Positions 1 through 64,000 of a DNA stretch of 64,000 bases are shown here, in pieces; within the stretch, counting starts at the first letter, position 1, and each line of letters opens with the position of its first letter. This stretch comes from Thermofilaceae archaeon. GTDB lineage: Archaea > Thermoproteota > Thermoprotei > Thermofilales > Thermofilaceae. The translations under genes were made by a program, and so were the position numbers. The notes below the pieces were generated by a model. The model ran no database searches. It saw only the letters and a program-made list of their open reading frames with translations, and was not told where the DNA came from. Location of the stretch: positions 416,001 to 480,000 of the forward strand of contig JAWCCZ010000001.1 of NCBI GenBank assembly GCA_038861545.1. Reading direction: 5' to 3'.

Positions 1-325
1 CAAGCTTTACAAGCCCGTCACCGTAACGCCATTCATGGATCCTAGCGGATAAGTTTGCAGGACCTGAAAGCCTTAAGCGGACGCCAAACGAATACCTAGT
101 TTTAGAGGGGTTAAAGTACCTAGGATACGAATTCGATTTCCAAATTAGACGGAGATCCTGTATATCGTCAGGCCATCGAGGCCAGCAATCAGTAACAGCC
201 AAGCCATCTCGTAATTCAATGATTAGCTCCGTTCCTCTAAACGGTTTAGTAGAAGTAAGGTAAATTATCGCACTTCGGAATACCCTTTCCTCTGCATCAA
301 CTTCAACTACAACCTTAACCTTCAT
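1..325 (-). CDS. hypothetical protein, partial (3' end runs off the window)
   Basis: Manual translation from ATG at 325 (MKVKVVVEVDAEERVFRSAIIYL...) has no stop to the window edge; not in the ORF track. Confidence 0.7.
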   Translation of the reverse strand, partial: MKVKVVVEVDAEERVFRSAIIYLTSTKPFRGTELIIELRDGLAVTDCWPRWPDDIQDLRLIWKSNSYPRYFNPSKTRYSFGVRLRLSGPANLSARIHEWRYGDGLVKL

Positions 326-633
326 CACAGTCAAATGAATCTGGCAACGCCACGTTATATACGCTCCTTCCTAGGCTAGCGTATTCGGTTAGGAACTCTA
401 AAGGCTCACCCAGTAGATTCACTCAAAATTAATCTCCATTAAACATTCCCCATACAATTAGCGAAGAAAATTAAAAATGACAATTACGCTGAGCACTGAC
501 CTGTGCGTTACGTGATCCTACATAGCTTGGAGTTCCTGTTACTGCATTGAAAGTGAATCTTACGAATCTACCCTGTAGATTAAAATCCATGTAGTGGCGA
601 GTTGTTTCCCGTAAGGTTTTATAACAATCCCGG

Positions 634-1104
634 TTGTTGAGTTACATGGCTCCATCAAGCTGCGAAATAGGGAAGAACCCAACTGGGCTTAGAGAAGAAC
701 TCCTTAAAGCATTCATAGAAGCTCTTGCCGATCTCAAGACAATTACAATAGGTTTAGCGAAGATCACTTGGGAGAAGGCTGCAGAGGTTGTAATAGCCGA
801 TTTGGGTATACCGCGTCTACCGGATCCAGCTGAAGGGCTTAAGAACTTTATTTCCAGCTTCGGGGAATCCGTCGAAGTCGAAACCGGCGAAGAAGTGGAG
901 GTCGTAGTTAAATCCCCTTGCTTTTTCTCGCTAAAAAACTGTGCAGAGCTGTGTCCTCTACCACACGTGTCTGCCGTTTACCTGAAAACCCTTTCCTCCG
1001 AGGAATGGGTACCTAGGCGCGCAGGTAAGGCTTTCGTGGAAATGGTTCAAGGTGGCTGTAAATTCAGACTTGTTAAAATCGGCTCAAGTTTTTCTCGCGA
1101 ATAG
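634..1104 (+). CDS. hypothetical protein, possibly V4R-like fold
   Basis: 156-aa ORF with spaced cysteines (SPCF...C...LCP...GGCKF), reminiscent of V4R-type domains; true start may be ATG 646. Confidence 0.55.
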   Translation: MLSYMAPSSCEIGKNPTGLREELLKAFIEALADLKTITIGLAKITWEKAAEVVIADLGIPRLPDPAEGLKNFISSFGESVEVETGEEVEVVVKSPCFFSLKNCAELCPLPHVSAVYLKTLSSEEWVPRRAGKAFVEMVQGGCKFRLVKIGSSFSRE

Positions 1105-1181
1105 TTGATTGCTAAACGCCTGTAGAGCAAGCCTATTCCCTGATGAGCAAACTTATTGGGAAGCTGGTCGTAGTAGCCTTG

Positions 1182-1976
1182 ATGAAAGTATTCGTCATGA
1201 CCGATCTAGAGGGGGCTACAGGAGTTGCAGGAACATGGGAGGATTTTAACCCTGGAGGACGCCTTCACGAAGAGGCTAGGCGAATGTTAACGAGGGACGT
1301 TAATGCGGCTGTTGAGGGCGCGTTCAGAGGAGGAGCAGATGAAGTAGTGGTGCTGGATGGCCATGGAGCAGCTTTCAGCATATTGCTTGAGGACTTAAAC
1401 CCTGAGGCTAAACTTATCAGGGGTAGAAGGGTTTTAGAAATGGAGGGACTTGACGAAAGCTTTGACGCGGTCCTAGCTGTGGGGGCTCACGCTATGGCTG
1501 GTACCCCATTCGCTCTTCTCTGTCATACTCTCTCGCATACAGCAATTCAAGAAATAAAGGTTAACGGGTTACTCGTTGGTGAAGTAGGTTTATGGGCTTT
1601 AATAGCCGGATATTACGGCGTACCTTTTGCGATGGTTGCAGGGGATGCTACGGCGGTCGAGGAGGCTAAGAGATTAGTGAAACGGGTTGAAGGGGTCGCT
1701 GTTAAAAGAGCTACAAGCATGTACGCTGCTGAATGCTTGCACCCATCTATTACATATAAGATGATTGCAGGGTCTGCTGAGAATGCTTTGAAAAAATGCT
1801 CTAAGAATGAGCTAAAACCCTATACTTTAGAGGGGGAAGTGTTAATGGAGGTTACATACATTCTTCCCTCCACAGCTGAGAGAGTAGCTACACGGTTTGG
1901 GGTGCAAAAGCTGGATGGAAAAACCGTAGCGTACAAGGGAAATAACATTTTAGAGTGTTTAGGCATGCTGCTATGA
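1182..1976 (+). CDS. M55 family D-aminopeptidase (DppA-type zinc peptidase)
   Basis: N-terminal DLEG motif, DGHG, GAHAMAG, HT, GE.G and GD motifs of M55; start placed at MKVFV. Confidence 0.9.
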   Translation: MKVFVMTDLEGATGVAGTWEDFNPGGRLHEEARRMLTRDVNAAVEGAFRGGADEVVVLDGHGAAFSILLEDLNPEAKLIRGRRVLEMEGLDESFDAVLAVGAHAMAGTPFALLCHTLSHTAIQEIKVNGLLVGEVGLWALIAGYYGVPFAMVAGDATAVEEAKRLVKRVEGVAVKRATSMYAAECLHPSITYKMIAGSAENALKKCSKNELKPYTLEGEVLMEVTYILPSTAERVATRFGVQKLDGKTVAYKGNNILECLGMLL

Positions 1977-2377
1977 ATCAAATTGAAAGTATCTGGAAGT
2001 CTCGAAGCTACTGTCTGAGCTGCAGCCTTTGCTGTAAGAATACAGAGATGGTGCTAACTCCTAGCGATATTGAAAGGATTGGAGAACACGGCTTTAAGAA
2101 GGAAGACTTTATTGAGATCGTGGATGGCTTTTTCAAGCTGAAGAATGTTGAAGGGCACTGTGTTTTCCTTAGAGAGGGTCGCTGTATGATCTACAGTTAC
2201 CGGCCAATCGGGTGCTCGCTTTACCCAATAGTGATAGAAGTGGATACTGGCGACATCACCCTTGATTACGAGTGTCCACTAGCAGCGACAACAACTCTCG
2301 AGGAGTTTAGTAAGGCGCGTAGATTCGCGCAGCTTATACTAGAAGAGCTCTCGCTTGCAAGGAATTATCGCAAATGA
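1973..2377 (+). CDS. YkgJ-family cysteine-cluster (Fe-S/Zn) protein
   Basis: CxxCxxCC ... CVFL ... CMIY..RP..C..YP pattern; ATGA overlap with the upstream stop. Confidence 0.85.
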   Translation: MNQIESIWKSRSYCLSCSLCCKNTEMVLTPSDIERIGEHGFKKEDFIEIVDGFFKLKNVEGHCVFLREGRCMIYSYRPIGCSLYPIVIEVDTGDITLDYECPLAATTTLEEFSKARRFAQLILEELSLARNYRK

Positions 2378-2383
2378 TGAGCT

Positions 2384-2593
2384 CTATATGGTTTTCTTTT
2401 CTCCCTTATAACGAGTCCTTTGTAACATTCGCCAGCGCGTTACCGCGATCAGTAAAGCAGTTGCTACAGCAGCAGCAAAGGCCATGAGCGCAAATCTAAA
2501 GGACCAGCTTTCTAAGTCTACGGGGATTGTATCCAATTTAGCTAGTAGCTGAGCCCAGTCACTGATTACAGCTAGGAACCTTGCTCTTCTCAT
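2384..2593 (-). CDS. small membrane protein
   Basis: 69 aa with one hydrophobic helix, 7 bp downstream of ribK on the same strand. Confidence 0.5.
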   Translation of the reverse strand: MRRARFLAVISDWAQLLAKLDTIPVDLESWSFRFALMAFAAAVATALLIAVTRWRMLQRTRYKGEKKTI

Positions 2594-2600
2594 CGAGGGG

Positions 2601-3293
2601 TTATTTATGCGCCCTTGAAAAATCTGAGCTTAGTAGGACTTCAACCCTTACAATATCCCCATCCTTCAATGCTAGCATTTCTCTAAGGCATACTTTAGAT
2701 ACTAGTTCTAGAACATCAGGTCCGTAAACTGTCTTATCCGGTATGACAATGCCCGCCTCTATCGACCTATTTATAATAGCTCTGAATACCTTCGCCCCGC
2801 AGAAGTTTCTATCTTCTCTCGAGATAGGTGGTATCCTTAAGCAGTCATAGCTTTCAAGCAGCTTTCTCTTAGTAATGGATTCTGGATCGAGCCTCAGGTT
2901 TAGCGTACCCGGGTATGGCTCGAAACCAAGTAATCGACGAAACCAATCCTTGTACTCGTCCAGCGAGGTGTATAGTTCTCCCTCACCTAAACCGCTGAAG
3001 ACTTTACCGTTAAGTATCAAGCGTCTTACGCCTTTGATACACGAAGAGAGAATGCCTAAAAGGGAGCTTAATTCACCTATAGCCTTAGGTGTCAACACAT
3101 AACGTCCTCTTTTACTTTTCGGTGTTACTTCAACGTAACCTAGCTCAATGCTTTCCCGTAACCATTTATTTAACGTCCAAGCAGAGATTTCTAAGTTAGA
3201 AGCAATAAGGGTTTTTTCAATCTTAACGGGAGAACGGGCACAACCCTGCTTAGCTAGCTCGAGTAACAATGCAAGCAACTCGTAGCGCTTCAT
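2601..3293 (-). CDS. ribK: CTP-dependent riboflavin kinase with N-terminal winged HTH (RbkR type)
   Basis: GKVFSGLGEG, PYPGTLN and LRE.L.LKDGD motifs; N-terminal HTH. Confidence 0.9.
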   Translation of the reverse strand: MKRYELLALLLELAKQGCARSPVKIEKTLIASNLEISAWTLNKWLRESIELGYVEVTPKSKRGRYVLTPKAIGELSSLLGILSSCIKGVRRLILNGKVFSGLGEGELYTSLDEYKDWFRRLLGFEPYPGTLNLRLDPESITKRKLLESYDCLRIPPISREDRNFCGAKVFRAIINRSIEAGIVIPDKTVYGPDVLELVSKVCLREMLALKDGDIVRVEVLLSSDFSRAHK

Positions 3294-3436
3294 AATGCGT
3301 TAAATTGTTCAGCTTCACATAAATAAATTTGCCTTGAGGCTTTAACTCCCTTTTTAATAAACAGAGCTTGAATTTTCGTGGAAAGGTAAATAACGTTAAG
3401 ACGATAACGCTAAATGCTTTCGATTAAAGTCTTTGT

Positions 3437-3979
3437 ATGGAGGCTTCAATTATTCGCTTAAAGCCAGTGAACGTTGAAGGATGGTTAGTCATGGAGTTAC
3501 AAAATTATCTTAAAAACTCATTTAGCGTGAAAGTTACTATCGAAAGAGACGTTAGCATAAGCAGTTTGCAGGCGTATTACGATGAAGAAAGAGGTCAGAT
3601 ACGAGCTGATCTCCTCCTAGAAGATCTTTCAAAATACACACAACCTATATCACTAGTGATAATCGACGCCGACGCGTACGTGCCAAGGCTTAACTTCATT
3701 TTCGGCATAGCTAAGCCAGAATGGGGTGGCGCTGTCTTTCTGGCAAGGCTTAGACCTGAGTATTACGATGTACCATCTGATAAAGAACTACTTCTCTCTC
3801 GCTTCATCAAAGAATCGATCCATGAGCTTGGGCATGCTTTCGGCCTTGATCACTGCAGAAATGTGAGCTGCGTAATGAGGTTCAGCAACTCTATCTACGA
3901 AGTTGATGCGAAAACTCATCGCTTCTGTGTCCAGTGCAGCCGACGGTTACAAATCTTTCATCCGGGGCTTTTACGGTAG
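3437..3979 (+). CDS. amzA: archaemetzincin (M54 zinc metalloprotease)
   Basis: HELGHAFGLDHC, CVM Met-turn, LNFIFG, C-terminal CxxC. Confidence 0.92.
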   Translation: MEASIIRLKPVNVEGWLVMELQNYLKNSFSVKVTIERDVSISSLQAYYDEERGQIRADLLLEDLSKYTQPISLVIIDADAYVPRLNFIFGIAKPEWGGAVFLARLRPEYYDVPSDKELLLSRFIKESIHELGHAFGLDHCRNVSCVMRFSNSIYEVDAKTHRFCVQCSRRLQIFHPGLLR

Positions 3980-4750
3980 CTTGAGTGTTTCCCTAAACTT
4001 TTCCCTAGCCCTTCTCCGCCCTAGCACAAACATATATGAGGTGAAAACCGAGGATGCAGCTACGGCGGCACAAATATAGCTGAAGCCAGTAATTCCTTTC
4101 GATGAAAAAGTTAAGTAAAAGGGTAGCAGGACTGTAAGGAGGGCGGCTGTTACCGCGAGCAACAGAGCGAGAATGCTTTCAGCTATTAACCAGCCCATTA
4201 AGCTGGGCCTTGAGTTTAAAGAGAAGCCGGTTCCCACATCGACTATTAACGCTGTTTTTGGAGCTCCAATAGTAACTGCTACAAAGATAAGGTCCCCAAT
4301 ACTGCCTAAAATGTTCCAGAAAAACATACCTGCTACTAAGAGCTGGAGTGAATTTCCGCTCAGCAAACTGAGAATAGCTAAGAGAGGGGTAAGGAAAACT
4401 AATGGAGCCAAAGCGATTAGGCGCCATTTACCCAGCGGTATGGGCTCCGGTGACCTGAAGCCTAAACCCACGGCTAGCAGCTTTTTCTCAGTATAGAAAA
4501 ACACACTCACCTTCCCGGACCCGGCTATTTTAGCGGTTACCACGTGAAACAACTCATGTGCAGGAATTAAAGGGATCGCTGAGAGAATAAGCAGTAAAAC
4601 CCCCTGCTGCGAGAGGACATTCTCCGCCAACGCTGTAACTAAGTGTAGCGCGAGTGGTATTAGCAAGAGAGTTAACGCCAATATATACTCCGATATCTCC
4701 TTGATGTTAACTTTATACGAGATTTGGTCGTAGTTGCTTCCCAAATTCAC
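3971..4750 (-). CDS. membrane zincin-like protein (DUF3267-type putative metalloprotease)
   Basis: HELFH motif after a TM helix, LAP motif and N...S.GD motif, multiple TM segments. Confidence 0.7.
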   Translation of the reverse strand: MNLGSNYDQISYKVNIKEISEYILALTLLLIPLALHLVTALAENVLSQQGVLLLILSAIPLIPAHELFHVVTAKIAGSGKVSVFFYTEKKLLAVGLGFRSPEPIPLGKWRLIALAPLVFLTPLLAILSLLSGNSLQLLVAGMFFWNILGSIGDLIFVAVTIGAPKTALIVDVGTGFSLNSRPSLMGWLIAESILALLLAVTAALLTVLLPFYLTFSSKGITGFSYICAAVAASSVFTSYMFVLGRRRAREKFRETLKLP

Positions 4751-4776
4751 GATCAGATAGCTAAAAATATCTTGAA

Positions 4777-5676
4777 GTGTTTTTCGCCCCCATCCCTGTG
4801 GAAAGCATAGCTAATGCACTCATAAAGCTTTACCTCCCAGCCGCTCTCGGGATATTTTTTTCTCGAGCAGCTAAGCCTGGTGAAGAGTTCTTCCGCTTAC
4901 TCTCTAAAGCGTTGCTGTACTCCTTCCTTCCCCTGCTACTATTTACATCGATTTACGGTGCTAACCCGCTCGAGCTCGCTGCAGGTTTCACTCAAATAAC
5001 TGTTGCAGTAGCAGTAAATGTTGTAACTTCTGCAACTTTCTCCTACATTTTGACAAGGGATTTGGAGATCGTACAGCTTTCAGTCTACGTGAACGCCGGT
5101 TATCTTCCAATACCGATAGCTTATACGCTGTGGGGTTCCTCGGCTCTACCTCTTGTCGGTTTCTACATACTTTTCAATGCTTCGCTGGGCTACTTGCTAG
5201 CTCCTGTACTCATTAAAGGTGATCTTCAATCCGGATTAAAAGAAATGGTCAAGTTTCCCCCACTCTATGCGATTCTAGCCGGTCTACTTGTGTCGCTGAT
5301 GGGTGTAGAATTTCCGAGCTTCATAGAAGAAGCGGTAAAAGATGTTAGTAATGTGACACCCTACCTGGCCCTTTTTACATTAGGTGCTCAAGTTTCGCAT
5401 GCTGGTTTCAAAGTTGACGGTAAAACGGCAAAGTTGGCCTTGGTGAGGTTCTTTATAGCCCCGCTAGTAGTCTGGCTGTCAGCTCCTCTTTACCTAATAC
5501 CCTCTAACCTATCTTACAAGGTCGCGCTGCTGGAGTCTTGCATGCCTCCAGCGGTCACGAATGTAGTTCTCTCCAGCGTTTACTCCACCGAGCCCGGGAA
5601 AACTGTTAGAACTGTTTTCTCGCTTACTCTAATGTCTATGCTGATTGTACCGGCAGTTATGGTTTTGCTAAGTTAA
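4777..5676 (+). CDS. AEC family transporter (auxin efflux carrier/malate permease-like)
   Basis: About 10 TM helices; LP.LLF, NAGYLPIP, PPLYA and MPPAV motifs. Confidence 0.85.
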   Translation: MFFAPIPVESIANALIKLYLPAALGIFFSRAAKPGEEFFRLLSKALLYSFLPLLLFTSIYGANPLELAAGFTQITVAVAVNVVTSATFSYILTRDLEIVQLSVYVNAGYLPIPIAYTLWGSSALPLVGFYILFNASLGYLLAPVLIKGDLQSGLKEMVKFPPLYAILAGLLVSLMGVEFPSFIEEAVKDVSNVTPYLALFTLGAQVSHAGFKVDGKTAKLALVRFFIAPLVVWLSAPLYLIPSNLSYKVALLESCMPPAVTNVVLSSVYSTEPGKTVRTVFSLTLMSMLIVPAVMVLLS

Positions 5677-5718
5677 CATCAGCGCTACTTTTAACTTTAC
5701 CCTACGCTAGCCGAGTAT

Positions 5719-6519
5719 GTGGGTCTAGCACCGGGATCCAAGGCGATTGTAATTTCCGTGGGTAACGAGCTTTTGATCGGCAAGGTTGTTAACACTAATT
5801 TCAGTTGGCTGGGCTCTAAGTTAACCGAGCTAGGTTTTAGAGTGGATAGGGGAATAGTTGTTCCGGACGACTTGGAAGTAATATCTTGGGCTTTTAGAAC
5901 TGCGGTTGACGCCGGCGCCAAGGTCGTGATCGCGACCGGGGGTCTTGGACCGACTTTCGATGATATGACGTCTGAAGGGTTAGCAAGGGCCATGGGTGTA
6001 GAGATGGAATTGAATGACGATGCGTTGGAAATGATCAGAAGGAAGTACGGAGGTGAGCTCACTGAGAGTAGGACAAAGATGGCTAAGATGCCTAGAGGTG
6101 CGAAGCCGATCGCGAACCCAGTAGGTACGGCACCCGGAGTTGAAGTTGAGTGGCGTGGGTCTATGTTTTTCCTCCTTCCCGGGGTTCCGTCAGAAATGAT
6201 GGCTATGTTTGAAGAAAATATTAAACCAAAGCTTATCCAGCGGGTACGGACTTTAAAGAGAGCCGAGTCTCTTCTCCGCTCCATTGGCTTACCCGAGTCT
6301 CTAGCTGCACCGGTCGTGGAGAATGCTGCGAAAATAGGGGAGTATACGTATGTAAAGAGCCACCCTAAGGGCTCGGAGACGGGTAAGCCCATTCTAGAAC
6401 TACATGTAACGGCGTATGGGGTTAGCGAAGAGGAAGCTTTAAACAAGCTTGAAGAAGTTATAAACTATCTATTTAGGGAACTAAGCAGTAGGGGGGCTCA
6501 AGTTTATAGAATCGGCTAG
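5719..6519 (+). CDS. CinA N-terminal/MoCF-biosynthesis domain protein (COG1058, ADP-ribose/FAD pyrophosphatase-like)
   Basis: GNELLIG...NTN, GGLGPTFDDMT, NPVGTAPG, LPGVPSEM motifs. Confidence 0.88.
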   Translation: MGLAPGSKAIVISVGNELLIGKVVNTNFSWLGSKLTELGFRVDRGIVVPDDLEVISWAFRTAVDAGAKVVIATGGLGPTFDDMTSEGLARAMGVEMELNDDALEMIRRKYGGELTESRTKMAKMPRGAKPIANPVGTAPGVEVEWRGSMFFLLPGVPSEMMAMFEENIKPKLIQRVRTLKRAESLLRSIGLPESLAAPVVENAAKIGEYTYVKSHPKGSETGKPILELHVTAYGVSEEEALNKLEEVINYLFRELSSRGAQVYRIG

Positions 6520-6530
6520 CGGTAAGGGGT

Positions 6531-7571
6531 ATGAAGGTCTGGTTGGATGCTCTAACCCCCAAGCAGGGTAGACTTATTGCAAGTCTGGCTAACGTGCTTA
6601 AGGAAGACGGATATGAAGTACTGGTCACGTGCCGAGATTATGAGTGCACGTACTTTTCGATTAAACTGTATGGCTTAGAGCCGGTGGTAGTCGGCATACA
6701 CGGTGGATCCACGAATTTGGGTAAGCTCGTAGCCGATGGGGAAAGAATACTTGCATTATCAAGGCTTGTGGATTCCTTTAAGCCACATGTTTTGATCTCC
6801 TATCCGAATCCTTCAGCAAGTAGAGTTGCTTTCGGTTTGGGCTCAAAGTACGTAGCTTTTAACGATACTCCTCATGCTGTAGCTGCCAACAGGTTAGCCC
6901 TACCTCTATGCGACGCGCTAGTAGCTTCGGAGGCGTTGCAAGGCGATTTCGACAGTTTCCTGCTACCCGGTACGCGGGTTACATACTACAAAGGTGTCGA
7001 TGAAGCTATCTGGGTTAAACGGTTTATTCCTAAAGGGATCACAGCTCGAGGGCTCAACTTAGAGGAAAGGCGCTATGTTATAGTAAGGCCCGAGGAGTAC
7101 AAGGCGGCTTATTACTCGTGGGAGGGATGGAGTTGGCTTGAACTATGCGAAGAGCTTAAAAGAAAAGGGTTCAGCGTTGTGGTACTCCCAAGGTATGAGG
7201 AGCAGCGGTTAGCGGCTCTAAAACGGGGTTTCACAGTCCCCTCATCCTGCATCGATGGAATGGATTTAACATACTACGCTGCAGCTGTTGTGACAGGGGG
7301 TGGGACGATGGCTCGGGAAGCTGCACTTCTTGGCGTACCCTCCTACTATATGTTCCCCTTAGAGCTGAAGGTCAGCAACCTTGTCTCAGCGATAGGCTTC
7401 CCTTTAAAGAGATGGAGGGGGAGCCCACGCGAACTGGCAGAAGAGATAGCGAGCATAGAGATTAGTGAAATCGAGGAATCTATTCTTAAAGCCAAAAGTT
7501 TGCTGGATAAAATAGAGACGCCTGAAAAAATTCTAGCTGGGATTTTAACAGATCTTTTAGGCTCAAACTAA
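6531..7571 (+). CDS. DUF354 family GT-B fold protein
   Basis: KVWLD..TPKQ N-terminus, DTPHA, GGGTMAREAALLGVP. Confidence 0.85.
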   Translation: MKVWLDALTPKQGRLIASLANVLKEDGYEVLVTCRDYECTYFSIKLYGLEPVVVGIHGGSTNLGKLVADGERILALSRLVDSFKPHVLISYPNPSASRVAFGLGSKYVAFNDTPHAVAANRLALPLCDALVASEALQGDFDSFLLPGTRVTYYKGVDEAIWVKRFIPKGITARGLNLEERRYVIVRPEEYKAAYYSWEGWSWLELCEELKRKGFSVVVLPRYEEQRLAALKRGFTVPSSCIDGMDLTYYAAAVVTGGGTMAREAALLGVPSYYMFPLELKVSNLVSAIGFPLKRWRGSPRELAEEIASIEISEIEESILKAKSLLDKIETPEKILAGILTDLLGSN

Positions 7572-8633
7572 CAGCTCGCGCGGGAGCTTTACCTCAACTT
7601 CTTTGCCTTTACTGGCTGATTCATAGATAGTTTCAAGGATAAACTGCTCTATAACGATCTCGCGCGGATCTATCGGAGGAGGTCCACCTTTTCTTACAGC
7701 TTCGACAAAGGCTTTTACTTTCTCCCTATAGGTGTCAACTTGAGGTAACATAAGCGTAGTCGTAGTCATGTAACCCCACTCATCTCTGTAAACTTCTAAG
7801 GGGGACAGCTTTAAACCACCCTTGGTACCAAGGAAGAAAGCCGACCCAATGCTGTTTGAATGCATCGCCCAAGATTCTTTCAGGACTACCGAGCAGCCCC
7901 CCTCCAGTCTGATGAACGCGACAGCGAAGTCCTCAACTTCAAAATCCTCTGGGTTCCAGCTCCATCCGCATTCAACAACGGAGTTTTTCTGAGGGCCGAT
8001 TGCAGCTTCAACGGCTGCTGACACGCTTACGGGGCGGGGAAATCCCAAGATATGCATTGCATTATCGATTGCATAACAGCCTAAGTCAAGTACAACTCCA
8101 CCACCGGCTAACTCGCGTTTCAAGAATGTGGCTGAACCTGGTATACCCCTCCTTCTCCCACCCAGGGTTGCTTCGCAATAGTATATTTTACCTAGCGAAC
8201 CCGAAGCTACGATTCTTTTAGCTGCAACAATTTCAGGAGACCATCTGCTCTGGAAACCGACCATTAGAATTCTTCCACTCTCCTTAGCTGCCTTCCACAT
8301 TTCCAGCGCGTCAGCGGCTCTTGAAGCCATAGGTTTTTCAACATGCACATGAATCCCCTTTCTAAGAGCCTCGATAGTTGGTTTGGCATGGACCCCGTGC
8401 GGAGTACACACGCTTACAGCATCAAGCTGGACGCTTTGAAGCATTCTTGAATAATCAGTGAAAACATTCTTCTCTGGTACACCCCATCTCTTTGCAAAGT
8501 CAATAGCCCTTTTCTCATCGATATCAGCTACGGCTATGAGCTCCACATCTGGCAGCTCTTTATAGTATCGCGCGTGGATGTTAGCTATTCCTCCAGTGCC
8601 TATAATACCCACCTTAACGCAATCTTCCTTCAC
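7563..8633 (-). CDS. Gfo/Idh/MocA family oxidoreductase
   Basis: GIIGTGGIA, VEKPMA, GGGVVLDLGCY motifs. Confidence 0.92.
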   Translation of the reverse strand: MKEDCVKVGIIGTGGIANIHARYYKELPDVELIAVADIDEKRAIDFAKRWGVPEKNVFTDYSRMLQSVQLDAVSVCTPHGVHAKPTIEALRKGIHVHVEKPMASRAADALEMWKAAKESGRILMVGFQSRWSPEIVAAKRIVASGSLGKIYYCEATLGGRRRGIPGSATFLKRELAGGGVVLDLGCYAIDNAMHILGFPRPVSVSAAVEAAIGPQKNSVVECGWSWNPEDFEVEDFAVAFIRLEGGCSVVLKESWAMHSNSIGSAFFLGTKGGLKLSPLEVYRDEWGYMTTTTLMLPQVDTYREKVKAFVEAVRKGGPPPIDPREIVIEQFILETIYESASKGKEVEVKLPRELLV

Positions 8634-8772
8634 AGAATGAATCGCTAAATTCTCCGGTAATAATGCATACCCTTTGTAAAACCTTAAAATAGAATATTAT
8701 TTTTAAGTTCTCTATATTTACCACAATTTCGTCTCTATTGTTTTCTTAAGAGCTTAAATTATACTGTGATTT

Positions 8773-9858
8773 TTAACTGTCTTTTATTGCCGCGTAATCC
8801 TCGTAAGTCAGCTCCTTACCTCCGCGTTTAAGCAGAACGTATACAGCTAAAGCTATAATTATGGCAGCTACAGCTAATGCTACTAGCACTGGTAGGGTTA
8901 TCCGCAGTTGCGTAGCTGGTGGTTTTACCTTATCATTCTCGGAAAGGGAGGCCTCTGTCCTGCCGAGGAGCTTACTTCCGGAATAAAGTTCAACTTCAAC
9001 TGGAACGTTTATACTAGGGAATAATAATTCTCTTTCACCATCTAGTGGAAGGTAGACTTTTCTAGCCTGCTCGAAATCTTCGGAGAAAGCCCTTATGTAA
9101 ACATAGCCCCCAACATTATCTAGGTTCCTGACTTTTACGTGAAGCCCCTCTTTTCCAACCCACGCACCGGTTATCTCAGCGGTGATCTCTGGTGGTTCTC
9201 CCAAGTATTTAAAGCCCGGGATAGAAAGTGTAAATACGTAAAAGTCGGGCGCCTCCAACTCATTGAAGTTAACCCATCTTAGTAAGCTGCCTGTCTTCGT
9301 CTCGGGTCCATGAGCAAACGGGGGTTCCCAGCGATAGTCTTGGACCTCAACGTTTTCGAAGTAGAGTTCTAGCACGTCTATCCAACTTCGAGGATCAGCG
9401 CTGGTAAAGCTGTCCCTGATTTTTACTTCAAACAAACTGTTATTGAGTGATCTAACGTAATTGCTCGTGTTAAGATAAGCTTCAACTCTCAGCAAGTAAG
9501 CCCCCCTGAACTCTGTTAGCTGTCCGGTGTTAGCTACATCGCAGAGCACAGTCTCGTCTTCTCTCCTCTCCATTCTAGCGGTAACCCTGTACTTAAGAAG
9601 CCTAGGGTTATCCGTGAGCATCATGACCATCTGGTTAGTCATCTCTTCGGAGCCTTCGATTAGGTCCGACTCAACCTCTTTTTCTCCCACGAGACTAACG
9701 CCGTTGATAGAAAACGGGTGAAGCTTTGCCTCGATTTCAACTATTCCGCTTTCTTTGAAAGTTACCTTGAAGTTGAGCGCGATCCAGTATGGGGGTTGCG
9801 CGTAAACCGTAAATGACGCGGCAATTAGTACGCACAAAGCTAGTATAACAGCTCTCAC
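8773..9858 (-). CDS. secreted/surface protein with C-terminal membrane anchor
   Basis: N-terminal signal peptide (MRAVILALCVLIAA..VYA), C-terminal TM followed by KRGGK. Confidence 0.75.
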   Translation of the reverse strand: MRAVILALCVLIAASFTVYAQPPYWIALNFKVTFKESGIVEIEAKLHPFSINGVSLVGEKEVESDLIEGSEEMTNQMVMMLTDNPRLLKYRVTARMERREDETVLCDVANTGQLTEFRGAYLLRVEAYLNTSNYVRSLNNSLFEVKIRDSFTSADPRSWIDVLELYFENVEVQDYRWEPPFAHGPETKTGSLLRWVNFNELEAPDFYVFTLSIPGFKYLGEPPEITAEITGAWVGKEGLHVKVRNLDNVGGYVYIRAFSEDFEQARKVYLPLDGERELLFPSINVPVEVELYSGSKLLGRTEASLSENDKVKPPATQLRITLPVLVALAVAAIIIALAVYVLLKRGGKELTYEDYAAIKDS

Positions 9859-10847
9859 TGTTCCTCCCCCTCGAACGTGTAATCGACATACTGCAACGTT
9901 AAGTAGCTTGGAATACAGCTGCTCGACAAGCCCGACCCGTAGTATTTCGTTTCCTCAACGCCTAGAATTATGTGCCTAGCGCTGTAGACTCCTACATTCG
10001 GCTGTAAACCGTCGAGCATGTCTACATCTACCCATCCGAAGGGAATCACGTAAACCTGAGGCCATATATGCCCACCCCAGTGCTCCAGTATTCTGTCTCC
10101 CTCGAGCTCCATCGTCGTCATGTTTAGCCAATAGGTATCATGGTAGCTTTCCAGCAATAACCCGTACGCGGTTCGAGCCGGTAGCCCTAGGATCCTAGCC
10201 ATGGTCACGTACACGTCTGCCACCTCCACGCAATCGCCGGTGATGGAGTAATCCCACCACCAGGAGACGGCGTGGTCGCTGCCCAACCGTCCGAAGTTCA
10301 CCTTATAGTTAACTTTCTGTACAACCCATTCGGCCAGCTTTCTCGCGATTTCGAGCGGCCTATCCGCAAACGCGGTTTTATATGCTAACTCAATGAGTGT
10401 GCTGTTATAAATGTTCCAGTATCCTGTGGAAGACGTATACTTTCTTACGAGATCCAAGGGGGGCCATTCCCCCGAATGCATTTCCTCGTTTATAGAGTAA
10501 GCCTTAACTTCGACAACATAAGTCGCGTTAATCCAAACCCGTGCACCTGGCTCCGCAGCGATTTGAACAACCGTGTACACATTACCGTCATCGTCTCTCA
10601 GGAATTGGATAGGCTGAGGACTCATTGAAACCACTCTGCTGGTTTGAAAAGTAGTGTTTTGGGGCAACGAAACGTAAACGTAGTCAGTGACTGTGAAATT
10701 ATTACTATTTACCAGGAGGAAGCGCGCCCTAATTTGGTAAATAACCGTTGTTTTAACAGTATGGGTTTCAACTGCCGTCGGAGAGCACGCTAGTGGAAAT
10801 AGGAAACTAACCACAACGATGCCTGAAATCAGCACAGATATTTTCAT
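9855..10847 (-). CDS. exported transglutaminase-like (papain-fold) protein
   Basis: GDCVE...ARILGLPAR, GHIW and W..VD give an intact Cys-His-Asp triad; hydrophobic N-terminus from MKISVL. Confidence 0.85.
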   Translation of the reverse strand: MKISVLISGIVVVSFLFPLACSPTAVETHTVKTTVIYQIRARFLLVNSNNFTVTDYVYVSLPQNTTFQTSRVVSMSPQPIQFLRDDDGNVYTVVQIAAEPGARVWINATYVVEVKAYSINEEMHSGEWPPLDLVRKYTSSTGYWNIYNSTLIELAYKTAFADRPLEIARKLAEWVVQKVNYKVNFGRLGSDHAVSWWWDYSITGDCVEVADVYVTMARILGLPARTAYGLLLESYHDTYWLNMTTMELEGDRILEHWGGHIWPQVYVIPFGWVDVDMLDGLQPNVGVYSARHIILGVEETKYYGSGLSSSCIPSYLTLQYVDYTFEGEEQ

Positions 10848-10994
10848 CAGTATCTTCTCGATGATAGGTTTAACTGCAATATATTTTTGATGCACTCTTG
10901 GTTCGCAATTAACGACTAGGCTAGGTAGCGGAGACATAAACCCCGGTGAAATCCATAAATGCCGTAAATTCTTAGTTGAAAAAAGGTCCTCGCG

Positions 10995-12011
10995 TTAAGC
11001 CTGGAACGCTTTCAGCTTCAATGCATCACCGATGAAGAGTTCCTCCCACCTATGGCAAGCAACTAGATGAGACTTTGCCGCCTCGGCTAGTTCCGGTTCT
11101 TCTGTTCTGCATTTTTCCTTTGCGTACGGGCATCTAGGGTGGAAGCGGCAACCCGGAGGCGGGTTGATTGGACTTGCCACTTCTCCCTCGAGAGTTACTT
11201 TCACTCTGTTTCTCTTCTTGGGGTCTGGGAGTGGTACAGAGGAGAAGAGGGCCGCTGTGTAGGGGTGCAGAGGTGTAGCGAATAGCTCTTTTCGGGGAGC
11301 TACTTCAACGAGCTTACCCAAGTACATAACTCCTACGCAGTCGCTCATATACTCTACAACCAAAATGTTATGGGAGATGAACAAGTAGGTTAGCGAATAC
11401 TTTGATTGAAGCTCCTTGAGGAGCCTCAAGATTCTGGCCTGAACAGATACATCTAAGGATGACGTGGGCTCGTCTAGGATCAGGAATTTAGGACGCAAGG
11501 CTAAGGCTCTCGCAATAGCAACGCGTTGCCTTTGACCCCCGCTCAGCTCGTGCGGGTACCTATCTAAATACTCGGTTCCTAAGCCCACCTCGCCTAGGGC
11601 TTCCACAACCTTCTCTTTAACTTCCGAATCGTTTAGATTGAAGTGGAATTTTACTGGTTCACCGACGATTTCCCTTATCCGCATGCGTGGGTGTAACGAA
11701 GTGTAAGGATCTTGGAAAACTATCTGCATATGCCGCCTAAGCTCACGCAATTTTTCCCCGTTTAACGCGGTTACATCGATACTATCGAAGTGTATTCTGC
11801 CGTTGTCGGGCTCTACAAGGCGGAGAACAACTCTGGCTAAAGTGGACTTACCGCAGCCGGATTCGCCGACAAGGCCAAAGGTGCTTCCTTTCTCGATACT
11901 GAACGTCACTCCATCGACGGCTTTCAAGTAGCCAATTACTCTACGGAAGATGCCAGCTTTTACTGGATAATACTTTCGTAGCTGTTCAACTTTGACAAGC
12001 TCGTTCGGCAT
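10995..12011 (-). CDS. dppF: dipeptide/oligopeptide ABC transporter ATPase
   Basis: GESGCGKS Walker A, LSGGQRQR, DEPT, C-terminal GCRFHPRC domain. Confidence 0.95.
   Translation of the reverse strand: MPNELVKVEQLRKYYPVKAGIFRRVIGYLKAVDGVTFSIEKGSTFGLVGESGCGKSTLARVVLRLVEPDNGRIHFDSIDVTALNGEKLRELRRHMQIVFQDPYTSLHPRMRIREIVGEPVKFHFNLNDSEVKEKVVEALGEVGLGTEYLDRYPHELSGGQRQRVAIARALALRPKFLILDEPTSSLDVSVQARILRLLKELQSKYSLTYLFISHNILVVEYMSDCVGVMYLGKLVEVAPRKELFATPLHPYTAALFSSVPLPDPKKRNRVKVTLEGEVASPINPPPGCRFHPRCPYAKEKCRTEEPELAEAAKSHLVACHRWEELFIGDALKLKAFQA
11090..11165. repeat. 76-bp exact repeat, copy 1 (in dppF; copy 2 at 12078-12153)
   Basis: Direct base-by-base comparison of the two tracts. Confidence 0.95.
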
Positions 12012-12987
12012 GTAAGCTCACCTTCTCCGAACTGTACAGGTGGCAAACTACAACCCTGCCCGGCTTAACTTCAATGGGTTCCGGTTCTTCTGTTCTGCAT
12101 TTTTCCTTTGCGTACGGGCATCTAGGGTGGAAGCGGCAACCCGGAGGCGGGTTCTCCAGGTTGGGGGGTTCACCATCGATTCCTCGCAAGCTTTCCCCAG
12201 CTTTCGGTATGGCTGAAAGGAGCCCTTCACTGTAAGGGTGTAAAGGCTCTTCGAACACTTCATATACGTCTCCGATTTCAGCTATCTTTCCCGCGTACAT
12301 CACAACGAGCCTATCGCTTACTTCTGCCGCTACTCCCAAGTCATGGGTTATGAATAGCGCTGTGGTGTTAAACTGTTTAACCATCCTGTTAATTAATTCT
12401 AAAATTTGAGCTTGAACGCTAACATCTAACGCGGAAGTCGGCTCATCAGCTATTAGAAGCTTCGGCTTGAGGAGAAGCGCCATAGCTATCATCACGCGCT
12501 GGGCCATGCCTCCGCTCAGCTCGTGCGGGTACCTATCTAATAGGTTATCAGCATCCGGCAGGCCAACCTTGTTCAGCATCTCGATTACAGCCTTATATGC
12601 TTCATCCCCAGAAGCCCTGGTGTGAGCCTCTATAGCCTCCCTTAGCTGGAAACCTATCGTTAAAAGAGGGTTAAGCGCAGCTTTCGGCTCTTGGAAAATC
12701 ATTGCTATTTCCTTTCCTCTAATACTGCACATCTCCATTTCACTCAGCTTTAGAAGGTTCAGACCATTGTAGAAGACAGCGCCTTTGACTGTACACGTGT
12801 CGGAGGGGAGGAGCCGCATGACAGCTAGCGCGACTGTGCTTTTCCCTGAGCCCGTTTCTCCCACCAAGCTCACTATTTCGCCACTTTTCAACGAGAAAGA
12901 AACTCTCTCCAAGGCTCGTATAACGCCATTCCTAGATCGATAGTGGACAGTTAAAGAGTCTACCCTAAGCAGAACATCGTTTCTCAT
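11986..12987 (-). CDS. dppD: dipeptide/oligopeptide ABC transporter ATPase
   Basis: GETGSGKS, LSGGMAQR, DEPT; start at MRNDV overlapping the dppC stop. Confidence 0.95.
   Translation of the reverse strand: MRNDVLLRVDSLTVHYRSRNGVIRALERVSFSLKSGEIVSLVGETGSGKSTVALAVMRLLPSDTCTVKGAVFYNGLNLLKLSEMEMCSIRGKEIAMIFQEPKAALNPLLTIGFQLREAIEAHTRASGDEAYKAVIEMLNKVGLPDADNLLDRYPHELSGGMAQRVMIAMALLLKPKLLIADEPTSALDVSVQAQILELINRMVKQFNTTALFITHDLGVAAEVSDRLVVMYAGKIAEIGDVYEVFEEPLHPYSEGLLSAIPKAGESLRGIDGEPPNLENPPPGCRFHPRCPYAKEKCRTEEPEPIEVKPGRVVVCHLYSSEKVSLHAERACQS
12078..12153. repeat. 76-bp exact repeat, copy 2 (in dppD)
   Basis: Identical to 11090-11165. Confidence 0.95.
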
Positions 12988-13829
12988 TTCAGCTTCACCT
13001 CTAATACATCTCGTAAGGAGTCGCCCAGCAGGTTGAAACCTAAGGCGGAAGCCATAATGGCTAAACCCGGGAGAGTAGATACCCACCAGTGCGTAGCTAT
13101 GTAAAGTCTACCCTCGCTGACCATAAGCCCCCACTCAGGTGTTGGTGGAGCGGCTCCAAGTCCAAGGAACCCGAGCCCCGCGTTAAGCAGCACAACTCCC
13201 CCAAAGTCCAGAGTGGCTTGGACGATTACTGCGTGCGCTACCATCGGTAAAACGTGTTTGAGTATTATGCGAGCATCGTTTAGGCCAAGCGCCTTAGCGG
13301 CTTCTATGTAAACTTCTCCTTTCACCTGCAAAGTGCAGGCCCGAACCAGCCTAGCGTAAACCGGCCATGAAACAACCGCTATAGCCAGCATGGCGTTTAA
13401 AAGGCCGGGTCCTATAGCAGCGCCTACAGCCATAGCGAGTATCAACCGGGGGAATGCGAAGAACACGTCGGTTACTCGCATTAAAGTCTCATCTACTAAT
13501 CCACCGAAATATCCGGCTGTGAGCCCCAGCAGAAGCCCAAGCGTAGCAGATAGTGAAATAACTAGGATCGCAGCCGCTAGTGATATCCTGCAGCCGTAGA
13601 GTATCCTACTCAGAATATCTCTGCCTAGGTGATCCGTCCCTAGAGGGTACTTCGCGCTTGGCGGCTGCAGCCGGTCGCTCATTACTTGTTTATAAGGGTC
13701 GTAGGGCGCCAGCAGAGGTCCTATAGCGGCTAGTAAGCAGATGCTTAGAATTATCGCAGAACCGACTATTCCTCCTGGGTTTGACATAACCTTCCGCGTA
13801 ACGTTCAACAATCCTGTAAGGGAAGCCAT
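12984..13829 (-). CDS. dppC: dipeptide/oligopeptide ABC permease
   Basis: LGTDHLGRD, EAAKALG (EAA loop), PPTPEWG. Confidence 0.95.
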   Translation of the reverse strand: MASLTGLLNVTRKVMSNPGGIVGSAIILSICLLAAIGPLLAPYDPYKQVMSDRLQPPSAKYPLGTDHLGRDILSRILYGCRISLAAAILVISLSATLGLLLGLTAGYFGGLVDETLMRVTDVFFAFPRLILAMAVGAAIGPGLLNAMLAIAVVSWPVYARLVRACTLQVKGEVYIEAAKALGLNDARIILKHVLPMVAHAVIVQATLDFGGVVLLNAGLGFLGLGAAPPTPEWGLMVSEGRLYIATHWWVSTLPGLAIMASALGFNLLGDSLRDVLEVKLK

Positions 13830-13833
13830 CCTA

Positions 13834-14853
13834 TCACCCGTATCTGATGCGCGGATCTAAGTACGCGTAAACTAAGTCGACTGCCAGGTTGGTGAGCGAG
13901 TAGATGATAGCTACAAATATTGTAACACCGGTTACAGCCATGTAATCTAGGCAGAGGAACGCGTTAGTCGAGTACCTGCCTAATCCTGACCATGCGAATA
14001 TTGTTTCCGTCATCACAGCACCCTCCAGTAAACCGCCGTAAGTTACGCCGATTACGGTCACTACCGGTACCATAGCGTTTCTTAGTACATGCCTTAATAC
14101 GAGAAGCCTCTCAATAAGGCCTTTAGCTCTAGCAGCCCTAACGTGTTCGCCCCCCAGCACCTCCAAGGTGCTTGACCTAGTTATGCGGGCAATCCCGGCA
14201 GCGGCATTCCATCCTAAAACGGTGGCCGGCATAATTAAATGGCTCAGCGAGTTGAGAAAGGCATCAAGCCTTCCGGCTATTAAGCTGTCAACAGTCATCA
14301 TACCAGTAACTCTTGGAGGGGGTGGGATGCTGGTATCTAACCTCCCAGGACCAGGTAGCCAGCCTAGGCGGTGGTAGAACACCATCAGCATCAGTAAACC
14401 AAGCCAGAATACAGGCATAGAGGAACCGATGGTCACGAACACGCGGACAGCCTGGTCCAGCCAAGACCCCCTTTTAAGCGCCGAGAGAACACCTAAAGGT
14501 ACACCTAAGCCCACACTTACCAGAAGCGCTGCTGTAGCCAGCTCGACGGTCGCTGGGAAGAATTCAAGCAAATCTTGGGTAACAGGCCTTCCAGTTCTGA
14601 TAGACCTACCGAGGTCTCCTCGAAGCACTCCCAGCGTATAATCGGCGAACTGTTCGTAGATAGGTTTGTCGAACCCCCACTCGCGCCTGATCTTATCCAC
14701 GAGCTCGGGAGGTGCCTGGGGGCCGAGGATAGCCCCTACGGGGTCGGCCGGTATGACGCGAGAAACGATGAACGTCAATACCAGAGCACCGAACAGAACG
14801 GGGAAAGCAAGGATTAACCTTCGAACAATATACGCACTTAAACTCATGAGCAT
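13834..14853 (-). CDS. dppB: dipeptide/oligopeptide ABC permease
   Basis: GDLGRS, ARAKGL, ETIFAWSGLG, LDPRIR. Confidence 0.95.
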   Translation of the reverse strand: MLMSLSAYIVRRLILAFPVLFGALVLTFIVSRVIPADPVGAILGPQAPPELVDKIRREWGFDKPIYEQFADYTLGVLRGDLGRSIRTGRPVTQDLLEFFPATVELATAALLVSVGLGVPLGVLSALKRGSWLDQAVRVFVTIGSSMPVFWLGLLMLMVFYHRLGWLPGPGRLDTSIPPPPRVTGMMTVDSLIAGRLDAFLNSLSHLIMPATVLGWNAAAGIARITRSSTLEVLGGEHVRAARAKGLIERLLVLRHVLRNAMVPVVTVIGVTYGGLLEGAVMTETIFAWSGLGRYSTNAFLCLDYMAVTGVTIFVAIIYSLTNLAVDLVYAYLDPRIRYG

Positions 14854-14886
14854 CCACCAGGAAAAAAGGTTAAAGATAAGAGGGGG

Positions 14887-16521
14887 TCATCCATAGACTT
14901 TCTCTTTATAGACCCTCCATAGATCCGGAAGCAGTGACATCGGATCTAGGGTGAACCCCTCTACCCAAGTCCTCAAAGCCAGTATTTCAACGTTTTGATA
15001 TAGAATAGCATAGGGACCCTTATCTACCACATACTCCGTTAGCTCCTTGTATAACGCCAGCCTTTTCTCCCAATTCATTTCCTGCGCTGCCATTTCAGTT
15101 AAGTTAGCCGCGTAGTCATCGTACCAAACGTTGCGCCATGCAAGCTGCCTAGCACGATAGTTTGCGAAAGGTTTAGCTAAAGCGTCAGGGTCTGGGTAAT
15201 CAGCTCCCCATCCAGCCAAAATAAGCTGATGCGCTTGTTGCCTGTATATTTTATACATCTCAGCTGATGTGATTAAGCGGAGGTTGACTTTAATCCCGAT
15301 TTCCTCCAAGTTCTCCTTAATTATCGCGGCTATATCCCTAGCCGGGTACGCTGTAGACGCCAGCATCTCCACTTCAAAGCCGTTCGGGTATCCGGCCTCT
15401 GCTAATAATTGTTTAGCTTTTCCTAGGTCCCTGTAATAAGGCATAAGCGGGTTGTAGCCGGGTATACCTTTATCAATGAACGTTTGAAGCGGCGTCGCTT
15501 GATCCCCTAAGAATCTGAGGATAGCCTCGTAATCGATAGCCCACCTGACCGCATCCCTTACTCTCTCGTCCTTAAAAGGCTCAAAGTTGACGTTCATGGC
15601 TAAATACTCTTTCGTGAAGACGGGAGATGTAGCTATTCTGATCCCTACGACATCTCTAACCCTCCCGACAAGCTCTGTAGTAAGCCCCCACGCTATATCG
15701 ATGTCGCCCCTTTCCAGCATGAGAACTCGGTTAATAGGCTCAGCTACATGCTTGATAACTATGCGTTTCACTCGAGGCTTCTCCCTCCAATAGTTCTCGT
15801 TAGCAATTAGAACAACCTCCGCTTCTCTCTCCCATTTCTCCAGTATGAATGGTCCAGAGCCCGCGGAGTGATCCTTTAACCATTCACTGCCCATGTCACC
15901 CTCTTTCTCATTGGCTAGAACTACGCTCGGGTTAACAACTCCGCTAGTCGTGAAAGCTAAGCACGAGAGGAATATTTGAGGTGCGACTTTTTGACCTAGC
16001 TTGATGTGGATAGTGTAATCATCAACCTTTTCAATACTATCCTCAGTTATACCGAACTGTGTAATCAGCCATGATGGTGTCTTAGCCAGCTTAACTACCC
16101 TCTTCAGGGAAAATGCAACGGCGTCGGCGTTAAGGGGAGATCCGTCGGCGAACGTTACTCCTTTCCTTATACGGAAAATCCATGTAAGGCCGTCGGCGCT
16201 AACCTCCCACGATTCAGCTATCTCAGGAGTTACCTCCATCTGTCCAGTCGAAGGGTTCCATGAGAGCTCCACCAATTTATCGTACAGCTGGTTCACGATC
16301 ATACATCCCTCCAGTTCGTATGCTTCAGCAGGGTCTAGTGATATTATCACGGAGATATCAGTACCCATCACCAACGTGTCGGGGTCGGTCAAAGGTTTCA
16401 GCTGCGGGGCTTGAAGGCGTGTCAAGAAGTAGGCCCAAGATGCAGCTAAGAGAATTAAAGTTACAAAAATAATAATCATGTACATACTAATTTTCCTTGA
16501 AGTACTACGGGGTTTATCCAT
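14887..16521 (-). CDS. ABC substrate-binding protein, family 5 (peptide/nickel), membrane-anchored
   Basis: SLDPA, AESWEVS.DG, GSGPF, D.RVR.A motifs; N-terminal TM. Confidence 0.93.
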   Translation of the reverse strand: MDKPRSTSRKISMYMIIIFVTLILLAASWAYFLTRLQAPQLKPLTDPDTLVMGTDISVIISLDPAEAYELEGCMIVNQLYDKLVELSWNPSTGQMEVTPEIAESWEVSADGLTWIFRIRKGVTFADGSPLNADAVAFSLKRVVKLAKTPSWLITQFGITEDSIEKVDDYTIHIKLGQKVAPQIFLSCLAFTTSGVVNPSVVLANEKEGDMGSEWLKDHSAGSGPFILEKWEREAEVVLIANENYWREKPRVKRIVIKHVAEPINRVLMLERGDIDIAWGLTTELVGRVRDVVGIRIATSPVFTKEYLAMNVNFEPFKDERVRDAVRWAIDYEAILRFLGDQATPLQTFIDKGIPGYNPLMPYYRDLGKAKQLLAEAGYPNGFEVEMLASTAYPARDIAAIIKENLEEIGIKVNLRLITSAEMYKIYRQQAHQLILAGWGADYPDPDALAKPFANYRARQLAWRNVWYDDYAANLTEMAAQEMNWEKRLALYKELTEYVVDKGPYAILYQNVEILALRTWVEGFTLDPMSLLPDLWRVYKEKVYG

Positions 16522-16858
16522 TCTAACCGTAGGGTAATACAGGTGGCCTATTTAAACATTTTTCATCTTTAAGGATAGCGTTTAAGCTGAATTTCGGTAA
16601 ATGTTAAAGATCAAGCTTACGTAAATCTCGCCTTTAAGAGCGATAACTTGCTCCGGGCAGCGTACCAGGCGCTCGAAAAGTTCCCATCATCTACTTTTCT
16701 TATGCAACAGGTGGAGCCTTCACACCAGCTAGCCGTATTTCTCATACTTTCTACTATAGCCATACCAGCAGAATACTGAATTCATATTCTATTGGTATAG
16801 ACCTGGAAAGGAAAAAGTGAAATCCCAGCCTGTACCATAGAAGTTTTCAGAGGCTTAA

Positions 16859-17617
16859 ATGCCAGCTACTACTCGGATAAACAGCAGCTTCAAGGTTGAA
16901 GATACAAGATCCTGGGTGTTAGCTGCACCTAGGCTGCGTCTAGCTAGGCTATGGCTTGCCGAGAAGCTGGCAGAGTTAGCTGACAGGTTAGAGGGTGTGA
17001 TGCTACCGTACTCATTCGAATTAATGCAGCATGTAAGGAGCTACGTTAAAGGGTCGATACGCTGGGAAGAGCTGATACAAGCTGCGGTAAGCCTCGGGTT
17101 GACGAACGTAAACTCCTGGGTTTACATCGAAGAACCCCTCCTAAGGATGCTGAGGACTTTAAACACGCAAGGGATTTCCCTGAAAATAAAGTGCTACGGG
17201 CCAAGCGTAAGAGAGGAAGCAGAACTCACATGGGAGTTGTTGAAGCTGCTAATCAACGCGAGGCTTAGAAGCGTTATCGACTTAGAGGCTTGGAGGAGAG
17301 TCCTACCGTCTTTACCGGTGCCCGTTGAGGAAGGTTACGCAACGGTAACTTCGAGGAAAGTTGAAGGAGGCAACGTGCTACACTGGCACCACCCCTTCCC
17401 GCCGAGCGAGGAGATCACAGCGGATAGCTTAACTCTAGAGTCCCTAAAGGAGTACATCGATTACTTGTTCAAGTACGTTATGTTGTCGAGTAATGTCGAT
17501 GAAGCTTACCTGAAATGGCTAGAGAGCCGCGAAGGGCAGAGCGAGAGGTTACAACAATTACGGTCTCTAGCTGAATCGCTTGGTATAACGCGCTATAACT
17601 CAGGAGTCTCTGCCTGA
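16859..17617 (+). CDS. hypothetical protein
   Basis: 252-aa ORF with typical codon usage; no recognised motif. Confidence 0.7.
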   Translation: MPATTRINSSFKVEDTRSWVLAAPRLRLARLWLAEKLAELADRLEGVMLPYSFELMQHVRSYVKGSIRWEELIQAAVSLGLTNVNSWVYIEEPLLRMLRTLNTQGISLKIKCYGPSVREEAELTWELLKLLINARLRSVIDLEAWRRVLPSLPVPVEEGYATVTSRKVEGGNVLHWHHPFPPSEEITADSLTLESLKEYIDYLFKYVMLSSNVDEAYLKWLESREGQSERLQQLRSLAESLGITRYNSGVSA

Positions 17618-17720
17618 GTGATCAATGCTGGCCTTTCAGCGAAAGGTGTGTCAAACTGAGTGCTTTTGCTTAGCTATGGAAGAGCATTTTAAATAAGAGA
17701 ATAGTGAGGTTGCGAGAACC

Positions 17721-18407
17721 TTGGATAAGCTTCACTTAGTATTCGTAGAAGCTGGCCTCGAGCTAACGCCTAAAGAGCTTTGGAGGCACCCGGCGGTAAG
17801 GAAATCAGCTGAGCGAAGGGGAAAGAGGCCCAGCGAAATACTGCTTGACGTATCGTTTCACCGCCCCGCGATGCTGAGCCTGAAGGATGCAGAGAAGAGG
17901 GGGCGTCCGGACATAGCTCACTTCTGTGCTCTACTAGCGCTAGGCTCGCTTCTTAACAAGTTCAGCCTACTTACACTGCACCTGCACACTTATGAAAATA
18001 AGGTCATTGAAGTCGCCCCACGGACGAGATTACCGAGGAATTACAACAGATTTGTAAGCTTGATAGAACAGCTACTCGTGGAAGGCAGCGTTCCCCCGAA
18101 CTCCGACGAGCCGCTTCTAAGAGCCAAGCCAGTAGAGCTCAAGGAGTTAATTAACCGGTTAAAGCCTAGCAAGGTTTTCCTACTAAGCGAAAAAGGGGTT
18201 AGGATGAGGGCTGACGAGCTGGCTAAGAAGATTGTTGGGGAAAGAGGGCCAGCTGTACTCATAGGTTGTTTCCAAGCCGGTGATTTCCGGAGCACGGTAT
18301 ACGAGCTAGCTCACGAAGTTGTAGCTATTTCGCAACTACCCCTCGACGCGTGGAACGTTACAGCTAAAGTGCTATCTTCTGTGGAGGACGTTCTAGGATT
18401 GCTTTGA
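17721..18407 (+). CDS. nep1: 16S rRNA pseudouridine N1-methyltransferase Nep1/Emg1 (SPOUT)
   Basis: LLD.S.H, RGRPDI.H, R.PRNYNRF..L.EQL, IG.F..GDF motifs. Confidence 0.93.
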   Translation: MDKLHLVFVEAGLELTPKELWRHPAVRKSAERRGKRPSEILLDVSFHRPAMLSLKDAEKRGRPDIAHFCALLALGSLLNKFSLLTLHLHTYENKVIEVAPRTRLPRNYNRFVSLIEQLLVEGSVPPNSDEPLLRAKPVELKELINRLKPSKVFLLSEKGVRMRADELAKKIVGERGPAVLIGCFQAGDFRSTVYELAHEVVAISQLPLDAWNVTAKVLSSVEDVLGLL

Positions 18408-18436
18408 GAACTGGCGTTAAAACAAAATCGGTTTTC

Positions 18437-20179
18437 CTACTCGATTTTGTAAACCAAGTGGGAGTGGGGCATCAGCGCTGTTTGGAAAATAGTCCTATTC
18501 TCTTCTCTAATAGTGTAGACGAATTCTCTAAAGTACCTTTCAGCTCTTGGCAAAGCATTACTCAGCTTCGCATCCCTCTTTTTAACCACGATCTCAAGTC
18601 GAGTTGCGTGAGGTAGGAAGGACTTAACGATAAAGGTTCTGTTATCGTATAGGAAGAGGCAAATCTTGCTAGGGGAGTCAAGCACGACTTCAAATTCCCT
18701 CATGAATATTTCACGCATAACCCGGAGAACCTCTTTCGGTAAGTGGTACAAGTCGCTGAAATTATCTGGAACAGAAAGCACGTAAATCGTTCCCTCATCG
18801 TATCGAGCTTGGAGTAAAAGCGGGTATCCGTTTGAACCGCTCAGCCCGGAGACTAGCTCCCACGCATCATTAGTATAGTACTTTAACTCAGGCACAACTA
18901 TTTCTCTGCGTGCTCTGTAGCTGTCCATGAAAAGCATGAATTCCTTTACCGGTATTTTTCTCTCAGTGCAGTCGATTTCGACGATATCCTTGAATCCGTG
19001 ATCCTGCAACGCTTTGAGTAAGCCTGAAGTTACGATCAGGGTCTTCCCCCCGCGCAGGTAGTCTTTGATTTTACCGATAATTTTGGGATCGTGGCACGCG
19101 GATTCGGCTAAAAACACTGTACCGCTGTTTTCGGGGAATCGGGGGGTAAGATCCAAGGGAATGCCTAGCATTCCAATGTAGTTGTGAATAAAGTCCTCAC
19201 CGCTCGAGTTGAAGGGCTTGTAGCTGGGCACACCCACTGGAGCGCCTAGCTTACCCATGAAGAGATCCGTTTCCTCGAAGGCCGTACCTGCCGTTGGAGC
19301 AACATAGCTCACGTATTTTTCCGAACCATCGTCCATCTTTACGGTCTCGAAAAGCGAGCCCCAGCAGTAGAGCGTAATTTCCCTAGGTTTGGCGAACAAA
19401 GTGAGCTGTATTTGCTCCACCCACCTGTCAAGGTGCCCCCTAGCGTACGGATCAACCCAGCCTCCCTCGTTTCTACTGGGACCCGCGTTTTCCAGGTACC
19501 TCATTATAAGATAGCTTTGGTACTCCTGAAGGTGCTGCTGCGTGTACTTTGGGTCCCTCGTTTCCGTACCGGTGTAAATGCTATCGAAGATCTTCGTTTC
19601 AACGTCCAGGTTGTATCCTAGGGCTTGGTAATGCTCGTACCAGTTCGGGTACTTGATGATGAGCTTCAATTTCGGATTGACGGACTTAGCTGGCTTAATT
19701 ATGTAATCCCTAGCCACTTCCTCCAGCCTCCTTAAGCGGTACTCTGTCCAGCTCAGATCTCCTTTAGCCTCCGTGCAGAGCCTGCACCTGCAGTTCGTAA
19801 AGAACCAGTCATCCAGGATTATCTCATCGAAGACTTCGGCGGTGAATAAGACTATATTCTTAAGCATTTCCAGCTCCTGCGGATTAGTATAGCAGAAGGT
19901 CCGGGACAATCCCCCTTCTCTCCTAACGAATGCGATACCCCCTGAAGCTTTTATGCCCTTTTTCTCGAAGAAATCCTTTATATTGAGTAAATCACCTTTC
20001 TTCGGTATCAGGTCGTCCCTATACGTTTCTAAGTATACCTTCTTAAATTTAATATACTTGTTGATGAACCTATAAGTTTCTTCAAGCCACTTGTTATCAG
20101 CCATCTGTAACACATCGCGAACTTGACAGTAGATAGCTACACTAAAATTTCGGTAACCTTCTTCCATGTTCCCCGCCAC
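18437..20179 (-). CDS. uncharacterised putative glycoside-hydrolase-like protein
   Basis: 580 aa soluble; TIM-barrel-like N-half with DEIILDDWFFTNCRCRLC and GTETRD; divergent from a GH78 gene. Confidence 0.6.
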   Translation of the reverse strand: MAGNMEEGYRNFSVAIYCQVRDVLQMADNKWLEETYRFINKYIKFKKVYLETYRDDLIPKKGDLLNIKDFFEKKGIKASGGIAFVRREGGLSRTFCYTNPQELEMLKNIVLFTAEVFDEIILDDWFFTNCRCRLCTEAKGDLSWTEYRLRRLEEVARDYIIKPAKSVNPKLKLIIKYPNWYEHYQALGYNLDVETKIFDSIYTGTETRDPKYTQQHLQEYQSYLIMRYLENAGPSRNEGGWVDPYARGHLDRWVEQIQLTLFAKPREITLYCWGSLFETVKMDDGSEKYVSYVAPTAGTAFEETDLFMGKLGAPVGVPSYKPFNSSGEDFIHNYIGMLGIPLDLTPRFPENSGTVFLAESACHDPKIIGKIKDYLRGGKTLIVTSGLLKALQDHGFKDIVEIDCTERKIPVKEFMLFMDSYRARREIVVPELKYYTNDAWELVSGLSGSNGYPLLLQARYDEGTIYVLSVPDNFSDLYHLPKEVLRVMREIFMREFEVVLDSPSKICLFLYDNRTFIVKSFLPHATRLEIVVKKRDAKLSNALPRAERYFREFVYTIREENRTIFQTALMPHSHLVYKIE

Positions 20180-20199
20180 TTGGCATCAACTCCTAAAAA

Positions 20200-20304
20200 T
20201 GGGTATCTGTTATCAGTTTGAGTATCTGAAGTAATTTAAACATGGGTTTATGGAAAACTACTCTAAGCAAACTTCAGTACTCATATATATGACCCAAATA
20301 CTCA
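20200..20304. promoter_or_regulatory. divergent promoter region with four TGAGTATCTG-like motifs
   Basis: TGGGTATCTG (20200), TGAGTATCTG (20219), reverse copies at 20274-20283 and 20295-20304 around TTTAAA (20235) and TATATAT (20284). Confidence 0.5.
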
Positions 20305-20311
20305 TAGCTTT

Positions 20312-22945
20312 GTGGAAAGCATTCCTCCACCTTATGGCTTAAGGTGCGAGTTCGCCGTCGATCCCATCGGCGTTGACCCGGAATCCAAGCTCCGTTTCTC
20401 TTGGTTTCTTCAACACCCTAAGAGGGGTGAGAGGCAAAAATGTTTTCGAGTTATTATAGCTAGCTCTCGAGAGCTAGCAAAAAACGCTATCGGGGATGTG
20501 TGGGACTCCGGCATTGTCAGAAGCGAGAATAACTTCACCGTTTACTCAGGACCACCCTTAGAGAGTAGTAAGGAGTACTTCTGGAGGGTCATGTGGTGGG
20601 ACTCGCAGGGCAACGCTAGCGAGTGGAGCCACATAGCTGGTTTCATCACCGCTTTGCGCCAAGCAGATTGGCGCGCCAGCTGGATTTCGGGAGGTAAACT
20701 TCTAAGAAAAGAGTTCGAGTTATCAGCGCCTGTAAGAAAGGCGATTGTACATGTAACAGGTTTAGGTTATTACGAGCTCAGGATTAACGGTAAGAAAGTA
20801 GGTGACCGCGTTCTCGATCCCCCATGGACTGACTATAATAAGCGAGTGCTGTACGCGACTTACGACGTGACAGAGTACTTGAAGTTTTGGGGAAACGCAA
20901 TAGGCATTATGCTAGGGCGGAGCCGCTACATAAAAGTTTACGGCTACGATGAGATTATGAAAGCTATAATGCAGATGCACGTGGAACTAGTGAATGGCGA
21001 TGTAGTAGACATCATCACTGATGGTACTTGGAAAGTCGCTGATGGTCCGATAGTTGAAGACGATATATACAACGGGGAAGTATACGATGCTACGCGCGAA
21101 GAAAAGGGTTGGGATCAACCAGGCTTCGACGAAAGCGGTTGGAGACCTGCAACAGTAGTTTCTCATCCAGGCAAGCTTGTCCCCAGCGGGGCTTTTCCCT
21201 CGATAAGGAGGCTTGGATACCTTAAAGCAAGGAAAATCCTTAACCCTGCACGAGGGGTTTACATTTTCGACTTCGGTCAGAATATAACCGGTTGGGTGAA
21301 GCTTAGGGTCTCCGGCCCTAGGGGCGTTAGAGTTCAGCTAAGGTACGCTGAGCTTATCGATCAAAATGGTAACCTGAACACTAAAAATCTACGTGGCGCG
21401 AGAGCGACCGACATTTATATAGCTAGAGGTGAGGGTGAGGAAGTTTACGAGCCCAGGTTCACCTATCATGGTTTTAGGTACGTTGAGGTAACTGGCTACC
21501 CAGGAACTCCTCAACCGGATTCATTAGAAGCAGTTATTGTGCACAGCGATGTCGAGCCAGTAGGAGGTATAATGACATCCTGCGACCTAGTTAACAGTAT
21601 TCACAGCTTAGTCGTCTGGTCCTTGAAGTCCAACCTAATGTCTATACCAACCGACTGCCCTCAGCGGGATGAGAGACACGGCTGGGGAGGAGATGCCCAG
21701 CTGACGGCTGAGGCAGCTATCCTGAACTTTTGGATGCCTGGCTTTTACGAAAAATGGTTGGAGGATTGGGCTGACGCACAGCTTGAGGATGGCAGTTTGC
21801 CTGACGTGGTACCGCCTTACTGGAGGTTATATCCGGCTGATCCAGCTTGGGGTGAAGCGTATGTGCTTATCCCCTGGCTACTTTATCTGTACTACGGCGA
21901 TGAGAGCAATATAGCTAAACATTATGAGAGGATAAAGCGTTGGGTTGAATTCCTGCTTTCAAAAACTGAAGGCTTTATCCTGAAATTCAGTAAGTACAAA
22001 GATTGGTGCCCACCTAGGCATATCTGGGCGGTCGAGATTCCAGGGGAGTTAGTATCCACATGGGTGTTATACAACGACCTAGTTACTTTAAGCTTGATGG
22101 CTAAGGTTCTAGGCAGGGTTGAGGAAGCCGAGAAGTATATGAAGCTAGCCATATCAGTTAAAGAGGCCTTTAATAGAGAGTTTCTCCGCGAGGAGCAAGG
22201 TAGAGATGGTAAGCTGAAGGTCTACTATGTATCTCCCGACTGTCAAACTTGCAACACGCTCCCCCTGGCTTCGAGGATTATCCCCCAAGAAAAGGCTGCA
22301 GCTGTGTTCGACACATTGAAGTGGGATGTAGAAGTGGAGAAAGACCTTCACCTAAACACAGGAATTATTGGAACTAAGTTCCTGCTTCCAGTGTTATCCG
22401 ATTACGGTAGACCAGATCTAGCATATGCAGTTTCAACCCAAACTAGCTACCCGAGCTGGGGTTACATGATCCGAGAAGGCGCGACAACCTTGTGGGAAAG
22501 ATGGGAGCTCTTAACCGGCAGTGCGATGAATTCTCATAATCATCACATGTTCGGCACTGTGGACATATATTTTTACCAGTACCTTGCGGGGATAAAGCCC
22601 TCTAAACCTGGCTTTAAGGAGTTTATAGTTAAGCCGGATCCAGTGGGCCCTGAACTGGTTTCCGCTACTGTTATGTCCGCTAAAGGTTCTATAGATGTTA
22701 TGCTAGGTAGGGAACTCCATAGGTTGTTATTACAAGTCAAAGTACCTATCGGCTCTACCGCGGTGGTGTATGTGCCGTTTCACGGAATGCGTAACCCCGA
22801 AGTAAGGGAAGGGGGTATAACAGTCTGGAGTAAAGGATCACCTGCGAAGCTGCCTGAAGGTATCGAGCTCGTATGGTGTGAAGGGGAATACATAACTTTC
22901 CGAGTGGGGTCTGGCTCTTACAGCTTTGAGGTCGTTGAAGCTTAG
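20312..22945 (+). CDS. alpha-L-rhamnosidase (GH78)
   Basis: GLGYYEL, DFGQN, FTYHGFRY, PTDCPQRDER.GW.GD, GATTLWE, NSHNH motifs. Confidence 0.95.
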   Translation: MESIPPPYGLRCEFAVDPIGVDPESKLRFSWFLQHPKRGERQKCFRVIIASSRELAKNAIGDVWDSGIVRSENNFTVYSGPPLESSKEYFWRVMWWDSQGNASEWSHIAGFITALRQADWRASWISGGKLLRKEFELSAPVRKAIVHVTGLGYYELRINGKKVGDRVLDPPWTDYNKRVLYATYDVTEYLKFWGNAIGIMLGRSRYIKVYGYDEIMKAIMQMHVELVNGDVVDIITDGTWKVADGPIVEDDIYNGEVYDATREEKGWDQPGFDESGWRPATVVSHPGKLVPSGAFPSIRRLGYLKARKILNPARGVYIFDFGQNITGWVKLRVSGPRGVRVQLRYAELIDQNGNLNTKNLRGARATDIYIARGEGEEVYEPRFTYHGFRYVEVTGYPGTPQPDSLEAVIVHSDVEPVGGIMTSCDLVNSIHSLVVWSLKSNLMSIPTDCPQRDERHGWGGDAQLTAEAAILNFWMPGFYEKWLEDWADAQLEDGSLPDVVPPYWRLYPADPAWGEAYVLIPWLLYLYYGDESNIAKHYERIKRWVEFLLSKTEGFILKFSKYKDWCPPRHIWAVEIPGELVSTWVLYNDLVTLSLMAKVLGRVEEAEKYMKLAISVKEAFNREFLREEQGRDGKLKVYYVSPDCQTCNTLPLASRIIPQEKAAAVFDTLKWDVEVEKDLHLNTGIIGTKFLLPVLSDYGRPDLAYAVSTQTSYPSWGYMIREGATTLWERWELLTGSAMNSHNHHMFGTVDIYFYQYLAGIKPSKPGFKEFIVKPDPVGPELVSATVMSAKGSIDVMLGRELHRLLLQVKVPIGSTAVVYVPFHGMRNPEVREGGITVWSKGSPAKLPEGIELVWCEGEYITFRVGSGSYSFEVVEA

Positions 22946-23118
22946 CATGCTTGCGAACAGTGTTAAGCCAGCATGGGTCTGCGATGGTTGAGCTTCTGTG
23001 GGCTGCGTTGCCATATTTTCAAAAATTAATTTATAGGATGCTAAAAACGCCAATGGATTTGTTACGCAGATTACTGTTCAGCGATTTTTAGAAGTTTCAG
23101 GTTTACTTTCCCAGGGTT

Positions 23119-23132
23119 AAAAACCTTTAAAT
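23119..23132 (+). promoter_or_regulatory. BRE/TATA promoter for leaderless SPFH operon
   Basis: AAAAACC-TTTAAAT about 25-30 nt upstream of ATG 23156. Confidence 0.55.
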
Positions 23133-23155
23133 GCTGCCAGTGAAGTTAAGCTCTT

Positions 23156-23689
23156 ATGAGTGAGATCGTAAAGAGGTATGAGGAGAAAAGGAGTCTATCA
23201 GAGAAAATAGCCTCATACATACCTGGCTATAGGGGTTATAAGCAGAAAGAGGTTAGAAGGGAGGCTGATAAGCTAGTCCGAGACTTCATGGTTAGGAAAC
23301 TCTCGGAAGCCAGAGGCCACTTGAAAGACGCTACAAGGTCTGTAGCTGAGGCTGAAGCCGCACAGCTCTATAAACTGCTAAACAGGGTATCAGCGGTAAT
23401 GGATAGAGTGATAAACAAGATCGAGCACGCGGATTACGGGTACTCGGGTTTATTCGACCTAGTTAAGGTGAGAGAGGAGGAGCTAGATAAGCTACTGGAG
23501 TACGATCATGGCCTCCTGAGTAGATGCGAGGAAATCGTAAACATTGCCGCAGAGGTAAGCGGAACGGCGGCTGCAGGTAGTTTCGACGTACTACCAGGTA
23601 AGCTGAAGCAGCTTGAACTGAAGCTTCAGGAGCTTCAGAAAATGTTTGCTTCAAGGGAAGAGATTATAACGTCTGTAAGAGGTGGTTAA
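23156..23689 (+). CDS. conserved alpha-helical/coiled-coil protein, first gene of SPFH operon
   Basis: IPGYRGY..KE.RREAD and ADYGYSG.FD motifs; predominantly helical. Confidence 0.8.
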   Translation: MSEIVKRYEEKRSLSEKIASYIPGYRGYKQKEVRREADKLVRDFMVRKLSEARGHLKDATRSVAEAEAAQLYKLLNRVSAVMDRVINKIEHADYGYSGLFDLVKVREEELDKLLEYDHGLLSRCEEIVNIAAEVSGTAAAGSFDVLPGKLKQLELKLQELQKMFASREEIITSVRGG

Positions 23690-23691
23690 AG

Positions 23692-24741
23692 ATGCCACAG
23701 GTAATCGAATGGATTGGGGCCTCCGAGGGCGATATTGTATGGAGATACCCTAAGGAGGAGATAACCTGGGGCGCGCAGTTAATCGTTCACGAGTACGAAG
23801 CCGCGATATTCTTCAGGGATGGTAAAGCTTACGATGTTTTCGGGCCGGGTAGGCATACGCTGACGACGATGAACCTACCTCTGTTAACCCCTGTTCTTTC
23901 CCGAGTAGCAGGCTATGATAAAGTACCGTTTAGAGCAGCTGTGATATTCGTCTCGACGAAGCAGTTTAAAGGTTTATTTGGTGGGAGCGCGCAGACCGTT
24001 GAGCTAGCGCCTTTAAAGTTCTATGGCGCATTCTGGTTTAAGGTGGAGGATCCGAAAACCTTTGTGATGGAAGTTGTCGGAGGGCAAAACGCTTACACAA
24101 CAGACGCGGTTAACAGCTTCCTTAGGGGTTACATGAACGAGAGGCTAATCACTCAGCTTTCAAAGTACGATCTAGTGACTGTATTCACGAAGTTAGAAGA
24201 AGTTTCCTTTAAAGTCAAGGCAGCGATCGACGAGGAGTTTAGAAGAATCGGCGTCGACCTCATTGATTTAAAGTTTGAGGGCATAGATACGACTCCCGAG
24301 TACAGAGATAGGTTGTTCTGGATTAAACAGACCGGAGGGGCTGCCCAGCAGGTTCTAGCAATGGATACGTTGAAGACCGCCGCGGAGTCTTTAAGCAAGT
24401 CCCCTGGAGCTGGAGTCGGAGCTGGAGTAGTGCTTTTACCCCAGATAATGCAGCAAGCCGCCGCTCCTCCACCAATGATAGTATGCCCGAACTGCAAGGC
24501 GCAGGCCCCCTCTACGAGTAAGTTCTGCCCGAACTGTGGCGCATCGCTTCAACCTCCTCCACCGCAGCCTCCAGGCACTGTTACATGCCCGAAGTGCGGT
24601 ACGCAAAACCCGAACACAGCTAAATTCTGCATGAGCTGCGGATCGCCGCTGCAACCGCAGCGAACTAGCTGCCCGCAGTGCGGCAGTGAGGTACCCTCAG
24701 GCGCGAAGTTCTGCCCGAACTGCGGAGCCAAAATCTCCTAG
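23692..24741 (+). CDS. SPFH (Band_7_1/YdjI-like) domain protein with three C-terminal zinc ribbons
   Basis: WRYP....WGAQLIV.E...A.FF.DG...FGPGRHTL.T.NLP; three CxxC-x10-CxxC repeats. Confidence 0.88.
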   Translation: MPQVIEWIGASEGDIVWRYPKEEITWGAQLIVHEYEAAIFFRDGKAYDVFGPGRHTLTTMNLPLLTPVLSRVAGYDKVPFRAAVIFVSTKQFKGLFGGSAQTVELAPLKFYGAFWFKVEDPKTFVMEVVGGQNAYTTDAVNSFLRGYMNERLITQLSKYDLVTVFTKLEEVSFKVKAAIDEEFRRIGVDLIDLKFEGIDTTPEYRDRLFWIKQTGGAAQQVLAMDTLKTAAESLSKSPGAGVGAGVVLLPQIMQQAAAPPPMIVCPNCKAQAPSTSKFCPNCGASLQPPPPQPPGTVTCPKCGTQNPNTAKFCMSCGSPLQPQRTSCPQCGSEVPSGAKFCPNCGAKIS

Positions 24742-25074
24742 ATGAACTATATGTCGAAGCAGAACTATGGGGGTTTGGCGCTAGCTGTAATAACGGCGTC
24801 TATTGGAGCAATAGGCGTGCTGATATCCATAGGGTACCTAGCTCTATACGTGTTGGCCTCCATCCCGCTGCTTGCTTTAGGGATCTATACTTTAGCTTTC
24901 ACAGCCATAGCTGACGATAAAAGGTATTATATTCTCTGGGGCTCCCTTATGACGGGGCTGGGCACCGCGCTTGCCATGGAAACAGTAACCGGCAACCTCC
25001 TGCTAAACCTCAGCATCCTCCTCATGGTTTCAGCTTTAATAGGAGTTCTGCTCGCCTTTAAAAATGGTAAATGA
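24742..25074 (+). CDS. small 4-TM membrane protein
   Basis: 110 aa, four hydrophobic segments, abutting both neighbours. Confidence 0.75.
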   Translation: MNYMSKQNYGGLALAVITASIGAIGVLISIGYLALYVLASIPLLALGIYTLAFTAIADDKRYYILWGSLMTGLGTALAMETVTGNLLLNLSILLMVSALIGVLLAFKNGK

Positions 25075-26024
25075 TGTCGGAGACTATATTTAAATGCTCT
25101 AACTGCGGCGGTCCCCTAAATTATACTCCGGAGACTATCGCTTGCGTATGCGAGTACTGCGGGACAGTTAACTGGTTCGGCGAAGGTAGGTTTGATATCT
25201 TCATCCTGCCTACTAGGACTAGGAACGAGGTAATTAATGCTTTTTGGAGCAGAATGAGGAACGACCCCGATATGAGGAGGGTTTACCAGGATATAGAGCT
25301 CATTGAGGTTCAAGGCTTCTATGTGCCAATACTAGTGGGGGAGGTTTTGGTAAAGGGTGAGTGGACTGGTTTCAAAAGGGTTGTCGAAAAGAAAGGTAAA
25401 TCCTATGTTACTAGAACCGTGACGAAAAGCGGATCCTTTAACAATACTATGAGGCTCACGGTTGAGGCTAGGAGGAGTGCTGCTGAGTACGGCTTGCTCG
25501 AGCTAGTCGAACAGGCTCGGTCGGTTCAGAACGCGTATCCGCTCAACTCCATCGACTGGAAGACTGTTAAGCTACCCGTGCTGAACACCGAAATACTACC
25601 AGAGGAGGCCATAGACGAGCTCAAAGATATAGCCGAGGATTCGATGAGACAGAGCATACGCACCTCGCAGGGTTTAGACGGCTTCTACTACTATCGCTGC
25701 GATACAGAGTTGAAAAGATACTGGATCCTGTTAGCGCCTTTATGGTGCCTAGTTTACAAGTATAGGGGAGGGATGTTCAGAGCTAGCATCTCCGGCTATA
25801 ACCTTCAGTTCCTAAAGGTTTCAGAACCCGTTTTCCTAGGCCAGAGGATCATCTACCTCGTGGGCGGCGCCCTAGCCTCCATTGCTGGTGCAGTGATTCC
25901 CGCGTTAGCATCATCAGGGGATAACTTGGAGTTTCCGATAGGCATAATATTGCTCGCAGCCATAGCTGGAGCATACCTATCCGGTAAATCCATTAGTGAC
26001 GTGAGGGAGGAAGCATGGAAGTAG
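25071..26024 (+). CDS. zinc-ribbon membrane protein (YdjG-like)
   Basis: N-terminal CSNCGG...CEYCG, YVP and P.W...YKY motifs, two C-terminal TM helices. Confidence 0.78.
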   Translation: MMSETIFKCSNCGGPLNYTPETIACVCEYCGTVNWFGEGRFDIFILPTRTRNEVINAFWSRMRNDPDMRRVYQDIELIEVQGFYVPILVGEVLVKGEWTGFKRVVEKKGKSYVTRTVTKSGSFNNTMRLTVEARRSAAEYGLLELVEQARSVQNAYPLNSIDWKTVKLPVLNTEILPEEAIDELKDIAEDSMRQSIRTSQGLDGFYYYRCDTELKRYWILLAPLWCLVYKYRGGMFRASISGYNLQFLKVSEPVFLGQRIIYLVGGALASIAGAVIPALASSGDNLEFPIGIILLAAIAGAYLSGKSISDVREEAWK

Positions 26025-26935
26025 GCTTTAAGCAGATAACTTGCCCCAGCTGCAACGCCCAGCTTAAGGTCCCACTCGCTGTCTCCGTGGTGGTTTGCCC
26101 CTACTGTGGGTATACGTTCGAGGTCTCCAGCGGGAAGAAGCTGGCGTACTACATGTTTCCCATTTATGTTGACAGCCCAACGGCATGGCGGGTAATGATG
26201 CAATTCATTATTAGAAGGTACGGAGTACCTGAAGACTTTACGGTCGAAGCTAACCCGCGCTTCTCAGAGCTTCACTTTGTGCCTTACTACGTTTTCAAGT
26301 GCAGAGCCAGCTCCTACTGCATTTACTCAAATAGAAGCGCCAGCTACTTGGAAACAGCTGATTATCCTATACCGGCAGCGTGGACCGGGACATGGATCGA
26401 TAAGCACCTCGACAACTTCTCGTTTTCAGTTAGGGGTAAAAGCTTTTTCGACCCTAGGCAGGCTCAGAAAGGCAAGCTCCACATGCCGACGGTAAGGTAC
26501 GAAGAAGCTTACAGAGCAGCTTACCAACTCATCGAGAAGCGCGCGCTGAAAGAAGCGAGAGAGAGCTGCAGCGGTGCAGCCAGGTCCGAAAACATCGAAG
26601 TCGGCTTCATCGGGCTCACACATTACCCATTCTGGCTTATGGAATATATATACAAGGGCGAAGTTTACAGAGCTCTTCTAGACGCGTCGAGCGGTAAGGT
26701 CCTTTACGTTGAGTATCCATTAAGGGCAAAGGCAAGGGCAATGATGCTAACAGCCTCAGCTGTCATCATCGGACTGGGCGTAGCTTCAGGGCTCATAGTC
26801 TCGATCGCGGTTTCTCCACTCGGACTTATAGGCGGCGTTATTACCTCTGCAGCAACCGCTTTCCCGTTACTGACGAAAGCCTTTAGGTCCAGGGCTAGGG
26901 GGTCGGAGGCTATAATCCACAGAAGCGTGCGCTAA
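26015..26935 (+). CDS. zinc-ribbon membrane protein (YdjG-like paralogue)
   Basis: CPSC...CPYCG, FVPYY, YPFW...Y.YKG..Y...D..SG, two C-terminal TM helices. Confidence 0.78.
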   Translation: MEVGFKQITCPSCNAQLKVPLAVSVVVCPYCGYTFEVSSGKKLAYYMFPIYVDSPTAWRVMMQFIIRRYGVPEDFTVEANPRFSELHFVPYYVFKCRASSYCIYSNRSASYLETADYPIPAAWTGTWIDKHLDNFSFSVRGKSFFDPRQAQKGKLHMPTVRYEEAYRAAYQLIEKRALKEARESCSGAARSENIEVGFIGLTHYPFWLMEYIYKGEVYRALLDASSGKVLYVEYPLRAKARAMMLTASAVIIGLGVASGLIVSIAVSPLGLIGGVITSAATAFPLLTKAFRSRARGSEAIIHRSVR

Positions 26936-26949
26936 TAAGCAGGTTGAAA

Positions 26950-27655
26950 ATGGTTAAAATTTACGTGGGAACTTCGGGATGGCTTTACGGCTGGAATGAA
27001 GGAGGGGGTCTCGAATGGTATGTTTCCCACTCGGGTTTAAACGCTATCGAGCTAAACGCGTCTTTCTACAGATTCCCATTCCCAGCTCAAGTTAAGTCTT
27101 GGGTTAAAAGGGGGGGGAGGCTTAAGGTGGTCTATTAAGGTGCATCGGTCGATTACCCACCTGAGAAAGCTGGGTTCTGAAGCCTTGAAGACATGGGAGC
27201 GCTTCAGAGAGCTTTTCAAGCCTATGGATCACTTGGTGGATTTTTACCTTTTCCAGCTGCCTCCAAACTTCTCTGCAACGAACAGTAACTTTAACCGGAT
27301 AAGGGAATTCGCCTCCTTCACCGGTTTAAGGTGGAGAATGGCTGTAGAGTTCAGGCATGAGTCATGGTTTTCAGCGGAGTCCGCGGAGCTTTGCCGGGAA
27401 ATAGAAGCGACATTCGTATCTGTTGACGCGCCGATAGCTAGGTGGATTGCCTCCAGCAACGGGATCGTATACCTGCGCGTACATGGCAGGGACTCATGGT
27501 ATGCTTACGACTACAGCGAGGATGAGCTTAGGGACCTAGCCAGGAGAACAGCTAAACTTACTCCTGAAAAAATCTATGTTTTCTTCAATAACAACCACTG
27601 GATGCTTGGGAACGCCAGGGTTATGCGAACATTGTTACACGAAACGCTCCGCTAA
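26950..27655 (+). pseudogene. DUF72 family protein, frameshifted at a G8 tract
   Basis: VGTSGW.Y and ELNASFYRFP in the first frame; K.HRSITH, QLPP, EFRH.SW, YLR.HG and FFNN in the next; removing one G at 27110-27117 fuses them. Confidence 0.85.
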
Positions 27656-27804
27656 GCAAAGCGGCTAAGGCGCCTGAGGAATAACACTACAGAATTTAAA
27701 TGTGTGCCGCGGGCTCAAAAGTTCGAAAACTTGATTATTCCACGGTTCTACTTGCTTCAATTGAACTAGAATTCTTATATAATACTTTATTAAAGCAATC
27801 TACT

Positions 27805-28818
27805 ATGCCCTCAGAGTCCATAGTTTCAAAATTAAGTGGTACATCCTTGTCTTACAGACATTATTTGGTTTCCTCTCTTTGGAGCAAAGAAGCTAGGGAT
27901 ACTCTTAAATCAATTAGGGATCTAAACTCTTATGTTTCTTGGAGAATCCGTAATATTTTAAATGAAAGTGGAATTGACAAGGAGTTATCCAAGAAACCTT
28001 TTCATGAATTTGCAGACGTTAACTTAGCTAAACTCGTCCATGATGTCATGATTAGCGCAGGCTACGCTGAAGGCATTGAAGAGAGATTGAACTGGTTGAG
28101 TCAGCCGGGGTCAGAGCCAACCATAGAAACCATGTTTTTGGCCGAGTTAAAGCCGGCAATCAATAAAACACTAGAAACACTGCCGGATGCTTTACGCAAC
28201 GGGGAGAGACCGCTACTGCGCGCTGATAGGCAAAGCGATTTGATGGGCGTTATTTCTCAATTATGGGATCCGAGGAAAAACCGCCTGTTCAGCGAGAATT
28301 TCGTTTTATGGTCTGGTGTATACAACCTTCCGAAAGAATCCGTTATAGTCGACGCGTTAGCTAAGTTAGGCATTTTAACTTTCCAGCTACTTCGGTTAAC
28401 TGAATGCCGAGTGGTAGCCGTCGACCCTTCCCCTGTAAATATCGGGATCGTGGAGGGCTTTGCGGAAATCCTCGGCGCAACTGAAAGATTAGAGGCGCGC
28501 CTTGGAAACCCAGAAGAGCTCGATAAAATAGCCGGCGAGGCGGACCTCATCGTATCCTTTAACGCTCTACCTTGGGTATCATCCCCCCTCGCGATGCTCA
28601 GAGCAATGCGTCAAGTATCCTCGGCAGCCCTAGTATTCCAGCCGACGTACGATAACCTCACGGGTAAGCTACTCAACGTAATAGACTATCTCCTAGGGTC
28701 TACGCTCTACCCAACCGCGAGTCAATTGCGCGAAATGTTCAAAAACACCGGTTGGCAGGTGGCGAAGGAGACGGTCTTTGCTGCCTACATGGCAATACTA
28801 GAGAAATCTCAGCAATGA
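27805..28818 (+). CDS. class I SAM-dependent methyltransferase-like protein (degenerate motif I)
   Basis: IVDALAKLG / VVAVDPS / ADLIVSFNAL pattern; start MPSES follows TTATATAA. Confidence 0.6.
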   Translation: MPSESIVSKLSGTSLSYRHYLVSSLWSKEARDTLKSIRDLNSYVSWRIRNILNESGIDKELSKKPFHEFADVNLAKLVHDVMISAGYAEGIEERLNWLSQPGSEPTIETMFLAELKPAINKTLETLPDALRNGERPLLRADRQSDLMGVISQLWDPRKNRLFSENFVLWSGVYNLPKESVIVDALAKLGILTFQLLRLTECRVVAVDPSPVNIGIVEGFAEILGATERLEARLGNPEELDKIAGEADLIVSFNALPWVSSPLAMLRAMRQVSSAALVFQPTYDNLTGKLLNVIDYLLGSTLYPTASQLREMFKNTGWQVAKETVFAAYMAILEKSQQ

Positions 28819-28926
28819 ACGCTCGCTATTTACGGGTAGAAACTCGTTCTCCTTAGTTTTCTGAACACAGGTTACAGTCCACGTGGAAAGCTCAAAAATA
28901 TATTCGAGATAGGCGAAGCTTTCTCC

Positions 28927-30234
28927 ATGACTTTAGAGCTCAGATTAGCGGATCTTCGGGAGATACTGCTGCAAGAGGTTGTAGAAAGATGCGAGGAGGG
29001 TTATGATCTCGACGTGGAGGAGTGGCAGGCTAGCATACGCGGAGCCAAAGAAGCAACCGAGCTTGCAGAAATCTACCGCAAGTTGCAAGACCTTCCCATG
29101 AGGAAGGGGTTCAGCTACCGAGAACCAAGCGACCTTAAGGGGATCTTAATGGAACGGTCAGCTTGCCTTCCGAAGTTAGAGGTAAGGCTGAGCTCTGGTC
29201 AGCTGTACGATAAAGTACTGGGGGCCTGGCTTGGAAGGATCGCCGGCTGCATGCTCGGAAAGCCAGTCGAAGGATGGAAGAGAGAGTGGATAAGGGATGC
29301 CTTAAAGAAAGCTGGCGAGTACCCTTTAAAGGGGCCGTATTTTCCATCAGACGTTTTCCACGGTTTAAGCGGAGAGCAACTCGCTTATGTTTCCAGCTTG
29401 AGTAGGGAGGGGATTAGACGGGCAGAAAGGGACGACGACCTCGACTACACGGTTCTAAATTTAATGGTGTACGAGGCTAAGGGGCCATCCTTCACGAGCG
29501 AAGACGTAGCGGAAGCCTGGCTCAACTTCCTTCCCTACTGCCAGACGTACACGGCTGAGAGGGCAGCGTACCGGAACTTAGTTATTGGTTTAAAGCCGCC
29601 TGAAACCGCTGTGTTCCTGAACCCCTACCGTGAGTGGATCGGAGCCCAGATACGCGCTGACTTATGGGGTTATGTTTCGCCCGGTAACCCCGACAGGGCG
29701 GCCGAGCTCGCATACAGAGATGCTAGATTATCCCATACGAAAAACGGGATCTACGGCGAAATGTACTTTGCCGCAGCTATAGCGTTAGCGTATGCGGTTG
29801 AGGAGCCCGAAGCCTTAGTGAGGGGTGCTTTAAACGTGATACCGGCTCAGAGCAGGTTAGCCGAAGCGGTAAATTACACGCTCAATCTCTGGAGGAGTGG
29901 AATATACTGGGAGGAAGCCATTGATAAAGTACTTGAGAAACATAGGTCTTATCATCCGGTGCACACAATTAATAACGCGGCTATAGTCGTGGCAGCCCTG
30001 CTGTGGGGTGAGGGCGATTTCGCGCAAACCATCGCGTACGCCGTTACGGCGGGTCTCGACACGGACTGCAACGGCGCAACCGCTGGCAGCATTATCGGCT
30101 TAATGAAGGGGGCTAGCCGCTTGCCGGAGAAGTGGGTTAAACCCCTGAATAACACGCTGGTATCAGGGTTAAGCGGAGTCGGCGTGGTCTCGATAAGTGA
30201 GTTGGCCGAGCGAACAGTGCATGTTATTCAGTAA
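28927..30234 (+). CDS. ADP-ribosylglycohydrolase family protein
   Basis: G.MLGKPVEG, DDD.DYT, WIGAQIRAD, GLDTDCNGATAGS. Confidence 0.9.
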   Translation: MTLELRLADLREILLQEVVERCEEGYDLDVEEWQASIRGAKEATELAEIYRKLQDLPMRKGFSYREPSDLKGILMERSACLPKLEVRLSSGQLYDKVLGAWLGRIAGCMLGKPVEGWKREWIRDALKKAGEYPLKGPYFPSDVFHGLSGEQLAYVSSLSREGIRRAERDDDLDYTVLNLMVYEAKGPSFTSEDVAEAWLNFLPYCQTYTAERAAYRNLVIGLKPPETAVFLNPYREWIGAQIRADLWGYVSPGNPDRAAELAYRDARLSHTKNGIYGEMYFAAAIALAYAVEEPEALVRGALNVIPAQSRLAEAVNYTLNLWRSGIYWEEAIDKVLEKHRSYHPVHTINNAAIVVAALLWGEGDFAQTIAYAVTAGLDTDCNGATAGSIIGLMKGASRLPEKWVKPLNNTLVSGLSGVGVVSISELAERTVHVIQ

Positions 30235-30266
30235 CGTTTTTCTTTCTTCATGATGGGTTTCAACCG

Positions 30267-32609
30267 TTGCTCTTATGGCTTAAACTGGTTCCTCACAATT
30301 CTCTTCTTCATAGATCTAACGCGCTACGAGTGGACTTATTAACCGGGTCGCGGCTATTACCTGTGACGGGGCTGAGGCTTTCCACCGTGCTCGCGGTTCT
30401 GGTAATAGCTATTTTAAGTCTGTACTCTTGGCTACTCTTAAATACCATGAAGCCCGCTGGGAGGGGCGTGGAGGGTCAGAGAGAGATCAAGCCCACGAGC
30501 CTTGAGGAAATTCTAGGAAGCCTTACGCTAGAAGAGAAGGCCAGCCTCGTCGTGGGTTGGGGGTGGTCTAGAAGAGTTCCCGGCTCGGCCGGGGAGACAA
30601 GACCCGTTCGAATTACCTCGATGGTCACTGCCGACGGCCCCTCGGGTATAAGGATTGAGGCTACGAAAGAGCAGAAGTGGTACGCAACCGCTTTTCCAGT
30701 ACCCACAATGCTCGCCTCAACATGGAACCCTGAGCTTGTAGAGGCTGTAGGCAGGGCGATGGGGGAAGAGGCTAGAGAGTACGGCGTCGACATATTCCTA
30801 GCTCCCGGACTGAATCTACACCGCCACCCGCTCTGCGGTAGGAACTTTGAGTATTTTTCCGAAGACCCGCTACTGAGCGGGAAAATAGGAGCAGCATACG
30901 TTAAAGGCGTCCAGTCAACAGGCGTAGGTGCTACGCCTAAACACTTTGTAGCTAATGAGCAGGAAATTAACCGAGTTGTAGTTGATACGATCGTTTCCGA
31001 GCGAGCGTTACGGGAAATCTACTTGAAACCTTTCGAGATAGTGATTAAGGAGGCTAGACCTTGGGCCGTGATGAGCGCTTACAATAAACTAAACGGCAAG
31101 TACTGCTCGCAGAACGAGTGGTTGCTCACGAAAGTGTTAAGAGAGGAATGGGGTTTCGATGGCATAGTGATGAGCGATTGGGGAGCTGGAGACAATCCGG
31201 TCGAGCAGATTAAAGCCGGTAACGACTTGATAATGCCCGGTAACGATCAGATAGTTTCGACTCTCCTTCAAGCTGCTAGAAAGGGAGAGCTAAACGAGCT
31301 CGATCTCAACAGAAGCGTTGAGAGGATAGTGAAGGTTGCTGAAAACTCGTTACCCTACAAAGGGTATAACTACTCTAACAACCCGGATCTCGAATCACAC
31401 GCCAAGCTAGCCTATGAGGCCGCAGCTGAAGGCGTAGTCCTGCTTAAGAATTCGAATATGACTTTGCCTCTGAAGCCCAGTGCTAGCTTAGCAGTATTCG
31501 GAACAGGGCAGGTTGAGACCCTGAAAGGCGGTATGGGTAGTGGTCACACTCACCCTAGGTACGTCGTCACAGTACTCCAGGGCTTAAGGGAACGAGGTTT
31601 TAGGGTGGATGAAGAGCTATCCTCTATTTATGAGAGGTACGTTATTGAGAAGAGAGGTAAAGAATTTCTCGAGAAACTATTCTACGAAGAAGCGTACCCT
31701 GAGCCTCTGCTGCAAGATATTGTAAGCGAAGATCAAGTAAGGGAATTCGCTGAGCGTAACGACGCGGCGGTAATCGTTGTTACGAGGATTTCCGGTGAAG
31801 GCTGGGACAGGCGGCTCGATAAAGGCGACTTCTACTTAAGCGACAGCGAGCGGCGCCTCATAGAAACAGTATCCAGGTTTTTCCACGCTAAAGGGAAAAA
31901 GGTTATCGTCGTGCTTAACATCTGCGGGCCTATCGAAGTCGTCAGCTGGCGAGACCTTGTCGATGCTATAGTTCTCATATGGTTGCCCGGACAGGAGGCC
32001 GGCAGGGTTCTGGCCGACGTAGCAAACGGCAAAGTAAACCCCTCCGGTAAGTTACCTACAACATTCCCAAGGGATTGGCCTGATGTACCTGTTGCAAAGT
32101 CTTACGAGTGTTACCCGGGTGTTCCCGTTGAAAACCCGCAGCGGGTTATGTACTGTGAGGGAGTCTACGTTGGTTACAGATACTACGATACCTTTGGCGT
32201 AGAACCGGCTTACGAGTTCGGTTACGGGCTCAGCTACACGACTTTCGAGTACAGGAACTTGAGTGTCTCTAAGGAGGGAGATGCAGTTAAAGCATCCTTC
32301 GAGGTAGCAAATGTCGGCCAGTATCCCGGAAAAGAAGTCGCCCAAGTGTACGTGAGAGCCCCGAGAGGTAAGGTAGATAAACCGTTTCAAGAGCTCAAAG
32401 CTTTCAGAAAAACACGCTTACTTCTTCCGGGCGAAGTTGAAAAAATCGAGCTGACTATAAGCGTAAACGACCTAGCCAGCTTCGACGAGAGCGAGGGCAT
32501 GTGGCTAGTTGAAGCAGGAGAGTATGAAGTTAGGATTGGAGCTTCGTCAAGGGACATAAGGTTGACGGGTAGGTTTACCATAGAAAATAGTATAACGTTC
32601 AAACCTTAA
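30267..32609 (+). CDS. GH3 beta-glucosidase with N-terminal membrane anchor
   Basis: DGPSG, GRNFEYFSEDP, KHF, MSDW nucleophile, EGVYVGYRY, fibronectin-like tail; true start probably GTG 30363. Confidence 0.95.
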   Translation: MLLWLKLVPHNSLLHRSNALRVDLLTGSRLLPVTGLRLSTVLAVLVIAILSLYSWLLLNTMKPAGRGVEGQREIKPTSLEEILGSLTLEEKASLVVGWGWSRRVPGSAGETRPVRITSMVTADGPSGIRIEATKEQKWYATAFPVPTMLASTWNPELVEAVGRAMGEEAREYGVDIFLAPGLNLHRHPLCGRNFEYFSEDPLLSGKIGAAYVKGVQSTGVGATPKHFVANEQEINRVVVDTIVSERALREIYLKPFEIVIKEARPWAVMSAYNKLNGKYCSQNEWLLTKVLREEWGFDGIVMSDWGAGDNPVEQIKAGNDLIMPGNDQIVSTLLQAARKGELNELDLNRSVERIVKVAENSLPYKGYNYSNNPDLESHAKLAYEAAAEGVVLLKNSNMTLPLKPSASLAVFGTGQVETLKGGMGSGHTHPRYVVTVLQGLRERGFRVDEELSSIYERYVIEKRGKEFLEKLFYEEAYPEPLLQDIVSEDQVREFAERNDAAVIVVTRISGEGWDRRLDKGDFYLSDSERRLIETVSRFFHAKGKKVIVVLNICGPIEVVSWRDLVDAIVLIWLPGQEAGRVLADVANGKVNPSGKLPTTFPRDWPDVPVAKSYECYPGVPVENPQRVMYCEGVYVGYRYYDTFGVEPAYEFGYGLSYTTFEYRNLSVSKEGDAVKASFEVANVGQYPGKEVAQVYVRAPRGKVDKPFQELKAFRKTRLLLPGEVEKIELTISVNDLASFDESEGMWLVEAGEYEVRIGASSRDIRLTGRFTIENSITFKP

Positions 32610-32742
32610 ATTAATTTTAGCGTGCTGTAAGATGTAACCCATTTATATTTTCAATATACAGAATCAGTATAGGTTTCCCATGTTCATATTAAAATAATTG
32701 CTTGCTAGAAAAGTATATTCGAACCCATTTTCAGTTTAAATT

Positions 32743-34098
32743 ATGAACGTTGAAGGTAAAATCCTTTGGATTATTGACCTACTCTCCCGGCTTATCCAGG
32801 TTAACACTACCAATCCTCCGGGAAACGAGACTCCGGCTGCTAAGCTCGTGGCTGAAGAGTTGGAAGGTAAAGGGGTTGAATATAAGCTACTAGAAAGCGC
32901 TCCAGAGAGAGGAAACATAGTAGCATGGGTTGAATCACCTAAGCCCGGCCCATCTCTTCTACTTCTATCCCACCTAGATGTCGTACCGGCAAACCCGGAG
33001 GAGTGGAGCACTGACCCTTTCTCAGGAACCTTGAAGGACGGCTTTATCTGGGGTAGAGGTGCACTAGACGATAAGCTCTCTGTCGCTGTCATGCTGAGAG
33101 TTTTCCTCGATTTAGCTGAATCCAAAAATTTTCACGGTAAGCTGATTTATGCAGCTACAGCGGATGAAGAGATGGGTGGAAGAGCCGGTGCCAAGTGGCT
33201 CGTAGAGAATCATCCGGAGCTCGTCAAAGCCGACTACGTGATCAATGAAGGTGGGGGTTTCGAGATACCCGGTAAGCGGAGCACGTTTCTCGTGCAGACT
33301 GCTGAAAAAGGCGTGTACTGGTTTAAGCTCAAGTTTAAGGGAAAACCAGGCCATGCTTCGATGCCTAAATCAGGCGATAACGCGTTAGTTAAAGCCGCTG
33401 AAGCTGCTAGGCGTTTAAGCGTAGAACAGCCGCCTACAGATGTAAAACCTGGCGTTAAACTAATGATTAAGTATTTTCTGGAGGCTAGGAGCGCTCCTAT
33501 GCTTCTCAGAATGTTCTTAACTTCGAGCCTAGGTGTACATCTTTTTACTAAATTTGCCGGCGACGCCGGGCCAATGTTCGATGCCGTGACCAGGAATACG
33601 ATGGCTCCCACGGTAATTAGAGGAGGTGATAAGGTCAACATCATACCATCCTCCTGTGAACTTTATGTCGACTGCAGGTTGCTGCCCGGGTACGGCGAAG
33701 AATGGGTGAAAACTTACGTTTCTAGTGTTTTGAAGGGATTAGACTACGAGCTGGAGTTCGCTCATAAAGATCCCGCAACCGAGACTCCTACCAATACTCC
33801 CCTTTTCAACGCGATCCGAATGGCTGTGGAGTCGGAGGTACCTGGAGCTTTAACAGCCCCCTACATGTTGACTGGAGGTACGGACTCACGCTTCTTCAGA
33901 ACCGCTTTCAACTCTATTGCATATGGTTTCGTCCCCTGCAGGCAGGACATGCCCCTCAGGGAAATGCTGAGACTTGCACACGGCGTTGACGAAAGAGTCT
34001 CTTTAAAAAACATAGAATTCTGCTTCAGGACCTTATCCAAAGTACTCGAAGTCTTCTACACAACTGCAGAACCTGGCCCGGGAAAGAGTGCCAGTTAA
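32743..34098 (+). CDS. M20/M25/M40 metallopeptidase/amidohydrolase
   Basis: SHLDVVP, GRGALDDK, DEE, NEGG, GGTD, HG.DER. Confidence 0.93.
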   Translation: MNVEGKILWIIDLLSRLIQVNTTNPPGNETPAAKLVAEELEGKGVEYKLLESAPERGNIVAWVESPKPGPSLLLLSHLDVVPANPEEWSTDPFSGTLKDGFIWGRGALDDKLSVAVMLRVFLDLAESKNFHGKLIYAATADEEMGGRAGAKWLVENHPELVKADYVINEGGGFEIPGKRSTFLVQTAEKGVYWFKLKFKGKPGHASMPKSGDNALVKAAEAARRLSVEQPPTDVKPGVKLMIKYFLEARSAPMLLRMFLTSSLGVHLFTKFAGDAGPMFDAVTRNTMAPTVIRGGDKVNIIPSSCELYVDCRLLPGYGEEWVKTYVSSVLKGLDYELEFAHKDPATETPTNTPLFNAIRMAVESEVPGALTAPYMLTGGTDSRFFRTAFNSIAYGFVPCRQDMPLREMLRLAHGVDERVSLKNIEFCFRTLSKVLEVFYTTAEPGPGKSAS

Positions 34099-34425
34099 TG
34101 GTCTCCTCTGATAACCATAAGTTCCTAGCTACGCTTCTATCCTCATAGAAATTTACAAAAGGTTTAAGGATCTCTAAACCGAGTAGTAATTCCAAAATCA
34201 CGACGTTATAATATTTTTTTGTTTTAGCTACTGTTTCTCAGGTTTTCCTGCTTCAACCAATTTGGGCATATAGTCCCATTATACTAAGTAATTGAATGGC
34301 CCGTATAAACCGCTTTGGATGTTAAGCTCTTTGTACTTACGGTTAGAATTTACAGTAGAGCATTAAAGCCTTCACGCGTTAACAATAGGACCGCTTAGGT
34401 CAACTTTTTTATCAAGCTTTTTTCC

Positions 34426-35172
34426 TTGCTAGCTGTGCGAGACCAGGAGGTTAGGTTAGCTTTTATTAGCTGGCGTGAAGCTGGCGAACGTTTTTCACAT
34501 TGTGATGTTACACTTCTACCGGTTGGTTCAACTGAGCAGCATGGTCCCCAGAATCCTCTGGGTACGGACCACTTAATTGCGTATCACCTTGCCTTGGAAG
34601 CTGGCAAACGAACTGGAGTTACCGTTTTACCGCCAATCCCGTTTGGGATCAGCTCGCATCATTCGAGTTTCCCAGGTACGGTTTGGGTGCGGGAATCAGT
34701 TTTCAAAGAGTATGTTAAGGACGTAATCCTCTCGCTGAAAACTCACGGGGTTAAAAAGTTCATAGTAGTAAACGGGCATGGTGGCAACTTACACACGCTC
34801 ACATCGCTTGCAAGGGAGCTGAGAAGGGAGGGGATTCTAGTAGTTACTTACGAGTGGTGGACCCTGCCCCAGTTTAAAGAAATTTTCTCTGAAGATGAGC
34901 TGGGCCATGCCGCGGCGATTGAAACATCGTTAAACCTTTACCTTCACTCTGAAACTGTAAAAATGGAAGCGGCAGTTAATGAGAAACCGGCGAAGCTGCC
35001 TACTGATGGATTAGCTTACTTCCCTGAGAGAACCGATGATAGAGTGCGGAGCGGCGTTTTCGGTACATCCACAACTGCCACGCGAGAGAAAGGTGCTAAG
35101 GTTTTCGAGATAGCCGTAGATGCGCTGGTTAAGCTCGTAGAGGAAGTTAGGAGTTTAGACTTTAAGGCCTAG
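34426..35172 (+). CDS. creatininase family amidohydrolase
   Basis: GSTEQHG..PLGTD, NGHGGN, HA..IETS. Confidence 0.9.
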   Translation: MLAVRDQEVRLAFISWREAGERFSHCDVTLLPVGSTEQHGPQNPLGTDHLIAYHLALEAGKRTGVTVLPPIPFGISSHHSSFPGTVWVRESVFKEYVKDVILSLKTHGVKKFIVVNGHGGNLHTLTSLARELRREGILVVTYEWWTLPQFKEIFSEDELGHAAAIETSLNLYLHSETVKMEAAVNEKPAKLPTDGLAYFPERTDDRVRSGVFGTSTTATREKGAKVFEIAVDALVKLVEEVRSLDFKA

Positions 35173-35188
35173 TAACGGTGGAAACTCA

Positions 35189-35623
35189 TTGACGGGTCCC
35201 GGGGAGGGTAAAATCCCTCTGAAGTCTAGGGTTTTCCTGGTATCCGGACGCTCAAGAGTAGAGCTTTATTGCTCAGTATACCTTCACGTAAAAGGGTATT
35301 CAATGGCTAGGGTTACGCACGTAGACGTGGAGGCTGATCAGTTGAACGAGTTGTTGCTACCAGGAGATTCTGCATACGCGATCGTTTATACTACGGGGGA
35401 AGAGCTGAGGATTAAGTTCCAAGAAGGCAGGAGTCTTAGAAGTACAAGCAAACAAGTTTCAGAGGTATCAATAAAATGCATGGAGCTGGTAAGCGTGCTT
35501 GCACCTGTGAGAAGTATAGCGTATATTGGTGGTAAAGAGGGCGGGATATTCATTGGCTTTAAAAGGGAATTCGTGAGGAAACTGGAAGAACTAGCTGTGA
35601 AGTTGGGCGTTATGCCTAAGTAA
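35189..35623 (+). CDS. conserved hypothetical protein
   Basis: YLHVKGYSMARVTHVD and GGKEGGIFIGFK; no function recognised. Confidence 0.7.
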   Translation: MTGPGEGKIPLKSRVFLVSGRSRVELYCSVYLHVKGYSMARVTHVDVEADQLNELLLPGDSAYAIVYTTGEELRIKFQEGRSLRSTSKQVSEVSIKCMELVSVLAPVRSIAYIGGKEGGIFIGFKREFVRKLEELAVKLGVMPK

Positions 35624-35680
35624 AGCCTTTAGTTAGGTGCATCCACGATCCAGTTAAATACCAGCGTCGATACATTACAT

Positions 35681-36712
35681 ATGCCCAGAGAGGTTCTCTT
35701 GTTAGAACCCAGAAAGTTAGCCTTTAATGAGTACGATGAGTTACCGTTAAAGTCCAACGAGATAAGGGTAAGGAGTGTTTTTTCATCCGAGAAACATGGG
35801 ACAATGCTTGCCTTCTACCGTGGAACTGCTATTTGGCTAAGCAAGTCTTACGATCCAGACTTGACGTTATTCGTGGAAAGGAAGGGTGGAAAATTGTACC
35901 CCATGCATGTGGGGAATATGACTGTGGGCGTGGTTATTGAAGTCGGAGAAAACGTGAAGAAGTTTAAAGAGGGAGATAGGGTTTTTGGTTACTTGCCTAT
36001 TAGGGAAACGCATACAGTTTCCGAGGATTCTGTTTGGGCTGCACCGGCTGGAGTTACCGACGAGGAGCTAGTATGCATTGATCCAGCGGTTGTAGCTCTA
36101 ATGGGAATAAGGGAGGGCACTGTTAAGCTGGGCGATACTGTCGCCGTATTTGGGCTCGGTGCAATTGGTCTTCTAACCGTGCAGATGGCTAAACTTTCCG
36201 GAACTTTAACGGTTGTAGGAATAGACCCTGTTGAAAACAGGAGAAAACTAGCTGAAGAATATGGGGCGGATTTCACGGTGAATCCCCACAGCTGCGACGC
36301 TGGTTTTGAGGTGAAAAGGATCGTGAAGGGAGGTGTAGACGTGGTTATTGAGACAAGCGGTTCATATCAGGCTCTCCATCAAGCTATGAGAGCAGTAAAA
36401 TGGGGTGGTAGAGTCGTGCCGGTTTCTTGGTATCAAGGCGAAGCGCGAGGGCTTTACCTAGGTGAAGAGTTCCACCATAATCGCCTTACTGTGATTTCCG
36501 GAGCAAGAGTAGAGAGTGAACCTTACAGAGAGTATCCCCTGTGGGATCGCCGCAGAGTGTACGACACCGTACTCGAACTATTTAAAAGAAGGGCGCTTAC
36601 GGTAAAGGGTATGCTAAAGCCTATCGTGAAGTTTGATGAAATGATCGAAGCTTATAGGCTCATAGATGAGCAACCTGAAAACGCCATAAAGCTGGGAGTG
36701 AAATATTCCTAA
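35681..36712 (+). CDS. MDR-superfamily (zinc-binding dehydrogenase-like) oxidoreductase
   Basis: GroES-like domain plus GLGAIG Rossmann motif; canonical GHE zinc motif replaced by GNM. Confidence 0.85.
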   Translation: MPREVLLLEPRKLAFNEYDELPLKSNEIRVRSVFSSEKHGTMLAFYRGTAIWLSKSYDPDLTLFVERKGGKLYPMHVGNMTVGVVIEVGENVKKFKEGDRVFGYLPIRETHTVSEDSVWAAPAGVTDEELVCIDPAVVALMGIREGTVKLGDTVAVFGLGAIGLLTVQMAKLSGTLTVVGIDPVENRRKLAEEYGADFTVNPHSCDAGFEVKRIVKGGVDVVIETSGSYQALHQAMRAVKWGGRVVPVSWYQGEARGLYLGEEFHHNRLTVISGARVESEPYREYPLWDRRRVYDTVLELFKRRALTVKGMLKPIVKFDEMIEAYRLIDEQPENAIKLGVKYS

Positions 36713-36715
36713 AGT

Positions 36716-38404
36716 TCACTGAAAGAATTCCTCTATTCTTCGCTCCTTAGCACTGAGTTCTCCCTCTGCTTTCACTACTTCACCTACAAGGTATGGGGCC
36801 AAGTTTACGGGGCGTGAAGGTTTACTCCACTCTTCACGCCAATCGATATCCTTACCTCCCAAGGCTACTCCATACTTCGCTTGAAAATCATAGATTCTTA
36901 TGATCGCCGGCGTTGGTGCAGCTGAACCAGAGATTAAAGCTTCTCCAGTGCTTAACCCGGAAAGGCCTTCTACGAGTTCCTTCATTACATCCTCCATACT
37001 GCTGAGGATGTACTCCTGATCCCTGGGATTCGAGGTTCTGAGCGCTATAAGTGTACCGCATTGAGCTAAAAGTGTTTGGGAAAGTTCTCGAGGTCTTTGG
37101 CTTACTACTCCGAGCCCTATACCAAATTTCCTTCCCTCCTTAGCTATCTTTTCGAGAATATCCTTAGCTGGGCTCCACCTCCCTTGAGGCGCATAGTTAT
37201 GCGCCTCCTCAACGAGTACGAGAGTTGGCTGGGGCGCACCGGCTAATACACTAGCGGTTATCAATCTCCACAACGATTTCAGCACTGTTGACACAGTGGA
37301 AGCCTGCGCGTCGCTAGGTAGACCACCCAACGAGAGTATGCTAAGGCCCGGCTCAAGAAGCGATCCGTATACCTTCACATAAGCTTCGACGCTTCTCTGA
37401 GGCTCTTCTTTATTAGTAATAGAGACATAAAATTCTTCGCTAAACCTAGGTCGAGTTATATAGCTTAGGTCTGAGTTATCCAACATTGAGTCGATCTTTA
37501 ATAAGAGATCTTCCAGCGATCGATCAGTGTATCTGCTACCTTTAGCCTGTTCAGCCAGAGCTTCTCGCAGCTCCCCTGGCTTAAAGTAGATGGGGTCATT
37601 AGCCGTGGCTGGGGGGAATCGATGACTACGAACTTCTTGGAGCGCGTTTCTCAGGTACATCATCTGCTTAGTGGCTTTGGAGGGATCAAGCCTTAAGAGA
37701 GCGGCTATCTCCTCAAAGCCTAAGGTCCATAAAGGTACTTCGAGGGGCCTCGGCACTACTCCATAACGCGTCTCAATTAGCTTTGAGACCTTGCCGATGG
37801 GGGTAAGCACCCTAGCCGAAATGTACTTACCAGCCAAGGGCACGTACTCGCTGTGGGTATCAATTACTATGACCTTGGAGTACGGGTACTTCTCGAGAAT
37901 GGACGCCAATATAACGGCTACGGTGTTAGATTTACCGGCCCCTGTCATCGCAAGGACAGCAAAATGGCGGGAACAGAGCATGTTAAGTGAGAGCGAGAAC
38001 GGGACATTGGCGTCGAAGCTGAGCCGTCCTAGCTCGATGTCCCCGTGGCCCATTAACTCAACTAGTTCTTTACTCGCGGCTGCGTAGACTACCTGGCCCG
38101 GATGGGGCAGCTCAGGCACACCTCTTTTAATACCTTCCTCTGTCTTGCAGCCGACAAGCATCGCTATTAACTCGTTTCTAGCTGGCCTGATCTCAGCATA
38201 ACCCTCAAGCTCCTCAATGATTCTGCCTTTACGGTATAGCTCATCCAACAAGTTAAAGCTAACCACCATAGCATAAGCCCAGGTATCACCACATTCTATT
38301 TTTACATAGATGCCAGGTTTAGCCATTAATTGCATCTTATCCTCGAAAACCGCGAATCGGATCAAGCTTCTACCGTAAACTGTTACAATCCTTCCAACTT
38401 CCAT
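36716..38404 (-). CDS. herA: HerA helicase/translocase ATPase
   Basis: HAS barrel, AMTGAGKSN Walker A, VEEAH Walker B, KEGRKFG, SQRP. Confidence 0.93.
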   Translation of the reverse strand: MEVGRIVTVYGRSLIRFAVFEDKMQLMAKPGIYVKIECGDTWAYAMVVSFNLLDELYRKGRIIEELEGYAEIRPARNELIAMLVGCKTEEGIKRGVPELPHPGQVVYAAASKELVELMGHGDIELGRLSFDANVPFSLSLNMLCSRHFAVLAMTGAGKSNTVAVILASILEKYPYSKVIVIDTHSEYVPLAGKYISARVLTPIGKVSKLIETRYGVVPRPLEVPLWTLGFEEIAALLRLDPSKATKQMMYLRNALQEVRSHRFPPATANDPIYFKPGELREALAEQAKGSRYTDRSLEDLLLKIDSMLDNSDLSYITRPRFSEEFYVSITNKEEPQRSVEAYVKVYGSLLEPGLSILSLGGLPSDAQASTVSTVLKSLWRLITASVLAGAPQPTLVLVEEAHNYAPQGRWSPAKDILEKIAKEGRKFGIGLGVVSQRPRELSQTLLAQCGTLIALRTSNPRDQEYILSSMEDVMKELVEGLSGLSTGEALISGSAAPTPAIIRIYDFQAKYGVALGGKDIDWREEWSKPSRPVNLAPYLVGEVVKAEGELSAKERRIEEFFQ

Positions 38405-38408
38405 AAAC

Positions 38409-39611
38409 TCACCTTAACCCGGCCATCGCTCTACCCGACGGCGCGAGCATGGATCTCACTACTGAGATATGCTCCCTTTTATACAGTTCGTCCGCCATTA
38501 AGCGAACTAGCTCAGGGTTTAAAACGGCCAAGTGATGCACGTAGCTTAAAGGTCTTGGGTAACCCTTTTGGTCAGACAGTTCGGAAAGTGTTGAAACCGC
38601 TTTGACTGCAGTGTCGAGGGAGACAAAACTGGGAAACGTCATCTGTGAAACAGGCCCCTTCCTCCTTAGCTTAAAATACAATACATGATAAGTACTCCAC
38701 TTACTATACACTTCTTCCAATAGCTTACGTGAAGCTGCACAGGATTTAGGTCTCCCAAACCTGGCCCCCTCAATTAAAGCGTAAACCGAATCGTAAGTTC
38801 TCCATGAGTGATCTAGTAAGGAAAGATCGTTCAACCATCCGAGTATGCCCTTTTTTTCGACTATGAATCTACTTTCTGCATCCTTTGCGACCCATAAAGG
38901 GGCGGTATTGAGCTCCATGCATCTTTTAAGGAACTCGTTAAGGGTGCTCAGATACGCTGTTGCTTCAACATACACCACTGAGTAGTCTAATGCCTCTTTC
39001 TTGGACATAATATCTGGAGCAATAAGGCTTATCTCCTGGTAGAGTGAGTTGGCTAGACCTGAGATTCCCTCAAGTAGTTTGGAGAATCCGTTCAAAGGTT
39101 CCTCTCCTAGTTTGTCGCAGACTAAGGCTAATGTTTTCTCTCCGTATTTATCTTCGATGTCGGGATATAGATAGCCTAGTTTAGCTAAAGTTAGATTCTC
39201 TTGGACGTCATGCGGGTGACCAAAAGGTACCATCATCTCAGAAATATAACTACCATCGAGAAATATTGCATCAACACCTCTCTTGATTATATCTATGGCA
39301 GCAAACATCTCTAGCATAGACATTAGAAGCCCTGCTCTTGATTCACCATAGCTTTTAGGCGCAAGCACTGTAATAAGAGGCCTCGAACTCCCGGGTAAAA
39401 GTTTCTCAAGCCTATCACCACTCACGATTAGCGAAGCTGCTGAAAGAGATAACATATACACACCTCTTCTCTCATCTAAAGCGAAGCTGCCGTCTACAAA
39501 TCCAGTTTTATTTAAGTGTTCAGTGTTTATTGGTTCTGCTAGCCCCTTCAAATCCTCCTCAACACGCGTAATTACTTCTTCAATTGTTCTAAATATGCTC
39601 ACGTTTAGCAC
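38409..39611 (-). CDS. nurA: NurA 5'-3' nuclease
   Basis: FVDGS, LDGS, AKD, GYP.PL...H motifs; directly upstream of herA. Confidence 0.88.
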   Translation of the reverse strand: MLNVSIFRTIEEVITRVEEDLKGLAEPINTEHLNKTGFVDGSFALDERRGVYMLSLSAASLIVSGDRLEKLLPGSSRPLITVLAPKSYGESRAGLLMSMLEMFAAIDIIKRGVDAIFLDGSYISEMMVPFGHPHDVQENLTLAKLGYLYPDIEDKYGEKTLALVCDKLGEEPLNGFSKLLEGISGLANSLYQEISLIAPDIMSKKEALDYSVVYVEATAYLSTLNEFLKRCMELNTAPLWVAKDAESRFIVEKKGILGWLNDLSLLDHSWRTYDSVYALIEGARFGRPKSCAASRKLLEEVYSKWSTYHVLYFKLRRKGPVSQMTFPSFVSLDTAVKAVSTLSELSDQKGYPRPLSYVHHLAVLNPELVRLMADELYKREHISVVRSMLAPSGRAMAGLR

Positions 39612-39702
39612 GGCGACCTCTTCTTAAAGAGTTTATGTCTGATTAAAGGTCTCGCAAAGAGTATAATGAAAGTGTAACAGCATGAGTGCAAGTTCCAGTA
39701 CG

Positions 39703-40818
39703 TTACCATCGATCAGGTTGCCACACGTACGGCGTAGATTTTGGAAAAAGAGTTGCACATAATCCTACTTGGCCTCGTGTCTCAACGGAGGAAAGCAGCT
39801 CGAACGGGTTTCTGTATCCGAAAATAAGCTGAGCGGCGTCGCCGGGTCCCAATCTGACCAAGTTGGTGGAAAGCGATCCTTCCTCCACCTTTACAGATTC
39901 ATTCCGCACCCTGATCGTTACAGCCTCACTCTCAACTTCCAGCGTGAAATCTCCATTAGTCCCTTTTGACCTATGTTCCAACTCAGGTATAATCTGTTCT
40001 AAAACTTTCTTGAGTGAAGTAACCCTAGCCATACCCCCACCGCTCCAGCTGTACGAGCTCGTTAATGTGGCCCCGTATGCTTTAGCGACATCGGCAAATG
40101 GATGATCGGGAGGCACATGAACAGTTAAGTGGCTTTTCTTTTCCTCCAATGCTATCGAGTAGAAGCTTTGCAGTAAAGCCCGGTACAACCGGGGATCGTG
40201 ATCCAGAGCCCCTATCTCAGCTACAAGAAACTCCTCGGGACTCGGCCATCTTTCAATAGCAGCGTACGCTACTACTTCGCCTGAAGATTTAATCACTAGA
40301 GGTTTAGCGCTGTGCTCCCAGGCAACCCCCTTCCTGAAACCCTTCCAGTCACCAGGTGATCGAACCTTCGCTCCCGGCCAAGCAGCGTTAATCCTCTCAT
40401 AGATGTCAGCTATCCTCATGCTTTGAAAAGCTGAGTCCTCCGAAACTTCCACTTCGAATCTCCCGCCTCTAATTCTAGATGCGTTTCTAAGGTGTATAGT
40501 TACCGTATGCTCTCCCATGAACGTAGCAAACCCGAATCTATGGTAGTACTCCTGTATACCGAAAAGTGCTGAAAGTGGGTAGCCGAGCTCTTTAACATAG
40601 TGGATTGCATAGTTTAGCGTGGAAGCGGAGTAACCAAGCCCCCTAAATTCCCTTGGCGTGTAAACACCTCCCACGCCGCTTGCGTGGATAACTGAAGACC
40701 CATAGTGCAGCTTTAAATCAAGCAAGTATAGCCAGCTAACTTTAATCCCCTGTTTAAAAGCCTCTACTACATTTTCCCCATCTCCCAGTTTTCTTACGCT
40801 TATATCTAAACTCATCAC
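39703..40818 (-). CDS. Eis-like GNAT acetyltransferase with C-terminal SCP2-like domain
   Basis: GGVYTPREFRGLG acetyl-CoA motif, YYHRFGF, L.FGYR, C-terminal DRW. Confidence 0.82.
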   Translation of the reverse strand: MMSLDISVRKLGDGENVVEAFKQGIKVSWLYLLDLKLHYGSSVIHASGVGGVYTPREFRGLGYSASTLNYAIHYVKELGYPLSALFGIQEYYHRFGFATFMGEHTVTIHLRNASRIRGGRFEVEVSEDSAFQSMRIADIYERINAAWPGAKVRSPGDWKGFRKGVAWEHSAKPLVIKSSGEVVAYAAIERWPSPEEFLVAEIGALDHDPRLYRALLQSFYSIALEEKKSHLTVHVPPDHPFADVAKAYGATLTSSYSWSGGGMARVTSLKKVLEQIIPELEHRSKGTNGDFTLEVESEAVTIRVRNESVKVEEGSLSTNLVRLGPGDAAQLIFGYRNPFELLSSVETRGQVGLCATLFPKSTPYVWQPDRW

Positions 40819-40883
40819 ACTCGACTTAATCGTTTCCGGCCGGTAAAAGTGTGTTACTATGTCTTTCTGGAGAAGCGTTAATG

Positions 40884-42539
40884 CTAAGGCTCGTAAGCTC
40901 GTGAGATGTACTCACTTAAGGCTCTGCTGGTGTTAAAGTAGGAGCCGATTCTAGCTGCCGCGTACGTAGAGGTTAACATATACCTACTTTTATTCGTAGA
41001 GTACAGGTCCAAGATCCCACGTAGTTTTGCGTAGAAATCCTTCAAGTCGGCTCTCTCATCAAAGGGTTCGTCGGGCGACATAGCGTCTTTCCCGAAAAGC
41101 CAGCCGTTTTGTCCATCGGCTATACCCTCAAGAACTCCTCCGTCATGCGAAGCTAGCGTAGGTGTCAGGTTCAAAGCGGCTCGCATCCAACTTGTACCAC
41201 AAGCTTCGAAAGGTGGTCGGGGGGTATGCAGCCACAGATCTGAACCGGCTGCCAGCAGCTTCTCCAGCTTAGCTCCTCGCTTACCGGAAAAAGCTATCCG
41301 CACGTGGACTAAAGTTGATATCGCATCAAGTATCGTCCTAAGTTCCTCGCGTCCTCCAAGATCCTTGGGATGAACAGTGCCACTGAATATTAACTGAAGA
41401 TTATATTTTTTCCCCAGTGTTTCCAGTAGCTCTTGGTCGCGTAGGATAAGCGTAACACGCTTGTAGCCAGTTATCCTGCGCCTAAGGGAAGCGATAAATG
41501 AGCTTGAATCAAACACTTTGTTTAGATGGGCACGGCTGTTAACGTAATCGACTAGCTCCACCTTGCACAAAGCTTTAATCTCTTCAACTTCTTTGAGCGG
41601 TATAGACGCGGCATAAACTAGCCGAGAGGGGTCATTTCTCCATCCGTTTAACCATTTATCGTATAATTTCGCTACTCTATCATGCACCCATCGAAGATGG
41701 TGAACACCATTTGTAATATAATCAGGGGTGGATCCTGGAAAGAGGATCTCGTGAACTTTACTGAACTTGTAAGATACGCAGTTATAGTACCCGGATAAGA
41801 ATTCCAGCACTCTGGTCATCTTCAAGGCCTCAGGGCTTACAGCCTTTACTTCTGCAGGTACTTCATAATATTCTTCCACTAATCCATAGTCGAACTGCTC
41901 ATGCCCATAAGGTAGAGGGGTATGAGTAGTGAAAACTACTTTTGATCGAACCTCATCAAGGTTCTTGTACTTTTTTAGAAGTTCGAGCGCTAGAAAGCCA
42001 GCGTGGGATTCATTCAAGTGAAATTTCTTAGCAGATAAACCTAGTTTCTTTACAAGCTCCAACGCTCCCAAACCTAAGATCAATTCTTTAATTAGCCTTT
42101 CCTCATCGCGATTCTCGATGTAAACCCTTGAAGTTATTTCCCTAAGATTTTTGGAGTTCTCCGGCGTATTTGAGTCAAGCATGTATACGGGGACTTCACT
42201 TTTTAAACCTTTAATCCAGTGGCGCCAAACGTTTAGGTAGATGGGCCCTGACCGGAGGTTAAGCTCGAGCTTTAAACTCAGTTTCTCGTGATGATCAAGC
42301 GGATCGTAGGGCTCGTCGTAATCAAAGACTTTCCCCTCTTTAACTTCATGCTGAATGTACCCTCTATCATGCAACAACGTTACGCAAACCATCGGGTAAC
42401 CTATATCCGCAGCCGAGAGTAATATATCTCCTGTTAGGAAACCCAAGCCGCCCGCGTACGTTGGAAGCCCCTCCAAATATACTTCCATCGCTACCAGGAT
42501 TACCGCATCCCGAAGTTTTTCGGCAAATAGCTTCATCAA
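40884..42539 (-). CDS. glgP: alpha-glucan (glycogen/maltodextrin) phosphorylase, GT35
   Basis: YAGGLG.L.GD, HLNESH, FTTHTP, TNGVH, RR...YKR, EACGTS motifs. Confidence 0.9.
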   Translation of the reverse strand: MMKLFAEKLRDAVILVAMEVYLEGLPTYAGGLGFLTGDILLSAADIGYPMVCVTLLHDRGYIQHEVKEGKVFDYDEPYDPLDHHEKLSLKLELNLRSGPIYLNVWRHWIKGLKSEVPVYMLDSNTPENSKNLREITSRVYIENRDEERLIKELILGLGALELVKKLGLSAKKFHLNESHAGFLALELLKKYKNLDEVRSKVVFTTHTPLPYGHEQFDYGLVEEYYEVPAEVKAVSPEALKMTRVLEFLSGYYNCVSYKFSKVHEILFPGSTPDYITNGVHHLRWVHDRVAKLYDKWLNGWRNDPSRLVYAASIPLKEVEEIKALCKVELVDYVNSRAHLNKVFDSSSFIASLRRRITGYKRVTLILRDQELLETLGKKYNLQLIFSGTVHPKDLGGREELRTILDAISTLVHVRIAFSGKRGAKLEKLLAAGSDLWLHTPRPPFEACGTSWMRAALNLTPTLASHDGGVLEGIADGQNGWLFGKDAMSPDEPFDERADLKDFYAKLRGILDLYSTNKSRYMLTSTYAAARIGSYFNTSRALSEYISRAYEP

Positions 42540-42615
42540 AAGTTACCGCCTCTCCTTTATACTCTTCGTAAAAAACTTTGACTAGTCTGCTGTCGGATCT
42601 CAGAAACATGTTACG

Positions 42616-42628
42616 AAAAATTTAAATA
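42616..42628 (+). promoter_or_regulatory. BRE/TATA box upstream of a structured element
   Basis: AAAAA-TTTAAATA ending about 22 nt before GGGTAGCCG. Confidence 0.45.
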
Positions 42629-42650
42629 TTGATATAGGTCCTAATACATA

Positions 42651-42823
42651 GGGTAGCCGGGACCTAAACTGGATATCAGGATCATTGAACAGAAACAGTA
42701 TCGAATCAGGATAGCTGCGATGTTAGGTTACGGTTATCTTGTACGTTGCTGGCCGCGACTTCAAAGTTCTATGCGGCCGGCTCTTAAATCCCGCGCGGGA
42801 GTGGGGGGAACCTCGGCTACCCC
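42651..42823 (+). ncRNA. candidate structured non-coding RNA (unknown family)
   Basis: 11-bp terminal helix GGGUAGCCGGG/CUCGGCUACCC plus internal GC-rich hairpins, in an intergenic gap. Confidence 0.45.
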
Positions 42824-42860
42824 GATATGTTTTAAAGTATAACTGGAAGATAAGTTAAGT

Positions 42861-43082
42861 ATGTTATCTACAGGTTTTATCGGGCTGCTTCTCAGCGCGC
42901 TCATAGCGTTAGCGCTAATCGCTATAGGTGTTCTGATTATAGTGTTCGTGATTAAGGCTATTATACTTCTCATACCTGCTGGCTTAGTAGCGCTAATTGT
43001 ATGGCTGCTGACGAGCGATGCTAAACTCACAGCTATTGCTTTTTTAGTAGTTGCGTTGGTATGCCTTCTTAAACGCTTGTAA
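42861..43082 (+). CDS. small hydrophobic membrane protein
   Basis: 73 aa, almost entirely hydrophobic; TTTAAAGTA about 25 nt upstream. Confidence 0.7.
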   Translation: MLSTGFIGLLLSALIALALIAIGVLIIVFVIKAIILLIPAGLVALIVWLLTSDAKLTAIAFLVVALVCLLKRL

Positions 43083-43146
43083 AGAAAAGATTGAAACCAT
43101 GCTGGTTAACCGTAGAGTTTAAACGGAAGCACAAGGCGGGTGCGGT

Positions 43147-43953
43147 GTGATAATTCGCCTTAGCAGCTTAAACTACCGAGTATGGCGGCAGCTTACAAAT
43201 TTATACTCGACACATAGACTAGCACCACACTGCTACCTTATTTATGATCTCCTTTATGAACCTGAGAATACGGATTTAATTCTCAGCCTGGAGGGGGGGC
43301 GGGTTAAGTCGTACGCACTTGTATGGAAAGGAGAGCAGAAAAACTATAGTATCCATTTCTGGAGAATTGACAGCGAGCTGCTCTCAAGTTTCACTCTCAA
43401 GCCAGCTCGAACAGCGTTGATTCAACTTTATGAAATAGAGGAAAATTATATAGAAAAAGTAGTGGAGAGGCTGAGCGAGCTAGGCTTCAATTATGCAGAG
43501 GTAAAGAGTTGCTACGACATGGTGTGCGACGAGCAAAGCTTCAAGCCTTACGACATAGGCCAACAAGTGAGAAGGCTAATGGTAAACGACGCCGAGCTAT
43601 TCGTAGAGTTAAATAAATCGAGAGGCGTGAACATCGGCTTAGAAGAAGCAAAAAAATATCTCACTAAGTTTAGGTACTACGGCTTACTAGTTAACGGTAC
43701 TCTAGCTTCAATCGCCTCAAGGTATCTAACCCTGCGTGATGTACACATTATAGGCGATGTCTACACTAAACCTGAATACAGAGGAAGAGGATACGCGAAA
43801 GCAGTTACATCAGAGGTAACTAGGGAAGCAGTATCCTCCGGCGCCACTGCTCTTCTCCACGTTGAGAAGAACAACGAAGCCGCTATCAAAGTATACAAAA
43901 GCTTGGGATTCAAAATAATTTCAGAAAGACCTTGGATTAACGCTGAATCTTAA
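43147..43953 (+). CDS. GNAT family acetyltransferase (FR47-like)
   Basis: VYTKPEYRGRGYA and N..AI..Y.SLGF. Confidence 0.9.
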   Translation: MIIRLSSLNYRVWRQLTNLYSTHRLAPHCYLIYDLLYEPENTDLILSLEGGRVKSYALVWKGEQKNYSIHFWRIDSELLSSFTLKPARTALIQLYEIEENYIEKVVERLSELGFNYAEVKSCYDMVCDEQSFKPYDIGQQVRRLMVNDAELFVELNKSRGVNIGLEEAKKYLTKFRYYGLLVNGTLASIASRYLTLRDVHIIGDVYTKPEYRGRGYAKAVTSEVTREAVSSGATALLHVEKNNEAAIKVYKSLGFKIISERPWINAES

Positions 43954-44170
43954 ATTTTATTTTAATTAAAAGATTTCAATTTACATATTTGCTTCTTGGT
44001 TTTCAATAGTTTCATATCTTAAATGAGAAATTGAAAGAATTTTTTATAATGGTTTATTCTTAGATCGTCAACATACTCTTGTAGCACAAGTATATGTAAA
44101 ACAACGTGTTAACTTAACATGGTTTACAGAGTAAAATAACATTTATTTAAGATAAAACAATCCAATATGT

Positions 44171-47100
44171 GTGCCAAAGCCGCGCAGATTTCTGGAAGTA
44201 GTTTTAATTTCACTTATTGTGCTAAGCTTTTTCTTTATCCCTCAATACTTCAGAGAAAGGTGGTATGGACCTGTGGCACCAAGTTATACTCCTACTGTTG
44301 GCTTTTTCGAGATTAACGGTCAACCAGTGTTTATCTTTAGCGGGGAAATGCACTACTTTCGAATCCCCCGAGATCTATGGTACGATCGGCTTCTCAAAGC
44401 TAGGCGAGCTGGCTTAAATACTGTAGCCAGCTACATTGCATGGAACTGGCACGAACCAAGAGAAGGGCTCAAGCTATTCGGTGAGGAAAGTGTCGATGGT
44501 TTTTATGAATCTGATGCCTTTAGCAGGGACTTAGATAGCTATATCCAGACAGCATCTAGCTTGGGTCTTTACTTTATCGCTAGGCCTGGACCCTATATTT
44601 GTTCTGAATGGGATAGCGGCGGTCATCCAAACTGGCTTTACACGAAGAACCCGGTCTTAAGGTCTTTAGATCCCACCTACATGGCATATACAGAGGGTTG
44701 GTACAGTACAATTATTCCCCTTGTCGAGAAATACTCGGTAACGAAAGGTGGACCTGTTCTCATGGTGCAAGTAGAGAACGAATACTTTTGGGGCGATGCC
44801 AACTACATAGTAAAACTATACGAGGTGGCAAAAAGGTATACTGAGGATCTTCCCATAGTAACTAACGAGGATTGGCACGTTGAGAGTACTCCGGTTATCA
44901 ACACCATCGACGATTATCCCTCTCCTTGGGATATTGCTGGTTTCGACGGTAAGGTTCGAAGCTATGTGCGAACTCAACCTGGGATGCCGAAGATGCATAT
45001 GGAGCTTGAAGGAGGCTGGTTTTCAACCTTCGGTGCTCCGCTGCCCACGAATAGGGGGAGTTTTCCCGCCGCTTGGACTGAAACCCTTGTGAAGACTTCA
45101 ATTGGACTTGGCGTTAACGCAGTAAACATGTACATGTTTCACGGTGGGACTAATCCGGGATACTACACGGGCAAGTATATTACTACCACATATGATTACG
45201 AGGCGGCGATTAGCGAGTGGGGCTACCTACGTGACAGATATTACGCGTTAAAGCGTGTAGCGATGTTTACTCGAACGTTTAATGATCTCTTAGTTGCCAC
45301 GAAACCGGCTGAAGGGCTAGTACAGGTTTCAGAAAGCGGCATAGACATATTCCCAAGAGTTAGTGATGGAGGTGGAGCTTTAGCGGTACTCAGAAACCTC
45401 GGCGACCAACCCCGTTCCGTGCGGTTAAAGTACCACGACGAGGTTTACCCCTACACAGGCTCCATTCATATTCCCGCAAAAAACGCTAAGACGGTGATTT
45501 TGAACTACACTATTCCGGGAACGCCTTTCAAAATAACCTATACAGCATCAGAACCTTTATTGAAGCTGGTTAACGGTGCGAATGTGTTACTGGTAGTCTA
45601 TGGTGATCCGGGAGAAGTCGGAGGGCTGGCAGTAGAGGCTGAAAATCAGCTTTCAGTTGAGTACACCAGCGGCGTGAATGTCGAGCGGAGAGGGAAAGCC
45701 GCTATAGTAACCTGCACTCATGGCAGTTCTGACGGAGTAGTCGTTTTTAGCTCAAGTGGCTTTACTTTAACTATTATTGCAACCTCAAGGGAAAGAGCTG
45801 AGAGAACATGGTTAATAGATGAATTCAGCGAACCCTATCTGCTTATCTCTAATTTATACTTCGTTGGTACAGCTTCTAAAGCTGGGGGCAAGCTTCGGCT
45901 AGAGCTGGAGCTCGATGAGCGCAGCGCTGGCACGGTTCTTCTCTATAGCCCTCACCCACCGCAAAGCCTTATGATTGATGGGCATGAGGTACCCCTCTTC
46001 CAAGTTTACGGAAACTTGTACAGGTTTGAGGTTGAAGTACCGAGCCGCCATTCACCGTCAGTAGAGGAGAAAGGCTGGATAACAAGATTAGAGAAGGAGT
46101 ACAGGGCAGGTACCGCGGTTACGGCTGGAATGCCGCTGGAGTTTGCTGGTATCCTTGATAACGGTTATGTTACGTATTCTATTGAGTTCAGCGTTAGCGA
46201 AGAGGAGCTCTCAAAGGATTGCAGCCTCTACTTAAGCTATTTTAATGACTTTGCCACTGTTTTACTTAACGGTATACCTCTGGCGTCAGCTTACCACAGC
46301 ATAGAGGTGGACGTCTCGAGAGCGCTTAAACCCGGCTCTAACGAGCTGCGCGTAATCCTTGAATCAATTGGACACCCTAACGACGGGCAAGTCTATGTCC
46401 CGAATGGAATCGTGGGAGGCGTTTACTTGGGCAAGCTTCACGAGGAGGAGCTTAAAGGGTGGTTACGTATCGGTTTCTCAATTCCCTATGGTAAAGAATT
46501 CAGCCTTACACAGTTCCTATATAAACCGGAACTCCTTGAGAACATATTAAATGATCCGAACTTAGAGCAAAAAGCCGAAAAGGTAGATTTGATAGATGGA
46601 GGGGGATTATACGTTAAAAAGCTGCAAATTGAGAGAAAGGAAGGGCGCTATATCCTAGTATTTACTACACGAGCGTTGCTTTTCGTGAATAAGCACTATT
46701 TAGGTGTTTACTTAGGTCCAGTGGATTTGACAGAGTACTTGAAAGAGGGGGAGAACGAAATTGCTATCGCAGCTGAATGGTTACCCCGAGGTAATCCTCT
46801 GTTCAAAGTTTACAGCTTGAAGATAGAAGGCGAATGGAGAGTAGCTCCTGGCACAACGGGCTTAGCGGATGGATGGTACAAAGTAGGGCTTGATGAGAGT
46901 CTTTGGAGTGCCACTGATCCCCCACTTGAGGTAAGAGACTTCGAAGGTCGCATAATATGGCTTCGGTGCAGGTTTAGGATAGAGCCGGGGCAGGATGTAA
47001 GCGCGCCGTTGAAGTTGAAGGTTAACGCTCGAGGTGTTAGGATGCTTCTCTACTTTAACGGGCAGTTCCTTGGGAGATTCGTGAGTGAGGGTCCGCAAAC

Positions 47101-47254
47101 CGATTTTTACATTCCGGAGTCACTCGTTAAATCTGGCGATAACTTAGTGGCCATCATGATGCATGTCGTAAGCAGTTATGCTCGAATCGAGTTCATCGGT
47201 ATTGAACCGTACTACGTTCATCCAATATCGATGGTCGAGTTATCTCCCGGCTGA
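44171..47254 (+). CDS. GH35 beta-galactosidase-like glycosidase, membrane-anchored
   Basis: SGEMHYFR, WNWHEP, RPGPYIC.EW, QVENEY acid/base, ME..GGWF nucleophile, YMFHGGTN, TTYDY. Confidence 0.93.
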   Translation: MPKPRRFLEVVLISLIVLSFFFIPQYFRERWYGPVAPSYTPTVGFFEINGQPVFIFSGEMHYFRIPRDLWYDRLLKARRAGLNTVASYIAWNWHEPREGLKLFGEESVDGFYESDAFSRDLDSYIQTASSLGLYFIARPGPYICSEWDSGGHPNWLYTKNPVLRSLDPTYMAYTEGWYSTIIPLVEKYSVTKGGPVLMVQVENEYFWGDANYIVKLYEVAKRYTEDLPIVTNEDWHVESTPVINTIDDYPSPWDIAGFDGKVRSYVRTQPGMPKMHMELEGGWFSTFGAPLPTNRGSFPAAWTETLVKTSIGLGVNAVNMYMFHGGTNPGYYTGKYITTTYDYEAAISEWGYLRDRYYALKRVAMFTRTFNDLLVATKPAEGLVQVSESGIDIFPRVSDGGGALAVLRNLGDQPRSVRLKYHDEVYPYTGSIHIPAKNAKTVILNYTIPGTPFKITYTASEPLLKLVNGANVLLVVYGDPGEVGGLAVEAENQLSVEYTSGVNVERRGKAAIVTCTHGSSDGVVVFSSSGFTLTIIATSRERAERTWLIDEFSEPYLLISNLYFVGTASKAGGKLRLELELDERSAGTVLLYSPHPPQSLMIDGHEVPLFQVYGNLYRFEVEVPSRHSPSVEEKGWITRLEKEYRAGTAVTAGMPLEFAGILDNGYVTYSIEFSVSEEELSKDCSLYLSYFNDFATVLLNGIPLASAYHSIEVDVSRALKPGSNELRVILESIGHPNDGQVYVPNGIVGGVYLGKLHEEELKGWLRIGFSIPYGKEFSLTQFLYKPELLENILNDPNLEQKAEKVDLIDGGGLYVKKLQIERKEGRYILVFTTRALLFVNKHYLGVYLGPVDLTEYLKEGENEIAIAAEWLPRGNPLFKVYSLKIEGEWRVAPGTTGLADGWYKVGLDESLWSATDPPLEVRDFEGRIIWLRCRFRIEPGQDVSAPLKLKVNARGVRMLLYFNGQFLGRFVSEGPQTDFYIPESLVKSGDNLVAIMMHVVSSYARIEFIGIEPYYVHPISMVELSPG

Positions 47255-47319
47255 GCTCAATAGTATGATTTTTTAAAAATATAATAATACTTAAAAATAG
47301 GTTTTCTTTAACCTAGTTT

Positions 47320-47841
47320 ATGGATCTTAAAGCCTCAGATATAACCGCGATAGCTATTAGTGCCGCGTTCTGGTCCATACTGAACGCTATCTTAGCACCG
47401 ATATTCTGGCAGTTAACCCGTTTACCGATTTTATGCGATTTTCTGGCTAGTATATCGCTAATTTTAGCAACGTGGTGGGTTAGAAAGCCGGGTACCGCAA
47501 CTCTAGTGGGGTTTCTTGCCACAGTTCTCAACTTTATCCTCAGGCCTGGTGCTATGCACTTCCTTGGTTTCACTGTAGCCAGCGTAGTCCTCGATGTGCT
47601 CCTATGGATACTAGGTTACAGTAGATGTTTCTCGCGAACCTACAGGTCTGCACTAGTTGTAGCCGCTGGTACAGTATCCACATGGGTAGCGGGTCTAATA
47701 ATAGGTGCATTCTTCATGCCTGGTGTTTCACTTCTATATTTCTCCACTCTACATGCCCTTGGAGGCTTTATAGGAGCAGTAATCGCTGTACTCCTAGTAA
47801 AAGCAGTAGAGAAAAGAGGCATCAAACCCCTTCGAGCATAA
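47320..47841 (+). CDS. ECF transporter S-component-like membrane protein
   Basis: 173 aa, about 6 TM helices, RKPG.A motif. Confidence 0.7.
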   Translation: MDLKASDITAIAISAAFWSILNAILAPIFWQLTRLPILCDFLASISLILATWWVRKPGTATLVGFLATVLNFILRPGAMHFLGFTVASVVLDVLLWILGYSRCFSRTYRSALVVAAGTVSTWVAGLIIGAFFMPGVSLLYFSTLHALGGFIGAVIAVLLVKAVEKRGIKPLRA

Positions 47842-47894
47842 GGAATCTATTGTTTTCACCTTACAATCTTTTCAGTTACCTTAACTTTGAGGAG

Positions 47895-47975
47895 GGGGAC
47901 CACCGGATAGGCTGGGCTCCCCGGAGACCTGCTCTTTGGGTGAGCCACGAGCCTTCAATAGGTCCGGTGGTCCCC
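47895..47975 (+). other. long GC-rich intergenic hairpin (ncRNA, MITE remnant or 3' RNA structure)
   Basis: Perfect 13-bp inverted repeat GGGGACCACCGGA/TCCGGTGGTCCCC enclosing further stems. Confidence 0.6.
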
Positions 47976-48116
47976 AGTAAACCGAAGTTTGGGGGTAGAT
48001 AGGTTTATCGTGTTTCTAAAATTTAGATATTCCAATGTAAGTTGCATCCTACTGCAGCACTGGCATGCTTTTCCGAACCGCTACGATTAAAAACTTATGA
48101 TAAAATTTCCACAGAG

Positions 48117-49337
48117 ATGTCCGAACGGACTGCAGTACTCTGCGTGCTATGCAGAGGCGCAAAGGCCCTCTGCGGCAAAAATATATGTCCAGTCTATGCT
48201 TTCTGGAATGCGGTAGAAAGCGTAAGAGCTCCAAAGGGGGTTCTAGTGAATGGTTCTTCCCCTCCTTCAGTATTCGTTGGAAGAGTAGGTTACCCCAAAG
48301 TTCGCGTTTCCCCTGCGGTCCCCCCTTTCACAGGCGATACCAGGGTATACGATGAGCCGGAGAAGTGGCTAGGCTTAGGTTTAAACGAGATCCTTAACAT
48401 GAGGTTAAGTCTTGTCCGCGGTGTAGTAGAGGTTAACGCTCAGAAATCGCAGAGCATTGAAGAGCTTCAACTTTTAGCGATTTCGTCTAGACCTGTTGAA
48501 GTCGAGCTTAGGTTCGCAAAGCCTCCAAAGCCTACAGTGAAACTGGACATATTTGTTCCACCTATGGGCCCATCCGGTCCGGTAGAAGGGTTAAGGCTTT
48601 TAGAGGATCCTAAGCCGCTACACCCCCTTGAAAAAGTATACTATGACTCAGACCTTAAGGCGAGAAACGCCATAATTTATTTATATAATAGCGGAGTGCC
48701 AGTCTCTACAATACAGAAAGCTTTATCTGTAGGAGCCCTCGGTACAGGTTTCCTTCGAAAACTTGTACCAACCCGCTGGTCGATAACTGCTGTCGATGAC
48801 ATAGTATCCAAGAGTTTAATCGATAAAGTAAAGGGATTAAAGTACCTTGACAGCTACCTGTTTTTCGAAAGAAGGTACTTGGACAATACATTCGTAGCGA
48901 TAATTGCACCCGGAGCTTGGAGCTACGAATGGATAGAAGCCTGGTTTCCCCATACTACATGGAACCCGGGTAAAATCGTTGAAGTTGAAGAGGACTGGGA
49001 GGGTTACCATGGTCGGGAAACTTATGCCTTGCTTGGAGGCTGCTACTACGCCGCTCGCCTAGCGGCTGCAGAGTACATGCTGAAGGAGGGAATTCAGGGT
49101 ATGGTTGTATTGATCAGGGAAATATACGAGGGTTTCTTCTTGCCAATAGGCGTCTGGTTTGTACGGGAGAACGTGCGTGCGCTGTTCAGGGGGGTGCCGG
49201 AGCGCTACGATACGCTAAACGAAGTACTTCAGAGGCTGGGGGGGTCCACTCGTCTTCCGCTCAGCATATGGTTGAAGAAATCTGCTTTGTTAAAAACTCT
49301 TATACGCCAGGAGAGGCTGGAATCATGGCTGAAGTAG
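48117..49337 (+). CDS. nreA: Nre family DNA repair protein
   Basis: C..C.G...LCG..CP, GSSPPSVFVG..GYP, LVPTRWSITAVD, P.GVW.VRE; C-terminal PIP box QERLESWL. Confidence 0.92.
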   Translation: MSERTAVLCVLCRGAKALCGKNICPVYAFWNAVESVRAPKGVLVNGSSPPSVFVGRVGYPKVRVSPAVPPFTGDTRVYDEPEKWLGLGLNEILNMRLSLVRGVVEVNAQKSQSIEELQLLAISSRPVEVELRFAKPPKPTVKLDIFVPPMGPSGPVEGLRLLEDPKPLHPLEKVYYDSDLKARNAIIYLYNSGVPVSTIQKALSVGALGTGFLRKLVPTRWSITAVDDIVSKSLIDKVKGLKYLDSYLFFERRYLDNTFVAIIAPGAWSYEWIEAWFPHTTWNPGKIVEVEEDWEGYHGRETYALLGGCYYAARLAAAEYMLKEGIQGMVVLIREIYEGFFLPIGVWFVRENVRALFRGVPERYDTLNEVLQRLGGSTRLPLSIWLKKSALLKTLIRQERLESWLK

Positions 49338-50164
49338 AGGTTAAGCGGATTAAAGTTAGCGGCGCTCTATCCAGGTCCGGTCTCTACGACCTGGATTATA
49401 CTTACAATCCGTATGCTGGTTGTTCTCATAACTGCCTGTACTGTTACGCTCGCTTCTACACACCTTTCCGTGAGGTTTCAGAGAACTGGGGGCGTGTGAT
49501 TTACGTGAAAAGCAATGCTTTGGAAGCTCTATCGAGGGATGTTAAACGCTATAAACGGGGAGTCGTAGGGGTTTCGACGATTACCGATCCCTACCAACCA
49601 ATTGAAGCTAGCGAAAAGCTGACGCGAAAGGGACTCGAAGTCTTCTTCAGGGAGGGATTTAGGGTTAGCATTCAGACAAAGTCGCCAATGGTGCTCAGGG
49701 ATCTGGATTTGTTATCCCAGAACAGGCGTCTCGTAGACGCTGGGTTAACAGTCACAACACTTGATCAAAGCTTAGCGAGGCTAATCGAGCCGCAGGCACC
49801 ACCTCCTTTCGAGAGAGTAAGGGCTCTGAAAACCCTCTCGGAGAACGGGGTTGAAACCTGGGTTTTCCTCGGCCCGATCATTAGAGGCGTTAACGACTCC
49901 GAGCTTAATATAAGACAGATAACCGAGGTTGCGCTTGAGACGGGATCCAGGCTTATCTACGACTACTTTAGGTTTAAGCCGGGCATGGAAAAGCAAATGT
50001 CTTTGCTTGCGGCAAAGTACCCTGGGTGCATTAGCGCGCCACCATCATGGCGAAACCTCGTTAGGGATAAGATTGAGAAAATATGTAATGAACTTGGCGT
50101 TGTATGCGAACCCGCATTTCCGGGAAGAAAAACCACTCCTATTAGGTTAACCGACTTCTACTAG
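49325..50164 (+). CDS. SPL (spore photoproduct lyase)-family radical SAM protein
   Basis: NPY.GCSHNCLYCYA, TDPYQP.E, TKS...RD.D, IEP.A; overlaps the nreA stop. Confidence 0.9.
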   Translation: MAEVEVKRIKVSGALSRSGLYDLDYTYNPYAGCSHNCLYCYARFYTPFREVSENWGRVIYVKSNALEALSRDVKRYKRGVVGVSTITDPYQPIEASEKLTRKGLEVFFREGFRVSIQTKSPMVLRDLDLLSQNRRLVDAGLTVTTLDQSLARLIEPQAPPPFERVRALKTLSENGVETWVFLGPIIRGVNDSELNIRQITEVALETGSRLIYDYFRFKPGMEKQMSLLAAKYPGCISAPPSWRNLVRDKIEKICNELGVVCEPAFPGRKTTPIRLTDFY

Positions 50165-50192
50165 TTAATAAACAAAAAGGTAAATGCCCTGT

Positions 50193-51524
50193 TTAGATCG
50201 GTTTAACATACCCCCATTTCTCGAGAGCTCTTGCTAGTTCCTTATGACTCTGAGCGTACTCGTCTAGAGGTATACTCTGCATCGCAGCGTCGATGGCTTG
50301 CCTGACAGCCATAGCCCCGGCCGTCGGGCCGTCTGGGTGTCCCACAACTCCACCACCGACTTGGACCACTATATCGGAGCCCATGACCCGGATCACCTCG
50401 GGCAGTGTGCCTGGGTGCAAACCGCCTGAAGCCACTGGGATCGCTGGTTTCAAGTGATAGAAAGGCTGTTCTAAGTGGAGCACATCCTCCGGCTCTGGTT
50501 CGTATATTTGATCCCTCAGTACTCGAGCGTTTCTGAGTACATCGATAGTTTTCGCTTCAAGTTTACCTACTTCAGGTGTCCCCACGTGTAGCTGATCGAC
50601 ACCGATTACCCGTAACAGCTTAGCAAGCACGAACATAGATATCCCGTGGTACTGGTTTCTAGTGAAAGCTGCATGCATAGCCCTGTGAGCGTGTATAGCT
50701 AAACCGTAATCCGCGGCTAGATCCCGCACAAAGGTAAGTGCGGACCAACCGGTTACCACCACGTCGACCATTACGTACGGATTACCGTAGTCGGCTACCA
50801 GCTTTAACCTGCGTTCCATTTCCCTAACATCCGCCGTAATGTTAGCAAACCACGCTTTCCTTTCACCAGTTTCATTTTCCGCCTTATCTATAGCTCTCAT
50901 TATCGCGTGAGTGCGTTCCTCGAATCGGCAGTACTTAGGTCCAGCTAAGTTTTCATCGTCTTTAACATAGTCAAGCCCCCCTATTAACAGAGCATAAGCT
51001 AGCTTTTCAACTTCATCGGGCGAATAGCCTACCTTCGGCTTTGGTACCGTACCTGCTAGCGGTCTATCCCTTACACCCATTATTTCTTGAACCCCCCATA
51101 AACCTCTGTGAGGTCCTTTAAAGTGTTCGAGAAACACTTTAGGAAAGTATATGTCCTCAAGCCTTAAGCCTTTAACCCTCCTCATTCCGAACACGTTACC
51201 AGCCACAGAGGCAAGGAAAGCCGGTATGTTGGTTTCCTCAAAAAGCTCGAGTGGGTATGCGACTCTAAGAGCGTAACTGCCGTCTCCGAGCGGTTGAATA
51301 AGGTAGGCTTTCCCCATTAACTTGTTTAAGCGGGCGGCATCGTACCAGGCGTAAAGGGTGGTCCACGTGCCCGTACTGCTCTCAGCCGCTACTCCACCTG
51401 CAGCGTCCTCTGCGGTGAACCCCTCGGCAGGTGTGAACCGAAAAGAGACTATTACGTCGGTTCGCGGATCGGGTTGATACCCTATTTTTACGAACTCGGG
51501 ATATGGTTCAAACTCAACTGGCAT
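50193..51524 (-). CDS. rbcL: ribulose-bisphosphate carboxylase, form III
   Basis: AAESSTGTW, KPKVG, DYVKDDEN, HRAMH, VGKLE loop 6, SGGLHPG all present; start at MPVEFE. Confidence 0.95.
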   Translation of the reverse strand: MPVEFEPYPEFVKIGYQPDPRTDVIVSFRFTPAEGFTAEDAAGGVAAESSTGTWTTLYAWYDAARLNKLMGKAYLIQPLGDGSYALRVAYPLELFEETNIPAFLASVAGNVFGMRRVKGLRLEDIYFPKVFLEHFKGPHRGLWGVQEIMGVRDRPLAGTVPKPKVGYSPDEVEKLAYALLIGGLDYVKDDENLAGPKYCRFEERTHAIMRAIDKAENETGERKAWFANITADVREMERRLKLVADYGNPYVMVDVVVTGWSALTFVRDLAADYGLAIHAHRAMHAAFTRNQYHGISMFVLAKLLRVIGVDQLHVGTPEVGKLEAKTIDVLRNARVLRDQIYEPEPEDVLHLEQPFYHLKPAIPVASGGLHPGTLPEVIRVMGSDIVVQVGGGVVGHPDGPTAGAMAVRQAIDAAMQSIPLDEYAQSHKELARALEKWGYVKPI

Positions 51525-51707
51525 CCAAATGCTATGCCGGGCAAATACTTTAGGATAGCGCTTAAACAACCAGCTACTCTCGCTTGCTGTGTATTTTACC
51601 GAGCAGCTCGGCACGCTTATACCCAGGCCCTTTATCCGTCAACGTAGGCTTAGCGTTCCTAAGAACGCGGAGTTGCTCAAAGGGGTGAGTCGCCTATGTT
51701 CTTCCCC

Positions 51708-53135
51708 TCATACCTGTGGGGGTTTACCTCCAACTTTACTCCAAAGCTTACTTAAGACCCTGTCAAGATCCTTCAGTTTATCTACTTCGAGGGTCAACGG
51801 TTCATGTTCTCTGAGTATTCTCTGAACTTCACAGTGAGCCCAATCCAATAGATCCCCAGTTTTCTTTCCGGTTATCGGCTCGGTATCCCACACATTTGGA
51901 ACGTGGATTTCTCTTCTGACAGCAGCTAGCGTGCTCCTGTGAGCCATAAAGTTACCCCGCTTTGCGAGCACAACTTCTCTGATCAAGTCTACATCTCCGG
52001 GTGAGATGGGGAAGCCCCTAGCTAAGCGTAAAGCAATCCCGCATATCTCGTTATCCAGTACAAGCTTCTCCATCGACTGAATACTCTCATAGCCAAGCAT
52101 TCCGGGACCTGAGACGATGTCGAAGCCTGCAAGCGCTGCAAGCGTGGCGGTGTAGGCCGCCTCAGCTCCAGCTTGGTAGTTGGCCGCCTTAGCATCGGCG
52201 AGCCCCATATACGTGTGACAAGGCAGTTGCACGTATTTAGCCATATCCCTGTAGGATAGGCTTACTAGCGTCGCTTCAGGGGCGGTGATCATTGGGGTTC
52301 CGAAACGCGGGTGTATCACGGTAGGAGAGCCCCCGTAAATTACCTTGGCCTTGGTCGATGCTAACTGGGCTATAACAACCGCGCTGAGGACTTCTGCGTG
52401 GTGCTGTGCAAGGGCCCCGTACACTGTAGCGGGGGCGTTAGCTCCAAGCCCAGGCATAGCTACTATTTCAGCTGGTGCACCTAACCGCGCTAGGTCGACT
52501 AAGTTCCTAGAAGTGATGGCGCTCCAGGATAAGGGAGGAGAAGGACATACATCAAATATAGCGAACGGTCTCTCACGATAGTCTGCGCGGACGGCAGCTA
52601 ACATTTCTACCATTAGGGGCAAGTTCTCGATTGTGAAAGCACCGGTTACTACGGGTTTTGAAGAGTATTTTAAAACCACATAAAGCCGCACGGCATCGCT
52701 TACCTCAACTGGGACGTCGCCCGGTACAAGGGCCGTGCTCTGTCCTCTGATGTACTCGAGCGCGTCTACCAGTTTAACGAAATTTCTTAGATCGCTAAGG
52801 GTAGGCATCCTAGGTTCAGTCGAACTATAGTCGAGGATCTTCACGGCAGCGGATCCAGGGTTAAACACTTTTGCCTCTTCACCCAGTCTCGCAGCTAGGC
52901 GCCCCTCTCTATCGTAAAGGGGAAAGCTTTTCGGCGTTTTTAAGAGTGCCTCTTTAACAAGTTCTTCACATACTAGGATTCTTCCACCTCTAGCTTCGCA
53001 TCCAGCCTCTAGCAGAATCTTCTCAACCGTTTTATCTTCAAAATAAATGCCTATTTCAGATAGAAGGTGAAGCGCTGCCGCATGTATTTGCTCAGTTTCC
53101 TCACCTGACAGGACCGTGAAGACGGGCTTCGGCAC
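51708..53135 (-). CDS. mttB: trimethylamine methyltransferase superfamily protein (MttB, non-pyrrolysine)
   Basis: IH.AA...L.E.G, SPPL, APATV.G...Q..AE.L, QAG.E, EKLV.DNE; no in-frame TAG. Confidence 0.88.
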   Translation of the reverse strand: MPKPVFTVLSGEETEQIHAAALHLLSEIGIYFEDKTVEKILLEAGCEARGGRILVCEELVKEALLKTPKSFPLYDREGRLAARLGEEAKVFNPGSAAVKILDYSSTEPRMPTLSDLRNFVKLVDALEYIRGQSTALVPGDVPVEVSDAVRLYVVLKYSSKPVVTGAFTIENLPLMVEMLAAVRADYRERPFAIFDVCPSPPLSWSAITSRNLVDLARLGAPAEIVAMPGLGANAPATVYGALAQHHAEVLSAVVIAQLASTKAKVIYGGSPTVIHPRFGTPMITAPEATLVSLSYRDMAKYVQLPCHTYMGLADAKAANYQAGAEAAYTATLAALAGFDIVSGPGMLGYESIQSMEKLVLDNEICGIALRLARGFPISPGDVDLIREVVLAKRGNFMAHRSTLAAVRREIHVPNVWDTEPITGKKTGDLLDWAHCEVQRILREHEPLTLEVDKLKDLDRVLSKLWSKVGGKPPQV

Positions 53136-53278
53136 AGCGTGTTCGCTTAACTACTGGTAAAAAGCTTTACCTGTTATGCTGAATTTAAAGATTAAATTAA
53201 GGAATTCTCCTTTAAAGTACTAAGAGAAGGGTAAATGCAAACTGAAAGGTGAACTGGTTCAGTCCTGTATATTTTTCA

Positions 53279-56200
53279 TTAAGTGCTAGATGCTGCACGG
53301 TTGATGTATCTGGCTTTCTCCTCTCCAGCTAGTGATGTCCAGAGGAGTAGCTGTTTTCTAAGGTCGTCAAAGAAGTATGGCGTTGAGCTGTGCCAGGTAA
53401 TCCTAGAACCCCCGAGTAACTTAGCCGTTACGCCAATAATGTACTTCTTGCCTGGTTGTTCAATGATATGTATCGATACAGCTTGCTCAGTTCCGCTCTC
53501 CACTGGGGTTACCAGTACTTTTATCTTCAATTCTAAGCTTGAAGCATCTACACCCCCCGTCTCTATTACTCGAAAGCTGGGTTTGTAGGATCCGACTCCC
53601 TCATAATACTCTCGAAGGTACTCCAGCAAGCCTAAAGCCTCGCTCCTCGATGTAAGCCTAAGCGGGAAAACAATCTCCCATAAATCTCCACGCGGCTTCG
53701 TGGGAGGTTTCCAAACTCTTTCCAAAGATGGGGTTATAAGCTGCGAAGCCTTGAGTGCCGGATATAGGGCCGAAACTAAGCATACTGATACAACTGCTAT
53801 TAGAGCCAGTATCACCGCCGCGGATGCATAGTTAAACACATAGGTCTCCGGTAGAAGGCCTGTACATATGAAGTACCAAGAGAACGTCCAGCCCAGCACA
53901 TAACCAATAAACGCGCTGAGAAGCCCATAGACTAGGAACTCCACTATAAACATTAACGATGCACCGCGAGGAGAAAGTCCGACAGCGGAGAACACTAACA
54001 TTTCCCTTGATCTTTCATAAACAGCCGCTAGCAGCGTCACTACAATGCTTATTGATCCCAGCGCAAGGAGTGGGATTACGAATTCCCATCCGAAAAGCGC
54101 GTAACTGAAAACCCTGCTCACCGTTATAGAGGTACCGTTACTGTGGAGAGAAACTCCGGCGTCCAGTGCATAACACGCCTTACGTGCTAAGTCGATCATC
54201 ACATCAAAGGAGGAGTTTCCCATTATAACTCCAACACTGTTAACGAAACCTCCCAACTTCAGTGCAAGTAAGTCAGTAGCTATGAGCACCCGATCCCAAG
54301 CGAGGGTATTCAGGCTTATTTGGCCTCCCCCGATCGTAAAGCCGTAGAGCGTGGGCGAGTACGTTGGGTCAAGTGGTATGTACGAGTACCCATCTGGATC
54401 ACTGGGGAGCCTCTGCAGCTCCTCCTCGTTGAGGATTCCAACAACAGTTAGCTTAAACCCTGAGTATTCTACTTCGTCTCCCACAGTTACTCCGAGTAAT
54501 CGAGCCTGCTTAGTAGTTAACAGGCAGGCATACATCTGATAGGGGTGAAATACTGATCCGTTAACTACTGCGTGGGATAATATCCTATCGGCTTCAAGGA
54601 AGTTTAAACCTAACACGCCTTGAACTACAGCATAACCGTCTCTACCAACGATAAGCCCATAGGGCCCAAGTTTATTCACCGAGACCGGGTAAAGCCATAC
54701 CCTAGGTGTGGAAGCGGATCCGGCTAATCCCTTTAATGCTTCAACGGCCTCGATGCCGAGAACCTCGTGCAGCACTCCGGTTCCCCTCCTTACAACGAGC
54801 CCCTCGTAAGCAGCAGGTCGATGAACCGTTGACACTGATGTGAACACCGCAGGCGAGGTTGATGTTAATGAGACTACTGCTACTGCAACTGTGGTTATTG
54901 ATATAAGGGTTAAAACACTCCTTAAAGGCCTTTTCCGCATATTTTCCAAAGCGGTTGAGATCGACATAAGCGCTGCTGATGTTTCTTCTCCTTTGAACTC
55001 ATGGAAACCCAGCCTGGACGCGGCGAAACTCCTTAAAACATGTGACGTTTCGCTCGAGAATACGGCAAGCACAAGCAATGCGATCATAAGCAGAGAAGTT
55101 CCCAGTACAGACATAGCAGAGTTGGCAAGCACCGTCATCGCTGGGTGTACGAGAGTGAAGACTAGTAGCGCTGTAACACCAACTCCAGTTACCGCCAAGA
55201 TTCTTTTCAATCCTTCGCTATGAACTAGAAGCCTCTCAAGAAGGTATGCTGAAGGCAGCACTATGAACAACATCAACACAGCGGTTCTTGCGGTTTCGTC
55301 GTAAAGGGGCATAACCTCCTCAGCGTAGTACCTTGCTGAGAAGGATAGGGCTAAAAGCGAGTACCTATAAGTCTCTGAGTACTTACGCTCCCTGATCGCG
55401 TTGAGGGCTGCCGAGATGTACCAACTAGCGTTTTTCTCGTAGACCTCAGCGCTTAGCCTCCGTACGCCCCTCGACTTTAGCTGAAAATACCTGTAGTGAG
55501 CGACCCGAAAAGTATCGATCGAGTATGCTAGTGCAGGTGTAGTAATCAATGTAAAACCCGGTTTAACCTGTACCCCTAGTCCCTCGGGGTCATTTTCTGT
55601 AGAGTTAGTTAAAAGTATTAGAGGTCTCAGCTCAAGAGATGGGTTCTCCGGTTTAGCGGCAATGACGATCCTGGAACCTATAGGAGCCGCTACCATAGCT
55701 ACATCGTGCTGAGGAATTAAATAACTGCTCCAATGCATTGGCTCGGCTTTAGTCAATGTATCATACACTTTCACTTCTCCGCCTAAGTTGTACCATACCC
55801 TAACTCCTCCCATTCTAGGATCATCCATCGCTCCTGTTCTGAAAAGCCTTGGTGAAACGATGTCGAAGAGCACGACTATCCCCCCTTTAAACACAGGCAC
55901 GAATACCGGCATAGGATCCTGCAGCGCTCCGACAATGAGCGCTGCCGGCGAGACGCCGTACACACCTTGATCAACCACATACACTGAGTCCCCCTCAACC
56001 TTTATGGCCTCAATCAGCCAGTAGTTCACACCCTGCGGGGATAATCCCACAATCTCCGCTATGCCGTCAGACCTTGTTTTCTTTAAAGTGCAAGCAAAGG
56101 GGTACGTATGCGGGTAGCTCCAAGCTCTGATAACCACGTCCGATACAGGGGTGTACCAGCCTGCGCTGAGGTTGAAGGAAGCCACGCTGATTTTAAACGA

Positions 56201-57721
56201 TACTAGGCCCCAGAGAAGGACACCCGCTGTGCCACCACCGACACCCGTAAATCGGCTGGGCATCGAGCTAGAGCGGCTTAATCCAACCTCTTCTACTGTT
56301 AGCATTTGAAGTATGAGCGCTGCAGCTTGGTACAGCTGGGGGACTATGTAGCTCCATCTAAGCGAGCTGGTGCCGGGTACACCTTCCCAGTTCCGAAAGC
56401 TGAATTGTGTTCTAACGGTGAAACCAATCATGTTAGCAACAACGAAGGGCTCAGTATCCAACAAGTATGGGGTGGCCATAGTGCCTGTCCAACTCCAATC
56501 TGGCCCATCCACTAAATCGACGTCTCTGATGAGCCCCAGTTCCCTGTAAACGCTGATGAGGTTCTCCGGTAATAGTTTTCTTTGGCTCAGGTAAGTGAAT
56601 ATGAAGTCGCTAAGCTGCCTACTAACTAGTTCCTGAACCCGGCTGTACTTAGCCGTGAAGAGAGCTCTTCCTGCGCGATAGAAGTGACCCATGTAGACGA
56701 GCGAAACGCCTGGGAAGTCATCCGAGAAGTCTACACCCACAACATACCATACCACGTTTCTCCCCGAGATCAGATCCGGGTCTAAGGCAAAGCTGTCTGC
56801 CATATGTCTCGCTCCCACTAATCCTTGCCAGTGACCTGAGAGGAAGGCGATCCACAGCGATCGCTCGAAGCGAGTTTGCGCCGCGATTCTCGCTAACTCG
56901 AGCAGGAAGCCAACATTAAGTGCGTCGTGAACACTCCGAGCTAAGGCGGGGACAACCGACCAGGAGTCAATGCTTGCGACAACGAGCACGGCCTCGTCCT
57001 GCTTTCTGCCGGGTACCTTAACCAACAGGTTACTGGCTTCAACTATTTCAAGCGAAATCTGTGAATCAATTACAGCAGTGTAACCTCTCAAAGCACACTC
57101 AATTAATCTCTCAGCATTTTCCCCCTCTACGTACAACCTGACAAACGGGTAGAAAGCATACCATTCAAACTTAGAGTATGCTTCATATCTATCTGCTTCA
57201 CTTGCTCCAATAAATACAACTGCCTTAGCACCGAATTTCGCAGCGTATCTCCAGTTATCCCCGCTGCAGAAGTCCATCACTATAATTGCCCCTTCCACCT
57301 CTCTTCCATCGAAATCTTCCAACCTACCTTCACCAACGTAAACCAGCTTTCCTGTCAAATTACTGTAGTCCCAAGTCCCCACGTGTCCATTCGGCCAAAC
57401 TGCATACGCTTTGAGTTCTATTCCCATTTCCGGAATCCTAATCAGACTTCTCCTATCCATAGGTACTAAAAGGGTAAAATTCTGGAACTCCGGATTTAGC
57501 CCTAGGCTGTTGAGCTGGCTGGCAATATAATCAATAGATGCATAATAACCCTCATAGCCCGTAACCCTAGATCCTAGCTGAGAGAGCACATAAGCGTGCT
57601 CCATAACGGCTTCAGTGCTTAACTGGTCAAGCAGTTGCTCAAGGGTTTTCGGAGCTGGTTGAGCTAGTGTAACCGCACTGAATGCTAGCAACGTGAGGCT
57701 AACTATAGCGTAAAGCCTCAT
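53279..57721 (-). CDS. large membrane protein: PA/M28-like extracellular domain fused to FtsX/MacB-type permease
   Basis: Signal peptide, SRVTGY.G, PA-domain G.LVYVG.G, M28-like DSW..VP, NMRKRPLRS.LT MacB start, ER.RE.....AVGL.P FtsX motif, YPA.KAS. Confidence 0.85.
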   Translation of the reverse strand: MRLYAIVSLTLLAFSAVTLAQPAPKTLEQLLDQLSTEAVMEHAYVLSQLGSRVTGYEGYYASIDYIASQLNSLGLNPEFQNFTLLVPMDRRSLIRIPEMGIELKAYAVWPNGHVGTWDYSNLTGKLVYVGEGRLEDFDGREVEGAIIVMDFCSGDNWRYAAKFGAKAVVFIGASEADRYEAYSKFEWYAFYPFVRLYVEGENAERLIECALRGYTAVIDSQISLEIVEASNLLVKVPGRKQDEAVLVVASIDSWSVVPALARSVHDALNVGFLLELARIAAQTRFERSLWIAFLSGHWQGLVGARHMADSFALDPDLISGRNVVWYVVGVDFSDDFPGVSLVYMGHFYRAGRALFTAKYSRVQELVSRQLSDFIFTYLSQRKLLPENLISVYRELGLIRDVDLVDGPDWSWTGTMATPYLLDTEPFVVANMIGFTVRTQFSFRNWEGVPGTSSLRWSYIVPQLYQAAALILQMLTVEEVGLSRSSSMPSRFTGVGGGTAGVLLWGLVSFKISVASFNLSAGWYTPVSDVVIRAWSYPHTYPFACTLKKTRSDGIAEIVGLSPQGVNYWLIEAIKVEGDSVYVVDQGVYGVSPAALIVGALQDPMPVFVPVFKGGIVVLFDIVSPRLFRTGAMDDPRMGGVRVWYNLGGEVKVYDTLTKAEPMHWSSYLIPQHDVAMVAAPIGSRIVIAAKPENPSLELRPLILLTNSTENDPEGLGVQVKPGFTLITTPALAYSIDTFRVAHYRYFQLKSRGVRRLSAEVYEKNASWYISAALNAIRERKYSETYRYSLLALSFSARYYAEEVMPLYDETARTAVLMLFIVLPSAYLLERLLVHSEGLKRILAVTGVGVTALLVFTLVHPAMTVLANSAMSVLGTSLLMIALLVLAVFSSETSHVLRSFAASRLGFHEFKGEETSAALMSISTALENMRKRPLRSVLTLISITTVAVAVVSLTSTSPAVFTSVSTVHRPAAYEGLVVRRGTGVLHEVLGIEAVEALKGLAGSASTPRVWLYPVSVNKLGPYGLIVGRDGYAVVQGVLGLNFLEADRILSHAVVNGSVFHPYQMYACLLTTKQARLLGVTVGDEVEYSGFKLTVVGILNEEELQRLPSDPDGYSYIPLDPTYSPTLYGFTIGGGQISLNTLAWDRVLIATDLLALKLGGFVNSVGVIMGNSSFDVMIDLARKACYALDAGVSLHSNGTSITVSRVFSYALFGWEFVIPLLALGSISIVVTLLAAVYERSREMLVFSAVGLSPRGASLMFIVEFLVYGLLSAFIGYVLGWTFSWYFICTGLLPETYVFNYASAAVILALIAVVSVCLVSALYPALKASQLITPSLERVWKPPTKPRGDLWEIVFPLRLTSRSEALGLLEYLREYYEGVGSYKPSFRVIETGGVDASSLELKIKVLVTPVESGTEQAVSIHIIEQPGKKYIIGVTAKLLGGSRITWHSSTPYFFDDLRKQLLLWTSLAGEEKARYINRAASST

Positions 57722-57727
57722 TTTATT

Positions 57728-59656
57728 TCACCACGGCCAAAGCCAAGCGGATTTAACAAGCATCAAGCTCACGACGGCTATTGTAGCGGCTAATCCCTCT
57801 CCTAGTAGCACACCAGCCACGGTCACGCTTCTAGCTTTCTCCCATCGTTCTTTAAGGAAACGGCGTAGGACGAATCTGCTTACAGCGGATCCAGCGAATA
57901 AGGGGATCGCGTACGTCGGTGGAGTGGTTATACCTAACATTAAGCCAGCCGATGAAATACCCAGTTTCAAGACTTTTGTAGCTAACTCAATTACGGCAGC
58001 TAAACCAACTGTGCCTATAGCCGATAAAACCAGCAGTTGGGGCGAGATGCGAAGCGCCCTAGTCACCAGTAGTGAGTCGATCATAGCGGACGCCGGCATT
58101 GAAATAATTGTGTTAGGGTATGCGCTGCTCGGTATCGGAGCAATCCTCCAGAAGAAGTCGAGGGATAGAAGGTTTATCATTAATCCTAAGGTGTACGCGA
58201 ACATCCAAACTTTTATTACATCGACCGGCTTAGTGCGGGTCAGTAACGCTACTTTCATCGCCTGCGCACCTCCACCTGCAGCCCCACCAGCAATAACCGG
58301 CGGGTATACAAATGAGGCGTAAGCCTCCTTAGGGGTTAATCCCCCAGTTGGCGTTAGGTAGACGATTGTATGCCATAGGTACGGAGGTGACGAGAAAGAA
58401 GCTCCGCTTTCACCGACTATCGCTGCCGAAATCAACCCCAAGAGAAAACTCATGCCAAGCGACGTCAGCAGCGCAACTATAAGAGGGAAGTTCGGTAAAA
58501 GGTAATGGAATACCGCTACGGATGAGAGCGTTGAGGATAGGAAGCAAGCAAATGCCAGCCGAAGTGGGGGAAATATGCTGTTGTCCTTGGATCCTATCAA
58601 TGAACGGCTTAGAGCCCTAGCCGTTATGGAAAGAGCTTTTCGGTACTTTAGAATCGTTAGTACCGCGAACCCTAACGCAGCCCCGATCTGTATGGGGAGC
58701 CAAACCCTGACTTGAGATCGCTGCAGGACTCTAACTAGGTCCATCCCTCCATAATATTCAGAAACCCATTCCGGGAATAGTTGCCTCAATACAGGGTTTG
58801 TCAAAATTAGCGAGTTTCCAAAGACCCATATGGCGAGCGATATAGCTAGGCTTACTGAGGCAATGCCGAACGGTACTATCATACCAGCTGCCCAGGGCAT
58901 AAGGCTAGTCGCTAAACCCAAAACAGCCCCGGGCAAGATGGAAGAGGTAAGTCTCGTTAAATCGATAAGAGGGAGGGGGATCAACGGGAAGCCGAAGCCT
59001 GAACCAAGGTAGAGGATCGAGCCGTAGGAAAGCCCAACGTACAGGCCAGGAGCTAAGAAGCTAATAGTTTCCCTGAACTTTTCACCGCTCGATACCGCTT
59101 CTACAATGGAAGCATCTACTTGAGCGTAAGGAAAGGGGAGTTTCTGGATTTCGACGAACACATGTGCAGCGATTATGGCTAATGAGAGCTCGGCCAGCAT
59201 AGCCAAGGCTGTGGCAATTGTCCAAGTCACCAAAGGCTTCGCTAAGTCTAAATGGAAGAACGTCCTAAGCCTGTAAGCTGTTGAAGAGAGAGGTGGAGCG
59301 AGCCAGTCTGGCACTACCTCGGGTAGTGGAATGCCCATCAGGCTATAGGATTGAGAAATTGGGCTCTGCATGAAGTACATCCTATAAACAATAAGGTAGT
59401 AGGCGGTTGTCGAGATTCCGGAGACAGATCCGACGCCAACATACAGGACAAAAACCTCCTGGGGCTTTATGTCCGAACCCAGAAGCCTCATAACGTATGC
59501 GAAAAGAACTAGGAGAGCATAAGTTCCAACTAGGCCCAGCGAAACACCCGCGATTAAATTCAAGTAGGTGCTAGCAGGGATAAAAACTAGCGCTGCGATG
59601 ACAACAAAGAGCGCGGTTCTCCATGTGAAACCGCTTTCTAACTCACTTGAGGCCAT
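57728..59656 (-). CDS. OPT-superfamily-like oligopeptide transporter
   Basis: GFTWR N-terminus, LPFP.A, PIPS..YP, GV..GEG C-terminal motif, many TM helices; start at MASSEL. Confidence 0.75.
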   Translation of the reverse strand: MASSELESGFTWRTALFVVIAALVFIPASTYLNLIAGVSLGLVGTYALLVLFAYVMRLLGSDIKPQEVFVLYVGVGSVSGISTTAYYLIVYRMYFMQSPISQSYSLMGIPLPEVVPDWLAPPLSSTAYRLRTFFHLDLAKPLVTWTIATALAMLAELSLAIIAAHVFVEIQKLPFPYAQVDASIVEAVSSGEKFRETISFLAPGLYVGLSYGSILYLGSGFGFPLIPLPLIDLTRLTSSILPGAVLGLATSLMPWAAGMIVPFGIASVSLAISLAIWVFGNSLILTNPVLRQLFPEWVSEYYGGMDLVRVLQRSQVRVWLPIQIGAALGFAVLTILKYRKALSITARALSRSLIGSKDNSIFPPLRLAFACFLSSTLSSVAVFHYLLPNFPLIVALLTSLGMSFLLGLISAAIVGESGASFSSPPYLWHTIVYLTPTGGLTPKEAYASFVYPPVIAGGAAGGGAQAMKVALLTRTKPVDVIKVWMFAYTLGLMINLLSLDFFWRIAPIPSSAYPNTIISMPASAMIDSLLVTRALRISPQLLVLSAIGTVGLAAVIELATKVLKLGISSAGLMLGITTPPTYAIPLFAGSAVSRFVLRRFLKERWEKARSVTVAGVLLGEGLAATIAVVSLMLVKSAWLWPW

Positions 59657-59744
59657 CACTATTATTGTTGGCGAGGTAGGTAAAAACTTCTGCGCACAGG
59701 CTAACGGGAAATTCAAATATAAGGTTGTTAGGCATTTTTCCTAA

Positions 59745-60452
59745 ATGCTACAAGTAAAGTGTTTAGCGGTTGATGTAGACGGCACTCTTACGGATGAGGC
59801 TGGGGAGATTCCAGTGCCAGTTGTGGAGGTTCTCCGACAACTGAGGACTAAAGGTTTCCACGTGATTCTCGTCTCAGGGAATTCTTACTTATCCCTCTAT
59901 GCGCTCAGCCGTTACCTGCCTGTCACGAAGCTGGTCGTAGCGGAGAACGGTGGCGTAATTGGGTACCGCGAAGGTTACACTATTCTCGGTCGGAAGGAGG
60001 ATGGGTTAGAGATTCAAAAACTAGTGGCGGAGAGGTTGACAAACATCCTTGTAGAGAGCTGGCATAACAGGTTCCGCTTCGTCGATATGGCTTTCCATCC
60101 CGCACCCGGCGTGAATGTGAGCGACGCTGTCGCAAAGGCTACCAACGAGCTAAGGCCTCTAGGCTTGGAGGTAGTATACAGTGGATGGGCTATCCACATA
60201 CATAAACTGGGTGTAAATAAGGGAACTGGGTTACTAGAAGTCTGCAAGAGGCTTGAGCTTGAACCATCTGAAATAGTAGCTATCGGCGATAGCAGTGTAG
60301 ATAAACCAATGTTTGAAATTGCAGGGCTTGGGATTGCTCTGGCAAATTCCCCTATAGAGCTTAAGGAAGCCGCGACCTTAGTCACTAAAGAGGGTTACTG
60401 GAAGGGCTTCTTAGAAGCTCTGCATATTTTAGAGAGAAAGGGCTTTCTATAG
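59745..60452 (+). CDS. phosphoglycolate phosphatase (HAD, Cof/TA0175 type)
   Basis: DVDGTLT, SGN, AENGG, NKG, GDS.VD. Confidence 0.9.
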   Translation: MLQVKCLAVDVDGTLTDEAGEIPVPVVEVLRQLRTKGFHVILVSGNSYLSLYALSRYLPVTKLVVAENGGVIGYREGYTILGRKEDGLEIQKLVAERLTNILVESWHNRFRFVDMAFHPAPGVNVSDAVAKATNELRPLGLEVVYSGWAIHIHKLGVNKGTGLLEVCKRLELEPSEIVAIGDSSVDKPMFEIAGLGIALANSPIELKEAATLVTKEGYWKGFLEALHILERKGFL

Positions 60453-60558
60453 CTGAATACATTTTTAAAAATACTTTTAGCTCCAAAAAAATTTGAGTAA
60501 ATTCGTATTTTTACCAAAATAGAAACATTGATAAACTGACTCGGACGGAGTATCGGGA

Positions 60559-61170
60559 ATGCATCCAGCACAGGCTCTGAAGGTGATGATAGTAAGTGCA
60601 TCAGGGGCGTTAGCTCCAGGCCCCCTTACCGCAGTCTCAATAGCCGTTGGGGCTAGGAAGGGGTGGAAATCCGGTTTCGGGTTAGCTTTAGGGCACACTC
60701 TAGCAGAAGTACCTATTGTTTTAGCGATATTTTACGGCCTTTCGAGTTTCTTGGGTTCTGAAAGTCTCAGAATATGGCTAGGAGTAATCGGCTGTTTTTC
60801 GATGGTGTTTTTCGCTGTGCTCACAGTTAAAGACGCCATTAAGGGGATTAGTGTGAATGGAAAGGAGAATCTTAAAGGAGGGGCCTTTGCAACTGGGTTT
60901 GCGCTCACGATGTTTAACCCTCTTTTCATAATCTGGTGGCTGAGTGTTGGTTCACCGTTAATCGCTGAAGCAATTCCTCAAGGTTTAACTGAGCTTACTG
61001 TTATGTATTTTGCTCACGTGTGGATCGATTATGCATGGCTGATCGTAGTCGCTTATGCTGGATCAGTAAGCAAGTTAAACCCAATGGTCTACCGAACAGT
61101 TCTCCTCTTACTAGGCACTCTTCTACTTTACTTCGGTTTATCCTTGCTCATTACAGCAGTAAAGATTTAA
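60559..61170 (+). CDS. LysE family translocator
   Basis: SGALAPGP, GH...E, NP....WW motifs. Confidence 0.9.
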   Translation: MHPAQALKVMIVSASGALAPGPLTAVSIAVGARKGWKSGFGLALGHTLAEVPIVLAIFYGLSSFLGSESLRIWLGVIGCFSMVFFAVLTVKDAIKGISVNGKENLKGGAFATGFALTMFNPLFIIWWLSVGSPLIAEAIPQGLTELTVMYFAHVWIDYAWLIVVAYAGSVSKLNPMVYRTVLLLLGTLLLYFGLSLLITAVKI

Positions 61171-61193
61171 TTTACTACAGAAATGGAGAACTT

Positions 61194-61508
61194 GTGATTG
61201 TTGAAGTTGAGGGGAAGCAGATAGCTATAGGGTGGAGGGAGGCTGCTGCCATGCTCACCATGTACATGGTTGATTGGCATGCAGCCACTCTTTCCGATTT
61301 AGAGCTGGTTGCTGGGAACTACGTTAACGCTGTGAAAGTAGCGGGAAAGTTGATCGAGCTCGGCTTAGTGAAAAGTTACTCCGTTAGGAAAGTAAAGATA
61401 TACGCTCTTACAGAGCTCGGCTTAGCTGCAGCAAGCGAGCTTAAGAGAAAAGCACAGGAAACCGGTATTTGGGAGAAGGCAGAGGAAGTTATCCGAAAGG
61501 TGGAGTAA
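61194..61508 (+). CDS. small winged-helix protein
   Basis: KLIELGLV...YALTELG wHTH signature; GTG start after GGAG. Confidence 0.7.
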   Translation: MIVEVEGKQIAIGWREAAAMLTMYMVDWHAATLSDLELVAGNYVNAVKVAGKLIELGLVKSYSVRKVKIYALTELGLAAASELKRKAQETGIWEKAEEVIRKVE

Positions 61509-61916
61509 ATGGAGGGTCTTACAGAGCTCCGCGAGCTAGCGATGGCGGTAACTAAGGCAGCTGAAGCGTTTTCAGTTATAAAGAAGAAAACTGCTAGACA
61601 TGTAATCCGAGGAGAAGCACCAAAGCTTCAGAGGGTTATAATGACTGTTGAAGCTGGAAGCCGTAAGCTAGAGTTAACCGACAAACAGATAGCCGCATTA
61701 CTAGCTTTAAAAGGGTCTGGTGGGGCTGAAGTGTTAAACACTATAGCGAGGCTAACGGGGCTTAACTCAAGGCTGGGCTTAGGTCTCGTAATGCAACTTA
61801 AAGACATGAATTTGGTAACAGTGGTGGAAACTCCTCAGCGCAGGATAGTGTTACTAACTCCTTTAGGATGGGAAGTTGTGGAAAAGGCTGAAAAAATATT
61901 GTCAGCTAGGGTTTAG
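61509..61916 (+). CDS. small winged-helix protein
   Basis: LTDKQ, IARLTG, L.D.NLV, LTPLG wHTH signature. Confidence 0.75.
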   Translation: MEGLTELRELAMAVTKAAEAFSVIKKKTARHVIRGEAPKLQRVIMTVEAGSRKLELTDKQIAALLALKGSGGAEVLNTIARLTGLNSRLGLGLVMQLKDMNLVTVVETPQRRIVLLTPLGWEVVEKAEKILSARV

Positions 61917-63229
61917 ACTTTACCTACAAACACTACGTTTTCAGCTCTTATAATGGGCGTGTAGACACCATAAACTGTGCGTTTCGATTCCCTGCTGAGA
62001 CCACTAATATTCCTGATTAAATCATAAAGGTTGCACGATATCATGCATTCACCTACTGCATACTTTTTCTCACTGTTTTCAATATAGAAAGCCTGCTTAG
62101 CTGCGCCGGAGATTACACCGTCCTGGAATCGAATCATACCGGAGAAGCGGCTTACGAATAACCCTTGTTTCACCCCGCTTACCATCTCCTCTAAGCTCAT
62201 GTCACCTGCTTGTACAATGGTGTTTGAAGGAGCTACTGAGAGCAGATCGGCAGCGTTGCCAGTCGGCTGCATGCCTAAAAGCCTAGCTGTGAACGTGTTA
62301 TTAATATAAGTTTTAAGAATCCCATGCTCAACAACCGTTTTCCTTACTGTTGGGGATCCTTCGCCGTCAAAGCTTGAGGATCTTAAACCACCCGGTAATG
62401 TGCCATCATCTACTACGGTTAACAGTTCTGATGAAACCTGCCTGTTTAACTTACCTGCTAACGGGCTGCTGCCGCTCCAAACATTGTATCCGCTATATGC
62501 TTGGGCTAAAGAAAGGAAGAGTTCTGCTGCAAAATCTCGATCGAGTAGTAGCGTGCCTTTGAACGCCGGAACCGGTTTCAAGTGAAGCGATTCCAAGGCC
62601 TTAGAGGCAGCTTCTCGAGCTATCTGGTCTATATCCACGTCAAAGGAGTGTGATGCATCGGATGTAAAGGAGAAGCTGCCGACGATTCCGGCTTCCCTGG
62701 CCACGGCACCGGCTTCCGCACCGAACATTGTAGCTTTCTGGGACCCATACGTACCAGTAGTAGAAAACATCTCAGTTTCAGCAGTAGCGGCTTCGATGCC
62801 AGCACTCATAAGGGATACTTTGTTGCTCACCTCATGAGCAGTATCCAGTAAACGCTTAGCCATTTCTACAATTTCCTCAGGTCCAAGAAACTCAATGTGG
62901 TGGTCGAACAGGCCATCAATAACTGGTAAAGGTTTCGGCTCCGGAAGGGACTTCCAGTTCTCATTCGGTTTTACGACTAAAGCCAGTTTATACGCTCTTT
63001 CTGCACACTTCATAGCTGAGTCTCTGTCCACCTCGTTAACTGTTGCCGCAGCGATCTTCTGATCCTTGATAACGGTGATCGATAGACGCTCCACTACAGC
63101 TGATGATACCCTAGCTATTTCATCGCTTTCTATCTCTGCACGGTAAACCCTAGCCTTACTTAAAGTCACGAAAGCCTCATCGGCTCCAAGCTTCAAAGCA
63201 TATTTCGCAACTTCCTCTACAAGACTCAT
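61913..63229 (-). CDS. pmbA: TldD/PmbA family protein (PmbA/TldE subunit)
   Basis: GADE, FDGEG, TGNA, PSN; no HExxxH; downstream of tldD. Confidence 0.9.
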   Translation of the reverse strand: MSLVEEVAKYALKLGADEAFVTLSKARVYRAEIESDEIARVSSAVVERLSITVIKDQKIAAATVNEVDRDSAMKCAERAYKLALVVKPNENWKSLPEPKPLPVIDGLFDHHIEFLGPEEIVEMAKRLLDTAHEVSNKVSLMSAGIEAATAETEMFSTTGTYGSQKATMFGAEAGAVAREAGIVGSFSFTSDASHSFDVDIDQIAREAASKALESLHLKPVPAFKGTLLLDRDFAAELFLSLAQAYSGYNVWSGSSPLAGKLNRQVSSELLTVVDDGTLPGGLRSSSFDGEGSPTVRKTVVEHGILKTYINNTFTARLLGMQPTGNAADLLSVAPSNTIVQAGDMSLEEMVSGVKQGLFVSRFSGMIRFQDGVISGAAKQAFYIENSEKKYAVGECMISCNLYDLIRNISGLSRESKRTVYGVYTPIIRAENVVFVGKV

Positions 63230-64000
63230 TGAGCACCCCCCACTATAATTTTACACCTAATATGTGGTCCCCCGCCGTCTACTGGGACTGTTTGACCCTT
63301 GCCGCAAGTACCTGGAAAGCCGATCTTGAAATCGCAACCCACTGCATCCACGCTGCCTAGAACTTCGAGCGCATTACCTGACACAGCAACACCCCTATAC
63401 GCTTCAGCAAGTTCACCTTTCTCGATACTCCACGCTTCTTGGATCGCGAACATGAATTCACCATTAGCGTCTGCCTGTCCGCCTAGAGCGCCTTTTAGGT
63501 AGTACCCTTCCTTAGTTTCAGCAATTATTTCTTCTGGTTTCCAGTCGCCCGGCTCCATGTACGTGTTTCTCATCCTAACTATCGGCGCGAAGCTGTAATC
63601 CTGAGCCCTCGCGTTGCCAGTGGGCTTAGCACCCACTTCAGCCGCGGTTTCTCTAGTATGCATATAGCCTTTCAAGACGCCTTTCTCAACGATTACAGCT
63701 TTTCTCCCCTCTACGCCTTCATCATCGTAAGGAGTCCACCCGTAGGCGTGTTCTGGACCAGGGTCATCGACTATCGTCACCAGTTCAGACGCCACTCGCT
63801 GCCCCAGCTTTCCAGAGAGCACATCCCCCGAGAGGACTAAATCAGCCTCTGCGCAATGCCCGAAAGCCTCGTGTACAATTAAAGCTAAGAGTTTATTGTC
63901 CAAGACAGCTACCGCCAACCCGCCCCTAGGCACTTTAGCTTTAAGAAGCCGCACGGCTCTTTCAGCAGCGCTTTCAACTGCCTTATATGGTTCCTCGCTA
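63226..64000 (-). CDS. tldD: TldD metalloprotease, partial (5' end beyond the window)
   Basis: HEAFGH, YDDEG, RMRNT, CGKGQ; frame open to the window edge. Confidence 0.93.
   Translation of the reverse strand, partial: SEEPYKAVESAAERAVRLLKAKVPRGGLAVAVLDNKLLALIVHEAFGHCAEADLVLSGDVLSGKLGQRVASELVTIVDDPGPEHAYGWTPYDDEGVEGRKAVIVEKGVLKGYMHTRETAAEVGAKPTGNARAQDYSFAPIVRMRNTYMEPGDWKPEEIIAETKEGYYLKGALGGQADANGEFMFAIQEAWSIEKGELAEAYRGVAVSGNALEVLGSVDAVGCDFKIGFPGTCGKGQTVPVDGGGPHIRCKIIVGGAQ

Follow-up and report, generated by a model that had tools for sequence, protein, structure and literature searches.

SPFH proteins are universal membrane organisers, and to our knowledge work on the YdjI branch of the family is confined to Bacillus, where its interpretation has been dominated by PspA. 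The locus described here occupies positions 23156-26935 of the window, a 64,000-nucleotide stretch of Thermofilaceae archaeon DNA (GCA_038861545.1 JAWCCZ010000001.1:416001-480000). It raises the question of what a YdjI-type membrane module consists of, and what it may do, where PspA is absent.

The region contains five co-oriented open reading frames on the + strand (g1 to g5), exactly those described in a sequence-only reading of the window, and their abutting or overlapping junctions are of the types given there. A gap of 2 nt separates g1 (23156-23689, 177 aa) from g2 (23692-24741, 349 aa), and g2 directly abuts g3 (24742-25074, 110 aa). The g4 gene (25071-26024, 317 aa) overlaps g3 by 4 nt and g5 (26015-26935, 306 aa) by 10 nt. 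A TATA-like box, TTTAAAT (23126-23132, + strand), is located about 27 nt 5' of the g1 ATG, and inspection of the sequence upstream of g1 revealed no SD-like motif; such motifs precede g2 (GAGGTGG) and g5 (GGGAGG). The earlier proposal of a leaderless operon is compatible with these signals at the level of sequence, and a leaderless transcript starting from the TTTAAAT box, as its putative promoter, is plausible. The operon is flanked by housekeeping or sugar genes. Its arrangement is well beyond chance. In 12 related Thermoproteota contigs the genes stand in this order, and the module is found in variable form throughout the phylum. Gene order is conserved in other genomes.

The g2 protein matches the Band_7_1 family (PF13421) with an E value of 2.3e-32 and a score of 112.8 bits (gathering cut-off 24), covering profile positions 1-198 of 211. 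The Band_7_1 domain (residues 16-203) is followed by an A/G/P/Q-rich linker and a tail of three C-terminal zinc ribbons (residues about 262-349; 24475-24738, + strand), where Pfam identifies three Zn_Ribbon_1 stretches together with DZR stretches. No TM segment was found in g2 by hydropathy scan. Its relatives number more than 4400 at E<=1e-5 and carry from 0 to 4 zinc ribbons, and the SPFH part of g2 is 68-72% identical across Bathyarchaeia, Nitrososphaeria, and Thermofilaceae. Bacillus YdjI (SamI) is soluble and combines a Band_7_1 SPFH domain with a low-complexity linker and a zinc ribbon at its C-terminus (PMC8581546, PMC13713150); g2 shares the absence of TM segments, the linker, and the zinc ribbon, the last being present three times. 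By its domain content g2 is classified as a YdjI-type soluble Band_7_1 SPFH protein, and the Pfam profiles agree with the earlier description of an SPFH protein with three zinc ribbons. In a tree of 21 SPFH sequences, small and with many long branches, the main split lies between archaeal and bacterial proteins and does not follow the type of partner.

The three remaining proteins are membrane proteins. The small integral membrane protein g3 shows three clear TM segments and a weaker fourth in the hydropathy scan, so that three of the four segments assigned to it earlier are clear and the last is less certain. It matches no Pfam family. A profile of g3 matches the small TM genes of loci L131 (E 5e-11) and L132 (E 3e-8), and its position is conserved in related loci; the module carries g3 as a variable accessory. 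The g4 and g5 proteins each possess a single N-terminal CxxC..CxxC ribbon (residues 9-30 in g4 and 10-31 in g5; in g5 the ribbon is also matched by Pfam) and two C-terminal TM segments detected by hydropathy scan. Sequence comparison identifies them as paralogues, with a BLASTP E value of 1e-4 over the motif preceding the TM segments and a single profile, A3, that fits both. The AF2 model of g4 (pLDDT 84.9) predicts a cytoplasmic alpha+beta domain composed of two units, each a helix plus a long beta-hairpin, followed by a C-terminal 2-TM hairpin.

The relationship of g4 and g5 to YdjG was assessed through Bacillota_A proxies picked by operon context, in place of B. subtilis YdjG itself. One of these proxies is a 343-aa TF_Zn_Ribbon protein from a Bacillota_A operon with the order PspA, TF_Zn_Ribbon protein, TPM, and Band_7_1, which equals the pspA-ydjGHI order. 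Alignment of A3 with the profile of the bacterial YdjG-like proteins (A4) by hhalign gave a probability of 99.5% and an E value of 8.3e-23 over 239 columns, covering both the G.YVP.W and the P.W..Y.Y.GK.Y....G..G motifs. In addition, the single ribbon of g4 and g5 aligns with the second of the two ribbons in the bacterial proteins, and an Atlas structure search with g4 reached a TM score of 0.64 to a Bacillota cluster annotated as 'TFIIB-type zinc ribbon-containing protein'. On the strength of these matches to the proxies, g4 and g5 are assigned as duplicated YdjG-type proteins, in line with the duplication of YdjG proposed from the sequence. The central domain of YdjG was described as YpeB-related and NTF2-like by Ravi et al. 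(PMC11237479). Among solved structures, Foldseek found no significant PDB match for g4, and the NTF2 label received no support from this search. A resemblance of g4 to the pores of beta-pore-forming toxins was insignificant (TM about 0.09), was caused by the long beta-hairpins, and was taken as noise.

By sequence relationship, the operon is akin to the YdjG/YdjI membrane-stress module of Bacillus but lacks PspA. YdjG (SamG), with its zinc ribbon, alpha+beta domain, and C-terminal TM segment, corresponds to g4 and g5, and the Bacillus genes are co-transcribed, as is proposed for the archaeal operon. The two systems differ in several respects. Whereas pspA-ydjGHI contains PspA and the TPM-domain protein YdjH, the archaeal operon has neither and carries g1 and the 3-4-TM protein g3 instead; moreover, its YdjG-type gene is duplicated, and each copy has one zinc ribbon rather than two and a 2-TM hairpin rather than one TM segment. 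The TPM family (PF04536, YdjH/SamH) gave no match in any of the five proteins, and the same search detects it in the bacterial proxies. In Bacillus, the soluble YdjI reaches the membrane only with YdjG and YdjH (PMC8581546), and recent work describes SamI as a regulator of SamH signalling more than as a repair scaffold (PMC13713150). Recruitment of PspA also belongs to the definition of the YdjI type. The analogy with Bacillus is thus incomplete, because the archaeal operon does not contain SamH/TPM, the partner that SamI regulates.

The absence of PspA, noted earlier for the operon, extends beyond it. Neither PspA (PF04012) nor Snf7 was detected in this genome, which is 92% complete, and among 401 Thermoproteota genomes only 5 contain a PspA that scores above the Pfam cut-off. 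The idea that g1 replaces PspA did not hold beyond the position of the gene. Like PspA/IM30/Vipp1 and CdvB/Snf7, g1 is helical and soluble, and like PspA it is encoded first in an operon that also specifies a YdjI-type SPFH protein. However, Pfam searches of all five proteins gave no match of g1 to PspA_IM30 (PF04012) or Snf7 (PF03357), the hhalign probability between the g1 profile and a PspA is 0.24%, and ESCRT-III structures are absent from both the Foldseek top 50 and the Atlas neighbour lists of the g1 AF2 model, so that comparison with the PspA/Vipp1/CdvB fold yielded no ESCRT-III neighbour. PspA and ESCRT-III proteins possess a long alpha1-alpha2 hairpin plus further helices, in contrast to the compact bundle predicted for g1. 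A kinship of g1 with PspA/ESCRT-III was therefore rejected, and the replacement is an analogy of position only, because the two are unrelated in sequence and predicted fold.

The g1 protein has no TM segment in the hydropathy scan and is predicted to fold into a compact four-helix bundle, with helices at residues 30-65, 69-90, 107-139, and 143-165 in the AF2 model (pLDDT 78.5, pTM 0.74). Two motifs are conserved in its alignment (A1), PG[YF]xGYxxKExRRExD at residues 23-38 and HAxYGYxGFFDxVK at residues 91-104. Foldseek returned no PDB match at E<=1e-3, and the matches below significance are designed or generic helical bundles only. A profile search collected 1808 cluster representatives (clusters at 50% identity), which together form a large, unnamed family not described in the literature searched. 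The sole curated model that recognises g1 is NCBIfam NF047596 (LIMLP_15305 family protein), matched over the full length with an E value of 6.9e-16, and 104 of 105 diverse g1 relatives match it as well. Since g1 scores 58.6 bits, well short of the cut-off of 210 set for the equivalog, it is placed by sequence in a wider superfamily around NF047596 and not within the equivalog. LIMLP_15305 itself is a Leptospira hypothetical protein to which no function is assigned, and the sole matching paper in the literature merely lists its locus tag. Two fusions involve g1 homologues: a zinc ribbon and linker preceding g1 (P0178), and g1 followed by DUF4178, a PSP-context domain (P0207).

The distribution of g1 ties it closely to the SPFH protein. 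Relatives of g1 occur in 195 and Band_7_1 in 225 of the 401 Thermoproteota genomes, with nearly identical tallies in each family. In all 133 Thermoproteota genomes for which both positions are listed, the g1 relative is located upstream of Band_7_1 on the same strand, and the two lie within 250 nt of each other in 123 of them. Among Chloroflexota, 23 of the 24 genomes with g1 also carry Band_7_1; the two genes are neighbours in 13, and their co-occurrence persists where they are unlinked. The g1 family is thus an almost invariable partner of Band_7_1 SPFH genes in Thermoproteota and also accompanies them in Chloroflexota, so that a large 'hypothetical' family of proteins gains a clear functional partner. 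The g1-SPFH pair is repeatedly accompanied, in distant Thermoproteota lineages, by one to three YdjG-like genes and a small gene with 3-4 TM segments. The module is lineage-wide, being present in 11 of 12, 19 of 23, and 24 of 25 genomes of whole families, and it is usually single-copy. The SPFH/YdjG core is widespread in Thermoproteota without PspA, and roughly one in two of the 401 sampled genomes has the g1-SPFH pair.

These observations suggest a model that we rate slightly better than even, in which the products of the operon assemble beneath the membrane into a YdjI/YdjG-type SPFH complex that operates in the absence of PspA, with the YdjG-like proteins as anchors and g1 as a partner. The g4 and g5 proteins, in which a cytoplasmic zinc ribbon and an alpha+beta domain are joined to a TM hairpin, would form a membrane receptor together with g3. 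This receptor would bring the soluble and presumably oligomeric g2 to the inner face of the membrane, where g1 would bind the SPFH assembly as an obligate partner, acting as effector or regulator. The two invariant aromatic/glycine/basic motifs of g1 should map to the same end of the bundle. By analogy with Bacillus, the complex likely serves membrane homeostasis or an envelope-stress response. In this scheme we infer where the motifs sit on the bundle, what the complex does physiologically, and all physical interactions. The anchoring role of g4 and g5 is not universal, because the YdjG-like proteins of Bathyarchaeia contain no TM segments, and Sulfolobaceae-type loci, where the zinc ribbons are absent as well, have no YdjG-like genes nearby. 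Searches of the literature for Band_7_1, COG4260, and archaeal SPFH proteins returned no description of the archaeal module or its members, which accords with the earlier remark that no characterisation in Thermoproteota was known. The operon thus offers a concrete candidate for membrane upkeep in archaea without PspA, and here also without ESCRT-III.

The same genes could instead form a signalling module, in which a membrane sensor made of g3, g4, and g5 is held in check or gated by the SPFH protein, and g1 relays the signal to a cytoplasmic target, much as SamI restrains SamH in Bacillus. The abundance of zinc ribbons in the module would suit such a role, as would the Atlas neighbours of g1, which comprise hypothetical proteins and generic bundles including HAMP/MCP and NLR coiled-coil domains at TM about 0.5. 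However, these matches (TM 0.44-0.56) represent generic helical-bundle similarity, the operon and its immediate neighbours contain no output domain such as a transcription factor or kinase, and SamH/TPM, the partner regulated in Bacillus, is missing; we regard signalling as an unlikely, though serious, account. SPFH proteins also act in quality control, with HflK/C-FtsH and stomatin-NfeD operons as precedents. On that pattern, an SPFH oligomer would enclose or regulate a membrane protease or client encoded elsewhere, with g1 as adaptor, and chaperone-like roles in membrane complex assembly have been proposed for band-7 proteins by Ravi et al. (PMC11237479). Such a cage appears improbable to a greater degree: a protease or NfeD gene is absent from the operon and from roughly 30 related loci examined, and g2 has neither the TM anchor nor the long coiled coil that typify cage-forming SPFH proteins. 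A stomatin/NfeD-type arrangement is likewise unsupported and was set aside, because the small TM proteins beside SPFH in Sulfolobaceae-like loci show no soluble C-terminal domain upon inspection of their sequences.

Defence against viruses had also been suggested from the sequence. PspA was discovered as a phage-induced protein, and zinc ribbons and TM effectors are found in some defence systems that act on membranes; these are the general grounds for considering an antiviral, abortive-infection-type membrane system. Against it, PADLOC-DB 2.0 gave no match for the five proteins beyond noise at the level of zinc ribbons (best E 0.0012), the PHROG matches are zinc ribbons only, and the operon adjoins no defence genes. 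Its lineage-wide, mostly single-copy distribution and the identity of the SPFH part across classes are also unlike those of patchy, fast-evolving defence genes. Defence was accordingly dropped as a leading idea, and we consider it highly improbable. Returning to the sub-membrane SPFH complex, a bolder form of it would cast the g1 family as a novel class of membrane effector coupled to SPFH proteins, which seals or remodels membranes at stressed sites in place of PspA/ESCRT-III in those many archaea and some bacteria where PspA is absent. We hold this form to be doubtful; if true, g1 and Band_7_1 would constitute an ancient, unrecognised membrane-maintenance machine spanning archaea and bacteria.

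The bacterial variant of the module differs in its surroundings. In three Chloroflexota loci (L100, L134, and L135), the g1 homologue is located directly 5' of the Band_7_1 gene and is preceded by a gene for a zinc-ribbon membrane protein of about 175 aa, which has two N-terminal TM segments and a C-terminal ribbon and is not YdjG-like. As read from the sequence, a large DUF2207-like membrane protein appears to precede the zinc-ribbon gene, and the SPFH protein of L100 seems to end in an excisionase-like HTH in place of zinc ribbons. Within the archaea, the Sulfolobaceae-like complete genomes in the sample carry a trio of g1, SPFH, and TM genes, and Sulfolobus acidocaldarius scores for Band_7_1 in a control search, so that genetic tractability of the module is expected in S. 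acidocaldarius.

The window carries five co-oriented genes on the forward strand, g1 (23156-23689, 177 aa), g2 (23692-24741, 349 aa), g3 (24742-25074, 110 aa), g4 (25071-26024, 317 aa) and g5 (26015-26935, 306 aa), whose coordinates are exactly those proposed in the sequence-only reading. The junctions g1/g2, g2/g3, g3/g4 and g4/g5 measure +2, 0, -4 and -10 nt. Pfam domains and a transmembrane (TM) scan agree with the SPFH, zinc-ribbon and membrane gene composition of that reading. The g2 protein harbors Band_7_1 (PF13421, E 2.3e-32) and, C-terminal to it, three zinc ribbons, g3 possesses 3-4 TM segments, and g4 and g5 each combine a single N-terminal zinc ribbon with two C-terminal TM segments; no TM segment was found in g1 or g2. 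A TTTAAAT box (23126-23132), read from the sequence, is located ~27 nt upstream of the g1 ATG, and inspection revealed no SD-like motif before g1, which makes a leaderless operon transcript plausible. SD-like motifs are present before g2 and g5. The module is flanked on its upstream side by an 877-aa ORF and on its downstream side by a DUF72-like gene that is split; both are common only to the locus of the nearest relative and lie outside the module. The DUF72-like gene (26944-27655) reads as two ORFs of 64 aa and 171 aa through a +1 frame change, which adjoins an 8-G homopolymer run at 27110-27117. The gene would be a pseudogene, unless the MAG assembly is in error at the homopolymer.

The gene order is conserved in other genomes, as expected for the proposed ydjGI-like operon, since the order g1-g2-g3-g4-g5 is repeated in 12 related contigs. 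The nearest public contig belongs to an uncultured Thermofilaceae MAG (g2 identity 92%), and other near loci are labeled Thermoproteota, Brockarchaeota or Bathyarchaeia. Some of the 12 contigs contain an additional 424-aa ATPase-like gene between g2 and g3, which splits the operon (for example, locus L005:7434-8708) and is absent from the window operon; g2-g3 gaps of 0.3-1.8 kb occur in L002-L005 and L007-L011. The product of this inserted gene presumably resembles the DUF234-type AAA ATPases of archaea. Among 401 evenly sampled Thermoproteota genomes, in which kin are not independent, the g1 profile matches 195 and PF13421 matches 225, with almost identical tallies per family. Wherever both places were listed (133 genomes), g1 is located upstream of Band_7_1 on the same strand, within 250 nt in 123 and across a gap of 0.9-1.5 kb in 10. 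Four of these gaps were examined: those of L131 and L132 contain an extra YdjG-like gene, and those of L106 and L133 a 5-TM gene on the opposite strand.

Distant Thermoproteota lineages retain the g1-SPFH pair with 0-3 YdjG-like genes, usually together with a small 3-4-TM gene. In Bathyarchaeia, a zinc-ribbon protein of 248 aa without TM segments precedes g1, g2 and a small 4-TM protein, and complete Sulfolobaceae-like genomes possess a reduced trio composed of g1, an SPFH protein lacking zinc ribbons and a protein with three TM segments. PspA scores above the cut-off in only 5/401 Thermoproteota genomes. The host assembly (1.63 Mb, 92% complete) contains one Band_7_1 gene, and neither PspA nor Snf7 was found in it. 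In an SPFH tree whose 21 sequences are too few to polarise partner evolution, the archaeal Band_7_1 protein of locus L101 (G175:C1:1230000-1242000, 5761-6837) sits on a long branch among bacterial sequences, apart from the other Thermoproteota. The YdjG-like protein encoded beside it contains a pair of zinc ribbons as well as a Gly/Met-rich insert, and the locus may reflect inter-domain transfer of the whole module.

According to the published description (PMC11237479), YdjG combines its zinc ribbon(s) with an NTF2-like domain related to YpeB and with a TM segment. A g4/g5 profile search of 151 Bacillota_A genomes gave matches in 12. One of the loci (L128) shows the order PspA (PF04012), 343-aa TF_Zn_Ribbon protein, TPM (PF04536) and Band_7_1 with zinc ribbon, which is the pspA-ydjGHI order of Bacillus, and other loci pair Band_7_1 directly with a zinc-ribbon protein. 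Eight proxy proteins from such loci were used in place of B. subtilis YdjG. The alignment of g4, g5 and Bathyarchaeia YdjG-like proteins matches these Bacillota_A proxies with an hhalign probability of 99.5% (E 8.3e-23, 239 columns), spanning the zinc ribbon and G.YVP.W up to P.W..Y.Y.GK.Y...G..G, and this profile match bears out the suggestion that g4 and g5 are of YdjG type. Independently of hhalign, an Atlas structure search with g4 retrieved a Bacillota cluster annotated as 'TFIIB-type zinc ribbon-containing protein' (343 aa, TM 0.64). The AF2 model of g4 (pLDDT 84.9) contains two helix-plus-long-hairpin units, followed by two TM helices. Foldseek found no solved structural relative; the only neighbours were pores of beta-pore-forming toxins, all insignificant. 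Three beta-strands of the model are exceptionally long (residues 76-108, 111-132 and 204-231) and probably build a sheet with strong curvature, belonging to an NTF2/PepSY-like domain. The YdjG-like family shows another architecture upstream of g1 in locus L107 (G008:C1:1000000-1012000, ORF 4033-5496), where a 487-aa protein carries an extra N-terminal domain of ~200 aa, beta-rich by eye, ahead of the zinc ribbon.

At E<=1e-3, the g1 profile retrieves 1808 cluster representatives (clusters at 50% identity). NCBIfam NF047596 (Leptospira LIMLP_15305) is the sole curated model to recognise this family, with a score far under its cut-off. Two motifs are near-invariant in the family, PG[YF]xGYxxKExRRExD and HAxYGYxGFFDxVK. 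In the AF2 model (pLDDT 78.5, pTM 0.74), g1 is a compact bundle of four helices, preceded by a poorly ordered N-terminal region. The helix topology would place both motifs at one shared end of the bundle, a putative conserved apex comprising residues 23-42 and 91-111. Foldseek comparison of the model with the PDB, suggested earlier as a check for PspA/ESCRT-III likeness, gave no match reaching E<=1e-3, and ESCRT-III proteins were absent from its results. Neighbours in the ESM Atlas are limited to generic bundles and to clusters of hypothetical proteins from archaea and bacteria (TM 0.89), and the hhalign probability between the g1 profile and a PspA is 0.24%. Thus, g1 occupies the pspA position of Bacillus yet is unrelated to PspA: the proposal that the helical first gene replaces PspA holds as an analogy of position, and a PspA/ESCRT-III relationship is rejected on these sequence and fold comparisons. 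The family also occurs in fusions, with a zinc ribbon and P/Q linker ahead of g1 (P0178) or with DUF4178 behind it (P0207), and some relatives bear long P/G/Q-rich tails. DUF4178 occurs in PspA/polyamine operons according to Ravi et al. (PMC11237479). Homologues in three Thermoproteota genomes match over the full length except for a single in-frame stop (TGA in G141:C2:9640-10152 and G264:C30:6143-6658, TAA in G394:C72:28690-29214), which could indicate a pseudogene, sequencing error or recoding.

Beyond archaea, a sample of 151 Chloroflexota genomes, in which kin again are not independent, contains g1 in 24 and Band_7_1 in 37; 23 of these 24 g1 carriers possess Band_7_1 as well. The two genes are adjacent or within 1.4 kb in 13 of these 23, 5-33 kb apart in 4 and on different contigs in 6. 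Their joint presence where linkage is lacking favours a functional tie between g1 and Band_7_1 over mere synteny. Chloroflexota loci show the order membrane protein (DUF2207-like by our own reading), 2-TM zinc-ribbon protein, g1 and SPFH. No g1 was detected in the five Bacillota_A genomes with YdjG-like genes that were checked. Because of this and the rarity of PspA in Thermoproteota, YdjI-type SPFH proteins in the genomes searched appear to be paired with either g1 or PspA, as alternatives.

To the observed homology, linkage and PspA absence, Bacillus adds a guide to interactions and physiology, and by this analogy we lean towards a sub-membrane SPFH complex. Here g4 and g5 together with g3 would form the membrane receptor and recruit g2 as a soluble SPFH oligomer, with g1 as the obligate partner, either effector or regulator, and the complex would serve membrane homeostasis or stress. 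The same genes might instead constitute a signalling module like that of SamI, the Bacillus Band_7_1 protein, which we consider rather unlikely, and a quality-control cage acting on an unlinked client is more doubtful still. The antiviral role raised in the sequence-only reading appears very improbable, as PADLOC and PHROG matches are absent, the neighbours are housekeeping genes, the module is distributed lineage-wide in single copy, and its conservation is very high.

The SPFH/YdjG core is already known in kind, and no published description of a PspA-less g1-SPFH-YdjG variant was found in the papers searchable. Compared with this core, the operon lacks PspA and TPM, contains a duplicated YdjG, and adds a small TM subunit and a universal, unnamed partner family, g1.

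Follow-up and report, generated by a model that had tools for sequence, protein, structure and literature searches.

An OPT-superfamily permease gene lies beside a giant MacB/FtsX fusion gene

The locus raises the question of what a giant peptidase-like protein fused to a MacB/FtsX-type permease does beside a gene for an OPT-superfamily permease, and of what might drive such a pair. An earlier note on this DNA had described two co-oriented genes 6 bp apart, encoding an OPT-like protein of about 640 aa and a 1480-aa protein. Our analysis of the window (the whole 64,000-nucleotide stretch, to which coordinates without a contig label refer) agrees, placing both on the minus strand with the OPT-superfamily gene first. 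The OPT-like reading frame is open back to a TTG at 59716 (57728..59716, minus strand; 662 aa); its orthologues start at the ATG at 59656.

57728..59656, minus strand: OPT-superfamily permease, 642 aa from the ATG at 59656 (Pfam OPT, orthologue starts)
53279..57721, minus strand: giant PA/M28-like plus MacB/FtsX fusion protein, 1480 aa, beginning 6 bp past the OPT-like stop
59681..59686, minus strand: TATA-like box TTTTTA, 24 nt upstream of the ATG of the OPT-like gene, read from the sequence

The TTTTTA box is probably the promoter of a two-gene operon whose transcript has little or no leader. No ABC ATPase gene was found within 41 kb of the pair, as the earlier note had remarked of its flanks, and the nearest ABC_tran matches lie at 11460-12912. 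The neighbouring genes encode an MttB-like methyltransferase, a type III RuBisCO, a HAD hydrolase and LysE, and none of them points to the substrate of this copy. The MttB-like gene downstream was weighed as a possible hint and rejected: it probably has TATA-like boxes of its own, and in the sister genus two further genes separate it from the giant.

The smaller protein matched Pfam OPT (PF03169) above the gathering score and over nearly the whole model (residues 168-647 in the 662-aa numbering against model positions 111-619 of 623; 35 bits, cut-off 25.8), and it shares with OPT/YSL transporters its size and its many TM helices. It is unlike them in being a very distant relative that invariably has an FtsX giant as its partner, whereas known OPTs are proton symporters acting alone. 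One orthologue is labelled an OPT/YSL family transporter by NCBI, and the Atlas neighbours of the protein are OPT-annotated clusters. A profile of the OPT-like family found no match at E<=1 among PDB sequences, and Pfam OPT recognises only one of the six OPT-like paralogues in the genome.

The giant carries a peptidase-fold head on a MacB/FtsX permease

Pfam, AlphaFold2 (AF2) models and Foldseek together bear out the signal peptide, PA and M28-like domain, further extracellular region and MacB/FtsX permease that had been proposed for the giant. The features along the chain were as follows.

57662..57721, minus strand: signal peptide, residues ~1-20 (hydrophobic helix 2-19 in the model, then TLA-QP)
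56282..57649, minus strand: PA and M28-like ectodomain, residues ~25-480, with a remodelled metal site (profile against PDB, Foldseek, column counts)
55547..56224, minus strand: beta-sandwich extracellular region, residues ~500-725 (all-beta in the AF2 model, pLDDT mostly >90)
55007..55537, minus strand: helical hairpin and extra three-helix membrane bundle, residues ~729-905 (models; hydropathy segments 810-893)
54086..54934, minus strand: MacB-type TM1 and periplasmic core domain, residues ~930-1212 (sub-threshold Pfam MacB_PCD, Foldseek)
53720..54085, minus strand: FtsX TM2-TM4 and coupling helix, residues ~1213-1334 (Pfam FtsX, model)
53282..53719, minus strand: family-specific cytoplasmic tail, residues 1335-1480, 146 aa (beta-alpha-beta4-alpha2; model pLDDT ~90)

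Pfam Peptidase_M28 matched residues 231-309 and covered only the first 78 of 193 model positions. The model of residues 1-800 (pLDDT 91, pTM 0.90) had as its closest PDB folds the PA-domain M28 aminopeptidases (2ek8, PaAP, BSAP), GCPII and the transferrin receptor; the match of the ectodomain to 2ek8 reached E 3.7e-27 by profile against PDB and E 6.5e-22 by Foldseek, which also returned GCPII and the transferrin receptor.

The C-terminal half was assigned by the FtsX domain (PF02687, residues 1218-1326, 51 bits against a cut-off of 25.5) and by a MacB_PCD match at 938-1121 which, at 22.9 bits, falls under its 27-bit cut-off. The model of residues 790-1480 (pLDDT 80) matched LolC/E, MacB, YtrF and HrtB, with Foldseek E-values of 7e-11 for LolE and 1.5e-10 for MacB, and the isolated periplasmic domains 3ftj and 5f9q; the core domain alone matched the isolated periplasmic domains of MacB, LolE and YknZ. 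Both the MacB/LolC fold and the order TM1, periplasmic core domain, TM2-4 are present. In the models, the extra three-TM bundle returns the chain to the cytoplasm ahead of the MacB TM1, and a coupling helix lies between TM2 and TM3 (model residues 449-458). Its motif, E-R-x-R-E ... G-L-x-P, is kept, with E1236 and R1237 nearly invariant and G1248, L1249 and P1251 invariant.

Many residues of the cytoplasmic tail are invariant across the giant family. The tail domain occurs in at least 558 representative clusters at 50% identity and nearly always forms the C-terminal end of a protein of ~1500 aa; an Atlas search with the tail sequence found no named relative.

The M28 zinc site is remodelled across the family

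The M28 alpha/beta fold and its PA insert are present in the giant; the co-catalytic zinc ligands and the general-base Glu are not. Where the canonical ligands are His, a bridging Asp, Glu, Asp or Glu, and His, this giant has S250, D266, W298, D331 and T423, and H297 stands at the general-base position. The general-base Glu is His in 40 of the 43 family members and the adjacent ligand Glu is W or F in 37, so that at least 37 of 43 replace the Glu-Glu pair by H followed by W or F. The final ligand His is S, T or A in 37 of 43 and lost in 42. The suggestion that the zinc ligands had been lost thus holds for the whole family: by canonical M28 criteria the peptidase fold is non-catalytic, as judged from the aligned sequences.

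The site is remodelled, not eroded. Every family member has D252, 41 of 43 have D331, and H297 is likewise nearly invariant, which makes a conserved ligand or single-metal site possible. The same PA and M28 fold is found in the transferrin receptor, nicastrin, nicalin, 2ek8, BSAP/YwaD, PaAP and GCPII, and the transferrin receptor and nicalin likewise do not keep the co-catalytic zinc site. The giant differs from these receptors and aminopeptidases in its remodelled site and in the covalent fusion of the domain to an ABC-type permease. A role of the non-catalytic head as a tethered receptor is plausible.

The giant and OPT-like genes form a conserved pair

The 1.63-Mb Thermofilaceae genome holds six pairs of giant and OPT-like genes. 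The two genes adjoin each other in every pair, in one of three layouts, with the OPT-like gene upstream, downstream or divergently oriented; the six module copies occupy ~2.4% of the genome. Of 16 other archaeal loci, 14 also carry the pair, and so does each of the seven bacterial loci that were inspected. The bacterial loci come from Latescibacterota, Gemmatimonadota and Planctomycetota; L091 is fragmented and the other six are intact. Genomic context thus indicates that the giant and OPT-like genes are a conserved functional pair, extending the linkage first noticed at this locus. Protein P0051, in which a giant is naturally fused to DUF6785 and DUF6784, supports physical association of the giant with an OPT-fold partner.

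Could the synteny be incidental, with the two proteins functioning independently? The surrounding backbone of HAD, LysE, MttB and RuBisCO genes is likewise syntenic in close relatives, as this explanation would have it. Six independent paralogous pairs in differing orientations, retention of the pairing across archaea and bacteria, the P0051 fusion and the 26-37% identity of the paralogous pairs, which excludes recent segmental duplication, make it highly improbable.

DUF6785 and DUF6784 (PF20581 and PF20580) gave no Pfam match in P0002 and none beside the pair in this window. The four DUF6785 genes of the genome adjoin modules 3 to 6, outside the window, and the DUF6785 partner, absent from this copy, is also present at orthologous loci of the sister genus. 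With its two genes, the pair studied here is a pared-down version of a conserved membrane module.

A candidate motor is encoded in trans

The genome encodes 13 FtsX domains, and just two of them adjoin an ATPase gene. One belongs to a mini-FtsX of 238 aa that lacks the periplasmic core domain (C3:19994-20710) and neighbours a LolD/MacB-type ATPase gene (C3:20764-21492); a second, closely related ATPase is encoded at C5:60848-61594. All three genes sit at housekeeping loci, and Walker A, LSGGQ and the Walker B Glu are intact in both ATPases. The other FtsX and ATPase pair (C2:60617-62509) was rejected as the motor: its permease is a canonical 390-aa MacB-like protein with a periplasmic core domain, its operon also encodes CARDB and DUF58 proteins, and its ATPase is merely 50% identical to the C3 enzyme.

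Co-occurrence was scored in 301 genomes of the phylum, using giant residues 900-1480 as the chassis (E<=1e-10), full-length orthologues of mini-FtsX and a threshold of E<=1e-94 for the ATPase; the mini-FtsX and ATPase hits were clearly separated in score from ordinary MacB systems. The chassis was carried by 70 genomes and full-length mini-FtsX by 65, with 64 overlapping. Mini-FtsX therefore occurred in 64/70 carriers against 1/231 non-carriers, and the ATPase in 68/70 against 2/231, among genomes that are related and so not independent. The association covers the whole orphan-FtsX chassis family, including non-M28 giants of ~945-1090 aa, and is not specific to M28 giants. In one carrier (G101, 96% complete), giants and ATPases were present and mini-FtsX was not found with the query used.

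In most genomes the motor genes lie apart from the giant module, and their association with it rests on co-occurrence. A consistent link of homologues to a LolD/MacB ATPase, which the earlier note had named as evidence against its idea, is thus seen phyletically and not as general adjacency. In two Staphylothermus genomes (G046 and G198), genes for GH57, mini-FtsX, ATPase A1, ATPase A2, GH57, an OPT-like protein, DUF6785 and a giant lie within 20 kb, and reciprocal best matching pairs A1 and A2 with the C3 and C5 ATPases. Three bacterial carrier genomes each hold one mini-FtsX and ATPase pair away from the giants, with an ATPase 63% identical to the archaeal one. Giants are multi-copy; no more than one mini-FtsX was found in each genome examined closely (this genome, G046/G198 and the three bacterial carriers). 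All copies of the module most likely draw on one ATP motor whose genes lie at other sites in the genome; giant and mini-FtsX may heterodimerise, and the module may depend on ATP.

The earlier note had instead proposed a machine lacking an ATPase. In such a system the FtsX base would be a scaffold or passive coupler, the head would bind substrate, the OPT-fold protein would import it on the proton gradient, and the tail would replace the nucleotide-binding domain. OPT transporters are indeed secondary carriers, the family-specific tail after TM4 is conserved, and the lack of an ATPase gene within 41 kb here is matched by its absence within 10 kb of the seven bacterial giant loci. Against this stand the nearly one-to-one phyletic coupling to a dedicated mini-FtsX and ATPase, the physical linkage in Staphylothermus, the coupling-helix motif retained in the giant and the motor pair in 3/3 bacterial carriers tested. 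We consider an ATPase-less machine improbable. Of the earlier hybrid of receptor, FtsX and OPT carrier, the conserved pair and the plausible tethered receptor are supported, and the claim that it is ATPase-less is not.

A receptor and permease cassette that may be driven by a common motor

The overall best explanation, to which we assign a probability of roughly 0.55, is that receptor giant and OPT-fold permease are driven by a common motor encoded in trans. The giant would be a type VII ABC (MacB/LolC-like) permease subunit with a non-catalytic PA/M28 receptor head outside the cell, and the OPT-fold protein would be its translocation partner. The giant would dock onto a common energising unit of mini-FtsX and two LolD/MacB-type ATPases, and mechanotransmission powered by ATP binding and hydrolysis would shift its stalk and ectodomains, so that a peptide or glycan oligomer caught outside the cell would pass to the OPT-fold permease for import. 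The module probably serves nutrient uptake; we infer the direction of transport and the substrate class.

Characterised type VII ABC systems all act on envelope substrates and include no importer (PMC12646458, PMC8333309). By this precedent, the motor-driven giant could instead act like LolCDE, FtsEX-EnvC or YbbAP-TesA and extract, present or remodel a component of the membrane or surface, for example a lipid, lipid-linked glycan or S-layer-associated protein, with the OPT-fold protein as exporter or flippase. The fold of the giant matches LolC/E, HrtB and YbbP, and non-catalytic M28/PA folds such as nicalin, which is among the profile matches, and nicastrin serve membrane-protein machines. 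However, the six paralogues are divergent and vary most in their ectodomains (the beta-sandwich and the periplasmic core domain are least conserved, at 22-28% identity), a pattern easier to reconcile with diversifying substrates than with a housekeeping envelope role. In Staphylothermus the locus is set between GH57 glycoside hydrolase genes, and many sampled relatives with similar envelopes, including sister genus g2 (0/6 genomes), yielded no member of the giant family. An outward-acting system is therefore unlikely, although less so than an ATPase-less one.

Returning to import, the module shares with type VII ABC systems (MacAB-TolC, LolCDE, FtsEX-EnvC, YbbAP-TesA, HrtBA, YtrEF) the FtsX domain, four-TM MacB topology, TM1-TM2 periplasmic core domain, coupling helix, LolD/MacB-type candidate ATPases and Foldseek matches at E ~1e-10. 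It differs in the 900-residue N-terminal extension (PA/M28 head, beta-sandwich and three extra TM helices), the conserved cytoplasmic tail, an ATPase neither fused nor encoded with the permease, a probable heterodimer partner without a periplasmic domain, multiple copies with one motor, and an OPT-fold permease as obligate neighbour. We know of no characterised type VII ABC system with such a neighbour. The logic resembles that of group II ECF transporters, in which one EcfAA'T module is common to many S components: scattered substrate-specific membrane components may here work with one energising module encoded among housekeeping genes. Unlike the ECF case, the fold here is type VII ABC, with no homology, and motor sharing is proposed from genomics.

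It is tentatively proposed, at somewhat less than even odds, that this is a hybrid primary/secondary importer, in which an ATP-driven type VII ABC motor would serve many interchangeable cassettes of receptor giant and OPT-fold permease, loading oligomeric nutrients into a carrier-type permease through mechanotransmission on the outside of the cell. If true, the MacB/FtsX class would gain its first role in import and the OPT fold its first accessory machinery, in archaea and bacteria alike. The conserved multi-copy pairing would define a new transport architecture with fused receptor and trans motor. No description of the module was found in open-access PMC or bioRxiv, and present annotation of the module goes no further than 'FtsX-like permease' or 'hypothetical'. 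Among the carriers are uncultured Thermoproteota, Latescibacterota, Gemmatimonadota and Planctomycetota, and the module may account for polymer acquisition by many uncultured heterotrophs. The fully linked locus probably belongs to the cultured species Staphylothermus marinus and S. hellenicus, which would make biochemical tests feasible.

Gene pair and architecture of the giant

The pair occupies the minus strand of the window:
53279..57721, minus, giant (PA/M28-like and MacB/FtsX fusion protein, 1480 aa)
57728..59716, minus, OPT-like protein (ORF as called)

We placed the start of the OPT-like gene at an internal ATG (59656), the start position in orthologues, which gives a 642-aa protein and agrees with the end coordinate of the earlier note; a TATA-like TTTTTA lies 24 nt 5' of it. 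Six bases separate the OPT-like stop from the giant ATG, bearing out the description of two same-strand genes 6 bp apart. The anticipated OPT-like protein of ~640 aa was recognized by Pfam OPT (35 bits, cut-off 25.8; model positions 111-619 of 623) and, judged by sequence, is a distant OPT-superfamily member. Flanking genes encode an MttB-like methyltransferase, type III RuBisCO, a HAD hydrolase, LysE and PmbA/TldD, and offered no clue to the substrate of the window copy. As had been noted, no ABC ATPase lies beside the pair, the closest being ~41 kb away. The methyltransferase, a non-canonical MttB-superfamily member directly upstream of the RuBisCO gene (window 50193-53135, minus), keeps this arrangement at homologous loci L001, L003, L004 and L039, and a 1027-aa ORF (window 44171-47254, plus) is conserved in L001 and L004.

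Pfam detected in the giant a partial Peptidase_M28 (231-309) and an FtsX domain (1218-1326), with a sub-threshold MacB_PCD match at 938-1121. A confident AF2 model of residues 1-800 (pLDDT 91, pTM 0.90) comprised a signal peptide, a PA + M28 fold, an all-beta region (~500-725) and a helical hairpin. The best PDB matches of the PA + M28 fold were 2ek8, PaAP, BSAP, GCPII and the transferrin receptor, and a profile comparison of this part with the PDB returned 2ek8 at E 3.7e-27. In the model of residues 790-1480 (pLDDT 80), three additional membrane helices precede a permease of MacB/LolC type. This permease, in which a coupling helix connects TM2 to TM3, matched LolE, MacB, YtrF, HrtB and isolated MacB periplasmic domains. 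The giant has the structural features of MacB/FtsX permeases but differs from them in that their ATPase is encoded with the permease. C-terminal to the permease, a 146-aa cytoplasmic tail modelled as beta-alpha-beta4-alpha2 is one of the best-conserved regions in the family, and variation among paralogues is greatest in the outer domains. Across the 558 representative clusters that contain it, the tail nearly always forms the very C-terminus of ~1500-aa proteins; no named relative of the domain was found. One bacterial family member, P0063 (2358 aa), carries an extra N-terminal LysM region ahead of the M28 head, which hints at binding of glycans or peptidoglycan fragments in that lineage.

A remodelled zinc site

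M28 ligand positions were assigned in an alignment of 43 family members, guided by a HMMER alignment to 2ek8.

M28 zinc-site positions in the window giant and the family (n = 43)
First His: S250; H 23, Y 11, S 7
Asp of H-x-D motif: D252; invariant
Bridging Asp: D266; variable
General-base Glu: H297; H in 40
Ligand Glu: W298; W or F in 37
Fourth ligand (Asp): D331; D in 41
Last His: T423; S/T/A in 37, H in 1

The motifs A-S-I-D and SGHWQG had been read correctly from the window, and the canonical co-catalytic site is absent throughout the family. Unlike catalytic M28 peptidases, which have a co-catalytic zinc site, the giant has the PA + M28 fold without it, and is on this evidence not a catalytic M28 member. 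Conservation of the D252/H297/D331 constellation suggests that the site has been remodelled rather than simply decayed.

The giant and the OPT-like protein are a true pair

A BLAST comparison of both proteins with every ORF in the genome (1.63 Mb) identified six giants, 1480-1540 aa long and 26-37% identical. Immediately next to each lies one of six OPT-like proteins (629-662 aa), of which Pfam OPT detects only the window copy. Gene order varies: the OPT-like gene precedes the giant in two pairs, follows it in three and diverges from it in the sixth; together the pairs span ~38 kb, or 2.4% of the genome. Four modules include a DUF6785+DUF6784 protein, which the window module lacks, as does its nearest paralogue (contig 7). 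One of the four, in module 3 (C1:247503-249521, outside the window), is interrupted by an in-frame TGA that leaves only the C-terminal 490 aa as an ORF, which could mean either a pseudogene or an error in the sequence.

Elsewhere, the giant has an OPT-like neighbour in 14 of 16 archaeal loci and in all seven loci inspected in Latescibacterota, Gemmatimonadota and Planctomycetota (six intact, L091 fragmented). The typical bacterial operon starts with the giant, followed by a DUF6785-like and then an OPT-like gene, and none of the seven loci has an ABC ATPase within 10 kb. In P0051 (2120 aa, 14 member sequences) giant, DUF6785 and DUF6784 are naturally fused into one protein. The six paralogous pairs, the archaeal and bacterial linkage and this fusion together support a true pairing. 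In the Latescibacterota chromosome (L091:9773-18266) all three genes (giant, OPT-like and DUF6785-like) are broken into several ORFs each; either the entire module has decayed or the long-read assembly contains frameshift errors.

Orthologous loci of the sister genus are ordered OPT, giant, DUF6785 (700 aa), 335-aa ORF, MttB, whereas in the window, L001 and L004 the giant is followed directly by MttB; in the window copy the module therefore consists of just two genes. The 335-aa protein had no Pfam hits. The sister genus also has a B12-binding radical SAM gene between the HAD and OPT-like genes at L002:6558-8030, with equivalents in L003 and L039; neither this gene nor the 335-aa gene is present in the window.

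A candidate motor encoded in trans

The genome encodes 13 FtsX domains, 11 in large orphan proteins and two with an adjacent ATPase. One of these two lies with CARDB and DUF58 genes in an operon of ordinary MacB-like type. The second, a 238-aa protein lacking a periplasmic domain (mini-FtsX), is followed by a 242-aa ATPase on contig 3 and surrounded by housekeeping genes (OB-fold RPA-like protein, AspRS, dCTP deaminase, GGGP synthase). Contig 5 carries another ATPase, which shares 71% identity with that on contig 3, beside ABCE1/RLI, THUMP and CGI-121 genes. Walker A, LSGGQ and Walker B-Glu are intact in both ATPases.

Three queries were run against one set of 301 genomes from the phylum.

Occurrence of chassis and motor in 301 genomes
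Chassis (giant 900-1480), E<=1e-10: 70 carriers, defining the 70/231 split
Mini-FtsX, full length (ORF ~155-270 aa), E<=1e-28: 64/70 carriers; 1/231 non-carriers (G079)
ATPase, >=61% identity, E<=1e-94: 68/70 carriers; 2/231 non-carriers (G079, G240)

Clear score gaps separated the mini-FtsX from ordinary 420-aa permeases (<=85 bits) and the ATPase from ordinary MacB systems (<=281 bits). Among the six carriers missing a full-length mini-FtsX orthologue, G005, G157 and G178 are 70-85% complete, G046 and G198 (putative Staphylothermus) have a divergent mini-FtsX, and in G101 (96% complete) none was found with this genome's mini-FtsX as query. No ATPase orthologue was found in carriers G157 and G249. 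Within Thermofilaceae both features occur in genera g1 and g3 and neither in g2 (0/6); in Desulfurococcaceae genus g45 alone has both. As related genomes are not independent, we treat this co-occurrence as a pattern, not a statistic.

Physical linkage was seen in the two g45 genomes (G046 and G198), where a single 20-kb locus encodes, in this order, GH57, mini-FtsX, ATPases A1 and A2, GH57, OPT-like, DUF6785 and giant; by reciprocal best match, A1 and A2 correspond to the ATPases on contigs 3 and 5. This locus and the distribution of both motor genes among carriers argue against the earlier reading of the system as ATPase-less. Three bacterial carrier genomes each have one mini-FtsX + ATPase pair among unrelated genes, the ATPase being 63% identical to the archaeal one. 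The motor ATPases of L092 (Planctomycetota MAG) and L094 (Gemmatimonadota MAG) are 94.5% identical, which points to recent transfer or mis-binning.

Proposed function

The best-supported interpretation is a type VII ABC-like system in which a shared motor would act in trans on interchangeable receptor/permease cassettes, with the OPT-fold protein as the putative translocation path. The earlier idea of a tethered, non-catalytic receptor stands as a prediction from sequence. We found no description of the module in the open-access literature. The many divergent paralogues, their variable outer domains and the GH57 context in putative Staphylothermus favour import; an outward-acting envelope role is a serious rival to the importer reading.

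The chassis query also detects orphan giants without M28; what the motor follows is therefore the orphan-chassis family as a whole. Five more orphan FtsX proteins of this genome (714-1090 aa; C1:255369-257513, C1:389820-393092, C1:412737-415562, C4:120563-123589 and C1 near 137000) have the MacB part of the chassis and no M28 head. None adjoins an ATPase or OPT-like gene, and all five may use the same motor.
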